Under the pieces are notes generated by a model. The model saw only the letters and a program-made list of their open reading frames with translations, did no database searches and was not told where the DNA came from. Both the position numbers and the translations under genes were made by a program. Shown here piece after piece: positions 1-64,000 of a stretch of DNA of 64,000 bases (the first letter of the stretch is position 1; each line of letters starts with the position of its first letter). The stretch is from Shigella phage Moonfish, in the sequence record PQ613263; one strand, written 5' to 3'.

Positions 1-230
1 TAATCCTTCGCCAGTTCTGTGTGGAAGATTGTGCACGTTACGTGCAAGAGTCTGGTGACCCACTGCTTGAAGCTAACAACCGTGCAGATGCACTGAACAT
101 GGCTCAAGCTGCTGGTCACTTACGTCGTTGGCTCGACCTCGCCATTCGTATGGGCGAACGTGAAGCTGATGTTATTCTACAGGTACAAGAAGAACTCGAT
201 GTAGTTCGTGCTGAACCTGAAGACGAATAA
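1..230 (+). CDS. 3' end of an upstream late (virion) gene, partial; identity unknown (portal or neighbouring virion protein by position)
   Basis: Reading frame is open from the window edge to the stop at 228-230; same strand and codon usage as the capsid module downstream. Confidence 0.5.
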   Translation, partial: ILRQFCVEDCARYVQESGDPLLEANNRADALNMAQAAGHLRRWLDLAIRMGEREADVILQVQEELDVVRAEPEDE

Positions 231-249
231 TTAACCGGAGATATTTCCT

Positions 250-1470
250 ATGACTACGGAAGCTGCAACCACAGCTTCCGACATTCTCGCAATGTCGGAT
301 GATGAGATTCTGAATATGGAAGCCCCAGCAGTTATTGCTGAGGAAGATACTTCCACTCAGAACAACCCAGAAACCAACGGCGTACAGACTCCTGCTGAAG
401 AAGTTGACACCCCTGCTGTTGAAGACCAACCAACCGAAGAAACCTCCCCTGAAACTGAGCCAAACGAAGAAGATGCAGCAAATGCTTTAACTTCTGATAA
501 AGTTGATGATAAAGTTGTCGACACAGAAGTTGATAGTAACGGTAAGCCGATTACTAAAGCTGAACCTTCTACTGCTGAACCAGGCCAGGAACAGAAAGAA
601 GAAGGCAAACAGTCTGAAGGTCTGCCTGCTGACTTCAACTATAAGGAAGGTTATGAGAAGTTGATGGCTCCTTTTAAAGCTAACGGCAAAATGATTACTC
701 CCCGTTCACCGGAGGAGGCCATTAGCCTGATGCAGATGGGTGCTAACTATACTCGCAAGATGCAAGAACTTCAGCCGTACCGTAAGGTAATGCTGATGTT
801 ACAGAACAACGGTTTAATGGATGAGGATAAACTTTCTTACCTGATTGACCTGGATAAGAAGAATCCTGAAGCTATTAAAAAGTTGCTGAAAGACTCTGGT
901 ACAGATCCTCTGGAATTTAATCCAGATGAAGAAATTAACTACCAGGGTGGCAATCACCGTGTTACCGACACCGAAGCAGATTTTGCAACCGAAATTGACG
1001 ACTTAAAGTCTACTCAAGAAGGACAAGCTACATTAGGTGTTATCGGCTCGACGTGGGATGCTGCCAGTAAAGATGCTCTTTATCAGAATCGTGGTTTACT
1101 TCAGACTATTCACGAACAACGTGAGAATGGTATTTATGACACCATTGCTAACGAAGTGAATCGTCTTCAGATGTTAGGCCAGATTCCGGTTGGTACTCCG
1201 TTCATTCAGGCGTATAACCACGTTGGTAATCTCCTTGCACAACAGGGAGCATTTAACCAAGTGGCTAAGCCAGAACCAGTACAAGCAGTTAAGCCAGTGG
1301 TTCAGCCGGTAGTGCGTGTAGCACAACCCAAGCAGACCCTGACTAACAATGAGCAAGCTAAAGCAGCTTCCCCTAGTCGGGCTGCTACACGTAAAGCAAC
1401 ACCTATTGTAAACCCACTCGCTATGAGTGATGAAGATTTCGCTAAACTCCCAGTACCGGGTAGTCTTTAA
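250..1470 (+). CDS. virion-module protein with acidic low-complexity N-terminal third (scaffold-like?)
   Basis: 406-aa ORF with RBS-like GGAG upstream; N-terminus rich in E/D/T/P; sits immediately upstream of the major capsid gene. Confidence 0.6.
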   Translation: MTTEAATTASDILAMSDDEILNMEAPAVIAEEDTSTQNNPETNGVQTPAEEVDTPAVEDQPTEETSPETEPNEEDAANALTSDKVDDKVVDTEVDSNGKPITKAEPSTAEPGQEQKEEGKQSEGLPADFNYKEGYEKLMAPFKANGKMITPRSPEEAISLMQMGANYTRKMQELQPYRKVMLMLQNNGLMDEDKLSYLIDLDKKNPEAIKKLLKDSGTDPLEFNPDEEINYQGGNHRVTDTEADFATEIDDLKSTQEGQATLGVIGSTWDAASKDALYQNRGLLQTIHEQRENGIYDTIANEVNRLQMLGQIPVGTPFIQAYNHVGNLLAQQGAFNQVAKPEPVQAVKPVVQPVVRVAQPKQTLTNNEQAKAASPSRAATRKATPIVNPLAMSDEDFAKLPVPGSL

Positions 1471-1486
1471 ACAGGAATAAGATGAT

Positions 1487-2689
1487 ATGTTAAACTATAA
1501 CGCTCCAATTGACGGTCAGAAATCTAGTATTGATGGTGCTGGTTCCGACCAGATGAATACCTTTTACTGGCTGAAGAAGGCTATTATTCAGTCCCGTAAA
1601 GACCAGTACTTCATGCCACTGGCTAACACCATTAACATGCCGAAAAACTACGGTAAGACTGTTAAGGTGTATGAGTACGTTCCTCTGCTCGACGACAAGA
1701 ACATTAACGACCAGGGTATCGATGCTAATGGTGCTACCATCGTTAACGGTAACCTGTATGGTTCTTCTAAAGACGTTGGTAACATCACCTCTAAACTGCC
1801 TCTGCTGACAGAGAATGGTGGCCGTGTTAACCGTGTAGGCTTTACCCGCCTGTCTCGTGAAGGTTCTATTCATAAGTTCGGTTTCTTCTACGAATTTACT
1901 CAAGAGTCCCTGGACTTTGATTCTGATGACCAACTGAAAGAACACCTGTCTCGTGAACTGCTTAATGGTGCTATTCAGTTGACTGAAGCTGTTCTCCAGA
2001 AAGACTTGCTGGCTGCTGCCGGTACTGTACTGTATGCAGGTGCAGCTACCTCTGATGCTACCATCACTGGTGAAGGTGCTACCCCGTCTGTAGTTTCTTA
2101 TAAGAACCTGATGCGTCTTGACCAGATTCTTACTGAGAACCGTACCCCGACTCAGACCACTATCATCACTGGTTCCAAGCTGACTGATACCAAAGTACTT
2201 GGTGGTACTCGTGTAATGTACGTTGGTTCTGAACTGGTTCCAGAACTGAAAGCGATGAAAGACCTGTTCGGTAACAAAGCATTCATCGAAATTCAGCACT
2301 ATGCTGATGCTGGTACTCTGATGAATGGTGAAGTTGGTTGTATCGACAAGTTCCGTATTATTCAGGTTCCTGAGATGCTGCATTGGGCAGGTGCTGGTGC
2401 TGCTGCAACTACTAACCCGGGCTACCGTTCTTCTATGGTTGGTGGTGAAGAACACTACGATGTATTCCCGATGCTGGTAGTTGGTGATGACTCCTTCTCT
2501 ACCATTGGCTTCCAGACTGATGGTAAGTCTGTTAAGTTCTCCATCATGACTAAGATGCCGGGTAAAGAAACTGCTGACCGTAATGACCCATATGGTGAGA
2601 CTGGCTTCAGTTCAATCAAGTGGTACTACGGTATCCTGGTTAAACGTCCAGAGCGTCTGGCCCTGATTAAGACTGTTGCTCCTCTGTAA
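1487..2689 (+). CDS. major capsid protein (N4 gp56-like)
   Basis: 400-aa ORF with highly biased codon usage and G/T/A-rich composition typical of HK97-fold coat proteins; followed by a strong hairpin terminator; size and position match N4-like major coat protein. Confidence 0.75.
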
Positions 2690-2707
2690 TAGTCTGAAAT
2701 AAAACAA

Positions 2708-2725
2708 GGGGGACTCATGTCCCCC
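2708..2725 (+). terminator. intrinsic terminator after capsid gene
   Basis: GGGGGAC-tcat-GTCCCCC hairpin followed by T/A-rich tract. Confidence 0.6.
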
Positions 2726-2756
2726 TCTTAATAAAACTAAATGAACCACAGGAAAT

Positions 2757-3398
2757 ATGAACATGAGTATTAACGATAAACCGACCACTGACGTAGAACT
2801 GGACGTACAGGGCAACGAAGATACCGTTAACGATATTGCAATGCCTAGCGAACTTGAAGTTCTTAAGCAACGTGCAACGTTGATGAATATTAAGTTCTCT
2901 AACAACATCTCCGTTGAAAAACTCCGTGAGAAAATTGAAGCTGCACAAGCAAGCGACGAACCAGAAGTAACAGAAGCTGCTGTTAACCCACTGGGGGCTA
3001 AACAGGAAGCAGGTGCTAAGAAGATGACTCTGGGTCAGAAGATTCGTGCAGAACAGACTCGTTTGATTCGTGTACGTATCCAGAACCTTGACCCCAAGAA
3101 GAAAGACCTGCCGGGTGAGATTATCACCGTAGCTAACGAATATATGGGTACTGTACGTAAGTTTGTTCCATTCGGTGAAGTAACCGACAATGGTTATCAT
3201 ATTCCGTACTGTATTTATGAGTTCCTTAAAGAACGTAAGTTCATCAACATTACGACTCGTAAAGGTAAGAATGGCTTACCGGATATCCGTGCAACAGAAG
3301 CACGTGAGTTCTCCATTGAGGTACTGCCTCCGCTGACTGAAGCAGAATTGGCTCAACTGGCTCAAGCACAGATTGCTGCTGGTAGCCTGAACGATTAA
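2757..3398 (+). CDS. hypothetical virion protein (N4 gp55-like by synteny)
   Basis: 213-aa ORF in late operon between capsid gene and next terminator. Confidence 0.55.
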   Translation: MNMSINDKPTTDVELDVQGNEDTVNDIAMPSELEVLKQRATLMNIKFSNNISVEKLREKIEAAQASDEPEVTEAAVNPLGAKQEAGAKKMTLGQKIRAEQTRLIRVRIQNLDPKKKDLPGEIITVANEYMGTVRKFVPFGEVTDNGYHIPYCIYEFLKERKFINITTRKGKNGLPDIRATEAREFSIEVLPPLTEAELAQLAQAQIAAGSLND

Positions 3399-3419
3399 CG
3401 TATAAGCTACAGTTCAACA

Positions 3420-3456
3420 CGGCTCACTGGGGTAACTCCGTGGGCCGTTTCTTTTT
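3420..3456 (+). terminator. intrinsic terminator
   Basis: 8-bp GC-rich stem (CGGCTCAC/GTGGGCCG) followed by TTTCTTTTT. Confidence 0.5.
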
Positions 3457-3468
3457 GAACCAAGAGGA

Positions 3469-4311
3469 ATGATTATGTCTTGTTCTGCTGAGGTAGAAGC
3501 TAACCGACTCCTAGAAGAGTTAACTAAGGGTGATGACTTTACCCTTCCCGATATTGATATGTCCGGTCCTGAATGGGATATCCCAGGTGGGGATGATTCT
3601 CCAATCTTTGGTGCTATTACCAAAGTAACCAATGAATCACTTACTACCCGCGAAGTAGGTGGTAGTGGTACGTTTGATGCATTAATGGAATCTGCACACA
3701 ATCACCTTAAAGCTGAGTTTAAAGCTAATCGTATTACCGGTGGTGAGTATACCAAGGCATATATTGCTATGATGGAATCTTGCATGGGGAATGCTGTTCA
3801 GTTCTTACTTGGTCGTGACCAAGCATACTGGGCTGCTGCTATGGCACAGATTCAGGCAGTTACTGCTCGTGTTCAACTGGCAACCTCTAAAGCACAGTTT
3901 GTACTGGCTAAGATTCAGGCACTGTCCGCTAAGAGTGAATATGCTCTTACTAAGATGAAGATTGCTACTGAGTCTGAAACGTACTGTGCTGCATTGTTTA
4001 ATGCTAGTCAGATGTTACCTCAACAGCTTAAGCTGATTACAGAACAGACCGAAGCACAACGTGCACAGACTCTGGATACCCGTACTGATGGTACTGCCGT
4101 TAAAGGTTCTGTAGGTAAACAGAAAGAGTTGTACACCCAACAGATTACTTCTTACCAACGTGATGCAGAAGTTAAAGCATCTAAGCTGTTTACTGATGCA
4201 TGGATTACTCAGAAGACTATTGATGAAGGCTTGAATCCACCTAATGGTTTCACTAACGCAAGTATTGATACTATTCTGACCAAGCTGAAGTCTAACAACG
4301 GGCTGAACTAA
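3469..4311 (+). CDS. hypothetical virion protein (N4 gp54-like by synteny)
   Basis: 280-aa ORF with RBS; alpha-helical, Q/A-rich. Confidence 0.55.
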
Positions 4312-4312
4312 T

Positions 4313-6955
4313 ATGGGCTTATTCAGTGGGAAGACCAAAGTATACGTAGCATCCTCTGTCTATAACATGGCAGGGGATATACAGAAACGTCCAAACTATA
4401 TGAAGACTGTGGTCATTGGTAAGATTGTTGCTGATACAGGATTTACTATGGCAGACACTATCTCTGATAGTTATCTGAATGGACCGGGCATTCGTATGCG
4501 ACTGTTCTCCGGCTGGAGTAAGAACCACTATGACTCAGTAGTTGGTATGGCAGGTTCTTCATTAGGTGTACTAGCTAAGATTGACCCTACTGTTATAGAG
4601 GGACAAATTACCCCACCTGCTGGAGAATCTGTCTATGTTCAGGCAGCAGAGATTGGCTTTGCTGACTTTGAACAATGGTGTGACCAGTATCTTTATGAGA
4701 ATGCCCCTAGTCGAATCATGGAACGATTCGACGTAGACATTGATGAAGATACTAATGAGATTACTATGACCTCCTTAGATGGAGGTTCTACTATTACATT
4801 CACACCTACTAACTTTGAACCAGGTGCTTTGTATCTCTATGCTGATTACACATTCTATAAGTCCCCTTCTACCAATCCACCGGTAGTAGGGCCGACTACT
4901 GTCTACGATGATGAAGATGACCTACCTTCTACTTTGTTATGGACTACCGTTTCAAGTGATACTACAGCTAATACAACCAATCTTACTAAGACTATACAGA
5001 CCCATTCTGTTTACTCTGATGGCAGATCGGATGAAGATAGTACTGTTACTGAACCAAGTGTGGATAACTGGAACTCCTACGTTAAGGTTTATCGTAGAGG
5101 ATTCACTGAGAAACCCAATGATGTAACTGTAGTTGTATCTGACAGGGTAATGACCCATACAAAGTTTGGTGAGATTCAAACCAGTACTGCTGTAACTACC
5201 AATGTTGTTGATTTAGGTGGGGGTGTTACCCGTACTGACACAATCACTACAACTACAGAGACACTGGTTCGTAAGTATTCATCCCAGACTACTCGTACTG
5301 ATACTGAGATGACTGCTGTTGGTACACCTAAGCTGCTTATCTACAAGCAGAACTCCGGTAATGTTGCTCTGGATTCACTGTTTGAAACCGAGGCTACTGA
5401 TAACCGATTCTACCCATTCATCCCAATCAGGAATGATAAACAGTGGGTAGAAAATGACCCAATCTACCCGTACTGCAAGAAGGCTCTTTATAAAGCTACT
5501 GGTGGTAAACTCAATACAGTAATGACTGAGCTTAAGAAGAATGAGGACATAGGTGATATTCAATACATTTATGGCTCATTCGGTGTGTCTCTTAATACCC
5601 CAGAGGATACTGCTAAGGAATACATCTATCGTTTCTTTCAGATGGCTACTGAAGCATTCCCACCTGACCCAACCTACCCTACATTGGAAGCAGTGATTGC
5701 AGGTTATCAGGCAGCAAATGATGCAGTTGATGAATATGTAGCATGGTGGAACAGGCAGGAAGGTCAGATTGTTGGAACACCCCCTCCACTGCCAGAATAC
5801 CCAGTCATACCTAAACGAGAGTTTAGGGTACATAGTAATAAGCAGTACAAGTACGACATGACCATTGGCTGGAACTATGTATCTGAAACTACTCATTCAG
5901 GTGAAGCATGGTCTGGTGCTAAGCAGGGACAACTTCGAGCCAGATATGCAGGAGATATAACTCTTACTCGCAAGAACATACGTACAGGTGCTAACAACAA
6001 ACTGGAAGTTACTACTACGTTTTACTCTATGCAGGAGTACGAGTTACTTTGGCAGGATGGTAATGACACTTACCGTAAACTTAGAGTACTGGGTCTAAAT
6101 CACAATAACAGGGTATACAAAAATAAATCAGTAAGTATTGACGTTGCCGAAGCAATGGGTGATGCAGAAGAGAGTGGTTTCATTATTCCACTGCACACTA
6201 ACATCTACCGTTCAATGTCACTGGTTCGTAGTACCCAATTGTCTACTGCTTGCTCTTACTTAGTGATGAACTCATATAAGAAGGTTAAGCAGAAATGGTA
6301 TACATCATCTGCATTTAAGATTGTGGTTGTTGTAGTTGCTGTTGTTGTATCCGTATTCACTATGGGTGCTGGTGGTGCAGGTATTCTTGGGGCATATGGT
6401 GCAGTTGGTGCATCACTTGGTTTTGTTGGATTAGCTGCTGTAATAGTGGGTGCTGTAGCAAACGCTATTGCTGCAATGATTCTGGTATCCATCATCACTA
6501 AAGTATCCACTTCACTGTTTGGTGATAAGCTGGGCTTTATTGTTGCAGCTATTGCTTCAATGGTGGCTATGAACGTTGGTACTGCTATGTCTACTGGAAC
6601 ATCCTTATCCACCTTAGCTGGTGAGATGATGAATGCCCAAAACATCATGCAGCTTACTAGTTCAGTAGGTAATGGTATTAGTCAGTATATTAATGCATCC
6701 ACGGCTGCTACTATTCAGAAAGCAGAGAGTGTAATGCAGCAGTACAATACTGATATGATGGCAATCAATAAGCAGTATGAAGAGATGTTTGGTACTGCTG
6801 GACAGGGTGTAATTGACCCTATGCAATTTGTGTCAATGGAGTCGTTGGATTCTTTCTTATCACGTACTCTTATGACTGGTTCAGATATAGCTGACATGTC
6901 TTTAAACATGGTTGGAAGCTACTCTGATATGACTCTTAATACAGACCTTGTTTAA
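4313..6955 (+). CDS. large internal virion protein with C-terminal Gly/Ala-rich transmembrane segments (ejection/channel protein candidate)
   Basis: 880-aa ORF; residues ~660-760 are a long hydrophobic G/A/V-rich stretch (VVVVVAVVVSVFTMGAGGAGILGAYGAVGASLGFVGLAAVIVGAVANAIAAMILV...). Confidence 0.7.
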   Translation: MGLFSGKTKVYVASSVYNMAGDIQKRPNYMKTVVIGKIVADTGFTMADTISDSYLNGPGIRMRLFSGWSKNHYDSVVGMAGSSLGVLAKIDPTVIEGQITPPAGESVYVQAAEIGFADFEQWCDQYLYENAPSRIMERFDVDIDEDTNEITMTSLDGGSTITFTPTNFEPGALYLYADYTFYKSPSTNPPVVGPTTVYDDEDDLPSTLLWTTVSSDTTANTTNLTKTIQTHSVYSDGRSDEDSTVTEPSVDNWNSYVKVYRRGFTEKPNDVTVVVSDRVMTHTKFGEIQTSTAVTTNVVDLGGGVTRTDTITTTTETLVRKYSSQTTRTDTEMTAVGTPKLLIYKQNSGNVALDSLFETEATDNRFYPFIPIRNDKQWVENDPIYPYCKKALYKATGGKLNTVMTELKKNEDIGDIQYIYGSFGVSLNTPEDTAKEYIYRFFQMATEAFPPDPTYPTLEAVIAGYQAANDAVDEYVAWWNRQEGQIVGTPPPLPEYPVIPKREFRVHSNKQYKYDMTIGWNYVSETTHSGEAWSGAKQGQLRARYAGDITLTRKNIRTGANNKLEVTTTFYSMQEYELLWQDGNDTYRKLRVLGLNHNNRVYKNKSVSIDVAEAMGDAEESGFIIPLHTNIYRSMSLVRSTQLSTACSYLVMNSYKKVKQKWYTSSAFKIVVVVVAVVVSVFTMGAGGAGILGAYGAVGASLGFVGLAAVIVGAVANAIAAMILVSIITKVSTSLFGDKLGFIVAAIASMVAMNVGTAMSTGTSLSTLAGEMMNAQNIMQLTSSVGNGISQYINASTAATIQKAESVMQQYNTDMMAINKQYEEMFGTAGQGVIDPMQFVSMESLDSFLSRTLMTGSDIADMSLNMVGSYSDMTLNTDLV

Positions 6956-7412
6956 CAGGAGAATCCTCATGGATTTGTCATTCTTAACAGGCAACCAAAC
7001 CCCACAGCCAGCGGCTATGTCTTGGATGTCTAATAACAACCAGAACTTTAATACCCCAGCTATGAACTATAACCCAGGTGCTGCCATTGGTATGGGTGCA
7101 GATACAGGAGTAACCTCACCTACTTCTTTCTTGTCTGGTTCAGCTAATCAGTTGGGCATGAACGTACCTACCTTCCAACTAGGACTGGGTGCACTTGGTT
7201 CATTAGCTAATATCTATGGTGGTTTCCAGGCTAATAAGTTAGCCAAAGACCAGTTGAACTTTACTAAGAGTGTTACTAACACTAACCTGAATAACCAGAT
7301 TAAGTCTTATAACACTGCATTAGAAGACCGTGCTCGTAGTCGTGCTACAGCAGAGAACCGTGACCAGTCTTCAGCCGATGCTTACATTGCAGCTAATAAA
7401 CTAACTCGTTAA
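6948..7412 (+). CDS. small virion protein (N4 gp52-like by synteny)
   Basis: 154-aa ORF overlapping upstream stop; N/G/S-rich. Confidence 0.5.
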   Translation: MFNRRILMDLSFLTGNQTPQPAAMSWMSNNNQNFNTPAMNYNPGAAIGMGADTGVTSPTSFLSGSANQLGMNVPTFQLGLGALGSLANIYGGFQANKLAKDQLNFTKSVTNTNLNNQIKSYNTALEDRARSRATAENRDQSSADAYIAANKLTR

Positions 7413-7424
7413 TAGGAAACCATC

Positions 7425-9380
7425 ATGGCTCAAATTACATGGCGAAATGTTGACGCACCTAACTTCTCTGGAGTTGGTGACAGCATTCGCACATTTGGCA
7501 GCATGATTGGTAACGCTACCTCCGGCTTAAGTGATGCACTGGGTAATTTCCAGAACGCTGCTAAGCAGGAGGCTGGCAATGCCGTCATGATGAATGCTAT
7601 GCAATACCAAGACCCTACTGAGTATCGTAATGCTTTGGCATCTGGTGCACTGTTTCAGGGGGTTGACCCTTCTCTGGTAAACCAACGTACTCTCCAGAAT
7701 CTGGATGAGCGAGCAGGTACATTACTGGCTCAGCAAGGTCAACAGGGAACCAACGACTACAATGCTTATCGTTTTGGTCGTTTACAAGATACCAATACTG
7801 CATTGGATAATGCTTCCCCTGCTGTACGTTTACTGTCTGAGGCTTACCAGTCTGGGGACCAGAACCGTATTAATGCTGCACTGAGTCAGACTCGTGATGC
7901 ACTGTCTGCACTACCTGCCGACCAGCAACTTGAGATGATGAGTCGTCTACAGGGACAAGGTGGTCAGGCTATTAATCAAGCACAGAACCGTTTTGATTTG
8001 GGTGTGGCTCAACGTAATGATGCTGATAGTCAGGCAGCACAGGGTGTTATGGCCCAGATTACTCGTGGTGCAGAAAACCCCAATGATGCTCGTCTGTTGG
8101 CAGAAGCATATAGCAAGAATCTGTCTCCGGTTGCACAGGCACTTTTGCAGGGATTACTGGCTAATGCTTACCCAGGTGTATATGGTAATGGTGTAGGTGC
8201 TGCTTCTGCTCCGGGTACTGCTGGTACTCGTCAGGGTTCTCCTTATGATGTTACTTACCAGTTTGCTGGTACATCTACTCCTATTACTCAAATGAGTATT
8301 GGTGATGTAATTAAACACCAGGATGGTATGAAGTCTAACCAGGGTGCTTCACCTGTTGGGGCATTCCAGATTAACCAAGCTACCCTAAAAGACTTTGCTC
8401 CCAAAGTACTTGGTTCAGATTGGCAGAGCCAGCCACTTTCTCCTGAGAACCAGGATAAGATTGGTAAGGCTATCTTCGAACAGCGTAAGAATGGCAACCT
8501 TAAAGATACTTGGGCTGCACTTCCTAATGCTGGTGTCGGTGCTTATAAGGACATGTCATGGGAAGAGATTAAGCCAATCATTGCACAGGCTGAGGTTGGT
8601 GCTAATCCATTAGCTATGCGACAGACTGCACAAGGTAACCAAGCCGTATCTACTCTGGCTCAGGGTATGATTGGTACTCGTTCTATGCAGGACAATACCG
8701 GTAGCCTTAACACTGACTTCCTCGGTACTGTTACCGACAATACTCCAGTAGGTGAGATTGCTAACCGTTTGTTGGAAGGCGACTTTAAGGGTGCTGACCG
8801 AAACTGGGTACTTAACCGACTGACCGATATTTCTCAACGTGGGAATATGTCACCAGCTATGGCTGCTGCTGTTATGCAACGTTCACAGACTGGTGTTCCA
8901 GAAGGTTACATTAGTCGTGCTATTGATGCAGTTAACCCATTTATTACCAATGAAGCTGGTAATGGTATGCGTCTTAATGACCGTCAGGTAGACCAGCTAA
9001 TTGAGGGTGTACGTCGAGGTGAACCACTGGAAGGTAGTGTACGTAATCTTGGGCGTGCACAGGCAGCACAGAACATTCAGGCAGCACAGACTGCTTATGA
9101 TGCTGCTGTAGCTGCACTGACAAATACTCAGAACAAGATTAACACCGGACAAACTGGTCTTACTGCATTGTTACCTGCTCGACGGGAAGCTGTTACCAGA
9201 GCTGCTGCAATGCTCCAAGCTGCACAAGGGCAAGTTCAAGCAGACCCAGCTAACCTGGCTCCAAGAGGTTTCCAGTCACAGTCTAGTGTGGACCGGGCAC
9301 GAGCCAAGGAAGATGAAGAACGTGCTGCACGGTACTTACGTCAGGCGCAAGGTTTACCTGAGTATATGCAACCTCGCTAA
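7425..9380 (+). CDS. virion protein (N4 gp51-like by synteny), Q/A/N-rich; possible glycosidase-like central segment
   Basis: 651-aa ORF directly upstream of vRNAP; central segment GASPVGAFQINQATL weakly resembles transglycosylase motifs (unverified). Confidence 0.6.
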   Translation: MAQITWRNVDAPNFSGVGDSIRTFGSMIGNATSGLSDALGNFQNAAKQEAGNAVMMNAMQYQDPTEYRNALASGALFQGVDPSLVNQRTLQNLDERAGTLLAQQGQQGTNDYNAYRFGRLQDTNTALDNASPAVRLLSEAYQSGDQNRINAALSQTRDALSALPADQQLEMMSRLQGQGGQAINQAQNRFDLGVAQRNDADSQAAQGVMAQITRGAENPNDARLLAEAYSKNLSPVAQALLQGLLANAYPGVYGNGVGAASAPGTAGTRQGSPYDVTYQFAGTSTPITQMSIGDVIKHQDGMKSNQGASPVGAFQINQATLKDFAPKVLGSDWQSQPLSPENQDKIGKAIFEQRKNGNLKDTWAALPNAGVGAYKDMSWEEIKPIIAQAEVGANPLAMRQTAQGNQAVSTLAQGMIGTRSMQDNTGSLNTDFLGTVTDNTPVGEIANRLLEGDFKGADRNWVLNRLTDISQRGNMSPAMAAAVMQRSQTGVPEGYISRAIDAVNPFITNEAGNGMRLNDRQVDQLIEGVRRGEPLEGSVRNLGRAQAAQNIQAAQTAYDAAVAALTNTQNKINTGQTGLTALLPARREAVTRAAAMLQAAQGQVQADPANLAPRGFQSQSSVDRARAKEDEERAARYLRQAQGLPEYMQPR

Positions 9381-9398
9381 AATACTTCATACTAATAA

Positions 9399-9419
9399 AA
9401 GCCCTCCGGGGCTTTTTTC
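9399..9419 (+). terminator. intrinsic terminator
   Basis: AGCCC-tccg-GGGCT hairpin followed by TTTTTT. Confidence 0.6.
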
Positions 9420-9465
9420 TTACACTGGCTTACTGTAGAGTAGGCTTCCTATATACGATATAAGT

Positions 9466-12400
9466 TTGAACAGGAAACATGCTATGTCAACATTTGACCG
9501 TCTGGCAGGTTTCGCAGACAGCATCACTAATGCCAAGCAAGTCGATGTCTCTACTGCAACCTCTCAGAAGCAAGCTGCACAAGGGCAAAGCCCTTTCCAA
9601 TTAACCCCAGAGAATGCTTACAATCTCCAGACTGGACGTGTAGGTAATCTTGGAACTGGTGCATTCGAACCAGGTTCACTTCAGGCTGACTTCACTCAAG
9701 CCTCCCCATTAGAAATCATTAATAAGTACGGTAATGAGAAAGGTTTACAGATTCTTAATAGCCGAGCTAATGCTGCTGATGTTGTACGTCAGGACTTATC
9801 TAAACAGCGTACTAACGCAGAAGCATTTGGCGATACTCTTTCTGGTGTTGGTCTTGGTGTTGCTAATACCCTTGGGGGCATTGCTGCTCTTGGCACAGGT
9901 CTGGTCAATGATAATGCCGGGGCATCCATTGCTTCCGGGATGGATTGGCTGAATGAAGGTGTACGCAATCTCCAGTCTGATGCACTGAATGCTACCCGTA
10001 AAGTTGTTCAGAATCAGAACCAGATTTCTGCTCAAAAGAACCAGAAACTTTACGAGCAAGATATTAAGAATGGGGAGAACGATTTGGTTGCCTCCCTGTC
10101 TCGCATTGGTCGTGACGCTTTTGATTCTGTTGCTAATACACTTGATAATGGTATGGCTGCTACCGATGGACTGAGCGAAGGTGTTGGTTCCCTCTTTACT
10201 GCTGGTCCACTTATCCGTGGTGTGTCTGCATTAGGTAAAGTAATGGTTGGTGGTGATAAAGCTGTTAGGGGTATTACCTTAGCTGCTGAGTTGGGTTCAC
10301 GTCCTGCACAGGTTGCACTGTCTGCTGGTCGCGTTGCTGCACCTGCTATTGCAATCGGTGGCATGGAAGCAGGTGGTGCATACCAACAGACTGCATCTGA
10401 AATCATGAAGATGTCCCACCAAGAATTGGCAAGTAAGTCTCCTGTTTACCAACAACATATTGCTGATGGTTTACCTCCTGATGAAGCACGTCGTCAGACT
10501 GCATCTGAAACAGGTATCACTGCTGCTGGCTTAACTGCTCCAGTTGCTGCTGCTACTGGTCCACTGGTATCTCGCTTTGAACTTAACCCACTTAGAGTAG
10601 GTTCACTGGCTGGTGCTGGTTCTAATATGTTACGTGAGACTGTAGAAGAAGGTATTCAATCCGGCTTTGGTCAGTTCGCACAGAATACTGCAATCAAGGA
10701 AAATGTTGATGCATCCCGTGACACCCTCAAAGGGGTCGGTGAGCAAGCAGGGCTTGGTGCACTCTACGGCTTCGGTAGTGCTGGAGTTGCTCAAGCTCCT
10801 GGTGCAACTGTTAAAGCTGCTGGTGCTGCCACTGCTCCTGTTGTACGTACTACCCTGGCTGGTGCTTCTCTGGTTGGTAATGCATTAGCTAAAGCTGCTT
10901 CCCCTATTACTAACATTCTGGTTCAACGTGGTGAAGAAGTTGCTAAGCGTAATGAACAAGCATCCCCTGTAGCTGATGCTACGGTTAATGCTGCTGCACA
11001 AGAAGCTACTGCTCAGGCAGAACAAGCACAAGCGACTGTACAGGAAGCAGTAGATGCAATGGATATCTCTCCTGAGGAGAAGGCTGCTGCTACTCAGTAT
11101 GCTGCTGACTTAACTCAGGCAATGAACTTTGACCCTGTAGAATTGGAACAAGCTAACCCGGTAATTCGTGAAGCTGTTTCTGGTTCCACTAACCGTGTTG
11201 AAGCTATTCAGAAGATGGCTGACTTGGTTAATACAGCAGAAGACCCTAACGTTCAAATGGAAGCTGCTATCCAGATGTATGACAACATCATGTCTATGGA
11301 TAGCTTCATTAACCGTGACCCAGGTGCACTGGCTAATCTGGAACAGGGTTCACCTGCTGCTACAATCGTAGACCAGTTCTCTGGTCTGATGGCTAACGTA
11401 CAGAATACACCGAAGGTACTTCGTGCATTCCGTGCTATCCATTCCATGATTCAGGAACAGGCTGAAGCAGGTAAGCTGAAAGCTACTGAAGAAGCTAACC
11501 AAGCTCAAGCAAACAACATTGCCATGGCTGCTGACGTGTCTCCAGAAGTATTGGATGCAGATTCAGTGAACATGGTTCTGAAACATGCAAGTGAAGGTAA
11601 GATTACACTGGGGAATCGTCAACGTGCTGCCCTGCAATCTGCTGCTGCCTTGTTACAGGGTGCACGAGAGTTTGACGCTAAAGCAGAAGAACTAGGCTTA
11701 CGTCCTCAAGACATTGTTAGTAAACAAATTAAAACCGACGAGTCTCGTTCTAACGAAGGACAGTACTCTGCGTTGCAACATGCGAAACGCATTCGTTCTG
11801 CGTATAACTCTGGTAACTTCGATTTGGCTTACGCTTATCTGAGCGACTTTATGAAGTTCGCCCAGCACATGCAGAATAAGGTCGGAGCGTTGAATGAGCA
11901 TCTGATTTCTGGGAATGCGGATAAGAATAAGTCTGTTCATTATCAGGCTCTCTCGCCTTCCCGTGAATGGGTACGTAGTCGTACTGGCCTCGGTGTCAAT
12001 CCTTACGATACCAAGTCTGTTAAGTTTGCCCAGCAAGTAGGACTGGAGGCCAAAACCGTAGCTGATATTGCTAACGCACTTGCTACGGCTTACCCGGAGC
12101 TTAATGTTTCTCATGTGAAAGTTACCTCGTTGGATTCACGTCTGAACAAGCCAGCTGCCCAGGTAGTTAAAGAGTTCCGTCAAGGTGGTCTTGATGCCAC
12201 TCAGTCTCAACAGACCAATGAACCAGTGAATCAGGTTGATGAATCTCCTGCACCAGTGCAAGAGGACACTACTACTGTACAGCCTAAAGCTAAACCTGTG
12301 GTAGAAAATAAGACTGCTCCTACTAAGGAGACTAGCCCAAAAACAGAAGAAGTCTCTACTACCAAGTCTGAAACAGTAGAAGCTACCCTCACTAATGAGG

Positions 12401-15400
12401 ATACCATCCAGGAAGTAGCTGAAACCAAAACAGAAATGGAAACAGTGTTCCCCGTCTATAACAATGAAAAGACACCGAACCAGTTCCTGAAAGCATTTAC
12501 CCTACCAGAAGAACCTAAGTCTCGTACCATTGGTTCTGAGTCTCCGTTGACTGATGTTAAGCAAGCACTGTCTTCTGTTGCTCGCTTTGAAGCATTCACT
12601 CAAAAAGAAAATAACGCTCTCACAGGTGATGTGATTAAGCGTTATCAGGACTTAATGGACTTTGGTGAAACTCTGAAGACTACTTTGTCTGAACGACTGG
12701 CTAAGTTCCTTGCTAACAAAAATGTCGGTAAACGTTTTGCAGAAGGTACGGAAGCTAACCGTTGGGTAGGTGGCAAACTACTGAATATCGTTGAACAAGA
12801 TGGTGACACCTTTAAGTTCAATGACCAGTTGTTAGAGACTGCTGTGCTTGCTGGTCTGCAATGGCGACTAACTGCTACACAGAATGCTGCTGTTAAAGAC
12901 ATGAAAGACGTAGCTGCTATTACGGGTGTAGAAGCATCTCTGTTACCAGAAGGTATTCTGGCTGAGTTCGAGAATGCTCAGACTCTGGTTGAAGCTACTA
13001 ACTCACTGGCTCAGAAGATCGAATCCTACTGGGGTTTGAACCGTAACCCTAATGCACCACTGGGTTATACCAAGGGTATCCCAATGGCAATGGCTACAGA
13101 GATTCTGTCTTCCCTCATTGAGATGGGTGAAGTTAAAGAGTCTATGCTGGATGTGTCTGAGATTGACCCAGATTCCAATAAGACTGTCGGCCTGTATACC
13201 ATTGAGAAGCTGGATGACAATGATGCCATTAACAAATTCCCTACTGCTATTGAGGAAGCTGTCCTCTTAGAACCAGAAGAGAAAATGTATTTCGGTGACG
13301 ACATTCCTTCCGTGGCTCAAACTCAATTACGTAATCCTGCTGTTAAGAATACCCCGGAACAGAAAGCTGCTCTGAAAGTAGAACAGGCTACTGAGTTCCG
13401 TGTACACATGCCGATGGTTAACTTCTATGAAGCTATGGGCCGTGACAACATACTGGAATTGATGGGTGCTGGTTCTCTTAATCCTGAACTGTTGAACGTG
13501 AACACTGCTAAGTCACTGGAGGGTAAAAACCTGTCCGTGTCCATGGCATATGATTCCTTGTTTGGTGTAATCAATCAGATTAAGGAACAGGAGAATGGAC
13601 TAGATACACCTATCCACTATGGCTACAACATGACCCGTGTAGGTCGTATGCAGATGCTTGGTAAGAACAACCCACAGTCCAGCAAACTGGTACGTGAAGC
13701 AATCCTGCCAACCTTCTCTACTATTGACTTGAGTAATGAAAACAGCCAAACGTTCTCTGACTTCCAGTTAGGTCTGGCTCAGGCATTGGGTATCAAGGTT
13801 CATAATATGTCCCGTGAAGCTATGTCTGAAAAGCTGACCAAAGCTTTGGAAGGTAATCTGAAACCTGCTGTTGATATGATGGTTGAGTTTGATAAGTCTG
13901 GTCACTTACCTGCTGATGCAGTTGATATTCTGAAGACATCTCTGGGTGGCGATAAATCATTCGTAGCTCTCATGGCTCTTATGGAATATGCCCGTTACCT
14001 GAACAGTGATGACCGTGCCAACTTTAATACCCCTCTGTACGTTGAAGCCGATGGTGTAACCAACGGTCCGATTAACGCAATGGTATTAATGACTGGTGGT
14101 AAGTTCACTCCAGACTGGATTAAGAATACTGCTAAAGGTGGTTTGTTCTTCGGTAAAGCTGGTAAGACTATGAACGAACATCGTTCACAGGATGACAGTG
14201 TTGACTTGTATGAAGCATCCACCAATGGTCTGCAACAAGCATTGGGTGAATTGCGTAGTACTTACCGTAACAACGTTCCTGTTATGAGCCAGATGAACCA
14301 TCTCCAGAAGTTAATGGACCTGTTCATCAAAGACTTTAACTTGAATGAAGACGGTACTTTGGACCTGAAACGTGGTATCGCTAAAAACCCACTGACTATT
14401 ACCATCTATGGTTCTGGTGCACGTGGTATTGCTGGCAAGATGGTTAGTGCAATTACTGACACCATCTATGAACGCTTCAGTGACGTTCTGCAAGCACGTG
14501 CTGCTGACCCTAGCATTTCCCCAGCTATGGCGATGTTTGGTAAGGAGGCTGCGTCTGAGGCTGATGCTCAGGCTATGCTGGATACTTTCCTTACTTCTAT
14601 GGAAGCACTGACTGGTAATGTTCCAGTTATGCGTAAAGGCGAACTGTCTATTCAACAGGCAGAAGGTGCTCTGACTGGTAAGTTAGACCCTCAGAAGTTT
14701 ACTGTATCTGGTAATGCCTTGAAGAACCTACAAGAGAACATGCTTCACTTGTTCGTTGAACCAATGCGTACAGGTATCCGTAATACTGTTGGTGAAGGTC
14801 TGATGCACTCTACTGAGAACTTGCAGAAGGCTACTCAGATTCAGTCTCTGGTATTGCAGGATATGTTCCAACAAGCAGTACAGGCTAAACTGGCAGAAAA
14901 AGAAAATGACCCAACGTGGAAGAAGGGTGATTTCTTAACACAGAAAGAACTGAATGAAATTCAGGAATCATTATCTCCACTGGCTCCAATGATTGAGACT
15001 GGCGCACAGACTTTCTACATTGCTGGCAGTGAGAATACTGATGTTGCTAACCAAGTACTGGCTACCAACTTAGATGACCGTATGCGTGTGCCAATGAGCA
15101 TCTATGCCCCGTCACAAGCAGGTGTTGCTGGTATTCCATTTATGACCATCGGTACTGGTGATGGCATGATGATGCAGACCCTTTCTACTATGAAAGGTGC
15201 TCCGAAGAATACCCTGAAAATCTTTGATGGCATGAACATTGGTATCAATGACATCACTGATGCAAGCCGTAAAGCTAATGAGGCTGTATACACTTCCTGG
15301 CAGGGTAACCCTATCAAGAATGTTTATGACTCCTTCGCTAAGTTCATGAAGAATGTAGACTTCAGTAAACTGTCTGATGAAACCAAACAGGCTATCGCTA

Positions 15401-18400
15401 AGTCTGCTCTGGAATACGACCAGCGTGAAGGTGCTACTGATGACCTGTTACGTGTTGGTGCTGAACAGATTGAACGTAATCTGCGTAACATTGCTCTGGG
15501 TGTAGATATTCGCCATAAAGTAATGAACCAGGTACAGACTACTGTTGACCAGATGGCTGCTGTAGGTGCTCCTTATGTGAACAACGGTAAAATTTCTCTG
15601 GAAGGTCTGACTGTAGACCAGCAAGTAGCTAAGCTGAACGAACTGTTTGATGCTGAATTAATCAAGCGTCGTGATGCAGTACGTGCTGCTAAAGCAGAAC
15701 CAGTGAAAGAAGTACCGGCGATGGAGCAGGTTGGTCGTGTGCTGAAGTCTGGTGTACGTCTGCTGTCTAACACTGCTATTACTAAGCTGGCTAAAGAGAT
15801 GTCTCCTGAACAGCAAGCAGTATTGAAAGAAGTACAGAACTCCCTTGCTGCTAAAGACTACAAGGTTGTTTATGGTACTCCTGCTCAACTGGATGCTTAC
15901 GCTATTGAGAAGAACATTACTCGCCCAGCACCGGAAGATATTGAAGCTGCTGAAGCTGGTAATGCATACGGCTGGACTAACTTTGATGATAAGACCATCT
16001 ACTTAGTTACTCCTTCCTTAGAGACTCTGGTTCATGAATTGGTACATGCTTCTACTTTCGAATCTGTACTGGCTCACTATGAAGGTACTCCTAATGAAGC
16101 AGTCCAGAATATTGAAGACCTGATGAACCAGTTCCGTGCTCTGGATGTTAAGGATGAATCTCCGGCAGTACGTGAAGCATATGCTGATGCTCTCAATACC
16201 ATTAATGGTCACTTGTCTAATGGCTTTATTGAGCCAGCAATGGCTAAAGCTGCTGCACTTAATGAGTACATGGCATGGGGTTTAACCAACCGTGAACTGA
16301 TTGGTAAGCAGAAGAAAACCACTGCACTTAAGGCCATGGTTCAGTCTGTATATGAAGCAATTAAACGTCTGGTATTTGGGCGTAAGAAAGCTCCTGCTAA
16401 TGCAGATGATATGTTCTCTGGCTTACTGTTTAACTCCTCCGTAGTTATGCGTGGGCAAGCTCCTACTGCTGCTGTGGCTAAGGACACTACCTTGTTCCAT
16501 AGCAAAGCATATGGAGATAACACTCGTCTGGAAGAGTTAGGACAGACCTTCGATAAGCTGATTACTAACTACATTGGTTCAGAACCAGTACAGCAAGTAA
16601 TCCGTAAAGGTAAATTCTCTGATGCAGTAGTGAATGCAACAAAAGTAACTCGTGATGTTCAGGCTCATGGTTTCACTATGAATATGCAGGAACAGCGTCT
16701 CTTTACTAACATTGTTGCTGCACTGGCTACTGAAGCTGCTATTAGCCCAGCTGCTCTGGCTCGTGCACAGGAATACTATGCACACGTTACTAAGAACCTG
16801 ACCGTTGAAGCATTCATGGCTGACCCGGAAAGTACTAACCCTGCTGACCGTTACTACGCACAGCAGAAGTTCGATACCATCATGGGTGCTAACAATATTG
16901 AGTTTGATGCACAGGGTCGTTCTTCCTTACTGCCTACCTTCGTGGCTCTGGCAATGGTAAGTGAAGATGTACGTAACGTACTGGCTGGCATTCCTGTTAT
17001 GAAAGCAGATAAGCAATCTGGTAATACTGTTGATGCAATGCTGACTAACATTGGTACTGCTGCAATGGCTAGCCTGAATGCTCGTGTAGCAGGAGACACT
17101 AAAGCTACCAACGTGCAAGAAGGTATGGATGCACTGGCTCAGACAATCATGCAGACTAGCCTCAATGCACAGTCTTTCTACGATTCCGTTGCTACTCCTA
17201 GTGGTAATGCTATTGACCGTGCTAACCAGTATCTGGTGGACTCTATTGATGTACTGTCTACTCGTGCTTTAGATGGTGCACGTAATGTTGCAGCTAATAC
17301 CAAGAACCCATTGGTTAAAGGTGCTGCTCATGCTGCACAACTGGTAGCTGCTATTGCTACGGAGAAGAATGGTGCAATCGTAGCCGAAGGTGTTATGGCT
17401 GCAATGAACCAGGGTAAGGTATGGCAACCCTTCCATGACTTAGTTAATGACTTAACTGGTCGTACTAAGAGCAATGCTTCTGTATACGATTTAATTAAAG
17501 CAGTACGTGCACAGGTACAAGCTGACCGTCAGCAATTCCGTGAACATCTGCCTACCACTATCGCATCTAAGTTCAGCCGTAAGCTGACTAATGATGAGTG
17601 GAAAGCAATGCATACCGGCATGGGTAAAACTGATTTAGCTGTACTGCGTGACACTATGTCACTGGCTGAAATCCGTGACCTGTTGTCTGACCAGAAGATT
17701 GTTGACCGTGAAGTGAACAAGCTGGAAGCAGATTTGCAGAAACAAGCTGGGCGTAACTGGCCACTGATTAACCGTAAATCTAAGCAACTGGCTCAGTACA
17801 TGATTAACGGCACAGTTGGTAATAATCTGCTGCGTAATGCTACTGCAATCTCTCGTATGCTGGGCGAACGTCAGTCTGCACGTTCTACTGTAGATGTAGC
17901 TCAACTGGATAAACTTATTACCCTGTATGCACTGGAAGCAATGAGCAAAGCTGACCGTGAGCTGTTATCTTCCCTGGCTCAATCAGAAGTTGATGGAATG
18001 GATTTTGCTACTTCTTATCTGGTTGGACAGCGTAAAGATGAAATGGCTAAAGCTAAAACTGATAGCCGTGCAACATTGAACCAGTATAAAGGGCATATCC
18101 CTAGCGAGACTAAGCAGGGTGTTAACCTGATTGTTGCTGAAGATAGCCAGTTTGCTGATTTGATTGAGAAATCCTATGTACGTCTGGGTACTTATCAGGG
18201 TAGTTCTGCTAACCGTGGGCCAGCACGTAGCTACTACTTCGCACCAGTACAGGCACAGGCTCCATTCTCACAGGGCATCTTACAGAACGTTCGTAATACT
18301 GCTGGTGGTGTAGATCTTGGTACAGGCTTTACGATGGGTTCTATGGTAGCAGGTCGTATCACAGACAAGCCTTCAGTAGACCGTATCACTAAAGCTCTGG

Positions 18401-19836
18401 CCCGTGGTGAACGCGGTAATGAACCACTGCTGCCTGTATACGATGACAAAGGTAATGTAGTTGCATATGAGCAGTCTATAGACCCTAACATGCTGAAGCA
18501 CATTGAGGGTGAGAACCATCTTGCACGTGCAATCGGTGTATGGCGTGGTCGTCAGGTGGAAGAAGCTAAGGCTCAGCGTTTTAATGACATGCTGATAGAG
18601 AACCTGCATAGCATGTATGAGAACGACATTAAGATGTCTGCCTCCAATAAGTCCCAGTACGTGAACCTTCTTGGTTCTAAACTGGACCCAGTAACTGCTG
18701 ATGCTCTTAAGCTGATGAACAGTGAGACACGTCAGAAAGCAGAAAGCCTGTTTGGTAATGGTGAACTGTGGGTACGTCGTGACATGCTTAATGATGCTCT
18801 TGGTTATCGTGCAGCTTCTGTAGGTGATGCCTGGTCTGGTAATTCTCGTTGGTCCCCAGAAACGCTGGATACCTTCAAGAAAGCTATGTTAGGTGTGTTC
18901 GGCAATCGTGCTTATAAGTACACAATGGGAGGTGAGAACCTGGTACAGAACTTAGTTAAAGAAGCTAAGACCCTGATTGTAATTAAGTCAGTAGTCGTAC
19001 CTGCTGTTAACTTCTTGGCTAACCTTTACCAGATGGTTGCTCGTGGTGTACCAGTTAAGAACATTGCTAAGAGCATTCCACAGAAAACTGCTGAGATTAA
19101 CCAGTACCTGAAATCTCGTCTGCGTCAGGTAGATGCAGAAGCAGAATTACGTGCAGCTACCAACCCGAACCAGATTCGTAAGCTTAAGGCTGAGATTCAA
19201 TCCATCTCTGATAGCCATAAGCGTATGAGTATCTGGCCTCTGCTGGAAGCTGGTGAGTTCTCTTCAATTGCAGATGCTGGTATTGGGCGTGATGACATCC
19301 TGATTACCGAAGGTAAACTTCAGGAATATATGGATAAACTGGCTGATAAGTTGCCTAAGTCTGTACGTACTGCTGGGCGGTATGCACTCATCACTAAGGA
19401 TACTGCTCTTTTCCAGGGTATCCAGAAAACCGTTGAGTACTCTGACTTTATCGCTAAAGCAATCATCTATGATGAATTGACTCAGCGTAAAGGCAAGACT
19501 CGTGAAGAAGCACTTGGACGTGTAACTGAAGAGTTTGTTAACTATGACCGTCTGCCTGGTCGCTTCCGTGGATATATGGAAAGCGTTGGTTTAATGTGGT
19601 TCTACAACTTTAAGATTCGTTCTGCAAAAGTTGCAGTATCCATGATTCGTAATAACCCAGTACATGCAGCAATGGCTATGTTGGCTCCAGCTCCTACCAT
19701 GTTTGGTAACGTTGGTCTGCCTATTCAGGACAACGTATTTAGTATTGCTGCTAAGGGTGGGCTGGATTCTTCTTGGGGCTTTGGTCAGGGGCTGCGTGCT
19801 CACAACCTGAACCCTTGGTTGAACCTGGTAAACTAA
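9466..19836 (+). CDS. virion-encapsidated giant RNA polymerase (vRNAP, N4 gp50-like)
   Basis: Single uninterrupted 3456-aa ORF (10.4 kb) at the end of the virion gene module; a protein of this size in this position is the hallmark of N4-like phages. All antisense ORFs inside it are short. Confidence 0.9.
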   Translation: MNRKHAMSTFDRLAGFADSITNAKQVDVSTATSQKQAAQGQSPFQLTPENAYNLQTGRVGNLGTGAFEPGSLQADFTQASPLEIINKYGNEKGLQILNSRANAADVVRQDLSKQRTNAEAFGDTLSGVGLGVANTLGGIAALGTGLVNDNAGASIASGMDWLNEGVRNLQSDALNATRKVVQNQNQISAQKNQKLYEQDIKNGENDLVASLSRIGRDAFDSVANTLDNGMAATDGLSEGVGSLFTAGPLIRGVSALGKVMVGGDKAVRGITLAAELGSRPAQVALSAGRVAAPAIAIGGMEAGGAYQQTASEIMKMSHQELASKSPVYQQHIADGLPPDEARRQTASETGITAAGLTAPVAAATGPLVSRFELNPLRVGSLAGAGSNMLRETVEEGIQSGFGQFAQNTAIKENVDASRDTLKGVGEQAGLGALYGFGSAGVAQAPGATVKAAGAATAPVVRTTLAGASLVGNALAKAASPITNILVQRGEEVAKRNEQASPVADATVNAAAQEATAQAEQAQATVQEAVDAMDISPEEKAAATQYAADLTQAMNFDPVELEQANPVIREAVSGSTNRVEAIQKMADLVNTAEDPNVQMEAAIQMYDNIMSMDSFINRDPGALANLEQGSPAATIVDQFSGLMANVQNTPKVLRAFRAIHSMIQEQAEAGKLKATEEANQAQANNIAMAADVSPEVLDADSVNMVLKHASEGKITLGNRQRAALQSAAALLQGAREFDAKAEELGLRPQDIVSKQIKTDESRSNEGQYSALQHAKRIRSAYNSGNFDLAYAYLSDFMKFAQHMQNKVGALNEHLISGNADKNKSVHYQALSPSREWVRSRTGLGVNPYDTKSVKFAQQVGLEAKTVADIANALATAYPELNVSHVKVTSLDSRLNKPAAQVVKEFRQGGLDATQSQQTNEPVNQVDESPAPVQEDTTTVQPKAKPVVENKTAPTKETSPKTEEVSTTKSETVEATLTNEDTIQEVAETKTEMETVFPVYNNEKTPNQFLKAFTLPEEPKSRTIGSESPLTDVKQALSSVARFEAFTQKENNALTGDVIKRYQDLMDFGETLKTTLSERLAKFLANKNVGKRFAEGTEANRWVGGKLLNIVEQDGDTFKFNDQLLETAVLAGLQWRLTATQNAAVKDMKDVAAITGVEASLLPEGILAEFENAQTLVEATNSLAQKIESYWGLNRNPNAPLGYTKGIPMAMATEILSSLIEMGEVKESMLDVSEIDPDSNKTVGLYTIEKLDDNDAINKFPTAIEEAVLLEPEEKMYFGDDIPSVAQTQLRNPAVKNTPEQKAALKVEQATEFRVHMPMVNFYEAMGRDNILELMGAGSLNPELLNVNTAKSLEGKNLSVSMAYDSLFGVINQIKEQENGLDTPIHYGYNMTRVGRMQMLGKNNPQSSKLVREAILPTFSTIDLSNENSQTFSDFQLGLAQALGIKVHNMSREAMSEKLTKALEGNLKPAVDMMVEFDKSGHLPADAVDILKTSLGGDKSFVALMALMEYARYLNSDDRANFNTPLYVEADGVTNGPINAMVLMTGGKFTPDWIKNTAKGGLFFGKAGKTMNEHRSQDDSVDLYEASTNGLQQALGELRSTYRNNVPVMSQMNHLQKLMDLFIKDFNLNEDGTLDLKRGIAKNPLTITIYGSGARGIAGKMVSAITDTIYERFSDVLQARAADPSISPAMAMFGKEAASEADAQAMLDTFLTSMEALTGNVPVMRKGELSIQQAEGALTGKLDPQKFTVSGNALKNLQENMLHLFVEPMRTGIRNTVGEGLMHSTENLQKATQIQSLVLQDMFQQAVQAKLAEKENDPTWKKGDFLTQKELNEIQESLSPLAPMIETGAQTFYIAGSENTDVANQVLATNLDDRMRVPMSIYAPSQAGVAGIPFMTIGTGDGMMMQTLSTMKGAPKNTLKIFDGMNIGINDITDASRKANEAVYTSWQGNPIKNVYDSFAKFMKNVDFSKLSDETKQAIAKSALEYDQREGATDDLLRVGAEQIERNLRNIALGVDIRHKVMNQVQTTVDQMAAVGAPYVNNGKISLEGLTVDQQVAKLNELFDAELIKRRDAVRAAKAEPVKEVPAMEQVGRVLKSGVRLLSNTAITKLAKEMSPEQQAVLKEVQNSLAAKDYKVVYGTPAQLDAYAIEKNITRPAPEDIEAAEAGNAYGWTNFDDKTIYLVTPSLETLVHELVHASTFESVLAHYEGTPNEAVQNIEDLMNQFRALDVKDESPAVREAYADALNTINGHLSNGFIEPAMAKAAALNEYMAWGLTNRELIGKQKKTTALKAMVQSVYEAIKRLVFGRKKAPANADDMFSGLLFNSSVVMRGQAPTAAVAKDTTLFHSKAYGDNTRLEELGQTFDKLITNYIGSEPVQQVIRKGKFSDAVVNATKVTRDVQAHGFTMNMQEQRLFTNIVAALATEAAISPAALARAQEYYAHVTKNLTVEAFMADPESTNPADRYYAQQKFDTIMGANNIEFDAQGRSSLLPTFVALAMVSEDVRNVLAGIPVMKADKQSGNTVDAMLTNIGTAAMASLNARVAGDTKATNVQEGMDALAQTIMQTSLNAQSFYDSVATPSGNAIDRANQYLVDSIDVLSTRALDGARNVAANTKNPLVKGAAHAAQLVAAIATEKNGAIVAEGVMAAMNQGKVWQPFHDLVNDLTGRTKSNASVYDLIKAVRAQVQADRQQFREHLPTTIASKFSRKLTNDEWKAMHTGMGKTDLAVLRDTMSLAEIRDLLSDQKIVDREVNKLEADLQKQAGRNWPLINRKSKQLAQYMINGTVGNNLLRNATAISRMLGERQSARSTVDVAQLDKLITLYALEAMSKADRELLSSLAQSEVDGMDFATSYLVGQRKDEMAKAKTDSRATLNQYKGHIPSETKQGVNLIVAEDSQFADLIEKSYVRLGTYQGSSANRGPARSYYFAPVQAQAPFSQGILQNVRNTAGGVDLGTGFTMGSMVAGRITDKPSVDRITKALARGERGNEPLLPVYDDKGNVVAYEQSIDPNMLKHIEGENHLARAIGVWRGRQVEEAKAQRFNDMLIENLHSMYENDIKMSASNKSQYVNLLGSKLDPVTADALKLMNSETRQKAESLFGNGELWVRRDMLNDALGYRAASVGDAWSGNSRWSPETLDTFKKAMLGVFGNRAYKYTMGGENLVQNLVKEAKTLIVIKSVVVPAVNFLANLYQMVARGVPVKNIAKSIPQKTAEINQYLKSRLRQVDAEAELRAATNPNQIRKLKAEIQSISDSHKRMSIWPLLEAGEFSSIADAGIGRDDILITEGKLQEYMDKLADKLPKSVRTAGRYALITKDTALFQGIQKTVEYSDFIAKAIIYDELTQRKGKTREEALGRVTEEFVNYDRLPGRFRGYMESVGLMWFYNFKIRSAKVAVSMIRNNPVHAAMAMLAPAPTMFGNVGLPIQDNVFSIAAKGGLDSSWGFGQGLRAHNLNPWLNLVN

Positions 19837-19846
19837 AATAAAAAAA

Positions 19847-19864
19847 GCCCCTCATTAGAGGGGC
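19847..19864. terminator. bidirectional intrinsic terminator between convergent vRNAP and minus-strand genes
   Basis: GCCCCTC-atta-GAGGGGC hairpin flanked by A-run upstream and T-run downstream. Confidence 0.65.
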
Positions 19865-19871
19865 TTTACTT

Positions 19872-20108
19872 TCAGAATCTTTCAATTCGCTTATTGAGTA
19901 TGTATAGGTAGGAACCCATAGCTTGGTGTTGTAAACCGAGCAGATACTTATCCTCTGGCTCAATTTCGCGAGATTTTGGGCTGAGTAAGAAATTACCCAG
20001 AGTTTCATACTTCTCTTTGAGATTATCTCGCTCTACCAGTACACGTACTTGATGTTCTGCAAAAGATTTAGTCATGTGTTCCTCACATTTTAGGCTTACG
20101 CCCCTCAC
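19872..20108 (-). CDS. hypothetical protein
   Basis: 78-aa ORF on minus strand. Confidence 0.4.
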   Translation of the reverse strand: MRGVSLKCEEHMTKSFAEHQVRVLVERDNLKEKYETLGNFLLSPKSREIEPEDKYLLGLQHQAMGSYLYILNKRIERF

Positions 20109-20301
20109 TTGGTAATTTACCAGTCTCTTTAATCTTCTGTAGTGTTTCTTCCGTTGGGAACCACAGGAATGCGAAGTAAAGCTCTTTAGCTACGTAACGA
20201 GTTACTCCTAGTTTCTCTGCGATTTCATCGAATGAATACGTACGAACAGTATTGTTGAGAATGGCTTCACGAACAACAGAGGTAATAGATACTTGCGTCA
20301 T
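20083..20301 (-). CDS. hypothetical protein
   Basis: 72-aa ORF; overlaps the neighbouring ORF by 26 nt. Confidence 0.4.
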   Translation of the reverse strand: MTQVSITSVVREAILNNTVRTYSFDEIAEKLGVTRYVAKELYFAFLWFPTEETLQKIKETGKLPSEGRKPKM

Positions 20302-20310
20302 AATAGTTTC

Positions 20311-20826
20311 CTACATGATTATCCAGTCTTCGGCTAATATATCTGATTGTGAGGGAACCCAGGGCATAAACTCATTATCAACCGTTTTAATTCCCAACCA
20401 ATGTCGTTTCCTGCAAGTGGAATTCTCATGTTTATCCATGGACCAATATTTACTTGATACCAAGGTGATATACATTCCTTTTCCATTCCAGGCTTTACGG
20501 CTCATTCTAGAGCCAGTCTTCACAAGTTCAATTGCGCAACCAAAGGTGCAGCCTTTATCCACATTAAAGTAAGTGGACTCAAATACAGGTGCCGGTGACC
20601 AGCTAATATAGCCACGGAATTGGGGATGGTTGGGCAGGGAATCTGTATACTCGACTAAGTAACCATTCTCTGATGGGTCTTCATCTGCTGGTACATCCCA
20701 GCCACGAAGTTTGCAGTATGTTCCCTTATTCATCGGGAAACCATTTACATGCTTGGTTCCAATATAGTTAGAGAACTGAACTTTAATTTCTTCTGTCATA
20801 TCTACCTCAAACGAGAAAGCCCTCAC
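20311..20826 (-). CDS. hypothetical protein (Cys/Trp-rich)
   Basis: 171-aa ORF, coding-like composition. Confidence 0.55.
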   Translation of the reverse strand: MRAFSFEVDMTEEIKVQFSNYIGTKHVNGFPMNKGTYCKLRGWDVPADEDPSENGYLVEYTDSLPNHPQFRGYISWSPAPVFESTYFNVDKGCTFGCAIELVKTGSRMSRKAWNGKGMYITLVSSKYWSMDKHENSTCRKRHWLGIKTVDNEFMPWVPSQSDILAEDWIIM

Positions 20827-20917
20827 TAGGAGGGATTGTTTTGTTTTGGCTTCTAGAGCCTTACCACATGTCGGGTAGTTCAGTACCTTTCGGTAAAAAC
20901 TACCTTACACCTGTTTG

Positions 20918-21310
20918 TTAAATTGTGCAACCACCACCGTCACATGTGTTGTTTTCTGCAAAGGAAGCCAGTGCCTTAGCAGTCTCCTCTTTCTCATGCA
21001 GTACCTGTCGTAGCAGGTAACCTTCTAATTCCCAAATCTTATTGAATGCATTTTCATATGCATACCGACGACCTACCCACTCATCATAGATAGCTGGGTC
21101 AACACAGGCAGATACGCCTTCAACTTTGAAGCCATTTTCCAGGATGATAGTGCAATAGGTTACTAGGCTCAGATTAGCCAAATCATCTTCCGGGATTGCA
21201 GAAGGGTTAGCGAACCCAGACTTCACTGCATCAGCACCATTGAAATAGTAGACACTTTTGATTTTAGCTTCGATTGATTCTTTACTTACTGTTGCCATTA
21301 TTAGCCTCAT
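20918..21310 (-). CDS. hypothetical protein
   Basis: 130-aa ORF; true start may be the internal Met at MATVSK. Confidence 0.5.
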   Translation of the reverse strand: MRLIMATVSKESIEAKIKSVYYFNGADAVKSGFANPSAIPEDDLANLSLVTYCTIILENGFKVEGVSACVDPAIYDEWVGRRYAYENAFNKIWELEGYLLRQVLHEKEETAKALASFAENNTCDGGGCTI

Positions 21311-21467
21311 AGAGTGGTTTGAGTTTGTACTTAAACATGACTGCGTTGTTATAGGCTACGCTACCTGCAAACACCAAGGAATTACGTCCACGGTTATCCG
21401 TTACCTCATAGGCATACGGGGTTAAGATTAGGTCAATCATCTTGAATGTCCAACTAGTAATATTCAA
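21282..21467 (-). CDS. hypothetical small protein
   Basis: 61-aa ORF downstream of a hairpin. Confidence 0.35.
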   Translation of the reverse strand: MNITSWTFKMIDLILTPYAYEVTDNRGRNSLVFAGSVAYNNAVMFKYKLKPLYEANNGNSK

Positions 21468-21474
21468 ATAAAAA

Positions 21475-21494
21475 AGTCCATCCGAAGAGGGACT
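21475..21494 (-). terminator. putative terminator downstream of tRNA-like region
   Basis: AGTCC...GGACT hairpin with A/T runs on both sides. Confidence 0.4.
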
Positions 21495-21654
21495 TAGTAG
21501 CTTTTAATAGATAGCTGTATTTGAGCATTATAGTCTGCTCATACTCACACTCTTCTGTCGAAGAATATGTTTACAATACCTAGAGTGCCGGACTGTCTTA
21601 CCGGCATTGTCTTTAGAGTGCTAAGCAATCAGGACTATGTTCTCTATTAATGGG

Positions 21655-21728
21655 TGCCCACTACTGGATTTGAACCAGTGACTTTCCGATTATTAGTCGG
21701 TTGCTTTCCCCGTCTAAGCTAAGCGGGC
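21655..21728 (-). tRNA. tRNA gene (manual fold); anticodon loop CUAAUAA, anticodon AAU if numbering is canonical (Ile-type; A34 is unusual)
   Basis: Folded by hand on minus strand: acceptor GCCCGCT/AGTGGGC (one G.U), D-stem GCTT/AAGC with GG in D-loop, anticodon stem CCGA/UCGG, perfect T-arm ACTGG-TTCAAAT-CCAGT, discriminator A. Confidence 0.6.
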
Positions 21729-21929
21729 ATTGATAGGTGAGTCCTGCCAGGCTTTAACTGGCTCCTTCTTCGCAATCCTTACATACCCCTACATAATTAT
21801 TGCGTTAAGCTTTTTTGTTTAAGTTTAAGTGAAGGCGTTCTTGCTGACTCATAATTAGGTGAGGCGTTTGACGAATGACTAGTTCGTTACTACCTCGTTG
21901 TTTGCCATAAGTACCTGGCGACTTCAGGT

Positions 21930-22260
21930 AACGGGGGATGGAATCGAACCACCAGTACTAAGTCTTATTCGTGCACCAAGCACGCTAGTGGATTACTCCA
22001 CCGGAGGGAATCGAACCCCATCTACTTCACCAGACCCGTCTTAATTCTTACAATTAGTGAGAACACTTACCCTGGTTTAGGAGTTGAACCTAATTGGGGA
22101 GTAGTTTACGAACATTTTTCACTCCTTTCCCGGTAGCCAAGATAAGAGTTCTCACGAATTGGTTCCGGCGTCTGGACTCGAACCAACGAGAGAAGTAGCG
22201 ACCAACTGCACATGCCTACGTGCTACCCCGACCATTATAATAGGAGGGAGGGGACGAGTC
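21930..22260 (-). other. cluster of four additional tRNA T-arm-like motifs (GGTTCGAnTCC) at ~70-95 nt spacing; canonical cloverleaves not confirmed by hand
   Basis: Minus-strand T-arm-like stems/loops centred near 21945, 22012, 22085, 22179; one is followed by ...CGCCGGA-A-CCA; I could not pair acceptor stems or find 7-nt anticodon loops. Confidence 0.3.
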
Positions 22261-22632
22261 CTCCCTTCATACCCTATGTTACATGTAAGACCTAACATCT
22301 CGATGCTGGATGAATAGCTTAATAAACTATCCGACATTATTGGTTAATGTTGTGCTCAACACGAGCGTTAGTTGATAAGGGATCTGAAGCCTTATCCCAA
22401 AGAAACCAACCTTTGGGATATAGCCTAAGATTCAGAAATGGCCCCCATAGGAGAGGCCATTGATTAACCCGAATGTTGCTTTACATTTTCTGAGATAACC
22501 CATTCTTAAAATAGTCTGTCTGACGGATGGGGAGCTACCCCTAGCGTCAGTGCCATACGGCAAAGATTAAGTTAAGAAAGGTTATGATAGGAGTTCCTAT
22601 CTCAAAGGATTCTGACAGAACCCTTCACGATA

Positions 22633-22803
22633 TTAACTACTCTTTTTCAGTGCTTCTACTTCACCATCTTTATACCAAGCGTATGGTACTAAGACTTTGC
22701 AGCCTTCTGAATCAATGTGGAATGCTTTGTTTCCTTCAACAGGTTCTCCACCCACGAAAGAACTAACCTTTCCATTGAGCCAGTGAATAGTAAATTTGTT
22801 CAT
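22633..22803 (-). CDS. hypothetical small protein (56 aa, below track cutoff)
   Basis: ATG with weak GAGG RBS; ORF MNKFTIHWLNGKVSSFVGGEPVEGNKAFHIDSEGCKVLVPYAWYKDGEVEALKKSS read from the sequence. Confidence 0.3.
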   Translation of the reverse strand: MNKFTIHWLNGKVSSFVGGEPVEGNKAFHIDSEGCKVLVPYAWYKDGEVEALKKSS

Positions 22804-23034
22804 ATTAACCTCGTTTGAGCCAATCCCCTTCGGAGAGTATTAAAGGGGACTGGCTCGGTTGTTGTTATTCTGGCGGCTTGTCACCACCGTGTTTACCACT
22901 GCATTTCCACAGGATAATGACAGTGATGATAAAAGCTATGTATGGAGCCGACACGTCTATAATCCTGACTAGTAGTAACATCAGGACTATAAACACTACC
23001 ACACCTAGCAGCAGCTTCTGAGCCACCTACCAGA

Positions 23035-23511
23035 TTAACTACGTTTCAGGCCAGCGAACAGTGAAGGTTTCGCAGCAGGTTTCTCTGCTGGTTCTTCAAC
23101 CTTAACTTCTTCCTGCACAACTTCTTCTTGTGCTTCTGGTTCAGCTACTGCTTCTTCTTCTACAGCAACTTCTACTTCAGGTTCCGGCGTAGAACTCTCG
23201 TTCTGACCACCAGTAGAGGTCTGGGTTTCCTCTTCCTTTACCTCTTCAGCCTGAGCTTCTTCTTCTTCCTCTACAACTTCCGGTTCTACCGGACGATGTT
23301 TGGCTTCCTGAGGGTTCTTACGAGGACGACGTGTCTTCTTACCTACCAAGGGTGGAGTATCATCGTTATGATTTACCTCTTCGTTGATACCAACGGAGGC
23401 TGTACCATCTGCATTGATGACAATACTAATGTCACCAGCAAGATTGATTTGATCATCTACATAAGCCTGTACAGCAGCTTCTACTTCGGACTGGTTCAAA
23501 ATGATTTGCAT
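23035..23511 (-). CDS. acidic Glu/Pro-rich protein of unknown function
   Basis: 158-aa ORF; C-terminal two-thirds dominated by E, V, P, A repeats (…EEEEEAQAEEVKEEETQ…PEPEVEVAVEEEAVAEPEAQEE…). Confidence 0.6.
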   Translation of the reverse strand: MQIILNQSEVEAAVQAYVDDQINLAGDISIVINADGTASVGINEEVNHNDDTPPLVGKKTRRPRKNPQEAKHRPVEPEVVEEEEEAQAEEVKEEETQTSTGGQNESSTPEPEVEVAVEEEAVAEPEAQEEVVQEEVKVEEPAEKPAAKPSLFAGLKRS

Positions 23512-23512
23512 G

Positions 23513-24067
23513 TTACGCCTTTAATAATTTAATGAGGTTCTGGAAAGATGGGAGATTTACACCAGCGTGGATTGCACCGATTGCATCAGCCAAGTGCTCA
23601 TTCTTATTTAGAAGTTTGCCTTTCTTATCAGTGAGCCAGTTGGCTTCAGGATAAATGGCATGAGCAGCACGAATCATCGTGTCTTTGGATGCAGTCTTAT
23701 CACCGACCAGTGCAAGTTTGTTTTCAATTGGGGATACTTCAAAGATTGGACAACCCAATGCACGAAATGCACCGATTAATCCTACGCATACACCATAGGA
23801 CTTCATACCGTTAGCGGACTGAGAGCCTACTGGTACTTCTACGAATACTGCTTTAGCAGACCGTAACCATTCCTCACAACCAAGAAACAAATCATGAGAG
23901 GCTTGTATATCTTTGGAGTTGGTTCGAACTTGTTTGTTGTGGTCAACTTCAGTTTGAACCAGTTTAAGTTCGACCTGCTCGAAGACGCCGGACTCAATGT
24001 CCAGCATCCCACGAGCTAAACCCCAATTGCGGAGACTAATATCTGCACCAACAATTGGGATTTTCAT
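23513..24067 (-). CDS. RuvC-like Holliday junction resolvase
   Basis: 184 aa; N-terminal IVGADISLRNWGLA resembles the RuvC ILGIDPG motif; C-terminal HLADAIGAIHAG resembles the RuvC D-A-x-D-A-x-A-I signature. Confidence 0.6.
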   Translation of the reverse strand: MKIPIVGADISLRNWGLARGMLDIESGVFEQVELKLVQTEVDHNKQVRTNSKDIQASHDLFLGCEEWLRSAKAVFVEVPVGSQSANGMKSYGVCVGLIGAFRALGCPIFEVSPIENKLALVGDKTASKDTMIRAAHAIYPEANWLTDKKGKLLNKNEHLADAIGAIHAGVNLPSFQNLIKLLKA

Positions 24068-24864
24068 TATTTCTTACCGAACAGTGATTTACCACCTGCC
24101 GGAGCAGGACCAGTGTTAGCACCCGGTTTAGGAGGCAAGCCACCTTTACCATTACCACCAGCAGAACCCTTGGTCTTATCACGGGTTTTACCTTTGTTCT
24201 TTTCCAACCATGCTGTATGGAATACAGCCAGTTCTGGGGTCAGTTCTTTCTCAGCCTTCTCTGCTTCCTGAGCCTCGATGACTGTGACCAGCAGTTCCGG
24301 GTGAAACACTTTCTGAATCTCGTTTACTTCACGAGTTTCACCAGAGTCAACGTAACCGTTGTCACCTTTAACCTGCTTAGCTTCCAGAACCTTTTCCAGA
24401 GCAAAGGTAACAGTCTGACCTACCAGTTCAACTGGAACCATGACAGACTTGTTGGTTTCTGCTTTCAGGTCAAAGTCATAGACTTTAACAATCTTCTCTT
24501 CGAAGTCAGCATCCGGCAGTTCATTACCAGTAGCCATCAGCATCATGTCATTAATGACAGTGTAACCAGGCAGGAAGTATTCTTTACCGTTCTTCTCGTA
24601 AGTCGGCTTGTTGCCTTTAGCATTACCAGAAGTGAAGTACACCTGGGCACGGAACTCACCAGCATCATTTCCATCGGAACCTTTCAGGTTTTCGATGATT
24701 AACTGCATCCAGTCTGCACCGGAGTCAGCTTTACCTACGTAAGCTACTTTTACAGTACCGGTATAGATATCAGTTTCTTTGGCACCGAAGCCACCACCAC
24801 CAAGGGAGTCTTTTGCAGCTTCAACGTTTTTGGTTTTTTCTTTCAAGTTACCGAACAGTGACAT
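24067..24864 (-). CDS. single-stranded DNA-binding protein (N4-type SSB candidate)
   Basis: 265-aa ORF with Gly-rich basic C-terminus, located between resolvase and ATPase genes; size and position match N4 SSB (inference, not motif-based). Confidence 0.5.
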   Translation of the reverse strand: MSLFGNLKEKTKNVEAAKDSLGGGGFGAKETDIYTGTVKVAYVGKADSGADWMQLIIENLKGSDGNDAGEFRAQVYFTSGNAKGNKPTYEKNGKEYFLPGYTVINDMMLMATGNELPDADFEEKIVKVYDFDLKAETNKSVMVPVELVGQTVTFALEKVLEAKQVKGDNGYVDSGETREVNEIQKVFHPELLVTVIEAQEAEKAEKELTPELAVFHTAWLEKNKGKTRDKTKGSAGGNGKGGLPPKPGANTGPAPAGGKSLFGKK

Positions 24865-24905
24865 AGTATTTTTTCCTATTAAGTGATTAACAACCAGGCA
24901 AACGC

Positions 24906-25658
24906 TTAAGCGTAGTATTCAGCCAGATGGTCTAAGAGTTTTTGAGCGTCATTATCAATGTACGTCTCTGATTTATCGAACATACCCATTGGGGAACGTA
25001 AGCGTTTACCAACAGACTTCTTGGTTGGGCGAGTCTGGAATACGTGCTTATAGCCTAAGTCACGTTCTTCTTCGGTAATTTCAAGCATCTTGTTGCCATA
25101 CTTCTCCAGTTCTTTAATGTCTACACGTTCTGCGTAAACCACTGTAGAGAAGTATGCCTCAAGGCCATTATTCTTCAGGGAGCCTTTCACTGGGATGAAG
25201 GTTTTCATCACACCAGCTGCCTCGTCGAGTTCATCTTTGGCATGAGCAGTAATGATTACAGGCTTACCAAACTTAACAACTTTCTGTTGCAGCAGTACTT
25301 TAAAGAACTGTGCAAAGTCTCCCCAGGCTTTCTGGGTATTAGCAGATGGCAATACATATTGTGATTCCAACATGTCCATCATGAAGGTAGCAGAGTCGAT
25401 AATGATACCATCAACATCGTCTGCCATTTCCCCACCCGGAGATGCAACATCAAATGCTTCCCAAATCTGATATGGGTCTTCAATGTTGTAGGTGTTGAAC
25501 TTATTACGGAAAGGTAGGCGTTTACCTGCTTCAGTATTCAGATACAACCAGCGTTCCTGGTTACGAATATTACGCAGTGATGCTGATTTACCACTCGCTG
25601 AAAATCCTGCAATCAGGATTAGCTGAGTGTTCATATCATTGGAAATTTCTTCGGACAT
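24906..25658 (-). CDS. P-loop ATPase, Sak4/AAA_24-like recombination ATPase candidate
   Basis: 250 aa; Walker A GFSASGKS near N-terminus; compact RecA-like size; adjacent to SSB and nuclease genes. Confidence 0.5.
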   Translation of the reverse strand: MSEEISNDMNTQLILIAGFSASGKSASLRNIRNQERWLYLNTEAGKRLPFRNKFNTYNIEDPYQIWEAFDVASPGGEMADDVDGIIIDSATFMMDMLESQYVLPSANTQKAWGDFAQFFKVLLQQKVVKFGKPVIITAHAKDELDEAAGVMKTFIPVKGSLKNNGLEAYFSTVVYAERVDIKELEKYGNKMLEITEEERDLGYKHVFQTRPTKKSVGKRLRSPMGMFDKSETYIDNDAQKLLDHLAEYYA

Positions 25659-25714
25659 TATTTTTCCTCGTTTAGTTTAGGAGTCCTTCAAACCAAAGAA
25701 AGACTCCTGTTTGC

Positions 25715-27868
25715 TTATTTGCCAGCGTAGCGTTTAGCCACAGTGACCATTACGGTTGCATTCAATTCATCATCTGGTAATGGATTAGCCAGTTTCTTAT
25801 TGAATGAGTAGACGGATTGTTGTACTTGAGCAAAGTCCCAACCACTGTCTACTAATGCCAGTGCGTACTTAATCATTTGATTATTACGATTACCGGAGGC
25901 AATGCGATCAGCGAACCAACGCTCCAGATTGTCTAACGACTGAACTTCCTTCATCTGGTTCTGGAACTGCTCGTTCTTACTGGTACGAGGAATAAAGTCA
26001 CGCACGTCCAACAGATTCGCATCAAGGTTGTAATGATAGGAACCAGTTTCACAGGACATCCACTTCTTGGCTCGTTGGTTAGCAGACTCATCCGTTTCGA
26101 ATGGTAGCCAAGCCATAACGTTATTCATGAACTCTTTATACTCCTCAGTATCGAGGTGTAACTCATAGTTCATTGGAATAATCAGACGGAAGCGGTTCTC
26201 TTCATCAGTATGACGCTTAGTGGTATAGGTCATGAACTTATAATCCTTCATTAGTTCATGGCACGTATGCAGTGGTACTCCACCATCACAATCAATAACA
26301 ATCATGTTAAATCCTGGAATCACGTTCTCATCAGAACGATGTCCATTCTTCATGTGATGGTTCACCCAGTGCATACCGGGAGCTTGGGTTAATACATGTA
26401 GCTGGTCGAACGGTACGCGTTCACCAACATAGTCATAAGCAAAGCTTTCACTATAAGCCACCAGCATCTCATTGGTGTCAGTCTCTTTCAGAGTTTCACC
26501 ACGGAAGAACTCAATACCTTCATTGAATGTCTTCTTAATAATGATGTGCTGTTTGTAACCCCATGCTGTAGCAAGAGTCATCATCTCATTGCGAGCTGCA
26601 TTACCACTCTTATAGAACGGTAAGGACTCCAGCAAGTCAGCATGGGTTACTTCTTTCCCTACTGAAGCAATATACTTAGCCAGCTTCACATAGGCTTTTT
26701 CACGATTGAGGATTGTCTGGAATGCTGCCCCGGATTCCTCTACAAGCAGGATTGCTTGTTTGAGGTGAGCCATCTCAATGAATGAACTCTGGTCAACAAA
26801 CGCCAGTGCACCTGCTAGCTTAAGAGCTTTGAAGTAACGATGGGATATTTCAGCCTTACGAATTTCTTCGTGGTCAGCCATAGCTTCTGCTTGTTTCTCA
26901 CAATCAATTTTGTAAGTAATCAGAGCAATACCCACTGCATCTTCCACAATCATCTTAAAGCCAAACAAGTTTGGGTCAGCCAGACTATGGAAGTGGTTAG
27001 CCCACTTACCAAGAGACTGAACGTTATCCTGCTTAATCAGGTTACGGTAGATTTCTTCAGGAGTCAGTGTTGCATGTGCTCGCTTGTCTAAGTGCCCGAT
27101 GGCAAACAGGCAACGACGAGCATACCCTGTATCAAGGAAGTCATAGAACTGGTCTTCAGTTTGCCCACCATCCAGCAGCTTACTCGGAGTACCGAACAGC
27201 AGTAGGTTAGCAGGAGTTTTACCATCCAGTTCTTCGCCACGAACACTTTCAGCAGTGTTCTTGGTTAACTTCTGTTTTACTTTCCCCTGGTCATATAACT
27301 CAAGGAACAGGTTAAGTACTTCAACGTTGGCAATAAGGTTGGAACCAATCTCGTCAATCTGTAGGTTAATGCCACCACAACCAGCCATAAGCAGTTTGTG
27401 ACGGAGTTGTTTTACAGCAGGTGCTGTACCAGAGTCGAATGTGAATGGGAATGCCCCAGCACGTTTATACTCTGCTTCAACTTTATCGAACTCTTCCTGC
27501 TGGTCAGTACCCTGACGTGCAGAACGTTCGTTAGCAATCTTCCATAGACGGTCATTTGCAATGACGGGCATGGTGTCTTCCATAAAACGTTTACGGAAGC
27601 CAGTCATGAACCCGTCTTCAATGATATTTACTGAGTGACCTTTACCGAAACCAGATGTAGCCAACGCCATAGCGTAGATGTTTACTGGCAGGTCACCACG
27701 GTCTTTAGTTACGATGGTTGCACCCATGCAGGATGCCATTTTAGCCAAGAAGTAGGCTACTTCGACACGGAAGAATCCCCGGTCGTTATTCTGGGTTTTA
27801 TTGCAGAGCACATCTACGATTTCTTCAATCGCCGGATGATGCACTACTCCGGTAAGGTCAATACTCAT
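25715..27868 (-). CDS. DNA primase-like replication protein (N4 gp43-like by synteny)
   Basis: ~717-aa ORF; start probably the Met at 27868, whose ATG overlaps the upstream stop (ATGA); track ORF extends to 27925. Confidence 0.5.
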   Translation of the reverse strand: MSIDLTGVVHHPAIEEIVDVLCNKTQNNDRGFFRVEVAYFLAKMASCMGATIVTKDRGDLPVNIYAMALATSGFGKGHSVNIIEDGFMTGFRKRFMEDTMPVIANDRLWKIANERSARQGTDQQEEFDKVEAEYKRAGAFPFTFDSGTAPAVKQLRHKLLMAGCGGINLQIDEIGSNLIANVEVLNLFLELYDQGKVKQKLTKNTAESVRGEELDGKTPANLLLFGTPSKLLDGGQTEDQFYDFLDTGYARRCLFAIGHLDKRAHATLTPEEIYRNLIKQDNVQSLGKWANHFHSLADPNLFGFKMIVEDAVGIALITYKIDCEKQAEAMADHEEIRKAEISHRYFKALKLAGALAFVDQSSFIEMAHLKQAILLVEESGAAFQTILNREKAYVKLAKYIASVGKEVTHADLLESLPFYKSGNAARNEMMTLATAWGYKQHIIIKKTFNEGIEFFRGETLKETDTNEMLVAYSESFAYDYVGERVPFDQLHVLTQAPGMHWVNHHMKNGHRSDENVIPGFNMIVIDCDGGVPLHTCHELMKDYKFMTYTTKRHTDEENRFRLIIPMNYELHLDTEEYKEFMNNVMAWLPFETDESANQRAKKWMSCETGSYHYNLDANLLDVRDFIPRTSKNEQFQNQMKEVQSLDNLERWFADRIASGNRNNQMIKYALALVDSGWDFAQVQQSVYSFNKKLANPLPDDELNATVMVTVAKRYAGK

Positions 27869-28845
27869 GATGGAAAATATCTCTCTCTTTGTTTGCAAAT
27901 GGACGCGACAGGGCAATATAAACAACGTTTAACCTGCCCCTCCACGACCTTGATAGCACCCTTGCCACCTTTTTCAGCCATGAAGATACGGGCAGATGCC
28001 ATATCATCAAAGTTTTTGGTACTTCTGGCTCCAGGTACATCTACCCTAGAAGCATCAGAGAAGTATTTGAACTGTGGCTCTGTTCGCCACAACTCCTCGT
28101 CAGTACATTCGGGGATTTCCTCTTCAGGTGCATCCCAGTACTTCTCGATTAAGTGAATTTTCTCTTCCACCCAACGTTCAGTCTTCTCGGCAGACAGCAA
28201 CGGAATATCCTTATGCATAATACGATTAGCAGGATAGTTAGGATTACTGTTAGCCATGTGTTTCATGAAGTCGGTGAAGATGTAGTTAATACGGATTACA
28301 TCCTCGGTAATGATGTCGTTGTGAATCCAACGATACAAGCTGCCCTGCATCTTGTGTTCATCATCACGGGAACCAGCAACCCAAGAATAGGTTGAGGTAG
28401 ACTTGAAGTCTTGCAACAGACCTTCTGTTACGATGTCGAACTTACCACCGATAGTCCAACCCTTAACTACCTTGGTTCCACGTTGTTCAATGTAGATTGG
28501 GATAAGGTCAGGGTTAGCAGCAAAGTCTGCTTTGGTTGGGTTAATGACTACTGCATCAATGACTCGCTGAGGATAACCCAGCTTCTTCAATGCAGTCTTG
28601 TGGCCTAGCTTCCAGGCTTTCTCGATAGAATCATGTAAGCCAGTGCCCATTGATGTGGCGACGAAATCCATAACATCAATAGACTGGTCACTAAAATCTA
28701 CACGATGCTTCATGACGATTTGCTTAATAGGCTTAAGCAATGTAGTAGCAGACAGATACTTAGGATTGTCTACGTAATCATACTCGTCATGCAATAGCCA
28801 TACAGCCAGAGCCAGTGAGACATCATGATTGTTGGTTATCCTCAT
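27865..28845 (-). CDS. PD-(D/E)XK nuclease with C-terminal Cys cluster (Cas4/RecB-like exonuclease)
   Basis: 326 aa; GKFDIV...QDFKS (D...Q-x-K nuclease motifs) and C-terminal CLYCPVASIC cysteine cluster. Confidence 0.6.
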   Translation of the reverse strand: MRITNNHDVSLALAVWLLHDEYDYVDNPKYLSATTLLKPIKQIVMKHRVDFSDQSIDVMDFVATSMGTGLHDSIEKAWKLGHKTALKKLGYPQRVIDAVVINPTKADFAANPDLIPIYIEQRGTKVVKGWTIGGKFDIVTEGLLQDFKSTSTYSWVAGSRDDEHKMQGSLYRWIHNDIITEDVIRINYIFTDFMKHMANSNPNYPANRIMHKDIPLLSAEKTERWVEEKIHLIEKYWDAPEEEIPECTDEELWRTEPQFKYFSDASRVDVPGARSTKNFDDMASARIFMAEKGGKGAIKVVEGQVKRCLYCPVASICKQRERYFPS

Positions 28846-29107
28846 TGTAAGCCTTTTTTAATATGCGGTTGGCATAGTGCACAATCTTCTCTGAGTCATA
28901 CACCGAAGAGTTTCCGGGTTTACCATTACCCATACGGGCAGCAGCATTTCGCCATAGAGCTTTAAAGGCACAACCTTCATCGAAGGTCATGCCCAGTGCT
29001 TGGATAATATCCTCACACTCTGCTTGATATGGTTTTTGCTCTATCCGTTGAGGGTTCTTAACTGACACTACATAGTAGTTATTAAGACCGCCGGAGAGCT
29101 TAGTCAT
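28823..29107 (-). CDS. hypothetical protein
   Basis: 94-aa ORF. Confidence 0.45.
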   Translation of the reverse strand: MTKLSGGLNNYYVVSVKNPQRIEQKPYQAECEDIIQALGMTFDEGCAFKALWRNAAARMGNGKPGNSSVYDSEKIVHYANRILKKAYNEDNQQS

Positions 29108-29412
29108 TATTCCCCCTTAGGAACCATGTTTGCTTGGAACTCTGGTTCAGACATTAGACCCAGATTGTTAATAGACAGATAAACAATGTCTTTTAAATCA
29201 ACTGAGGTGTCGAAACGCTGGTCCAGACTAATCTTCAAGGAATGGTTGGCACGGGCCAAATCTTTGTAGGTCACATGAGGTTCGTCAGTGAGCAGCATTG
29301 TGTTCATGGTAAGCAGGGAACCATCATCAGCTTTAGGAAGCTGGAAGATTACCTGTGCTGCTACCATCCAATGATATTTTCTGACAACGGTTTCTTTAGT
29401 ACTTTTAGTCAT
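29107..29412 (-). CDS. hypothetical protein
   Basis: 101-aa ORF, start/stop overlaps with neighbours. Confidence 0.45.
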   Translation of the reverse strand: MTKSTKETVVRKYHWMVAAQVIFQLPKADDGSLLTMNTMLLTDEPHVTYKDLARANHSLKISLDQRFDTSVDLKDIVYLSINNLGLMSEPEFQANMVPKGE

Positions 29413-30317
29413 GCGAATGCCTTTTGAATTATTTGATGAACTTCTTCAGGGGTAGCGTGATTTGGAATCTCAATCTCGTTAGCCCACGTTGGGTAGAACA
29501 AGGACAGTTCCCCACCCAAACCAACTTCTGGATGAGCAATATCAGGATGGTCTTGCCAGTTAACGGCTTCAACCAAATGCTTGTTCGTGTACTGCAAGGT
29601 ATCCATGTTGTCACGAATCATGAAGTACTGAGCATCATGAATGTGAATACTAGGACGAATATCTAACCTGAACTCACTGGCTCTAACTTTACGCATAAAC
29701 TCCGAGCCAGCACGGTTATTCAGTAGGCACCAGCTTTGCCCTAAGGCATTACCAGCAGTTCTACCTTCAGCTTCTGCTTCATATGGAGTCTTACATGTCC
29801 CACGTAAAACCTGAGCCAGTAAAGGAGTACGCACTCTCAAACCAAATGCAGCAGTTACATAACCAGTCTTGGCAGCTTCGTCTAGCTTAGCCTGAACCCA
29901 AGCATCACTAACTACATAAAGGTCGTGATAACGTTTCTCTGTGAGCTTTGCTTTCTCTTCCGAGAAGCCACAGTTCTTCATTAAGCCCATATACGTACCA
30001 CCATAGGTAAGCAGGAAGGTTGGAGCCTTCGAGTCACCTCGTAATGATTTGTATTTGTGCTGGATGGAGTTGATGGATTCAACCGTATCTACAATGTCTG
30101 GCATCTGCTCACCGAAGTAAGCATACGCACGAAGACTGTGCCCATCATAACCATCGGTATATACCTTAAGTTTCTGGGGGTCTTTCGTAGTCAATGCAGA
30201 GATACGGTCTTCAAGGCTTGCAAAGTCCAGTCCACAAAATATCCAACCTGGGGGTGCTTCGAAGCATTTCTTAATCTTCTTGGCATATTTGGAACCACTA
30301 GGGATGGTCTGTAGATT
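29409..30317 (-). CDS. DNA polymerase (family A) 3' exon: polymerase palm/fingers part
   Basis: Begins in-frame with NLQTIP..., contains GLDFASLEDRI (motif A, DYSQIELR-like), KAPTFLLTYGGTYMG (motif B) and IHIHDAQY (motif C HD); joins exon 1 to restore RLSASEP-NLQTIP. Confidence 0.8.
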   Translation of the reverse strand, partial: NLQTIPSGSKYAKKIKKCFEAPPGWIFCGLDFASLEDRISALTTKDPQKLKVYTDGYDGHSLRAYAYFGEQMPDIVDTVESINSIQHKYKSLRGDSKAPTFLLTYGGTYMGLMKNCGFSEEKAKLTEKRYHDLYVVSDAWVQAKLDEAAKTGYVTAAFGLRVRTPLLAQVLRGTCKTPYEAEAEGRTAGNALGQSWCLLNNRAGSEFMRKVRASEFRLDIRPSIHIHDAQYFMIRDNMDTLQYTNKHLVEAVNWQDHPDIAHPEVGLGGELSLFYPTWANEIEIPNHATPEEVHQIIQKAFA

Positions 30318-31023
30318 CCTGATGTTCAGCATGGGTCGTTAATCCATGCCCGTCTTTCGACTGCTGCATATTCCTATGCAGAGCAGACTATATCATCACG
30401 CCAGATAGTAAGGCGTGCCATGCGCTTCCACCCACTTGAGTGTACTCTCTTTCGAGATAGTCGTTGCACCTTTCAATGCTGCGTGTAACCGAGCGTGGTC
30501 AGGAACACTTAGCAATACAAGATTATCAAAGTCGTTGTTATACGGATTCTCATCACAATGATGCACACACCAGCCTTTTGGTATTTCACTGATATTAAGT
30601 GCCTCACATACTACCACATGGTGAGCAAAAACGTGTTTACTGCCTTTGCGTGCAGTATACCAATCCGGTTTAAGTACCATTAAGTAACCTTTACTGTCGG
30701 ATACTAAACCTTTGTAGTTATGATGGTCTTTCCCAAATTTACCTAGCATGGGGTTATTTTCCCCCAGCTTGGAGCGTCGGTAAGACTTTGCATTTCTGTT
30801 TTGACGGTATTCTTTACTGTAGTTCTCCATAATATATTTAGAGACTTTTTTGTAATTAATACCTAAACGCTTTGATATTTCTGCTTGAGATAGGTCAGTA
30901 TTCTCGTACAGAGTCTTGATATCCATCATGTGCCTCCTAAGGCAGGTATGGTTGATTTGGCTCAGGATTGCCCGGTCTGGGTTTCCCCTGAATTCACATG
31001 GTTTAAATAGCCCAATTTATTTT
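30318..31023 (-). mobile_element. probable group I intron (706 nt) inside DNA polymerase gene, carrying an HNH homing endonuclease ORF
   Basis: Interrupts a conserved Pol A motif; 5' exon ends in U, intron ends in G; GGGCU 10 nt into the intron can pair with exon-end AGCCU (P1 with U.G); frame is preserved across the junction. Confidence 0.7.
30396..30929 (-). CDS. HNH homing endonuclease (intron-encoded)
   Basis: 177 aa; own RBS TAGGAGG; N-terminal HTH-like segment; C-terminal HNH motif CVHHCDENPYNNDFDNLVLLSVPDHARLH. Confidence 0.8.
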   Translation of the reverse strand: MMDIKTLYENTDLSQAEISKRLGINYKKVSKYIMENYSKEYRQNRNAKSYRRSKLGENNPMLGKFGKDHHNYKGLVSDSKGYLMVLKPDWYTARKGSKHVFAHHVVVCEALNISEIPKGWCVHHCDENPYNNDFDNLVLLSVPDHARLHAALKGATTISKESTLKWVEAHGTPYYLA

Positions 31024-32694
31024 AGGCTCTGAAGCCGATAACCTGCCGGAGACCGTGCCTCCCAAATTGAGATTACCGAACAGATAGTGCCAGCCATCCG
31101 GTCCCGGTTGGGCGTTCCTGAAAGCTGGTATAAAGCTAGTAATAATCTTATCCACGAGCTTATAGTCGATAAGAGCATTGAGCAGTTCCTTAACATCTTC
31201 ACTCTGCGTATGTGTACGCAGTGCTTTAATAGTGTCACCATCAGTAGCTGGTTGCTTGCTCTTAGTAAGACCAAGAACTGGTAAGCCAATAAAATCAAAT
31301 AACAATTTCTGTAACTGTGGACCGGAGTTAGGATTGAACTCGATGTCACAATCAGCCAATGTTACCTGCTTCTTCTTAAGCTTGGTATTCTTATCGTCTA
31401 CCCATTCCTGACGAAGCATCAGGGTGAAATTCTTCATGAGCTTAGACTCACGAATAGTTTTCAGAGCCTGGTTCCTGTCAGTTTCCATTTCCTCAGCTAC
31501 TTGGTTAACGGTTTCCATATTCATTGGCATACCGGTTAACTGCATCTGAATAATGTCTTCACAGGCAGGTTTAAAGATGTTGTTATAAACATCCAGTTGG
31601 TCATCAGCAATGAGAGTATCCCAGTGCTTCTCGTAGGTGTACCACGTACACAGTCCATCGATTAGGTTGTAGCGTAACAATTGCTCATTAGGAATAAGAC
31701 AAATGTCTTTGATATCGTCTTGAGCATAGTTACCGGCATACTCCTGAGCCTGGTCTTTCAGACTAAGGTGATTACCAGCACAACTGTTAGTAGCCAGATA
31801 AGTGATTAACTTAGTGCAGTCCCAGTTACGTAGCATGACGTTCATGCCATACAGTAGACCTTCTGTATCAATCAGGTTATCCATGAATAACTGATAGATA
31901 AGTACATACACGTCATAGCTAATGTTGTGATACATCTGCCGTTGGGTGTACTTAATGAAGAACTCACGTAACAGGTTACGGACAATATCATTTCTGTTGA
32001 TACGCCCATAAGGTGCTTCAGTAGCTCCCTTAATTGGCTCGTAGTCCACATTAAAAGCTATGCCTTGTGTCTTACTCCAACAGAATGTAATCGTTCCTAT
32101 ACCGGCGTTATAGTGCTTTAAACCGAATGATTCGATGTCTATAGCCAATGGCTTATTCATCTCCAGCAACTGGTCTAGCCAGGCTTTAATCTCTTCGGGG
32201 GTATCTGGGTAGGCCTCAAACTCAATGATTCCCTGACCTGGTTCAGCATACTGTCCACGTATGTGGTTAAGTAGTGCATCCATACCCTGAGCAATTTTAG
32301 CTCTCACTACAGGTGGGTCATAAAAGACCTGTCTGTAGTTAGGCGTATAGATAACCTTCTGCTTACCCCATACTGAGTCACAAACGTAGCCGAGGTTGGC
32401 CTCTGCTTTAGCTTCTTTAGTCAGTATTTTAAAGTAATCAGAATCGGTACAGATGACGTACTGAGTTTCTGCATCATCCAGTACTTGTTGCAGTTCCTGC
32501 TGTATGAACTCCTTAATCTCCTTTGCAGGAGTCTTCTTTTTGCCGGGGGCAGAGTGAAGTTCAAGGAAGATAAAATCTTCCATGCTTAGGTCATATGGCA
32601 GCAGGTAGGTTTTAATCATCTCCTCCCTTCGGATTTGATGACCGAGGATAGCAATAGGATATTTACCCGTATCCTGAGAGGTGATGTAACGCAT
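31024..32694 (-). CDS. DNA polymerase (family A) 5' exon: 3'-5' exonuclease and N-terminal polymerase part
   Basis: Contains Exo I LAIDIESF; ends ...TVSGRLSASEP (then KINWAI* if unspliced), i.e. truncated in the middle of the conserved RLSSSDPNLQNIP motif. Confidence 0.8.
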
Positions 32695-32703
32695 GGCTTT
32701 ACC

Positions 32704-33234
32704 TTAGAAAATCAGATGGGAAGCTGCATAGTACTCAATGGAAGGTAGAATCTTCTCATACTGCTTGATTGCTAAATCATCACCAGCAAGAGTCCAAGCT
32801 GCTTCACGAGTACGCTGTAGTCCTTTGTACTGACCAGTCTGGTCTTGAGCTACCAGACATTCAGGTAGAGCATCACGTACATCCTGATAGGACATACAAC
32901 CACGAACCAGACGATATACAGTCTGGTTCACAAGGTGTACTTCCATAATCAGACTACTGGAGGCTTTCAGATACTTGTCCATTGCTGGCCATAGTTCTGG
33001 ATTAAGTGTTAATCGTTCGCCGTAGGTTGGGGGTCTAGAAGCATTAGAACGTTGATAGAACTCCCCCTGATAAAGGAATCCAGCCGATATATCTACACCG
33101 TTGATACGGTCATTCTTATCAATGATACTGTTTAGCACACCATCAAGACGAACCAGTTCTGCTAAGAACAGGTGTTTGACTATCTCACTACTATTGGCAA
33201 CCTGACCAATAGTCGTTGAACCAATCTGAGGCAT
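32704..33234 (-). CDS. hypothetical protein
   Basis: 176-aa ORF between helicase and polymerase genes. Confidence 0.5.
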   Translation of the reverse strand: MPQIGSTTIGQVANSSEIVKHLFLAELVRLDGVLNSIIDKNDRINGVDISAGFLYQGEFYQRSNASRPPTYGERLTLNPELWPAMDKYLKASSSLIMEVHLVNQTVYRLVRGCMSYQDVRDALPECLVAQDQTGQYKGLQRTREAAWTLAGDDLAIKQYEKILPSIEYYAASHLIF

Positions 33235-33244
33235 ACACCCTCCC

Positions 33245-34555
33245 TTAAAAAGTTAGACCACCGTACTTGCTAGCAAGATTGCCATAGAACACTACACGCT
33301 TACGTGCACGGGACACAGCGACGTAAAGCAGACGGGCAACCATATCTGGTTGGCGACAGCTTGAGAGGTCATCTGCATCAATGAAGATTGTGTCGTAAGT
33401 GGAGCCTTGTGATTTATGGACGGTACATGCATGAGTAGCACGTAGGTCTGGAATGTTTTCTTTAAGACGGAAGTAAGGTTCCCAGTTCTTTTCTTTACCC
33501 AACCATTTAACCAAACGGTTAAAATAGTCTGGGTCAGTAGGAACAGGAACTTCACTTACGATACCACCATAACCAAGGTCAAGAGTACTATCACGGACTT
33601 CCAGTTCCAGGTCACCTGTAACTTTAATCATGCGAGTACTGCTATCCTGGTCGATGAGTTTAACGTCTTGCTCAATAGACAGACGGTCTTCCGCACCTAA
33701 GCGAACAGCAGAGTTAGAAACTAACTGTTCCCCGATGGAGTACTCACCCACGTAGCCTTTAGCTTCACGAATGTAGTTATTGTAATTAATAACTTGGTCA
33801 TTGGTGTAAGCAACAATACGGCTATTAGTAGGTTGAGTGAAGTGACTGAGAACCAGTTTCTCCATCTCTTCCCCCTGTACCCAGTCAATGATGCCTGGAA
33901 TACATTTAATAGGAAGGAAGCCTGTCTTACCTTCCACCGTATCACGCAATTGCTGGTGCAATGCTTTGAGTTCTGGTGTATCGGTACGCATCTGTTCAGT
34001 CAGATAGTGTGTTGGTATATTACCTGCATACACCGGAGACTTATTCTCTTTAACAGGTAGAAGCTGAGAAGCATCACCTACGAATACCAGTTTGCACTGG
34101 TGAGTACCTTCACGAGCATACTTAAGTAACTGACGGTCAATCATGGATGCTTCATCTACGAAGATGATTTTATTCTTCTTAATATTGAATGATTTGGATG
34201 GTACGACATTAGCCTCACCAGTCTTAAAATCATTCTTAACAATCAGACCCTGAAAGGAGTGATAGGTAGAGGTTGGACGTCCAGTAGCTTGAGCTAGAAC
34301 TTCAGCAGCTTTGTTCGTGGTCGCTGTCATGACAACTTCGTTATACAGAGGCTTGGTCCCCATCAGAGAACAGGTTTCCATATATGCAGGCATAGTGTCA
34401 TCAATTAGGTGCGACATCAGGAATGTCTTACCAGTTCCTCCAGGTCCACTGATCCCGAACTCTGTGGCATTAGGGTCGAGCAGGAAGTCGAAGAACTCCT
34501 TCGCAACCGCTTCTTGCCCCTGGTTCAATGGGGCTTTGGTAGGTTTGGAAAACAT
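33245..34555 (-). CDS. SF1 DNA helicase (Dda/RecD-like)
   Basis: 436 aa; Walker A GPGGTGKTF, DEAS Walker B (IFVDEASM), C-terminal HKSQGSTYD helicase motif. Confidence 0.75.
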   Translation of the reverse strand: MFSKPTKAPLNQGQEAVAKEFFDFLLDPNATEFGISGPGGTGKTFLMSHLIDDTMPAYMETCSLMGTKPLYNEVVMTATTNKAAEVLAQATGRPTSTYHSFQGLIVKNDFKTGEANVVPSKSFNIKKNKIIFVDEASMIDRQLLKYAREGTHQCKLVFVGDASQLLPVKENKSPVYAGNIPTHYLTEQMRTDTPELKALHQQLRDTVEGKTGFLPIKCIPGIIDWVQGEEMEKLVLSHFTQPTNSRIVAYTNDQVINYNNYIREAKGYVGEYSIGEQLVSNSAVRLGAEDRLSIEQDVKLIDQDSSTRMIKVTGDLELEVRDSTLDLGYGGIVSEVPVPTDPDYFNRLVKWLGKEKNWEPYFRLKENIPDLRATHACTVHKSQGSTYDTIFIDADDLSSCRQPDMVARLLYVAVSRARKRVVFYGNLASKYGGLTF

Positions 34556-34571
34556 TTAAATCTCCAGTAAA

Positions 34572-34589
34572 AAACCCTCCGTAGAGGGT
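34572..34589 (-). terminator. putative intrinsic terminator
   Basis: ACCCTC-cgta-GAGGGT hairpin with T-run on the minus strand. Confidence 0.4.
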
Positions 34590-35050
34590 TAGACGTATGG
34601 TTTGAGGTTAGGCTTGGTGTAATGTGGGCCTTTCATTACTTTCATATTTTCATTGAAGATGGGATTACCGTCTTCGCCGAACTTAGAATAGTTTGAGCGA
34701 TTGACTTCAGCTAATGCTCCAGGGACATTCATCCCAAGGAAAGTACCGACGCCAGTTGCTGTAACAATCTGGTCAGCCAGAGCGTCCAGCAGTTCCACTC
34801 GGTCTTTAACCATAATACCCCCATCCTTTTTGATGAGGTTACCTACGTGGTCAATGGCTTCACTTAAGAAGCCCATCTTAGTAGCTAACTCTGGGTCAGC
34901 GTTAGTGAGAGCATTAAGCATCTCTGCTACTTCTTCCAGGTGACAGCCCACCTGGGTACTAATGTTCTTACTCGTCGGATTCTCCACTGCCTTCTTGAAC
35001 CAGGCTTCGGTTCTTGCCAGCGTACAAACGGATGAACTTGTCATGCTCAC
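34589..35050 (-). CDS. MazG-like all-alpha NTP pyrophosphohydrolase candidate
   Basis: 153 aa; HLEEVAEM and ELLDALADQ acidic helix motifs typical of MazG/HisE-like NTP-PPases (pattern-based). Confidence 0.45.
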   Translation of the reverse strand: MSMTSSSVCTLARTEAWFKKAVENPTSKNISTQVGCHLEEVAEMLNALTNADPELATKMGFLSEAIDHVGNLIKKDGGIMVKDRVELLDALADQIVTATGVGTFLGMNVPGALAEVNRSNYSKFGEDGNPIFNENMKVMKGPHYTKPNLKPYV

Positions 35051-35393
35051 TCTCTTGGTTAAGGTGGCGATTATTATATGCCTCCAGAATCAAGTCTCTT
35101 ATGTATGAGCGAATCTCATACTTAGGACCAACTTGTTCTGAAAGCCAATCAGCCACATGGGTTGGTAATGGACGGAGTACATTCTCCATGAACGTCCGAC
35201 GTGTGTCGGCTGGTTCAATGTTTAAAGAACGCAATCGCAAAGTAACCGTAGTGGGGTGAACCCCCAACGTCTTAGCGATAGTTGCGAGGGACAGTCCAAC
35301 AGCATTCATACGAATGATGTCTTCATCAGTTGCTTTGCGATTAACTCTGTAAACTTTACTCATAGTACATTTCCTCTTCAAATTTACCCTCAC
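34968..35393 (-). CDS. HTH DNA-binding protein
   Basis: 141 aa (likely start at MSKVYRV); helix-turn-helix-like LSLATIAKTLGVHPTTV. Confidence 0.45.
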   Translation of the reverse strand: MRVNLKRKCTMSKVYRVNRKATDEDIIRMNAVGLSLATIAKTLGVHPTTVTLRLRSLNIEPADTRRTFMENVLRPLPTHVADWLSEQVGPKYEIRSYIRDLILEAYNNRHLNQESEHDKFIRLYAGKNRSLVQEGSGESDE

Positions 35394-35425
35394 TTTATTA
35401 TAAGTGAGGGCATTTGAACAGGCTA

Positions 35426-37459
35426 TTACTTAACGGCTTTGACCAGTTTGGTAGCTAACTTAGCTTCTTCTTCAGTCAGTCCCATTGCAGTGAATGACTT
35501 CTTAGCATGGCGCTTATAGTCTTGCAGAGCATGGCCTTTCTGATAGTCAGGATATGACTCATCATTCAGGATACTACGCAGGTTATCAGCGTGTTTGCTA
35601 TTGGCAGGTGCTTTAGCCACTGGAGCTTTAGCAACCTTAATCGGTTTGCCAACAGGCTTACAGGAGCAGGTTGCACGTACATCAGCAATCTTAGCAACAA
35701 CATCATTGCCAACATCGAATGCAGCCCAAGGCTTACGAGCTTTTCCACGTAACTCTACCAGCAGGTCAGCAGCAGCTAACTTATCTTCCGGGGTAGTTGC
35801 ATTAAGGAACTCTTTAACCAGTTCCTGGATTTGTTCTTTCACAGTCGGAGCCTTCTTAATAACAGGTTTAAGGTCAGTAGCCTTCACTGGTTCAGAAGCT
35901 ACAGCTTCATTCAGTGACTCTTCCATATTCAGTGCTTCTTTATTAGCAACAGTACGGAATTGTTCTACGGAACCAGATGATAGATTGGTGTATTTGAGGT
36001 TAGTACCATAATGACCACCAACCATAACAAGTGTGGTAGGTGAGCTGTGGTTCCCAACGATAGCATCGTTAAGCAATTTCTTGCCTACTTCTGTTTTAGA
36101 CAGGTAGATACCTTTATTAACGTTACTACGTTCCTCTTCTGGCAGTTCAGCAATAATGTGATACGCAGCTACACGCATCTTATTGGTGTTGTATTCAGGA
36201 ACAGCAAATACATCTTCCGGTGCTACTTTACCGAGGATAGTTACATCACCGCCGAAGGTGCGGATATAGCTCATGGATGCTACATGCAGACCATTGGAGC
36301 AGTCCTGACGGCGGTCAGGGTCTACCAGGTCTTCACGTATCTGTACTTTACATCCTACCCATTGACGGATGTTGCCTGAGTGACAGTCAACGAATACACG
36401 TTTACCGTCTTCTGTACCTTTATACTTAAGGCGTTTCAGGAACAGGATTGAACCATCATCAGCAATAGGTAGTTCAGCAGTTTCCATGAACTTCATCAGG
36501 TCTTCCACTGAATGCAGACGGTCTTTAATAACTGGAGCCAGACGTTCAAGGAACTTAGTAAATCCCTTGTAGTCTTTCAACTTGGCAGACTGACGCAGGT
36601 GACGTTGTAGGTTCTCAACTCCAGGGATAACCCCATCGTTGGTAACAGCAACAACCACTTCATCTTCCTTCACATCAGTGTGGAAGTTGGCGTCATCGGT
36701 ACAAATAGCCCCCAATGCAGTTAGCTTCTCAGAAGCAGCAGCCAGTTTATCCTGGTTCGTAACTTTATCCTCTTCTACGTAAGGTAGAGGGGTTTCCTCA
36801 CGATTGGTAAATACAATTTGTACGCCTTTGATGTTCCGGGCTTGTTTAGCAAACTCACCCATTTCATCATCAGATACCCCACGAATTGCAATAGGCCATT
36901 CCTGTGCAAGAATGTTGTTGGTGTGGTAATAACCCCAACCCAACACATCGTTAATAAAACGAACCAGTGCAGTATGGTTATGGTCTTTATCCCAGCCGGT
37001 AACCCACATCAGATTGTCGCGTTTGTCACGCCAACCCTCTGATACAGTTACTACTGGTTCATTAGCCTGTACAGCCAGGAAGGTATCCATAGCTTTTGAC
37101 ACCAACGTCTTGGTAGGACTGCCCAGCTTAATATCTGAAATGATACGAGTAGGTGGAACACCTGTACCATCTTCGAAGAACTCTTTGAGTTTAGCTTTTG
37201 CTACCTTGAAGAAACGGACGAATCCGTTAGTATTCTTCTCTGCTTCCAGATACTCGATACGTAGGCTTACTTCTGGTGCAATGTTTACTTCTATTTGGTC
37301 CAGGATAGTACCCAGACCTTTGGTTTGTGCTTCGGATACAATGCGAGCAACCCGAGGGTCGCTCTGGGGATATACAACCGTGGAGCCATCAGGCTTCCAC
37401 AATGTGAGGTTACGACTGTCAACTGCCAGTGCGATGATAGAAATCAGCTCGATTTTCAT
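35426..37459 (-). CDS. rIIB-like protein (by position next to rIIA-like gene)
   Basis: 677-aa ORF immediately downstream of the rIIA-like gene; call rests on synteny only. Confidence 0.4.
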   Translation of the reverse strand: MKIELISIIALAVDSRNLTLWKPDGSTVVYPQSDPRVARIVSEAQTKGLGTILDQIEVNIAPEVSLRIEYLEAEKNTNGFVRFFKVAKAKLKEFFEDGTGVPPTRIISDIKLGSPTKTLVSKAMDTFLAVQANEPVVTVSEGWRDKRDNLMWVTGWDKDHNHTALVRFINDVLGWGYYHTNNILAQEWPIAIRGVSDDEMGEFAKQARNIKGVQIVFTNREETPLPYVEEDKVTNQDKLAAASEKLTALGAICTDDANFHTDVKEDEVVVAVTNDGVIPGVENLQRHLRQSAKLKDYKGFTKFLERLAPVIKDRLHSVEDLMKFMETAELPIADDGSILFLKRLKYKGTEDGKRVFVDCHSGNIRQWVGCKVQIREDLVDPDRRQDCSNGLHVASMSYIRTFGGDVTILGKVAPEDVFAVPEYNTNKMRVAAYHIIAELPEEERSNVNKGIYLSKTEVGKKLLNDAIVGNHSSPTTLVMVGGHYGTNLKYTNLSSGSVEQFRTVANKEALNMEESLNEAVASEPVKATDLKPVIKKAPTVKEQIQELVKEFLNATTPEDKLAAADLLVELRGKARKPWAAFDVGNDVVAKIADVRATCSCKPVGKPIKVAKAPVAKAPANSKHADNLRSILNDESYPDYQKGHALQDYKRHAKKSFTAMGLTEEEAKLATKLVKAVK

Positions 37460-37463
37460 CAGA

Positions 37464-40127
37464 TTAATTACCTTTCAGTTTATTTAGACGATTACGGTAG
37501 AGGGACTTAAACCCAGGAATATCATCTGGATGTTTCTTGAGATACCTGACTAAGCTAGTCAAGTCCAGGTTTTGCAGGATGTCATCCTTATTCCAGCTAT
37601 AACAAAATAAAGCTTTGTACTTGCTGAGTATTTCGTAATGTTTATGATTACGTGGGTTAGTCATTGTCATGTATGGCACTAAGTCTTCCTCTGACTTAAT
37701 GTAACCCATTTCAATGAGCTTCCTCTCTTTACTCCGATGATTTCTTAGGAAATCATACGCCCATTCATACTCTGGATTAAAAATCAGATTTTGTAGTGGT
37801 TTGAATGTTAGACCAAGAATACCGAGGATTTCCCAATACTCTCTGTCATCCAATCCTATGTACTCAGTAATACCAATACGCTGTTCAGTGACATACTTCT
37901 TGAATCCCTTACTGGAAATAACAGACATCAATTCACTGAGTCGAATATCGTCAATGTGAATAGCACCACGTCGTTTAGCCTTGTTAACTTCGATTTGATT
38001 GCGACAGACAACAGTTTCTGCTTTCATCTCATCGGACAACTCATACCATTTCCACATGGTTCCAATCCGGGCATTATCTGGTCTACCAGAACTAACCTGA
38101 TTGGCTAGTACGTAGTACTTAGGCTGTTCCACTTCAACGAAACCAGATTTCTCATGGTAGATTGGGTCAGCAAACTCCTTCTGGATATACGGTTTATATA
38201 TCCGATCTCCATTTTCATCTCGTACAAGAGTAGTACCTAGTACTGCATTCAATGAAATTAGAGCATTGGTTTTACCCCCTGCTTTGGTTTTATTGTCAGC
38301 TAGTGTCTTAGCTCGATTCTCGGCAGCTATCCTAGCTTGCTCCTTACGGAAGTTAGTTGGTTTGTCCCACTCATTGTATTGAGTAAGGTCAATTACCCGA
38401 TAACCCATAGCAGTGAATTTAGCTACAGCCTCCTCTGCTGCACCCTTCTTAGAACTAACGTTGTCCCACTCATTGTATTGAGTAAGGTCAATTACCCGAT
38501 AACCCATAGCAGTGAATTTAGCTACAGCCTCCTCTGCTGCACCCTTCTTAGAACTAACGACGTGAACAAAAGCTGTACGCTCCAGGTCACCTCGGTTGTA
38601 CTCAGGGAAGTATGAGAAAGAGTCTGCACAATCAGATAAACGGCGAGTAACTACAACGTTCTTGGTAGTGAATATACCAATACCTAGATGGGAGTGATAA
38701 TCCACCTTAAAGTAATCAGTAAGTTTACCTTTCACCAGTTTGGTACAGCTACCCTGGTTCATTATGTAACCTGACCACTTAATACCAGTAGCTTTTAAAG
38801 CAGCAATCTGAGGTAAGTGCAGATGGCGATATACGAATCCCTGGAATGGATAGCGTGTACCATTTGCACGAGTATGCTTAAGAGCACTTATAGCCTTACT
38901 ATACAGTTTTTTAAGACCTGCATATTCAGGACGAGCTAGTAATGCTTTATTGGATAAATTACGCCAGTGTTTGATGTGGTGCTTGCGTTGCTTAGCCCAT
39001 AAACTAGAGGACATATAGCGTTGAACAATAGGGTCTGTAACAGCAAGTAGGAAAGGTGGATACCTCCAGAAGCAGGAAGAAGCTTTAGAAGCATATTCTT
39101 CAATCTGCTTAATAGCTTCAGGAATCTTAGCCTTAATCTCTTTCTCCATACGGTCTACTAAATCTACACATAGAGCAGTAATACCATCGTCGGTTAACTT
39201 CTGGTTAGACAGGGTTTCTCGACTAGGAGCAATAGCTAAGGTATCCGGTGCAGCCTGAACTACTAAATTAGAAGCACCAATGATGTTCATAAAGTTGAGA
39301 ATAAGACCTACAGCTTCTTCACTAGCTGGGCTGGATACTATTGGGTACATTACATTACCGTAACGAATAAAGATGTTACTGCTACCCATATAGTTTTGAT
39401 ACCAGCTATCAGACATATCATATGAACCAGGTTTAAATGACATACCTAACGTAGGTAATAAAGTGTAGTCACCTTGTAGAATACTATTACCCGTTTCTTC
39501 ACGAGTGAGTTTGGGGGTACTAAGCTCAGCCTTAATTTCACCGTTAAACACAATAGATTTGATGTAGTGAATAAAGGTACTTACGTCGTGTTTACCTAGC
39601 TGGAATTTAACTTCCAGACCGGATTCCTCAGTAGGAATACCAGTAACGATAGGAACAATACCTGGTTTACCATCATTCTCTATTGCAGCTTTAGCTACGT
39701 TATATACCGACATCTTTCCTTGGTTCCACGAAGTAACCTGGAAGCTATCTGTATAAGCGAATGGGGACTTACATCCCAGACCAAATCCACCAGTAACACT
39801 ACTGTTGGACTTCTTGGTAGATGCACCATAGACACCATAAATGGAACCAATGAGTTCATCTGGGATACCGTTACCAAAGTCACGGAAGGTAATAAAGTTG
39901 TCTGTATCAATAGTAATACGGATAGGAGTATCAGTCTTACCTGCTTCAATATGAGCATCCCAACTGTTACAGATAGTCTCACGGACTACTGCCAGAGTAG
40001 GATTGTTATATAGGGAAGTACTTAATACGTGAAAGAATGCCGGGTCATCAGAGATGCCAAAGGCGATTGCTTCTTTACCACCCAGTGTCGCTGAAGTGGC
40101 TGATTGATTAGTATCTGCAACTAACAT
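37464..40127 (-). CDS. rIIA: rIIA-like protein with N-terminal GHKL (histidine-kinase-like) ATPase fold
   Basis: 887 aa; N-box ETICNSWDA, G1 box FRDFGNGIPDE, G2 box GGFGLG; contains an in-frame 33-aa tandem duplication. Confidence 0.7.
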   Translation of the reverse strand: MLVADTNQSATSATLGGKEAIAFGISDDPAFFHVLSTSLYNNPTLAVVRETICNSWDAHIEAGKTDTPIRITIDTDNFITFRDFGNGIPDELIGSIYGVYGASTKKSNSSVTGGFGLGCKSPFAYTDSFQVTSWNQGKMSVYNVAKAAIENDGKPGIVPIVTGIPTEESGLEVKFQLGKHDVSTFIHYIKSIVFNGEIKAELSTPKLTREETGNSILQGDYTLLPTLGMSFKPGSYDMSDSWYQNYMGSSNIFIRYGNVMYPIVSSPASEEAVGLILNFMNIIGASNLVVQAAPDTLAIAPSRETLSNQKLTDDGITALCVDLVDRMEKEIKAKIPEAIKQIEEYASKASSCFWRYPPFLLAVTDPIVQRYMSSSLWAKQRKHHIKHWRNLSNKALLARPEYAGLKKLYSKAISALKHTRANGTRYPFQGFVYRHLHLPQIAALKATGIKWSGYIMNQGSCTKLVKGKLTDYFKVDYHSHLGIGIFTTKNVVVTRRLSDCADSFSYFPEYNRGDLERTAFVHVVSSKKGAAEEAVAKFTAMGYRVIDLTQYNEWDNVSSKKGAAEEAVAKFTAMGYRVIDLTQYNEWDKPTNFRKEQARIAAENRAKTLADNKTKAGGKTNALISLNAVLGTTLVRDENGDRIYKPYIQKEFADPIYHEKSGFVEVEQPKYYVLANQVSSGRPDNARIGTMWKWYELSDEMKAETVVCRNQIEVNKAKRRGAIHIDDIRLSELMSVISSKGFKKYVTEQRIGITEYIGLDDREYWEILGILGLTFKPLQNLIFNPEYEWAYDFLRNHRSKERKLIEMGYIKSEEDLVPYMTMTNPRNHKHYEILSKYKALFCYSWNKDDILQNLDLTSLVRYLKKHPDDIPGFKSLYRNRLNKLKGN
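38362..38559. repeat. perfect 2 x 99-bp tandem duplication inside the rIIA-like gene
   Basis: 38362-38460 and 38461-38559 are identical base for base; encodes duplicated NVSSKKGAAEEAVAKFTAMGYRVIDLTQYNEWD. Confidence 0.9.
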
Positions 40128-40154
40128 TTATTTACTCTCCAGTTTAAATGTTGC

Positions 40155-40346
40155 TTAAAGTAGTACTTGTTTACACTTATCAAAAATAGCTTTACGTAGT
40201 TCAGCTTCTTCCAGCGGTTCATCATTGGGGTGATGACCCAATGGACTGTTTTGAAAAGCATTCATTAGGAATAAGACTTGATATTCTGTTAAGCCATTGA
40301 TCTGAATGCTATACGTTTTCTCTGAGGCGATATTTACATTAACCAT
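40155..40346 (-). CDS. hypothetical small protein
   Basis: 63-aa ORF. Confidence 0.35.
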   Translation of the reverse strand: MVNVNIASEKTYSIQINGLTEYQVLFLMNAFQNSPLGHHPNDEPLEEAELRKAIFDKCKQVLL

Positions 40347-40671
40347 TACGTTTACTTGCCATTGCTTGTAGGACGAATACAGCTATATCACTTGCAGTGT
40401 CATCAGTAAGTTCCTCCACTGAATAGTGACTTTCACCATCAAGTTCACCATTTTGCCATTCATCCAGCATACGCTGCACTTCAGCTAATCCAGCCTGTAT
40501 CATTTTCTTGCTTGGTTCCAGCCATAATTTACGTTCCTCTGCCAGTGCAGCAATGCACATACACAGTGAAGCGATGTTAGCCGGACAAGCAGCAATATCA
40601 CCAGTGAGAGCTATCTCACTTAAAGGTTTAGCTTCCCCAGTTTGGGCCAGTATAACTTCAGGATTAATCAC
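40339..40671 (-). CDS. hypothetical protein
   Basis: 110-aa ORF. Confidence 0.45.
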   Translation of the reverse strand: MINPEVILAQTGEAKPLSEIALTGDIAACPANIASLCMCIAALAEERKLWLEPSKKMIQAGLAEVQRMLDEWQNGELDGESHYSVEELTDDTASDIAVFVLQAMASKRNG

Positions 40672-40909
40672 GGATTTGCTCCAGGTTATGAGTAGGAATA
40701 GGGAAGAACGGATAGTCCCCAGTAGGGTCTAAGGTTACGGACACATGATGAATACCAGTAATCTGGGACATGCTGAGAGCAGTGTCGAAATCATCCTGTG
40801 TACAGGCATAAACAACATCACCTTTATTGACTTGTGGATCCATTACAGGTGTGTCTTTGATACGGTATTTAGCAGGCATATGCCCCCCTAAAAGGGTTAA
40901 TAGAATCAA
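40664..40909 (-). CDS. hypothetical protein
   Basis: 81-aa ORF. Confidence 0.45.
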   Translation of the reverse strand: MILLTLLGGHMPAKYRIKDTPVMDPQVNKGDVVYACTQDDFDTALSMSQITGIHHVSVTLDPTGDYPFFPIPTHNLEQIRD

Positions 40910-40913
40910 AAAA

Positions 40914-40933
40914 AGACCTCCCGGAGGAGGTCT
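40914..40933 (-). terminator. intrinsic terminator (minus strand)
   Basis: AGACCTCC-cgga-GGAGGTCT 8-bp hairpin with T7 run on the minus strand. Confidence 0.55.
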
Positions 40934-40938
40934 TAGGT

Positions 40939-41175
40939 TTACTTACTATTTCTCCCAAAGAAGCGTATTACACGTTCCTTTGCTTCATCCTGCTCCTTAA
41001 TGGCTACATAATCTCGTGCATAGTAATACACACACCATAAGCCAAGAACACATGCAGAAAAACGGGCTACTACGAAGAACATCTCTTCCAGGCTCTGTGC
41101 ACCATGTAGTGCAAATACAAATTCCAGAACCAGGATGATACTTATAATCATTGCTTGGATAGCTAAACGTTTCAT
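40939..41175 (-). CDS. small membrane protein
   Basis: 78 aa with two hydrophobic helices. Confidence 0.5.
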   Translation of the reverse strand: MKRLAIQAMIISIILVLEFVFALHGAQSLEEMFFVVARFSACVLGLWCVYYYARDYVAIKEQDEAKERVIRFFGRNSK

Positions 41176-42116
41176 TCTGTAATTGTTTCTCCTGGGATTA
41201 ACTTACGGAATTGGATGAAATCTAGCAGGTTGCCTGAATACAGATTACCTTCACGGTCCATAGAGGTAACACCCTGTTCCCAGGTTAATGGGTTCTGGTT
41301 GTTAATGAACTTATCACCGAATAGCATAGGAGTTGCTTGGTGTTCAGTAGGGGATGCATGAATAGGTTGGTCTTCGACTAACTTAGCAAACAATCCCAAG
41401 TCCTCTTCAATAGTAGAAGGGCGGCCTTCGAAATTGTTGTAAGAAGCACGAGCACAACGAGCAGCACTTACTTTAAGAAGTAAGCCATACACTTCTTCAC
41501 GACTTGGCTCATCACGAGTAATTCGTTGATGTTTGCAGTAATTATAAGCCCCGACACGATCAATATGAGCAATATACGGTAAATGCCATTCCCCTTGTGG
41601 GAGTGCTCTTGGAGTGCTTTCATTATGAGCCTTACGCATTGCTTGAGCCAGTTCACGAATCTCCGGTTGGGCATCTTCATGGTCACGCAGTCCATAGAAG
41701 TTAGTCCAGCTAGTTGAAGTTACCACTACACGAATATGTGTGAATGGTTCCAGAATACGGTTAACAATCTGCTTATGTACTTGCCCACGACGCAGCATTT
41801 CTGCATAGGTAGCAGCACTGGACGCAGCCTGGTTCCAGATAAAGATTGCATCACTACGTTGGTCTTCGGACAATTCTTCAAATGCCTGCATCCCTTTCTG
41901 GTTCTTACCCCAGTGACTTGGCATCACTGGTTCATTACGAACCTGTTCGATGAACTTAGAAGTAGGGATAGCACGACTACTTGAAGCGTTGCGGTTAAAC
42001 ACACGGTGGGTCATAAACTCACTGTGAATGAATCGGGGATAGACCAATTCAAAGGTAGTAATACGAGTACCCGTTGCATGATGAACGGAATCTGCAATGA
42101 CAGTTGCCTTAATCAT
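41172..42116 (-). CDS. thyX: flavin-dependent thymidylate synthase ThyX
   Basis: 314 aa; ThyX signature THRVFNRNASSSRAIP (RHR...S....S.R). Confidence 0.75.
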   Translation of the reverse strand: MIKATVIADSVHHATGTRITTFELVYPRFIHSEFMTHRVFNRNASSSRAIPTSKFIEQVRNEPVMPSHWGKNQKGMQAFEELSEDQRSDAIFIWNQAASSAATYAEMLRRGQVHKQIVNRILEPFTHIRVVVTSTSWTNFYGLRDHEDAQPEIRELAQAMRKAHNESTPRALPQGEWHLPYIAHIDRVGAYNYCKHQRITRDEPSREEVYGLLLKVSAARCARASYNNFEGRPSTIEEDLGLFAKLVEDQPIHASPTEHQATPMLFGDKFINNQNPLTWEQGVTSMDREGNLYSGNLLDFIQFRKLIPGETITE

Positions 42117-42559
42117 TAGAATGACCTTAGATAGTTGGTAATACCACTACGGTTTTCTGTAATCTTCTTGGCCTGAACATATACCAGCTTAAACTCACTA
42201 CGGGGTAGTTCCTGTAATACTGCTATACCTTCAGTAAGAGCCACAGAACACGCTACAGCGGTTTCTTTTTTAAAGGAGTACAAGTCTTCATACAAGAGGG
42301 CTTCATACTCTTTACGGAGCATACAGAGAGCATCTCTTGCCTTATCACTTACTTCTTTTGAACCAGCAGACATAGCTAAACTGTATATGATAAAGACTTG
42401 TTCAAAAACAAAGTCCAGTAATCTATCAGGGTTGTTAGTACCCATGAATAATTTTGTTGTGTAGGAACGGGCTTTACGGTTGAGTACATACTCATCCTCT
42501 ATACCTTTCTTATAAAGAACGGGGCTTCGTTCCCTTTTCCGTAGGAATGGAATACGCAT
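42116..42559 (-). CDS. hypothetical protein
   Basis: 147-aa ORF. Confidence 0.5.
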   Translation of the reverse strand: MRIPFLRKRERSPVLYKKGIEDEYVLNRKARSYTTKLFMGTNNPDRLLDFVFEQVFIIYSLAMSAGSKEVSDKARDALCMLRKEYEALLYEDLYSFKKETAVACSVALTEGIAVLQELPRSEFKLVYVQAKKITENRSGITNYLRSF

Positions 42560-42586
42560 TAGTAAATCTTTCTTAGTAAATAAAAA

Positions 42587-42607
42587 AGCCCACGGGTTAG
42601 GTGGGCT
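42587..42607 (-). terminator. intrinsic terminator (minus strand)
   Basis: AGCCCAC...GTGGGCT hairpin with T-run on the minus strand. Confidence 0.5.
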
Positions 42608-42687
42608 TGGGTTAGGAGAAGGATAAGCAATGATCTGGAAGTAACTTCCACAAATAGCCCTACTAGAGGGCTATACAGGTAAGTTGC

Positions 42688-42894
42688 TTATTCAGCTTCT
42701 GCTTCAGGCTTAGCTCCAGACAGTGCTTTAGCTACATTACGACGAACAGAGTCGTAACCTACTTCAGTTCGTAGAAGAGAGCCGTCAACAAAAGCAATAT
42801 CTGCTTTTCCGTCATCGCTGCATTGTACTGTTACTACGTTTGCTGCAACTACTGTAAACTTACGACCATTTGCTTTGGTAGTGAATACTGACAT
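42688..42894 (-). CDS. hypothetical small protein
   Basis: 68-aa ORF. Confidence 0.45.
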   Translation of the reverse strand: MSVFTTKANGRKFTVVAANVVTVQCSDDGKADIAFVDGSLLRTEVGYDSVRRNVAKALSGAKPEAEAE

Positions 42895-42903
42895 GTTGTT
42901 TCC

Positions 42904-43410
42904 TTATTTACTGCTTCTCGCAGCTACTGGTTTGTTTTCCTGGTTATTGTACTTGCCTGTGTATGTGGCAGGTTCTTGAACCAGATGAAATAATACTTGA
43001 GCTATCCCGGAACCAGCCGGGATATGTAATTTCTTACGTCCGTGATAGACCAGTTCAAGGGTAAGATACCCTTTCCATCCTGGTTCAATCACGGTATTGA
43101 ACACTGATAATGCACGTCTTGCCCATGTAGACTTATCGTGAACGATTGCTACACAGGATGGGGACATGTTGAACTTCTCAATGGCTGAAGCCAATGCGAA
43201 CTTACCGAGATGGTGTGATACCTGTTTTCCATCAATGATTTTCACCATTGGAATCAACCCAAATAAGCGATAGAAGGTAATATCTTGTTTGATACGAATA
43301 TCATAACCAGCTTCACCCAACCCATAGCTTACACCATGCTCGGATACCTTACGGTCTGGGACATCCAGTAATTGAGAGGAACGATATAGGGAATTACCGT
43401 TAACAACCAT
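42904..43410 (-). CDS. dCTP deaminase / dUTPase-superfamily enzyme
   Basis: 168 aa; IEPGWKGYLTLELVYHG...IPAGSGIAQVLF matches the Dcd/dUTPase beta-jellyroll signature. Confidence 0.6.
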   Translation of the reverse strand: MVVNGNSLYRSSQLLDVPDRKVSEHGVSYGLGEAGYDIRIKQDITFYRLFGLIPMVKIIDGKQVSHHLGKFALASAIEKFNMSPSCVAIVHDKSTWARRALSVFNTVIEPGWKGYLTLELVYHGRKKLHIPAGSGIAQVLFHLVQEPATYTGKYNNQENKPVAARSSK

Positions 43411-44585
43411 TATTTCATTCCTTTAGGGATATGAACTACCTCCCCAAAAGGTACGGTAGCACTAGGATTATTCAGAACACACCATATGATAGGGATATCA
43501 AATGGTAATTCCTCCATTGGATGAACATACATATCGGAGAATATGATTGCAGCGGTTGGCTTATTCTTAATAATCCAATCCCGTACTGGCACAAGACTTG
43601 TACCACCACGGCCCGTAATCTTAATCTCTTCAAAAGTATCTTCTTCAGTGATGTCTATTTCTTCTTGGATAATATCGTCGAAGGTAATTAAGGACATCTT
43701 CTTAGGATTGAACTGGCTCTTAACGTAGGCAACCTCAGAGTTAAAACGCAGAGAGTCAGCACTACTAATAGAACCAGATACATCCTCAAAGTAAGCTAAG
43801 TGTCGTAAGCGTCCTTCATCATCTTCCAGGGATGGTAGATAGATGTCAGTGAAACGACGGTTAGGTCTGGCCCACGTATAACGTGAGTCATCAATGTCAG
43901 TGAAGAAATCCATCAAGACTTCCTGCCATGGAACTACTGGCTTAAGGAATTGGGTAATAACCTCTTCCATATGACCAGCACCCTTACCAGGCATTGTTCC
44001 ACCAGCCATCTTCTGGCTTTGCATCGCACGTACTACGTTGTTGACAACAGCACCCTGGGACTGCCCCGGAGTGGGAGCTTTCATGTCGCCAGCAAGACCT
44101 GCTCCAGCACCCCCTGACGGCTGCTGCCTTTTCTGAGGGTTCTTCATCAGGTCATCGTAGATGTCTTCTTCAACCCATCCTTTGTATTGAGGGTCTTTGC
44201 AAATACCTTCGTCGATACCAGTGAACTTGTAACCATCTTCCTCTAACTGAAGATTAATGAAGTGGTCACATGCCTGGTTCCAGACTTCTGGGTCACGGCT
44301 TCCACATCGGATGCCATGCAGATATGCCACATGCCAGAGTTCGTGCATTAATACGGTTTCTCTGGCATCTGGACACATCCAGACAAAGAAATCGGGATTG
44401 AAATGGAGTTCTATCCCATCAGTACATGCAGTGGGACAATCCTCACGTCTCCATGAGAATTTAAGGCTACACAGCAATGAACCAAAAAACGCTGCGCTGC
44501 GTCCAAGAAATGCGTTGGCTTGTATTCTATCGTACTCCCTCATTAACTGTTCATCAGTGAGGGTATGTGAAGGTATGTTATTCAT
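43410..44585 (-). CDS. VWA-domain protein with N-terminal HExxH metallopeptidase-like domain (MoxR partner)
   Basis: 391 aa; HELWH zinc-binding-like motif; MIDAS-like D-x-S-G-S (EDVSGSIS). Confidence 0.55.
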   Translation of the reverse strand: MNNIPSHTLTDEQLMREYDRIQANAFLGRSAAFFGSLLCSLKFSWRREDCPTACTDGIELHFNPDFFVWMCPDARETVLMHELWHVAYLHGIRCGSRDPEVWNQACDHFINLQLEEDGYKFTGIDEGICKDPQYKGWVEEDIYDDLMKNPQKRQQPSGGAGAGLAGDMKAPTPGQSQGAVVNNVVRAMQSQKMAGGTMPGKGAGHMEEVITQFLKPVVPWQEVLMDFFTDIDDSRYTWARPNRRFTDIYLPSLEDDEGRLRHLAYFEDVSGSISSADSLRFNSEVAYVKSQFNPKKMSLITFDDIIQEEIDITEEDTFEEIKITGRGGTSLVPVRDWIIKNKPTAAIIFSDMYVHPMEELPFDIPIIWCVLNNPSATVPFGEVVHIPKGMK

Positions 44586-44679
44586 TAAGATGCTCCATGA
44601 TTAGGGTGATAGCCATACAGTTTTTCAGCTGCTTTTCTAGCGTCTATGGCATCCTGCTTTTCAGCAAAAGTGCCTAAAC

Positions 44680-45033
44680 TTACCAGATGGAATCTCGTTT
44701 ATGCCAGTACACCCCAGTTACTCCACTGGAATTAGTTACACGTTTCTTTTGGTTTCTACTGTTAGTTTTGCTGTCCACCAACCTAAAGTTACTTAATAGA
44801 TTGTTAACCCTATTATGGTCTATGTGGTCAACCTGCATTCCCTTTGGTATAGGTCCATTGTGCATTTCCCATATGACACGATGCACTTTGTAGCTTTTGC
44901 ACTTATAGTTAAAACACAGATACCCATCACCATTTAAAGAGCCAACCCTGCCCCCAGCAATGGCCCTTGAGGACAATGTAACTTTCCAGAATAGCTCACC
45001 ATTTTCATAAACGAGTATGTCATTCCAGTTCAT
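44680..45033 (-). CDS. free-standing HNH endonuclease (HNH_3-like) with truncated AP2-like tail
   Basis: 117 aa; GYLCF...HRVIWEMHNGPIPKGMQVDHIDHNRVNNLLSNFRLV; C-terminal GVTGVYWHKR AP2-like start then stop. Confidence 0.7.
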   Translation of the reverse strand: MNWNDILVYENGELFWKVTLSSRAIAGGRVGSLNGDGYLCFNYKCKSYKVHRVIWEMHNGPIPKGMQVDHIDHNRVNNLLSNFRLVDSKTNSRNQKKRVTNSSGVTGVYWHKRDSIW

Positions 45034-45036
45034 AGA

Positions 45037-46089
45037 TTATCCGTGAATGTAACGAGAGATATTGGCAGCAGCCTTACGCCATTCAGGGGTAGCCTGAATT
45101 TCTGGTAATGCTCTACCTACTGTACGGAAGTACAGAATCTTATGAGTGAACGTTTTAAAGCGTTCAATGTACTGAAGAACATCAGCGAAGTTTTCTTCAG
45201 TAGTTTTGTTAGCCAGATGGTTAACGGTAGCCCAACACAGGTTGTTATCTTCCGGTAGTGCACAGCCCATAGGGTCTTTGACTACTTTCTCAATCGTAAT
45301 CATACGATTGTATACCTGAGTGAACTGAACAAATTCTGTAGCCTTACCAGCAGTAACGTGGCCTGCATAATAGATAGAATCTTCATCAGGCAGAGCACCT
45401 TCTGGTCGGTTCTTGAGGTCTTTATTAACAAAGTCCCAGGTACGAGGGCAACAGAATGTTTTGTTCTTGTGGGCAGGATCGAAGTCATGCAGATAACCAG
45501 GGTTAGCATGTAAGAATGCAACCAGACGCTCGTCCCATTCCTGTGGAATCATTACGTCTTCAACAAAGATGTCGAAGTTAAGTTCCATTTCGAAGTGGAC
45601 AACTCGAGACTGCATTGCAGTACCTAGTGGGTTAACAATGGCACGGTCAGTAGCTTTGTTACCAGCACAGACAATCATCACATTAGGGTGAAGTTTTTTC
45701 TGACCAGTCATGCGGTCAAGAATTAGTTTGTATGCAGCAGCTACTACTTCTTTCTTAGCTGAGTTGAACTCATCAAGGAACAGGAGCCATCCATTGTAAC
45801 CTTCAGGGATTTCATCCCCTTCAATTGGGAACAAGTCAGCGAATGGAATAAACTCTGCACGGTCACCATTACGGAATGGTAGACCTGATAGGTCTTCTGG
45901 GGCAGAAGTAGACAGACGATGGTCAATCAGCTTCATACCAAATTCATCTGCAACAGAACGAATAATTGCAGATTTACCCATGCCTGGTGATGAAGTCAGG
46001 AACGGTACGTTACCTGCTTGTAAGGCACGGATAATAAAGTTACGGGCTTGACGTGTGTTACATACAGTCAAGGAGTCAATGCTTGCCAT
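45037..46089 (-). CDS. MoxR-like AAA+ ATPase
   Basis: 350 aa; Walker A SPGMGKS, Walker B LLFLDEFN. Confidence 0.7.
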   Translation of the reverse strand: MASIDSLTVCNTRQARNFIIRALQAGNVPFLTSSPGMGKSAIIRSVADEFGMKLIDHRLSTSAPEDLSGLPFRNGDRAEFIPFADLFPIEGDEIPEGYNGWLLFLDEFNSAKKEVVAAAYKLILDRMTGQKKLHPNVMIVCAGNKATDRAIVNPLGTAMQSRVVHFEMELNFDIFVEDVMIPQEWDERLVAFLHANPGYLHDFDPAHKNKTFCCPRTWDFVNKDLKNRPEGALPDEDSIYYAGHVTAGKATEFVQFTQVYNRMITIEKVVKDPMGCALPEDNNLCWATVNHLANKTTEENFADVLQYIERFKTFTHKILYFRTVGRALPEIQATPEWRKAAANISRYIHG

Positions 46090-46123
46090 TTACTTACTCT
46101 CCTAAAGGTAATGGAATTACTAA

Positions 46124-46453
46124 TTAAGATTTAACACAAGGGTATGCTTTATTAACGGCGTAGCTCATGATTGCGAATGAGGACTGCATCGATAATACTT
46201 CAGGGTCATACACAATTACTCGCGCTACACGATCGGTGATGCTTCCGTACTTCATTCCTTCCGGGATACAGTTTTCAGTACTATCCCCATACAATTGAAC
46301 CATGCCAGAGAAGTAACCTTGTAGGAAATGCCTACCAGCGTCATTGTGGTAAGCTTGTGCAGCCTTAATAAGGTTATCTGCTGAGCCAGATGCCTTAGCA
46401 GAAAAGGACAGAGCTGACAAAGCTACTACAGCAACAGCAATTAAAGTTTTCAT
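46124..46453 (-). CDS. secreted/periplasmic protein with signal peptide
   Basis: 109 aa; N-terminal MKTLIAVAVVALSALSFSAKASG. Confidence 0.5.
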   Translation of the reverse strand: MKTLIAVAVVALSALSFSAKASGSADNLIKAAQAYHNDAGRHFLQGYFSGMVQLYGDSTENCIPEGMKYGSITDRVARVIVYDPEVLSMQSSFAIMSYAVNKAYPCVKS

Positions 46454-46639
46454 TTAGTTACCTTTTAACTCGTTGAGTTGAAGTACTCCGGTAGGGGTTA
46501 ATGACCACCCAAGACCAGCATTGAACTGTACTAAGCCCAGTTTCTTAAGAGACTGTGCGGTTTTGTTATTACGGTTGCTGGTGGCAGAACCACCTTGAAC
46601 CATGCGAAGGAATATTACTTGGGACTGGGTAAGTTTCAT
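46454..46639 (-). CDS. hypothetical small protein
   Basis: 61-aa ORF with start/stop overlap to neighbours. Confidence 0.4.
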   Translation of the reverse strand: MKLTQSQVIFLRMVQGGSATSNRNNKTAQSLKKLGLVQFNAGLGWSLTPTGVLQLNELKGN

Positions 46640-46824
46640 TTCTTCTCCGGTACGAACTGTATTACACAGCTTTGGTTACGAGGGATATTCAATTCACATT
46701 CATGCTTGAGGGTTTGTGTTACAGAAATTGGAATAGAACCAAAGTAGGTATTAGAAATAGCTACAATTCCTGCACCAATTAACCCTCCTAACATGAACGA
46801 GAATAATGAAAGCTCTTTATACAT
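46636..46824 (-). CDS. small membrane protein
   Basis: 62 aa; hydrophobic helix FSFMLGGLIGAGIVAISNTYF. Confidence 0.45.
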   Translation of the reverse strand: MYKELSLFSFMLGGLIGAGIVAISNTYFGSIPISVTQTLKHECELNIPRNQSCVIQFVPEKK

Positions 46825-46856
46825 TTCCTGGCTCCAGTTTGTTTAAGTCAAAAAAA

Positions 46857-46879
46857 GACCTCCCTTCAATAGGGAGGCC
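46857..46879 (-). terminator. intrinsic terminator (minus strand)
   Basis: CCTCCC...GGGAGG hairpin with T7 run on the minus strand. Confidence 0.5.
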
Positions 46880-46929
46880 AAACTTGAGGGTTTCATGTCA
46901 GGGTTTGTAACCCCAAATAAGGGATACCC

Positions 46930-47511
46930 TTACTCTTCAACAGTATCAGCGTAGTAGCCTACAGCCAGCAATGAGGTATCTTCTACCGTGGTTCCATTAG
47001 CATCAGTAACAATCACTTTATAAGTACCAGCAGAAGCAGCTGTTACGTTACTAAGGGTCAATGTTGCAGTAGCAGCAGATGCGTTATCGCCAGAATCAAT
47101 ATCAGCGAATACTGCACCATCAGTGTCTGCTTTGAATTGCCACTTATAAGTAAATGGTGCTTTACCACCTGCTACATCAATATGCCAGTTAATATCTTCA
47201 CCTTCGATGGCAGAGATTACACGAGGCAGTTTGGTAGCAATAGTCAGTCGTGGAGTAGCTTTCATATCAATAGAGATAGACTGCATATCCACGATGTTGT
47301 CAGGCCAGAAGCCTTCTTCAGCAGGGTTTTTAGCAGATCGTTTATACAACAGGTCACGTACACCGTGATAAATAACCAAGCTATCAGGGTAAGTGGCATC
47401 TGGATGTTCAAAAGTACCTACTTCCACGGAACCACCTGGAACACTGCCACCTGAATCAAGCACGGTAGCAACGTTGGTAGTTTTATTAAACGCAATCTTT
47501 AGGGTTGGCAT
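46930..47511 (-). CDS. Ig-like domain protein, capsid decoration protein candidate (N4 gp17-like position)
   Basis: 193 aa; C-terminal Ig-like signature (FTYKWQFK...GTYKVIVTDANG); gene sits right after the RNAP II genes. Confidence 0.5.
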   Translation of the reverse strand: MPTLKIAFNKTTNVATVLDSGGSVPGGSVEVGTFEHPDATYPDSLVIYHGVRDLLYKRSAKNPAEEGFWPDNIVDMQSISIDMKATPRLTIATKLPRVISAIEGEDINWHIDVAGGKAPFTYKWQFKADTDGAVFADIDSGDNASAATATLTLSNVTAASAGTYKVIVTDANGTTVEDTSLLAVGYYADTVEE

Positions 47512-47567
47512 GTATGTATCCTCTTGAGTAAATATGCCTAATCATTATGAAGGCTGATAAAAAAGAA

Positions 47568-47587
47568 AGCCACCCTTGAGGGTGGCT
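47568..47587 (-). terminator. intrinsic terminator (minus strand)
   Basis: AGCCACCC-ttga-GGGTGGCT hairpin with T-run on the minus strand. Confidence 0.55.
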
Positions 47588-47804
47588 AGTTGTTGATGTG
47601 GTAAATCCAGTAAGCTATCCAACCGGCTAATACAAAGCATCCGGCAGAGTACGCCCCATAGTAGCAATAGGCAAACTTGGATTTATGAGCGTTAACCATA
47701 GTGAGTATTACAATAGCAGATAAAACTATCAGTACGGTTTTAGTAATAACATCATAGATGTCTGGCATGTTGACTACCTCCAAGCAAAAAATAAAAGGCC
47801 TCAC
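47586..47804 (-). CDS. small membrane protein
   Basis: 72 aa with two hydrophobic segments. Confidence 0.45.
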   Translation of the reverse strand: MRPFIFCLEVVNMPDIYDVITKTVLIVLSAIVILTMVNAHKSKFAYCYYGAYSAGCFVLAGWIAYWIYHINN

Positions 47805-47822
47805 ACCCGAAGGTATGAGGCC
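47797..47822 (-). terminator. intrinsic terminator after RNAP II 3' exon
   Basis: GGCCTCA...TGAGGCC hairpin with TTTTATTTTTT on the minus strand. Confidence 0.5.
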
Positions 47823-47828
47823 AGTTTA

Positions 47829-47861
47829 TTAACTTAATGCATAATCCGTTTCAAGAATGTC
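47829..47861 (-). CDS. RNAP II large subunit, 3' mini-exon encoding the C-terminal foot (D)ILETDYALS
   Basis: Closely resembles the T7 RNAP C-terminus RDILESDFAFA; exact 3' junction inferred. Confidence 0.55.
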   Translation of the reverse strand, partial: DILETDYALS

Positions 47862-48988
47862 CTGCCAGAGGCTGTCATCCAGCTTACCCGCAGAGAACTC
47901 TTGTCCCAGTACCTGAGATAGGATGAAGCCCAGCAAGTCACTCTTAGCAATGTCAGATAGAATCTGATTGTACTGACGACGTAGGTCATTACCATAGTTA
48001 GGATGACAACGAAAACCATTAGTTAAACGAGTCGTTAGCTCGCCCTTACCTTCCATGATTAACATGAAAGCCATATGTAGCATCTGCTTGTTTACGAGCA
48101 AGCATTGCCTCCTCAAGTGTGTCGTACGTACCCAGACCGATCTGTTTGCGATTGACTGTGATGTGTGCCTGAAATCTACCAGAAGGCAGTATTCTCACAC
48201 CGTTCACTTTGCTTGAAGTATTACTAGATAAACTCATATTCATCTGGTTCTGTCTGCTGGTTACATTTCTCAAATTAGACCAACGATTGTCGTTTCTAGT
48301 ATGATTGATGTGGTCCACCTGGTTAGGTGTTTCCCCAGTTTCCATTATCCAGATTATTCGATGTAGTAAGTACTCTTTGCGGCCCAGGCTAACGGATAGA
48401 TACCCTTCTTTGTGAGGATACCCCACAATTGTTCCGGCTAACCCACTGGCAGAGTCATAACGATGAGTCACTAGCCCACTATCCCTGTCATACCTTAAAA
48501 CCTTCTGCAAAGATTCTTGGGTAATATTACCCAAGTTTATTATTAGGTTTTTACAGGTAGAGCATAGATGACCTATTGGACTCTTTCTAGCATCATAGAA
48601 GTTACAAACAAACTCATTAGAGCATTGCTTGCAACTACAGATAGCTGTGTACTTACCAGTTTTACGTAATATTTGAGAGTTATCTAACATATGGATTCCT
48701 TAGTAATTTTGCATACAATTTCAGATTGTATCCTAACCAAGGAAGTAAGTCTCCAATTTTCACTGGAGTATCGGACTATATCATCACCCACTAATCAGTG
48801 GGGCAAGGCGCTTGGGTGGTCACTTGACTCACCTACTCTACTCACATACGAAATGCTTTCGATAGTCTCTGAACCTTCCCTCATAGAGGGCTTGGCTGCT
48901 GATTGGCATATCCATAGGACTTAGCTTTCCAGCAATTCACCTTGTTTTCGACACGGATTACTCCGTGAAGGATCATTTATGTTTAATC
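47862..48988 (-). mobile_element. probable group I intron (~1.1 kb) in RNAP II large-subunit gene, carrying an HNH-AP2 endonuclease ORF
   Basis: Upstream ORF stops right after ...VLTVHD, 9-10 codons short of a T7-like C-terminus that is encoded 1.1 kb downstream in frame-compatible position; splice after caU with intron ending caG satisfies U/G group I rules. Confidence 0.55.
48046..48690 (-). CDS. HNH endonuclease with AP2 DNA-binding domain (intron-encoded)
   Basis: 214 aa; own AAGGAA RBS; HNH_3-like GYLSVSL...HRIIWIMETGETPNQVDHINHTRNDNRWSNLR; C-terminal AP2-like GVRILPSGRFQAHI...GTYDTLEEA. Confidence 0.8.
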   Translation of the reverse strand: MLDNSQILRKTGKYTAICSCKQCSNEFVCNFYDARKSPIGHLCSTCKNLIINLGNITQESLQKVLRYDRDSGLVTHRYDSASGLAGTIVGYPHKEGYLSVSLGRKEYLLHRIIWIMETGETPNQVDHINHTRNDNRWSNLRNVTSRQNQMNMSLSSNTSSKVNGVRILPSGRFQAHITVNRKQIGLGTYDTLEEAMLARKQADATYGFHVNHGR

Positions 48989-50014
48989 ATGTACAGTCAA
49001 TACAGGGAATGGCTTCTTAGGTAAAGTGTCCAGCATGTCTGCTACTACCTGACGGTCAACCATAGCAATAGTGCCTGGGTCGAGATAGTCGATAATAGAC
49101 ATAGATAAGAATCCAGACTTCTCGTAGTGTTCCCACAAGGTCTGTACCATTTCCATGTTACCTTCAATCTCCCCATACTCTGCTGGGCCTGTGTCGCAGA
49201 GTTCACGAACAGCAGCAACCAGGTTAGCATCGAAGTTACAACGACGCAGCATCTCGCGTACCACCATCCCATCAATAGAGTGGGTGATGTTAGCAGAGAG
49301 CATACGAGTCTTCTCTTCAGTACCCTGAACCATGCGGGTAATGTCGAATGGTTTACCTAAGAAGTTAACAGTCTGTACTTCTGGAACCATGACCTTAATG
49401 ACGGCATGGAAGTTGTCAGACAATACCCATACGTAACGGTTAGCATCCGGGTTACCACATTGCAGTAAGAACTTGTTCAATGCCCAAGGCCCACTAGCAA
49501 CAGTTTCCATTACATTCTCAAAAGTCTTGAGACGGATACCCTCACCGAATACTTCTTTAGGCTTAGCTTCTGAACCGTAGAATGCAGTCATAACTGCCTG
49601 CTTAGTGTCACTACGCTTAATACGAGATGCTTCACCAAGGATGTCCAACATCTTGTGATAGATAACTGTATAAGCATCACGACGTAATGGCTTACCGTTT
49701 TCACCCATGTAGTTAACTACGTTACACAGTTCAGCAGCAGAACGGTCACCAGTCAGGCAAGCCAGTAACTGCAAGCCTGATGATGTAGCATCCAGAGCTA
49801 CGGCATAGCCAATAGGCTTACCGGCTTTCATATCTTTCCATGCGTTTACACCTGCATAGAACAATGCGGATTCTTCAGCTTCATCTACCAGATTAAGCAG
49901 GTTAGCTTCGTTTTCATCGAACCAGCTAATACGTTCATCCCATGTTTTCTTATCCAGACCCATGTTATTCGCAATATCAATCTTTAAATATTCTTTCGCT
50001 GTGAAAAGCTGCAT
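48989..50014 (-). CDS. phage RNAP II large subunit (N4 gp16-like, T7-like catalytic half), 5' exon
   Basis: LDATSSGLQLLA (T7 motif A FDGSCSGIQHFSA), KQAVMTAFYGS (motif B), ITHSIDG (T7 H784 region), RELCDTG (motif C). Confidence 0.8.
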
Positions 50015-50015
50015 C

Positions 50016-50597
50016 TTAAGCTCCTAGTTTCCACGTATAGCCATATGCTTGTGCATATGTACCAATAATTGATTGTTTAATGTTTGATGGTATTCCATTT
50101 ACACTGCGTGCTGCTGCACTCAGTGAATGGAATGTCTGGATGTAAATACCATCCAGTGTGTATTGCTCTACAGGGATAGCAGATTTGGTATTAATACCGT
50201 TGATTGCATCAGAGTAATACCTTCTTACATTGGCGTTTACCGTAACAACACGAATGTTATCCAGTGAGTAACCTTTATAGTCATCCAGCCTGTCAAGGCT
50301 TGGCTTCAGGTTGGTTGGGTAATCCTCTATTACCCATTTATCATACAGAGTGTGAAACTCTTTCTTTGATAACACCCATTGTTCTAGTTCCTCTTTAGTA
50401 AAAGTAACAGGATTAAACCCTTTCTTCTTGGTTCTGCTTACGCAACCGGAGTACATTTGATTAATGACTCCTTGTTTGGAATGGATAAAACGTTTCACAC
50501 AGTCTTTACAGTCTGCTCTTACACCCTGTTTACCTGTGGACTGTTTATTGAACATGTCCAGAGGCAAGTTCTGCTTACATACTGAACATGTCTTCAT
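50016..50597 (-). CDS. homing-endonuclease-like protein (Cys4 zinc ribbon + C-terminal NUMOD1-like DNA-binding motif), free-standing between RNAP II subunit genes
   Basis: 193 aa; CSVCK...CKDC; C-terminal FHSLSAAARSVNGIPSNIKQSI...GYTWK resembles DNA-binding tails of GIY-YIG/HNH homing endonucleases; no catalytic motif identified. Confidence 0.45.
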   Translation of the reverse strand: MKTCSVCKQNLPLDMFNKQSTGKQGVRADCKDCVKRFIHSKQGVINQMYSGCVSRTKKKGFNPVTFTKEELEQWVLSKKEFHTLYDKWVIEDYPTNLKPSLDRLDDYKGYSLDNIRVVTVNANVRRYYSDAINGINTKSAIPVEQYTLDGIYIQTFHSLSAAARSVNGIPSNIKQSIIGTYAQAYGYTWKLGA

Positions 50598-50598
50598 A

Positions 50599-51417
50599 TT
50601 AATCCTCGTTTACTAACTCTTTATCTGCGAACTCTATAACTGCCTTATTGTAAGAGGTTCCCGCATAGTTAATATGGTATCCACATGCATATGTTCTTCC
50701 CCTCTTATCAAATTTATGTGCTAGTGAGAAGTTATTACCTTCTTTGGTCACTAACTCCATTACTTCCTTAGCTGTACGGCTGTACTTCTCAAAGGCTTTA
50801 ACTCGTTTCTCATAGTCCTGACGGGTTTCACCCTCTTTGGGTTTATCCATGTTAGGACGAGAGTCTTTTACATAGTTGGCAACGTCCCAGTTAATACAGA
50901 GTCGTTGGTTGTTCATACGGTTAATGTGGTCAAGGCAGACGTCCATCTCATGATGGTTCTTCTTGAGGATGATTGAGCCTTTAGATTCATAGTAGCCAGT
51001 GTCCCGATTAGTCAGGACTGGCTTAGGCTTACTGACGATAGGTAATGGATACTGGAATGCCTCCAGTTCCATCTGAACATCTTCACTAATCTCATAAATA
51101 ACACCGAACTTGTCGATGGTAGGGTCATAGTTGAAGCAGTCATTCTCTGCCATCTTATACAGACAGTCAGCGATATACTGAGCGTCATCTGAGTGACTCA
51201 TGAGAGAGCCAATCATAGTCTGAATGTCAGCACGTTTATGTAGGGCAATCTGCACCATTGCATCAATGAGCAGCTTATAATCAATTTCTAAATAGGCGGC
51301 GAATGCCTTAAAGTCAATTTCTTTGGAGTCCTCAAATTCCTTCCTCATGCGAGGGAGTAATTGGTTTTTGTTGAAAAGGATTTCAAGTTGCTTCTGATGT
51401 TCAATAGATGAGTACAT
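50599..51417 (-). CDS. phage RNAP II small subunit (N4 gp15-like, T7-like N-terminal half)
   Basis: 272 aa; KFDKRGRTYA matches the T7 RNAP DWRGRVYA motif; RBS AGGAG; directly upstream of the large subunit. Confidence 0.7.
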   Translation of the reverse strand: MYSSIEHQKQLEILFNKNQLLPRMRKEFEDSKEIDFKAFAAYLEIDYKLLIDAMVQIALHKRADIQTMIGSLMSHSDDAQYIADCLYKMAENDCFNYDPTIDKFGVIYEISEDVQMELEAFQYPLPIVSKPKPVLTNRDTGYYESKGSIILKKNHHEMDVCLDHINRMNNQRLCINWDVANYVKDSRPNMDKPKEGETRQDYEKRVKAFEKYSRTAKEVMELVTKEGNNFSLAHKFDKRGRTYACGYHINYAGTSYNKAVIEFADKELVNED

Positions 51418-51450
51418 CGCATATTCTCCTAAATGTTATTAATAACCAAA

Positions 51451-51465
51451 AGCTGCGGAGCAGCT
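51451..51465 (-). promoter_or_regulatory. conserved GGA-triloop hairpin, candidate vRNAP-type early promoter
   Basis: AGCTGC-GGA-GCAGCT (6-bp stem, 3-nt loop) ~40 nt upstream of the RNAP II small-subunit start; identical 17-mer recurs at 54508-54524. Confidence 0.45.
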
Positions 51466-51470
51466 ATTAC

Positions 51471-51851
51471 CTAAAAGGTTCCCCAGTAGATATAGTCATC
51501 TCCCAGGATAGGTTTCCAGGCTTCGTCAAACATGACGTTGCCTGTAGCATTTGCAAACATAGGGGCAATGTCCTTGTCTTCATAACCAGCCAGTCCACAA
51601 CCAATGCGTGTTACTTTAAAGTCCCACTCTGGGTGTGCTGCTGCATACAGGATGAATGCTGCTACAAATTTCTCAATATCCTCTAAGGACATAGTCTTGA
51701 TTGACTGGTTTTTGGTTGGGATTGCATAGCTGCAACCATAATGGCCTACGCCCATACCCCAACGAGCACCGTGCTTCTTATATGCAACTTTCGCTGCACC
51801 AGCACCGTGACGGCCTGCTAAATTACTACCGAATACTAATATCTCTTTCAT
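51471..51851 (-). CDS. hypothetical protein with Gly-rich loop after first beta-strand (Rossmann/SLOG- or macro-like?)
   Basis: 126 aa; ILVFGSNLAGRHGAGAAKVA motif. Confidence 0.45.
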   Translation of the reverse strand: MKEILVFGSNLAGRHGAGAAKVAYKKHGARWGMGVGHYGCSYAIPTKNQSIKTMSLEDIEKFVAAFILYAAAHPEWDFKVTRIGCGLAGYEDKDIAPMFANATGNVMFDEAWKPILGDDYIYWGTF

Positions 51852-51855
51852 GCTA

Positions 51856-52176
51856 TTAATCCTTTGGTTTAAGAACTTGGAATGCGAACACAGGACGTTT
51901 ACTACGCCACTGGTTCATAGCTAGTTCACTAGCAGGAGAGCCATCATGTAAGTCATATATGAATGTAATCATATACTCTGGTTCCTCTGGGAAGTTCTCT
52001 GTAGAGAACGGTAGACCTGCTTCTTTTAATACAGGAACCAGTGGTGATTCAGCTGCACAATAAATAATGAACTTTTCGCTGAATGCTTTACTGGTCTGAG
52101 ATACGTAATCAATATTACGCATCATCTTATCGACATCAGTAAATGTATTATCATGTACTACTACGATGTTATTCAC
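51856..52176 (-). CDS. hypothetical protein
   Basis: 106-aa ORF. Confidence 0.45.
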   Translation of the reverse strand: MNNIVVVHDNTFTDVDKMMRNIDYVSQTSKAFSEKFIIYCAAESPLVPVLKEAGLPFSTENFPEEPEYMITFIYDLHDGSPASELAMNQWRSKRPVFAFQVLKPKD

Positions 52177-52430
52177 TCTACTTTCTCCAGGGTTAGATAT
52201 ACTGTATTCATTTGAGGCACATAATCACAAAAACCAATTTCCTCTTGTCTGCCACTAGACTTCCAAATACAGTTTTCAGTTAGTTTAGGCTTTCTACTAA
52301 ATCCAATTAGTGAGGCATTCTTACTCTTCTGAGGACGAGGTAATAAGGCTACATATTTAACCCATAATGGGACTTCAATAGTTTGTCCCATATAGTTAAA
52401 TGATTTAGTTACAGGGAATGTAATAATCAC
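52173..52430 (-). CDS. hypothetical protein
   Basis: 85-aa ORF. Confidence 0.4.
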   Translation of the reverse strand: MIITFPVTKSFNYMGQTIEVPLWVKYVALLPRPQKSKNASLIGFSRKPKLTENCIWKSSGRQEEIGFCDYVPQMNTVYLTLEKVE

Positions 52431-52790
52431 TTAGTACCTCACCACTATTACTTTCTTATTATTTAACCGAGTCATGATATCAATCATGTGTTTGGTTCCT
52501 TTTGACTTACCATCCCAGAATGCTACAAGAGTATCTGCGAAATTAGCCATTTCAGTATTACGTACATAACCTGCACGCTTACCTAATCTGTCCCAGTCAG
52601 CAGGAAATTCATGTATTATCATCCCTGCCTCTTTCCAGAGATTATATGCTGTAATGTCTGCTCCTCTAGCCATACCACATACAAGTTCAGGTGAATCAGT
52701 TATTTCACCAGATTCTACTAGCTTCTGTAATTCAGCAATCATGCGATTAGTGTCAATGAAGTCACGTCCACCAGCTACAATTAGTCTCAT
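52431..52790 (-). CDS. SLOG-superfamily (DUF2493-like) nucleotide-binding protein
   Basis: 119 aa; IVAGGRDF ... GMARGAD ... FWDGKSKGT pattern characteristic of DUF2493/SLOG proteins (pattern-based). Confidence 0.5.
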   Translation of the reverse strand: MRLIVAGGRDFIDTNRMIAELQKLVESGEITDSPELVCGMARGADITAYNLWKEAGMIIHEFPADWDRLGKRAGYVRNTEMANFADTLVAFWDGKSKGTKHMIDIMTRLNNKKVIVVRY

Positions 52791-53008
52791 TTCTGATACC
52801 CCTGAATATAGTTAATACGGCGAATACGTTGAGTAGATGCCTTAACAGCCATCTGATGATTTTCTTCTTTGTGCTGATTTTCCAGCACCTTAGCCCATTC
52901 TTCCTGGTTCCGTTGTTTCTGTAATATACGACTACAACGTTTATGATTGGCAACTCCACGTCCTTTCTTACAGACTGGGCATATACCATAATCGTTTGAG
53001 TACATCAT
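52787..53008 (-). CDS. small Cys/His-containing basic protein (zinc-ribbon-like)
   Basis: 73 aa; CPVCKK...HKRC. Confidence 0.4.
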   Translation of the reverse strand: MMYSNDYGICPVCKKGRGVANHKRCSRILQKQRNQEEWAKVLENQHKEENHQMAVKASTQRIRRINYIQGYQK

Positions 53009-53313
53009 TGGCTTAAAGCCTCCATTAATATTTTACGAATAACGTTAACATCAGATTCAGTACCAATTAAACCAACAGGTTTCTTTGTACTATCTGTGAC
53101 AAAGGATGCAATCCTTTCCATCTCTGCTGTAATTAATTTGTCACCACTAATAAGACGATTACGAAGGTAAGCCTCATAAGCTACCTCTATATCTTCTACT
53201 GTGGTTCTTTCATTACGAGTGAATGGATTACTTAATGGGAAGGGTAAATGTACCCGTATATTCCTGTCAGCTACCTTAGCTAAGTGAGGGAGTATACATA
53301 CTATTTCATTCAA
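53005..53313 (-). CDS. hypothetical protein
   Basis: 102-aa ORF. Confidence 0.45.
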   Translation of the reverse strand: MNEIVCILPHLAKVADRNIRVHLPFPLSNPFTRNERTTVEDIEVAYEAYLRNRLISGDKLITAEMERIASFVTDSTKKPVGLIGTESDVNVIRKILMEALSQ

Positions 53314-53512
53314 GATTCTTTCTCCTATTTAAATACATATCTAAACTATTCAAGAATAAAAAATAGGAGCCTCCTATTGGAGGACTCCTTACTATTTGAT
53401 ACATGGGTGATTGAAGGTAACAATCTTACGTACTGGTTCAGATGTCTGTTGCTTAGCAGCCAGACGCCCTTTCATCTTTTGTACGTCAGCTTTGGTTCCC
53501 ATGATTAATGAC

Positions 53513-53686
53513 TTACGCATGTTTAGTACTCCACATAAAGTTATAAGGTTTACCGTTACGTACAATTCTTACAGCCATTTGATAACCATTGATTTGTACA
53601 ACACCATAGTGTCTCTTTTGGTCACCAGTCTGGTTCCGTCTGAAGATACACTCTTCAATAGCATCATTGATATTAGTGAACATCAT
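53513..53686 (-). CDS. hypothetical small protein (57 aa, below track cutoff)
   Basis: AGAGGA RBS then ATGATG; its stop overlaps the start of a further 41-aa ORF (53395-53520). Confidence 0.3.
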   Translation of the reverse strand: MMFTNINDAIEECIFRRNQTGDQKRHYGVVQINGYQMAVRIVRNGKPYNFMWSTKHA

Positions 53687-53871
53687 TGGTTCCTCTTTGC
53701 AAACTCTTCTGCTTGTTGCTTGTAGTACTGAGTCATTGCTTTCTTGTGTTTAACACTAGCAATGAGACACTCGATAGTAACGAATGGCAGCTTAGCAATA
53801 AGCAGCCACTTTTGACGTAACTTCCAGCCTAGAAAGTAGAAGATTACACAGAAAGCGATGAAGTCTAACAT
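53683..53871 (-). CDS. small membrane protein
   Basis: 62 aa; hydrophobic N-terminus FIAFCVIFYFLGW. Confidence 0.35.
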   Translation of the reverse strand: MLDFIAFCVIFYFLGWKLRQKWLLIAKLPFVTIECLIASVKHKKAMTQYYKQQAEEFAKRNQ

Positions 53872-53982
53872 GGTTATTTCCTCTTCTAAGATAGCTCTAA
53901 TGGGATAGGTTTTAATTTTAGACCCCCTTCGTCGAAAGAGGCGTAAAAGTTAAACTTAGCTTATCGCATAGTTAAAATAAAA

Positions 53983-54002
53983 GGACTCCCCGAAGGGAGT
54001 CC
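53983..54002 (-). terminator. intrinsic terminator (minus strand)
   Basis: GGACTCCC-cgaa-GGGAGTCC hairpin with T-run on the minus strand. Confidence 0.55.
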
Positions 54003-54011
54003 AGTTGTTGA

Positions 54012-54398
54012 TTAGAAAGTCAGTTTACGAGCATATTTATTCTCATCGGCAGGAATAGATTCTTCCTGAGCCTTCACGCGTCTTAACTGAACTTGCAGGT
54101 TAATGATACCTTCTTCACCTGGTTCCAGGTTCTGAGCATATTCGATTAACTGTTCCAGCAAATCGTTCTGTGCACAACGCATAGCACGGAAGTCAGCATT
54201 GCTGCTATTAGTAGGCAGTGCTTCCTGAGTATCCAGTGGAATACCAGTAGGCAGAGAGATGAATTTCTCATCATCAGAGCCTTCATTAGCAACATAACCA
54301 ATGTTCAGCCAGAACTGAGCCTTAGGCTTAGCAGCTTTAGTTTCAGCAGTGGTAGCAGCAACGTTAGATTGACCGAAAGTGAATTTTTGAATAGACAT
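54012..54398 (-). CDS. hypothetical early protein
   Basis: Likely start at MSIQKF (GGAG RBS 8 nt upstream); the longer track ORF (to 54497) would begin inside the promoter-proximal leader. Confidence 0.5.
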
Positions 54399-54508
54399 TT
54401 TGTACTCTCCAGATAAATGATTGTTTGATTGATGGGTTTGTCTGTCGGTGACTAAACCCAAGAAAAGACTTAGGATTTCAATGATTAGTGGATGCATTTA
54501 CGTCCTCA

Positions 54509-54523
54509 AGCTGCGGAGCAGCT
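54509..54523 (-). promoter_or_regulatory. conserved GGA-triloop hairpin, candidate vRNAP-type early promoter
   Basis: AGCTGC-GGA-GCAGCT, identical to the element at 51451-51465 including one flanking A on each side. Confidence 0.45.
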
Positions 54524-54527
54524 ACTT

Positions 54528-54731
54528 TCAGACCGACTGCAATACTGACTTATCGTGAGGTAAGTCCTCAAGGGAGTTGAATACTTCTTCTGTGCTATCC
54601 AATCGGATACCAATGGATGGATCTTCAACCATTACACAGTTGTAATCAGTTGATTCATTTACTTTTTGTAACTCAAATCCACCATGTACAAAGAACTTTT
54701 CACCATCTTTAACGTCAACAAATGTAGCCAT
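54528..54731 (-). CDS. hypothetical small protein
   Basis: 67-aa ORF. Confidence 0.4.
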   Translation of the reverse strand: MATFVDVKDGEKFFVHGGFELQKVNESTDYNCVMVEDPSIGIRLDSTEEVFNSLEDLPHDKSVLQSV

Positions 54732-54785
54732 TTTATTACTCCAGTAGTTATAGGGATACCCAATAGAAGCGGAGCTTCTTGGTTT

Positions 54786-55139
54786 TTAAGACAAGCGTTT
54801 AAGTAATTCTGCCTTAGCAGACTCATACTCTTGTTTAGCTTTAGTGAGGTCAATGGTTGACTCACCCCAGTGAAGGATATCTATTGTATAGGTTGTAAGA
54901 ACATCGACTGCATCTTCGAAGCGAGCCAGTAGTTCTTCCTTATCAGGACCATCGAATTGTTCCCATTGCCATACATAACCGGATAACTTAACTGTTTCCC
55001 CTTTCTCAAAGTAAGGTTCTTCTCCAAATAGGAAAGTAGAATCTTCAGTTAATCGGATATGTTCTCCTTCCAATTCTCCTACGATAATTGTTCCAATAGG
55101 GATGTCAGAATTACCCCTGATACAACGGAATTTAGTCAT
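54786..55139 (-). CDS. hypothetical early protein
   Basis: 117-aa ORF. Confidence 0.5.
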   Translation of the reverse strand: MTKFRCIRGNSDIPIGTIIVGELEGEHIRLTEDSTFLFGEEPYFEKGETVKLSGYVWQWEQFDGPDKEELLARFEDAVDVLTTYTIDILHWGESTIDLTKAKQEYESAKAELLKRLS

Positions 55140-55200
55140 GATTTTCTATCCTAGAAGTAGATAGTTATCTACTTAGTCTATCTATCTAATGTTTATAAAA

Positions 55201-55220
55201 GGAGACTCCGAAGAGCCTCC
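55201..55220 (-). terminator. putative terminator/attenuator hairpin
   Basis: GGAGACTC-cgaa-GAGCCTCC imperfect hairpin; weak T-run. Confidence 0.35.
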
Positions 55221-55232
55221 ATATTTGATTTA

Positions 55233-55553
55233 CTATTTAGTCAGGATGTCGATTACTTTTGAATATTCTGCGTTATAGATACGAGCGTTCTCTGAATCTT
55301 TGCAGAATTCTTCGATACTTTTCTTACGCATAGTCTCGTTCATAGCTGTTTCTTCAGCTAATTTGTTTACGAATGTATGCATTTCTAATTTAGTACGGAT
55401 GGCTTGTTTCTCTGCCATAGTAGATACATATGAATTAAGCATACCTACTGCTTTAGTAGCTGTGCCGAATGTATCTGCAACAGTAGTAGCAGCTGAGTTA
55501 ACAGTACCCAGTAAAGTTCCTGCGGTCATACGTACAGTAGCGGTAGTAGTCAT
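55233..55553 (-). CDS. hypothetical early protein
   Basis: 106-aa ORF downstream of the hairpin at 55596-55610. Confidence 0.5.
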   Translation of the reverse strand: MTTTATVRMTAGTLLGTVNSAATTVADTFGTATKAVGMLNSYVSTMAEKQAIRTKLEMHTFVNKLAEETAMNETMRKKSIEEFCKDSENARIYNAEYSKVIDILTK

Positions 55554-55595
55554 GATGATAGCTCCAATAGTTGATGATAGGACGACATGTCCATA

Positions 55596-55610
55596 ACATG
55601 CGGAGCATGT
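55596..55610 (-). promoter_or_regulatory. GGA-triloop hairpin, candidate vRNAP-type early promoter
   Basis: ACATGC-GGA-GCATGT (6-bp stem, 3-nt loop, same C-GGA-G core) ~45 nt upstream of the 55553 start. Confidence 0.45.
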
Positions 55611-55711
55611 GTAACGTGTAAGGTGGGGTAGGGTAGTGGCTACAGGGTCAACATACCGGGGGGGATGGTTGAGTGTAAGGGTGTAGCCCCAGCCACACCA
55701 CTAAAGCTGAA

Positions 55712-55820
55712 CATAGCTATGATGAAATCCCTAAGAAAAAATATGAGAAGTACTTTCCCTATGCGACTACTGCTAGACATAGCTATCAACATTTTGACAT
55801 GCAAAAATATCATAGCTATC
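55712..55820. repeat. three copies of palindrome CATAGCTAT(G/C) phased 66 and 33 bp apart
   Basis: Copies at 55712-55721, 55778-55787, 55811-55820 in a 267-bp intergenic region upstream of the 55596 hairpin. Confidence 0.5.
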
Positions 55821-56147
55821 TCACTTATAAGCAGCTAAATAGGAGGGAGCATACACCAGGAATATGGATTGAAGGGTATCGCTCGATGTGAAGGTAAGGG
55901 TGTACTTATCAGTGTTCACATGCCAGGGGGAATGTACATATGTAGACCAGGGTAATTCCTTTCCTGGTTCCTGAAGTTTTACAATAACTTTCCTGCCTAG
56001 TATTAGAGCCAGACCTTTCACTTCATGAAGGGTTTGCTCATCTGGTACTAGGATAATAGGAGTGAGTCTACCTGGTTCGAGGTCTTGTAAGGTTGTATGG
56101 GCAGTGGGATTGGGTCCACCAGCATAACCTATCTTAGTGAGTTTCAT
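55821..56147 (-). CDS. small early protein, member of paralogous family (ILVPDEQ..HE..GL motif)
   Basis: 108 aa; core IILVPDEQTLHEVKGLALILG shared with 56848, 57456, 57736, 58336 ORFs. Confidence 0.5.
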   Translation of the reverse strand: MKLTKIGYAGGPNPTAHTTLQDLEPGRLTPIILVPDEQTLHEVKGLALILGRKVIVKLQEPGKELPWSTYVHSPWHVNTDKYTLTFTSSDTLQSIFLVYAPSYLAAYK

Positions 56148-56150
56148 TTG

Positions 56151-56528
56151 TTATACCCCGTAATCTATCTTAACCAGTCTACCTTTGTAGTAACCAAAGT
56201 TCTTAGGGAAGGCATCATACTCAAAGAACTCTTTACCGAGTGGCTGTGGTTCATTGGCTGCATCTAAGTATAGCTTCTCTAACTCTACCCAGAATAAACC
56301 AGTATGTTTCACAGGCTTAGCCCTGTGCATGATTAGAACCAGACCAAATCTATTAGAGTACTTGATTGGGCATAGGAACTTATTGTTGTAATCCTTCCAC
56401 TGTCCTTCAGTTAGATTGCTTAACATACCTTGTACGAAGTGTTTCCATGTAGAGAGGATAGGGAACTTAATTGCGTAATGACGAGTGAGTATTACCCATC
56501 TGGTTCCACCGGAGCGTATTAGTTTCAT
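56151..56528 (-). CDS. hypothetical early protein with kinase-like Gly-loop/AIK and C-terminal DYG motifs (speculative)
   Basis: 125 aa; SGGTRWVILTRHYAIKFP ... HRAKP ... KIDYGV. Confidence 0.45.
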   Translation of the reverse strand: MKLIRSGGTRWVILTRHYAIKFPILSTWKHFVQGMLSNLTEGQWKDYNNKFLCPIKYSNRFGLVLIMHRAKPVKHTGLFWVELEKLYLDAANEPQPLGKEFFEYDAFPKNFGYYKGRLVKIDYGV

Positions 56529-56851
56529 TTGGTAGCCTTGAATTGTGGTAACTGATTAAGAAGACTATCCATGTAGTAGCAGTATGCCTCGGAGGATTCG
56601 TCATTAATTGGAAGACCAATGAATCCAAAGGTATAAATGCAGAAGTGATTAAGCTCATGAACCAAGGTTATCTTACTATCATCAAATATACCCATAAGCA
56701 CAAAGTTGTCCGCTATGTAGCAGGTTTTTCCTTTAAGGGTTGTTTCCTTTTCTGGTTCAGTACCACGGTATGCTTTATGCTTCTTAGAGAATGTAGCCCA
56801 GTCATATACTACTTCTAACTGTACTGGATAGGGGGATGTGTTTAGTTTCAT
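56525..56851 (-). CDS. small HExxH-motif protein (mini-zincin candidate)
   Basis: 108 aa; VHELNHF followed by acidic ESSEAY. Confidence 0.45.
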   Translation of the reverse strand: MKLNTSPYPVQLEVVYDWATFSKKHKAYRGTEPEKETTLKGKTCYIADNFVLMGIFDDSKITLVHELNHFCIYTFGFIGLPINDESSEAYCYYMDSLLNQLPQFKATK

Positions 56852-57132
56852 TGTCTTTCCTTATAGATTAGGGTGTTATCCTCGAAGGATAGAATGTACT
56901 TGTCTGTATTGAGATACCAAGGACTGAAGCTCCCCTGCCAGGACATAGGTGCACTTGGTTCAAGTAGATGTACTTCTGCTTTCTTATTGTATAAGAAAAG
57001 TAATCCTTGTAGTTCATACAAGGACTGTTCGTCTGGAACCAGGATAAGTATATCAGCATCCATGCGAGCTACTTCTTTATGGTGGGAGCAAACATTTCCG
57101 AATTCTCCTGAATAATTTTTATAGATAACCAT
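56848..57132 (-). CDS. small early protein, paralogous family member
   Basis: 94 aa; ILILVPDEQSLYELQGLLFLY ... SPWYLNTDKYILSF parallels the 55821 ORF. Confidence 0.5.
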   Translation of the reverse strand: MVIYKNYSGEFGNVCSHHKEVARMDADILILVPDEQSLYELQGLLFLYNKKAEVHLLEPSAPMSWQGSFSPWYLNTDKYILSFEDNTLIYKERQ

Positions 57133-57452
57133 TAGCAGCTCCCGTCGCTAGATAAATATGAGGTAGAAGGATAGAGGGTAATGAGTCTACCAGTAAGAGT
57201 AGTAGCTACCATAGGTTCGCTGGAGGAGTAGATGTATACCCTCTTACCTTCTGGTATCTCAATAGAGGTATCTATCTTAACAAAGTTAATAGGTACACCT
57301 AACATTAGACAAGAACCAATGAACTCATCTGCTTCCTCACTGGGTTCATAATAGACAGTGACACCATCCAGTTTACCTTCGAAGAAATCCCTCTTAGTTA
57401 GACCAGGCCATCTAATGTTAGAACTGTATGCAGCTAATGTGTAGAAGTGCAT
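57132..57452 (-). CDS. hypothetical early protein (possibly distant member of same family)
   Basis: 106-aa ORF. Confidence 0.45.
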   Translation of the reverse strand: MHFYTLAAYSSNIRWPGLTKRDFFEGKLDGVTVYYEPSEEADEFIGSCLMLGVPINFVKIDTSIEIPEGKRVYIYSSSEPMVATTLTGRLITLYPSTSYLSSDGSC

Positions 57453-57455
57453 AGC

Positions 57456-57770
57456 TTACTTCCTTACATAGTAATAACGGTATTCGTCATTCTCATAACG
57501 ACTAACCCATTGGTAGTCATCAGACACCAACATATATGGGATAGGGTCACCTGCACTGTAGTCGGTATAGACAGAAGGAGGAACAATGCATACAACCTTA
57601 CGGGCATTACCTGCTAAGAAGAGTTGACCCCTTACTTCGTGATAATCTTCTAAAGTAGGAACCAGGATTACTTGGTGAGGATTACTGTTCATGACTTCTT
57701 CTAAAGTGAAGTCAGTTGTGTACAGTAACTTCTCTTTAGTAAAACTGAGGACGGTCATTATGAATTTCAT
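57456..57770 (-). CDS. small early protein, paralogous family member
   Basis: 104 aa; VILVPTLEDYHEVRGQLFLAG. Confidence 0.5.
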   Translation of the reverse strand: MKFIMTVLSFTKEKLLYTTDFTLEEVMNSNPHQVILVPTLEDYHEVRGQLFLAGNARKVVCIVPPSVYTDYSAGDPIPYMLVSDDYQWVSRYENDEYRYYYVRK

Positions 57771-58134
57771 GATGGATTCTCCTTCCTTTGGGAAGAGGTC
57801 TGAAGTAAATGGAAAGTGTTTTATTAAATACGTTATGGTCAGCTATCAATTCCCAACCATCAATCTTATAGAAGCGTACACCGGGAAAGAATGTAGTGAA
57901 GTCACTATACTTAGTGAGGTCATACACCCTTGGTTCAGTAAGTATCTCGGTATTGAGTTGCAGGTTGGATAAGAAAAAAGAACCAATAACTTCATGGGAC
58001 TCTTCACAATCAGGTAAGAAGACTTGCTGCCATGGAGCAATGAACTTACTTACTGCTTCTGGTTCTCCTAAGAGATAAGGCTCCTGCCCTCGTAGTACTC
58101 CGGTAATATCAAAATCAAAACAGTAGATGCTCAT
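57736..58134 (-). CDS. small early protein, paralogous family member
   Basis: 132 aa; VFLPDCEESHEVIGSFFLSN; GGAGG RBS. Confidence 0.5.
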   Translation of the reverse strand: MSIYCFDFDITGVLRGQEPYLLGEPEAVSKFIAPWQQVFLPDCEESHEVIGSFFLSNLQLNTEILTEPRVYDLTKYSDFTTFFPGVRFYKIDGWELIADHNVFNKTLSIYFRPLPKGRRIHHEIHNDRPQFY

Positions 58135-58160
58135 AATTGCATACCTCCAGAAAAAGAAAT

Positions 58161-58186
58161 GGGGTAGAGCCTCTCGACTCTACCCC
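58161..58186 (-). terminator. hairpin plus T-run (terminator/attenuator) in early region
   Basis: GGGGTAGAG...CTCTACCCC 9-bp stem followed on the minus strand by ATTTCTTTTT, immediately before the RBS of the 58134 gene. Confidence 0.5.
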
Positions 58187-58242
58187 TTACCGTTTTCAAT
58201 CACGGGTCAGTTCATCCCCCTAGGTACTTATGTACCATTAGA

Positions 58243-58255
58243 CCTACGGAGTAGG
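58243..58255 (-). promoter_or_regulatory. GGA-triloop hairpin (fourth copy of the C-GGA-G hairpin class)
   Basis: CCTAC-GGA-GTAGG 5-bp stem, 3-nt loop. Confidence 0.35.
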
Positions 58256-58335
58256 AAAGGAGCCGGGGAACCCTGACTGTAGAAGTTATTAACTCTTTAC
58301 GAGTACCGCCACTGTCTACTAGGCGGTATGACTAA

Positions 58336-58626
58336 TCACATCATCTCCGTCATCCGAACGCTATCTTTGCTTCGTTTGATGGAGACACTATGAGGTAATT
58401 TTGTGAAGAACACAATAGCAGAAATAGCTTTTTCTAAAGAGTAACTTTTTGCAGGTTCTTTGACGGTAACCCCTGAAACGTTTTCAAGGAGGAGTATACC
58501 GGACAACTCGTGGTATTCCTGCTCGGTCGTGGTAATGATGATATCTCCTGGCAGGAACCCAGCCTTCTTGTGGTCAAGTTCTACATATCCGTCAAAGGTA
58601 TCATCGCTTTTGGTAAATAGTCTCAA
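58336..58626 (-). CDS. small early protein, paralogous family member (TTG start)
   Basis: 96 aa; IIITTTEQEYHELSGILLLEN; AGGAG RBS 9 nt upstream of a TTG start. Confidence 0.45.
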   Translation of the reverse strand: MRLFTKSDDTFDGYVELDHKKAGFLPGDIIITTTEQEYHELSGILLLENVSGVTVKEPAKSYSLEKAISAIVFFTKLPHSVSIKRSKDSVRMTEMM

Positions 58627-58797
58627 GGTAGTACTCCTTGGGGAATAAGGTCATCGGAACATTACATACTATTTAGTATCATGAACTTTTTCTATATCAT
58701 GACTAAAGTGTAACTGTATGGTATGGTTTCTTCAAGGGGTATCTCACCCCAAGAAAAGAATCTTCGTTAATAGACATAACTTTGTAGAGAGATAAGT

Positions 58798-59487
58798 ATG
58801 AGTGAGCTAACTAAGCAGCAGATCATTAATGCCTTACCTGCTAACTTCAAAAACAGTGTGACCCAGGAGTTAGTAGATACAATTAACAACATAACCCAAG
58901 ACCAACTGGTTGCTGAGTCCTTCCGTGAAAACTTCATCTCTTACTCTGGTGTTATGAAAGAGGGTAAGTTTAAGACACAGGACTACATGAATGCAGTTCA
59001 GTATGTGACTTACAAGCACATGGGCTACTCAAATAAAGAAGCCTACTTTAAAACATTCCCCAACCGACAAGCAGAACTTGTAGCACGGGGAACCAGTGAG
59101 AAAGATATTAGTGCTTATGTATCTGCTTATCACAGGGGTAAGTTAGTTAACCTCATCATGGAACAAAGTTTGGTTCCAGTGTGGATTGTGAACCAGGACA
59201 ATTATCAGAAGGCAATCAATGTTCAGGTTGAACTGATGACTACAGCAGCAAGTGAGAAAGTAAGATGTGATGCAGCTAACTCTATCCTTACTCACTTAGC
59301 TAAACCAAAAGACCAGGTGACTAATATCAACCTGGACTTGAGGGAGAACTCTGGGTTGACTGACCTCAAGGCAACACTTGCTGCATTAGCTGAACAACAA
59401 ATTAATGCAATCAATAGTGGTGTACCTACTAAAGAGATTGCTGGTTCTAAACTAGTACGTGCAGATGAGGACATTACAGATGTCTGA
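58798..59487 (+). CDS. first gene of late operon; terminase small-subunit candidate (positional)
   Basis: 229-aa ORF immediately upstream of and overlapping the terminase large-subunit gene. Confidence 0.4.
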   Translation: MSELTKQQIINALPANFKNSVTQELVDTINNITQDQLVAESFRENFISYSGVMKEGKFKTQDYMNAVQYVTYKHMGYSNKEAYFKTFPNRQAELVARGTSEKDISAYVSAYHRGKLVNLIMEQSLVPVWIVNQDNYQKAINVQVELMTTAASEKVRCDAANSILTHLAKPKDQVTNINLDLRENSGLTDLKATLAALAEQQINAINSGVPTKEIAGSKLVRADEDITDV

Positions 59488-61069
59488 GTTAATTAAACAG
59501 GAACTAGATGAATGGCTAGACCAGGTGGACTACTCCCACCTTAATTCTTCTAACTATGTTCCCAGTCAGTTCGCTCTTACCTTTGCCAACTTTATTAAGT
59601 TGGTTAATGGCAAAGAAGGGGAATCCAACAAAACACCTCCGGTTCACCTGAAGATGCTGGATAAGATGATTAGTCCGAACCAGTATGTAGTTAACCTATG
59701 CTTCCGTGGTGCTGGTAAGACTGCTGTGTTCATGGAATACTTTACCTTGTTCTTAGCAGTGTTTGGTCACTTGCCAAGTCTAGGTAAGGTAGAAGGAATG
59801 ATTTACGTATCTGACTCAATGGATAACGGTGCTAAGTCTGCACGTAAGAACATTGAGTTTCGATACAAGAACAGTGAGTTCCTTCAGCAATGGATACCTG
59901 AAGCTACCTTTACGGATAACCTATTAGAGTTCCGTAATGCAGAGGGTCATCGACTGGGTGTTAAGTTGTTTGGTGCTAAGACTGGTCTTCGCGGTACGAA
60001 GATATATGGTAAGCGTCCTACACTCTGTGTACTGGATGACTTGATTAGTGATGGTGATGCTAACTCTAAGACAAGCATGGAAGCTATTAAGGATACTGTT
60101 TATAAAGGTGTGAACCATGCCCTTGACCCGACACGTCGTAAAGTAATCTTCAATGGTACTCCCTTTAATAAGGAAGACATTATCATTGAGGCAGTTGAGT
60201 CTGGTGCATGGGATGTCAACGTATGGCCTGTGTGTGAGAAGTTCCCCTGTAGTGAGGAGGAGTTCCAGGGTGCATGGGATGATCGTTTCTCTTACGACTA
60301 CATCAAAGCCCAGTACGATATGGCAGTTAAGACCGGTAAGCTGGCTGGCTTCTATCAGGAACTCATGCTTCGCATTAGTTCTGAGGATGAACGTCTTGTA
60401 CAAGATAGCGAAATTAAATGGTACAGCAGACAGCAACTATTAAAGATGAAGTCTTGCTACAACTATTACATTACAACTGACTTTGCTACTTCGGAGAAAC
60501 AGACCAGTGACTACAGTGTCATATCAGTTTGGGCTTATAGTTCTAATGGAGATTGGTTCTGGGTTGATGGTGTGGCTAATCGTCAGCTTATGGATAAAAA
60601 CTTTGACGACTTGTTCCGTCTGGTTCAAGAGTACCGACCACAAAACGTTGGTGTTGAAGTCACGGGACAACAAGGTGGATTCATTTCCCTTCTTCAAAAA
60701 GAAATGATTAACCGTAACGTCTTCTTTAACTTTGCATCCTCTGAGGGTGGTAAGCCGGGCATACGTCCTGTAACCTCTAAGCTGTCACGCTTTAACCTGG
60801 TAGTTCCATGGTTCAAGGTTGGTAAGATGTACTTCCCGGAAGAGTTGAGAGATACAACTATTATGGGTCTGTTCATGGGCCAGCTTAAACTAGCTACCAT
60901 TAATGGAATCAAAGGTAAGGATGACTGTATTGATACTATCTCCATGCTGGGTTATCTAAATCCCTGGAAACCACAAGCCGGTATGACTATGGTGGATAAC
61001 AAGGGCGACCCGATGTGGGACGAGGAAGAAGAAGATAGTGTTAACCCACTACGTTCATACATTGTGTGA
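59459..61069 (+). CDS. terminase large subunit
   Basis: 536 aa; N-terminal ATPase with Walker A CFRGAGKTAV and Walker B-like CVLDDLISDGD; C-terminal nuclease-like region. Confidence 0.75.
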   Translation: MQMRTLQMSELIKQELDEWLDQVDYSHLNSSNYVPSQFALTFANFIKLVNGKEGESNKTPPVHLKMLDKMISPNQYVVNLCFRGAGKTAVFMEYFTLFLAVFGHLPSLGKVEGMIYVSDSMDNGAKSARKNIEFRYKNSEFLQQWIPEATFTDNLLEFRNAEGHRLGVKLFGAKTGLRGTKIYGKRPTLCVLDDLISDGDANSKTSMEAIKDTVYKGVNHALDPTRRKVIFNGTPFNKEDIIIEAVESGAWDVNVWPVCEKFPCSEEEFQGAWDDRFSYDYIKAQYDMAVKTGKLAGFYQELMLRISSEDERLVQDSEIKWYSRQQLLKMKSCYNYYITTDFATSEKQTSDYSVISVWAYSSNGDWFWVDGVANRQLMDKNFDDLFRLVQEYRPQNVGVEVTGQQGGFISLLQKEMINRNVFFNFASSEGGKPGIRPVTSKLSRFNLVVPWFKVGKMYFPEELRDTTIMGLFMGQLKLATINGIKGKDDCIDTISMLGYLNPWKPQAGMTMVDNKGDPMWDEEEEDSVNPLRSYIV

Positions 61070-61075
61070 GGAACC

Positions 61076-61786
61076 ATGCAGAAATTATCGGAAGTATACC
61101 GTGGCTTGGCACTAAGTACATTGAAGGGTACTGGCTCAGTCACGGATGATAGATTAGGTATTGAACCAGATAGTAAGCCGGAGATACTGGCAGCTATTAA
61201 TGAAGGACTGGTACGACTGCATAGTCGTTTCCCCCTTAAGACTAATAGCTGCATTGTGGAGATGAAGGAAGGACGTACTGATTATCCCTTACAATCAAAG
61301 TATGCTTACTCCAAGTTTACTAAGCCTACTCTTGAGATTCAGTATCCCTACATCATGGATGGGTTCATGAAACCTTTCCAGGATGATGTTATTAAAATCT
61401 TAAATGTGTTTGATAACTCTGGGAATCGACGTAGACTGAACGACGATTCAGACCCCCGTGCTATCTTCACCCCACGGCCGGATACTATTCAGTGTATGCG
61501 ACCTCGACACTTCGAGGCACTTAATGTAACGTATCAAGCTAAGCACCCAGTGCTTACGGGTGATGAAGAACAGGAAGTTGATTTAGCTGATACGCTGATG
61601 ACAGCACTTCATAACTGGGTGGGTTATCGTTACCACACTGGTTTGAATACTCCTGAAGCTAACGCTAAGGCAGCTGAGTATCTGCAAACGTATGAAAGCA
61701 TCTGTGGTGAGGTTGTTGATTACGACCTGGCTAATGGAAGTATTTCAATTACCGAAACTAAATTTGAACAACGAGGATGGCGATGA
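61076..61786 (+). CDS. virion structural protein (N4 gp67-like by synteny)
   Basis: 236-aa ORF following terminase. Confidence 0.5.
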   Translation: MQKLSEVYRGLALSTLKGTGSVTDDRLGIEPDSKPEILAAINEGLVRLHSRFPLKTNSCIVEMKEGRTDYPLQSKYAYSKFTKPTLEIQYPYIMDGFMKPFQDDVIKILNVFDNSGNRRRLNDDSDPRAIFTPRPDTIQCMRPRHFEALNVTYQAKHPVLTGDEEQEVDLADTLMTALHNWVGYRYHTGLNTPEANAKAAEYLQTYESICGEVVDYDLANGSISITETKFEQRGWR

Positions 61787-62913
61787 ACGCACATACCCCC
61801 TTTGATGCAAACCAGGATTGGACCAATCCTTACTGCCAGAACAGTTCTAATGACCCAATGGTAGATGCATTACTAGGTAATGCTTATCACGTGGTTCGTA
61901 CTGTCTACTGTAACTTGGGTAATCTGAAACTTATCTATGATTTACTGAACCAGTATGGAATGGTTCTGGGTGTACAGTCTGAAGCAGAACTTAAGGCTTT
62001 AACTACTAAGGCTACCTTCGCCCGTATCTATGACAAGACCCCTGCTGGTGACCGTCGGGTTACGGACTACTTGTACGTGGAGGATGATCGTACTGGTATC
62101 ATCCCTGACGATACTGCTGCTACTGGGTCGTGGATTAAAGTAGCAACATCTAGCCGGGAGGATGGTAATAACGGTAATGCGTCTACATATGTAGTTTGGG
62201 GATACACTGCTACCGGTGGTGAAAATACCATTACAGTCCCAACTGATACGGTAGGTGTAGCCTTCATAACCGTGGATGGATTTACTCAAACAAATGGCAA
62301 GGGTTACAGCTTTAATGCTGAGTCTGGTGTAGTTACTCTAGCCCAATCATTGGAAGCCGGCGAAGAAGTTCTAATGTTTCTTACAGGTATGCCTGCTGTA
62401 CCGGATACCCTTAGTATTGATAACTGGCATGTAGTCAACTGGCTCTACAATCAGGGTGCTGCTGTTGGTGGTGAGCAGGTTATTAATATCCCGTTCATAT
62501 TTGCTGATGTATCAGCAGTCTACGTAAATGGTTCACGTTTATATAAGAATCTCGCCAGTAAGTCTTACGAAGTTGATGTACCTAACCAAAGGATTTTCCT
62601 AACAGAACCATTGGTAACAGATGACAGGGTTATTCTTACTATTGGTGGTACAGAAGAAACTATTCAGTTATCTGACAGAACTTTGCAAGAAGTTGCTCGT
62701 GGATTTAACCTGAAGGATTCAGAGGTTATTCTGGATAGTGACCATACAACTTTTCTTAATGACAAGAAAGTTGTGTATGTTAGTAATCAGCAGAAGTCCT
62801 ATAAGTTACCGACCCTCCCTCCTAATGTAAGTATTGCTGGTATAGTTGGTGACCAACTAACCTATGTTCCTGGGAACATTACTGTTACCTTGCTCCCTAT
62901 TACTATCATCTAG
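61777..62913 (+). CDS. virion/tail structural protein (N4 gp66-like by synteny)
   Basis: 378-aa ORF, T/V/G-rich beta-like composition. Confidence 0.5.
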   Translation: MAMNAHTPFDANQDWTNPYCQNSSNDPMVDALLGNAYHVVRTVYCNLGNLKLIYDLLNQYGMVLGVQSEAELKALTTKATFARIYDKTPAGDRRVTDYLYVEDDRTGIIPDDTAATGSWIKVATSSREDGNNGNASTYVVWGYTATGGENTITVPTDTVGVAFITVDGFTQTNGKGYSFNAESGVVTLAQSLEAGEEVLMFLTGMPAVPDTLSIDNWHVVNWLYNQGAAVGGEQVINIPFIFADVSAVYVNGSRLYKNLASKSYEVDVPNQRIFLTEPLVTDDRVILTIGGTEETIQLSDRTLQEVARGFNLKDSEVILDSDHTTFLNDKKVVYVSNQQKSYKLPTLPPNVSIAGIVGDQLTYVPGNITVTLLPITII

Positions 62914-62973
62914 TAACTCATCCCCCTTTCTCACAATTGAAAAGGGGCTTCCTAGAAAAACAATGAGGTTTAT

Positions 62974-64000
62974 ATGAACGAAATGTTCTCACAAGGTGGT
63001 AAAGGTTCAACCGGAATCTTAACCAATAAACAAGCAGTAGCCCGACACTTTGGGGTTAAGCAATCAGAGGTTGTTTACTTCTCAGTAGGTGCTGTGCTTA
63101 CTGGTTACAAAGTCATTTATGACAAAGAGACGCAGCGTGCTTACTCATTACCTGCTAATATTGGTTCAGGGGTTACTGCTGTAAGCCTTAGTCCTGCCGG
63201 GGTATTAGTACACTCTGCTGGTAACGTGGATTTGGGTGCACTAGCTGTTGTCCGTGAAGAATATGTAACCTTACCCGGTTCATTTGATACCGGTGTAACT
63301 GTTAATGCTAAGAATGAACTAGTTGTCTTTACTGATGGTAAATACCGTTGGGATGGTGCATTACCTAAAGATGTTTCTGCTGGTTCAACGCCTGAATCAT
63401 CTGGGGATGTTGGTATTGGTGCGTGGTTACCCGTATATCAAAAAGGGCTGTTACATCTCCTTAGCAGTGATGAAGGGTTTGATGCCGTTTCTGGTAAAAT
63501 CGATTTACCAGGGGCTGTCAAACAGTCATTAAAAAAAGCTCTCTCTGTAAGGGTAAATATTATTAGTTTTGGTGCAGATCCTACTGGCATTACGGATAGT
63601 TCCGACGCAATACAGGCGGCTATTGATGCTGTTTACGCACTTGGGGGTGGTGAGGTATTTATACCTAAATCTACCGGAAGTGCAGGTAATCAGGGCATAG
63701 GCTACCTGGTAACAAAATCTATAATGCTCAAGCCATTTGTTAATCTAAGAGGTGAGGGTATCAACTCGTGTCTTAAAGCCAACACTGATCTCGGTAAAGG
63801 TCTGTTGGTTCTGATGCATGGCGGCGGGATATCTGGTCGTTATTTATATAATTTCCGCTTGCAGGGAAACGGCACTGGTATAGGTATTGGTACAGATATT
63901 GAATCCACTGCTGAGGCAGAACAGCAAATTTACGGTTTCGATATCCAGGGTGTTTGTGCTGAGTTGTTTGAAATAGGAATGCAGTTACAGGGGTTGTGGC
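62974..64000 (+). CDS. tail spike/fibre protein with pectate-lyase-like beta-helix domain, 5' partial (runs off window)
   Basis: ATG at 62974 with GAGG RBS; frame open for 342 codons to the window end (absent from track because it has no stop); ISFGADPTGITDSSDAIQAAIDAVYALGGGEVFIP is the classic N-terminal signature of pectate-lyase-fold phage depolymerases. Confidence 0.65.
   Translation, partial: MNEMFSQGGKGSTGILTNKQAVARHFGVKQSEVVYFSVGAVLTGYKVIYDKETQRAYSLPANIGSGVTAVSLSPAGVLVHSAGNVDLGALAVVREEYVTLPGSFDTGVTVNAKNELVVFTDGKYRWDGALPKDVSAGSTPESSGDVGIGAWLPVYQKGLLHLLSSDEGFDAVSGKIDLPGAVKQSLKKALSVRVNIISFGADPTGITDSSDAIQAAIDAVYALGGGEVFIPKSTGSAGNQGIGYLVTKSIMLKPFVNLRGEGINSCLKANTDLGKGLLVLMHGGGISGRYLYNFRLQGNGTGIGIGTDIESTAEAEQQIYGFDIQGVCAELFEIGMQLQGLW

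Follow-up and report, generated by a model that had tools for sequence, protein, structure and literature searches.

A tailspike gene cut by the window edge joins a G7C-type docking head to a probable Sf6-type O-antigen endorhamnosidase module

INTRODUCTION

The stretch of phage DNA analysed here (64,000 nucleotides, hereafter the window) ends inside a reading frame that has a start and no stop. The original prediction for this end of the sequence was a partial tailspike gene with a pectate-lyase-like beta-helix, setting specificity for the host capsule or O-antigen. The locus raises three questions: what kind of spike is encoded by a gene whose 3' end is out of sight, how such a spike would be held on the virion, and which polysaccharide it would attack. 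We consider it likely that the gene encodes the distal tailspike of a G7C-like podophage, which carries an Sf6-type O-antigen endorhamnosidase module and is docked on a short adaptor protein.

RESULTS AND DISCUSSION

Gene order at the end of a G7C-like genome

The last 24 kb of the window show 88-91% identity over ~70% to the Escherichia phages phi G17, ST4 and PGN829.1 and to the Shigella phage pSb-1, and also match records named Gamaleyavirus; the relatives of this backbone are mostly E. coli phages. The ORF map fits a podophage of the G7C-like, N4-like kind with a genome of about 72 kb. The landmarks and the genes of the spike locus are the following:

1487-2689, putative major capsid protein, from synteny with the Phage_capsid_4 gene of related contigs
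9466-19836, 3456-aa ORF of virion RNA polymerase size
59459-61069, + strand, terminase large subunit (ORF list)
61076-61786, + strand, head-to-tail adaptor, 236 aa (PDB 9D80_B, Moo19 Gp83, E 1.8e-107)
61777-62913, + strand, short gp66-like spike adaptor, 376-378 aa (PDB 9D83_D, B2 Gp49, E 3.7e-104)
62922-62947, + strand, small stem-loop, CCCCCTTT...AAAAGGGG, within the 60 nt that separate the adaptor and tailspike genes
62974-64000, + strand, tailspike gene, 5' part of 342 codons (translation, open-frame statistics, homology to the protein P0058 described below, and dN/dS)

Outside this locus, ARAGORN predicted a single tRNA-Ile with the unusual anticodon AAT (21651-21729, - strand). The order of genes at the window end (terminase, 236-aa protein, 378-aa protein, tailspike) matches that of Bas96 and ST4, in which the terminase, a structural protein of 236 aa, a gp66-like 'tail protein' and another 'tail protein' precede the lysis genes and the portal. 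The terminase ORF is listed from a GTG with 536 aa and overlaps the preceding gene; gene calls in related contigs give 529 aa, which probably puts the true start a few codons past the listed GTG. The 236-aa protein also matches the 'Head to tail adaptor Gp50' of phage B2 (9D83_B, E 9e-33), with a weak Pfam match to SU10_adaptor.

The 378-aa protein aligns with residues 1-378 of the Moo19 tailspike (9D80_D, E 2e-124) and also matches the T4 gp10-like XD regions of CBA120 TSP4-N and TSP2. It is colinear with the first ~379 residues alone of the gp66-like proteins of Bas96 (978 aa) and ST4 (1055 aa), suggesting that it consists of a virion anchor and XD domains and has no receptor-binding domain of its own. 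Since the protein in the gp66 position would have no such domain, the window phage appears to bear a single enzymatic spike. Homologues of the adaptor start at the ATG at 61783, whereas a start at the first ATG, 61777, would lengthen the protein by two residues (MA); translation probably begins at 61783. A short adaptor form of 377 aa recurs in the Logan contigs L006, L007 and L008.

The stem-loop of the spacer has a fold z-score of -2.0, its position corresponding to the one reported between genes 63.1 and 66. A 'terminator-like stem-loop', possibly tied to module exchange, has been described between these genes in the G7C set of phages (bioRxiv 10.1101/542787). We rejected the element of the window as a terminator: it has no T-run, the terminator search called none at this site and its z-score is only -2.0.

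A start codon and an intact reading frame

The tailspike gene is preceded by a ribosome-binding site, GAGG at 62965-62968 (+ strand), with a 5-nt spacer before the ATG at 62974-62976, and by an in-frame TAG at 62953. From this ATG the frame runs through 342 sense codons with zero stops up to 63999; the remaining five frames over the same 1027 nt contain 10-37 stops each. None of 20,000 shuffles of the 62974-64000 stretch was stop-free, and the analytic chance of such an open frame is ~4e-10. Direct reading thus bears out the ribosome-binding site and start codon of the original prediction. It was also right in explaining why the gene is missing from the ORF list, which omits frames running off an end: the window edge at 64000 cuts the gene.

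Homology backs the same start, as MNEMFSQGGKGSTGILTNKQA aligns from residue 1 with CBA120 TSP1, G7C gp63.1 and P0058. The dN/dS values that we computed range from 0.16 to 0.27, with 0.16 for the fragment against its closest homologue (on contig L077) and 0.22 for the receptor-binding part against the tailspike of phage SFN6B. These two values point to purifying selection and indicate that the ORF is real.

A docking head and the start of a beta-helix

Within the visible 342 residues we delimited four features:

62974-63435, + strand, conserved N-terminal docking head, residues 1-154 (Pfam PF18668, PDB matches, ~89% DNA identity to Bas96 and ST4)
63247-63435, + strand, Tail_spike_N domain, residues 92-154 (PF18668, E 1.1e-21)
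63427-63459, + strand, module-exchange junction WLPVYQKGLLH, residues 152-162 (30-nt identity profiles and megablast ranges)
63481-63999, + strand, N-terminal half of an Sf6-type right-handed beta-helix, residues 170-342 (phmmer, Foldseek and identity to SFN6B)

The PF18668 match reaches 77.1 bits against a cutoff of 25 and places a head of the TSP1/gp63.1 class at the N-terminus. In phmmer searches against the PDB, CBA120 TSP1 (4OJ5, E 6e-77) aligns position by position with residues 1-168, and the same residues match G7C gp63.1 (4QNL, E 1e-69) and Gp48 of Shigella phage B2 (9D84, E 1e-63). These first 168 residues would therefore form a docking head that is separate from the enzyme.

From residue 170 the relationship changes. 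Residues 170-342 match residues 136-305 of the Sf6 tailspike (phmmer against PDB 2VBE/4URR/7SG7, E 4e-24). Moreover, the profile search named for checking the original prediction (Pectate_lyase_3, now PF12708, Pect-lyase_RHGA_epim) gave 35.1 bits over residues 194-275, above the cutoff of 27 (E 1.6e-8). This match covers nt 63553-63798 and profile positions 2-75 of 213, the remainder of the domain lying outside the window. The signature quoted in that prediction, ISFGADPTGITDSSDAIQAAIDAVYALGGGEVFIP, spans residues 197-231 (nt 63562-63666), and a partial tailspike with a pectate-lyase-like beta-helix was therefore correctly recognised.

An AlphaFold2 model of the fragment has a mean pLDDT of 80.4, with ~86-95 across residues 21-150. 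Foldseek with this model recovered both sets of structures, the relatives of the head and the Sf6 spike; the alignment with the Sf6 tailspike spans 186-189 columns at an rmsd of 3.2-3.4 A (E ~3e-13). The agreement between these structural matches and the PDB searches indicates that the fragment consists of a docking head and, after it, the N-terminal half of a right-handed beta-helix. 'Pectate-lyase-like' is a fold label only, the specific relatives being the Sf6 endorhamnosidase family. The members of that family are hydrolases with a Glu/Asp pair, not lyases.

Two lineages meet at the junction

The two parts of the protein come with different DNA relatives. Directly after Tail_spike_N, identity to G7C-like phages stops and identity to the SFN6B tailspike starts; on the ORF, megablast ranges cover nt 1-456 and nt 486-1027. 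The first part (nt 1 to ~453) shows ~89% DNA identity to the Gamaleyavirus phages Bas96 and ST4 and to contig L006, whereas the second (nt ~486-1027) is ~94% identical in DNA and 93% in amino acids to the tailspike of SFN6B, an S. flexneri phage of the genus Drulisvirus (KP34-like, Autographiviridae) and thus of a different family from the window phage. The SFN6B tailspike (AVD99004.1) is alike from residue ~163 of our protein on and also has a Tail_spike_N-like segment just ahead of the junction. It differs in its short, distinct N-terminus and its total length of 598 aa, whereas the window protein owes its first ~160 residues to the G7C-like lineage. Its gene follows the endolysin gene in a KP34-like genome.

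A tblastn search of 50,697 phage records with the receptor-binding domain found three phages, all infecting S. flexneri: SFN6B (93% aa identity), HRP29/Buco (48%) and Sf6 (39%). No Schitoviridae record in this collection carried the domain. To the Sf6 enzyme, whose biochemistry has been characterised, identity is about 34-39%, and Leclercia and Rahnella genomes encode homologues at 41-55% that bear the annotation 'glycosyl hydrolase family 28-related'. In related-locus scans with the receptor-binding part, SFN6B alone stood among the matches listed for viral contigs, and distant beta-helix proteins alone among those listed for genome and metagenome contigs.

In a large protein collection, the receptor-binding domain was found at 84-90% identity to SFN6B joined to other N-termini. 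Behind a T7-type tail-fibre N-terminus (PF03906) it occurs in P0057 and P0060, and on at least two further kinds of N-terminal module in P0059/P0062 and P0061; these fusions (P0057 and P0059-P0062) have a YRWDG...GAW segment in common ahead of the domain. The Sf6-type receptor-binding domain is thus a widely shuffled cassette across several phage families. An earlier study of G7C-like phages already described swapping of C-terminal modules at both spike genes of this locus (bioRxiv 10.1101/542787).

A full-length homologue for the unseen 3' end

The window stops at the equivalent of Sf6 residue 305, before the positions of the catalytic acids. The ~970 nt of 3' end past base 64000 would consequently encode these acids, the remaining half of the beta-helix and the C-terminal domain. 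Using the full SFN6B spike as query, a protein search retrieved P0058, an unannotated protein of 665 aa from Logan contig L077 (SRR19631161). It is 92% identical to the window fragment over all 342 residues with zero gaps and has the same junction, across which the contig retains ~95% DNA identity. Residues 170-663 of P0058 align with Sf6 tailspike residues 137-621 (E 5e-103), and its Pfam domains are Tail_spike_N, PF12708 and Tailspike_C (PF21519). P0058 is thus the best proxy for the C-terminus of our protein, and its length predicts a stop codon near 64971.

The Sf6 enzyme cuts alpha-1,3 Rha-Rha bonds, and its E366A/D399A variant is deficient in hydrolysis (PMC6116271). Both E366 and D399 are conserved in SFN6B, in HRP29 gp52 and in the Leclercia homologue P0038, and P0058 contains the motifs RSEAI and LDLDY, retaining the positions of both acids.

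Another public contig, L004 (Logan SRR32252115), matches the window at 100% identity and ends inside the tailspike gene, at ORF nt 827. It was found by an exact-protein look-up with the adaptor starting MNAH; the look-up with the adaptor starting MAMNAH gave zero matches, as did a search of IMG/VR with the exact 40-nt junction pattern.

The two loci differ in their upstream gene. Contig L077 carries two spikes, with an 874-aa gp66-like protein that has its own PF12708 (606-3230) upstream of the P0058 gene (3281-5278), whereas the window phage has the short adaptor only; the Sf6-type spike is therefore found in both two-spike and one-spike configurations of related phages. A third configuration of the locus is seen in contig L005 (Logan ERR15648441), which encodes an identical 236-aa head-to-tail adaptor and a single 956-aa gp66-like spike (10708-13578), followed by lysis genes and no second spike gene.

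Proposed assembly and function

In phage B2, gp48 and gp49 co-purify as one complex whose cryo-EM structure has been solved, and N-terminal residues 10-74 of gp49 (tailspike protein) were modelled in the tail beside the head-to-tail adaptor (PMC11654681). In G7C, binding of gp63.1 requires the XD3 domain of gp66 (PMC8825819). By analogy with both systems, we infer that the tailspike docks on the 378-aa adaptor. The N-terminal anchor of this short gp66-like protein (61777-62913) would adjoin the head-to-tail adaptor (61076-61786), and the tailspike head (residues 1 to ~168) would dock a trimer onto the XD3-type domain of the short protein. The beta-helix from residue ~170 would then bind, as judged by homology, a rhamnose-rich LPS O-antigen of the S. 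flexneri type and hydrolyse it as an endorhamnosidase, with the Glu/Asp acid pair placed between subunits. Such hydrolysis would let the virion reach the outer membrane and set the host range. A literature search found no published activity assay of the SFN6B or HRP29 spikes.

Other readings of the same architecture have to be weighed. The beta-helix could recognise or cleave a polysaccharide other than the S. flexneri O-antigen backbone, either an E. coli or other enterobacterial O-antigen or one with another linkage, or it could bind with little turnover. We regard this as improbable, though far from negligible. At only 34-39% identity to the Sf6 tailspike, linkage or serotype could differ, yet conservation of the catalytic pair extends across the family. 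The occurrence of 41-55% homologues in Leclercia and Rahnella and a backbone closest to E. coli phages also speak for another substrate; however, the closest relative (93% aa) comes from a phage isolated on S. flexneri, and three of the three collection phages with the domain infect this species. The S. flexneri backbone is moreover shared by E. coli O13, O129 and O135, so an E. coli host would not contradict an endorhamnosidase acting on S. flexneri-type O-antigen.

That the spike is a depolymerase of capsule (K-antigen or exopolysaccharide), or a true polysaccharide lyase, is very unlikely. Capsule depolymerases, epimerases and lyases also fall within PF12708, a family defined at the level of the fold, and AlgE epimerases are weak structural neighbours of the fragment, but matches to lyases and epimerases reach E 1e-6 or worse, against 4e-24 (fragment) and 5e-103 (P0058) for the Sf6 family. 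The relatives belong to S. flexneri phages that target O-antigen, and the conserved acid pair is in keeping with a hydrolase; most probably the spike cuts by hydrolysis and not as a lyase. In the 50,697 records only S. flexneri phages (SFN6B, HRP29/Buco and Sf6) carry the domain, so O-antigen is a much more likely target than capsule. Of the two possibilities left side by side in the original prediction, O-antigen gains support from these relatives and capsule becomes much less likely.

It is likewise hard to credit that the gene is decayed or truncated beyond the window and yields no functional spike, a reading that we place slightly below the preceding one. The ~970 nt of 3' end are unseen and the sole public contig with an exact match, L004, also breaks inside the gene; however, this would be the only receptor-binding spike of the phage, given a gp66-like protein with no such domain, and the dN/dS range given above argues against decay. 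An early stop or a missing beta-helix past base 64000, either of which would have overturned the original prediction, is unlikely because P0058 is intact, the fragment aligns to it without gaps and the gene is under purifying selection.

Finally, an O-antigen-deacetylating esterase, as in G7C gp63.1, B2 gp48 and Moo19, shares the N-terminal head and gene position but is effectively refuted for the visible part and hardly conceivable overall, since 4QNL and 9D84 are similar only as far as residue ~156-168 and an Sf6-type beta-helix follows, Pfam finds no SGNH/GDSL esterase domain after the head in the fragment, and P0058 has no SGNH/esterase family on record.

Relation to known spike systems

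On the reading of an Sf6-type endorhamnosidase docked through a short adaptor, every part of the spike system belongs to a described family, namely the gp63.1/TSP1 head, the adaptor of B2 gp49 type and the Sf6-type endorhamnosidase domain. Sf6 gp14 (PDB 2VBK/2VBE/4URR/7SG7) has a homologous beta-helix receptor-binding domain; its virion-binding N-terminus is unrelated, a P22-type head-binding domain in a P22-like temperate phage, whereas the window protein has a TSP1/gp63.1-type head in an N4-like lytic podophage. G7C gp63.1 and B2 gp48 have the same gene position, N-terminal head and upstream partner as the window tailspike, but they carry SGNH esterase (deacetylase) domains in place of its beta-helix glycanase. 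G7C gp66 is a full tailspike, whereas the adaptor of the window, like that of B2, is reduced to the anchor and XD domains; B2 gp49 has 410 aa and its counterpart here 378 aa. CBA120 TSP1 (orf210) and the Ackermannviridae tailspikes related to it have the head of the window spike and a different catalytic domain; CBA120 is a myovirus with a branched complex of four spikes, unlike the podophage studied here.

Biological significance

Earlier publications cover both module swapping at the G7C-like locus and the two-protein spike complex, and the current understanding of these systems is unchanged. What is modestly new is the combination, an Sf6-type glycanase as the sole spike of an N4-like phage, together with the near-identical DNA common to this spike gene and a Drulisvirus. 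The characterised Shigella Schitoviridae (Moo19 and B2) and G7C use esterase spikes, unlike the window phage. This may be the first N4-like phage (Schitoviridae, Gamaleyavirus) with an Sf6-type endorhamnosidase as its only spike, mounted on a B2 gp49-like adaptor, with a module gained by recent exchange across families, the partners being KP34-like and T7-like Shigella podophages; the recent exchange is proposed on the 94% DNA identity to Drulisvirus SFN6B, and we hold the balance on this claim of priority and origin to be even. The locus also exemplifies one receptor-binding domain on at least five different virion-attachment modules of several phage families, joined at the same conserved Tail_spike_N/neck boundary.

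The tailspike gene would be the host-range determinant of the window phage, and its identity as an Sf6-type O-antigen glycanase predicts the serotype class of the host, namely strains with an S. flexneri-type rhamnose backbone. Its receptor-binding module may serve as a ready-made swappable part for engineering or for Shigella detection probes. If the proposed exchange is true, a lineage of E. coli phages would have shifted its host onto S. flexneri-type O-antigen.
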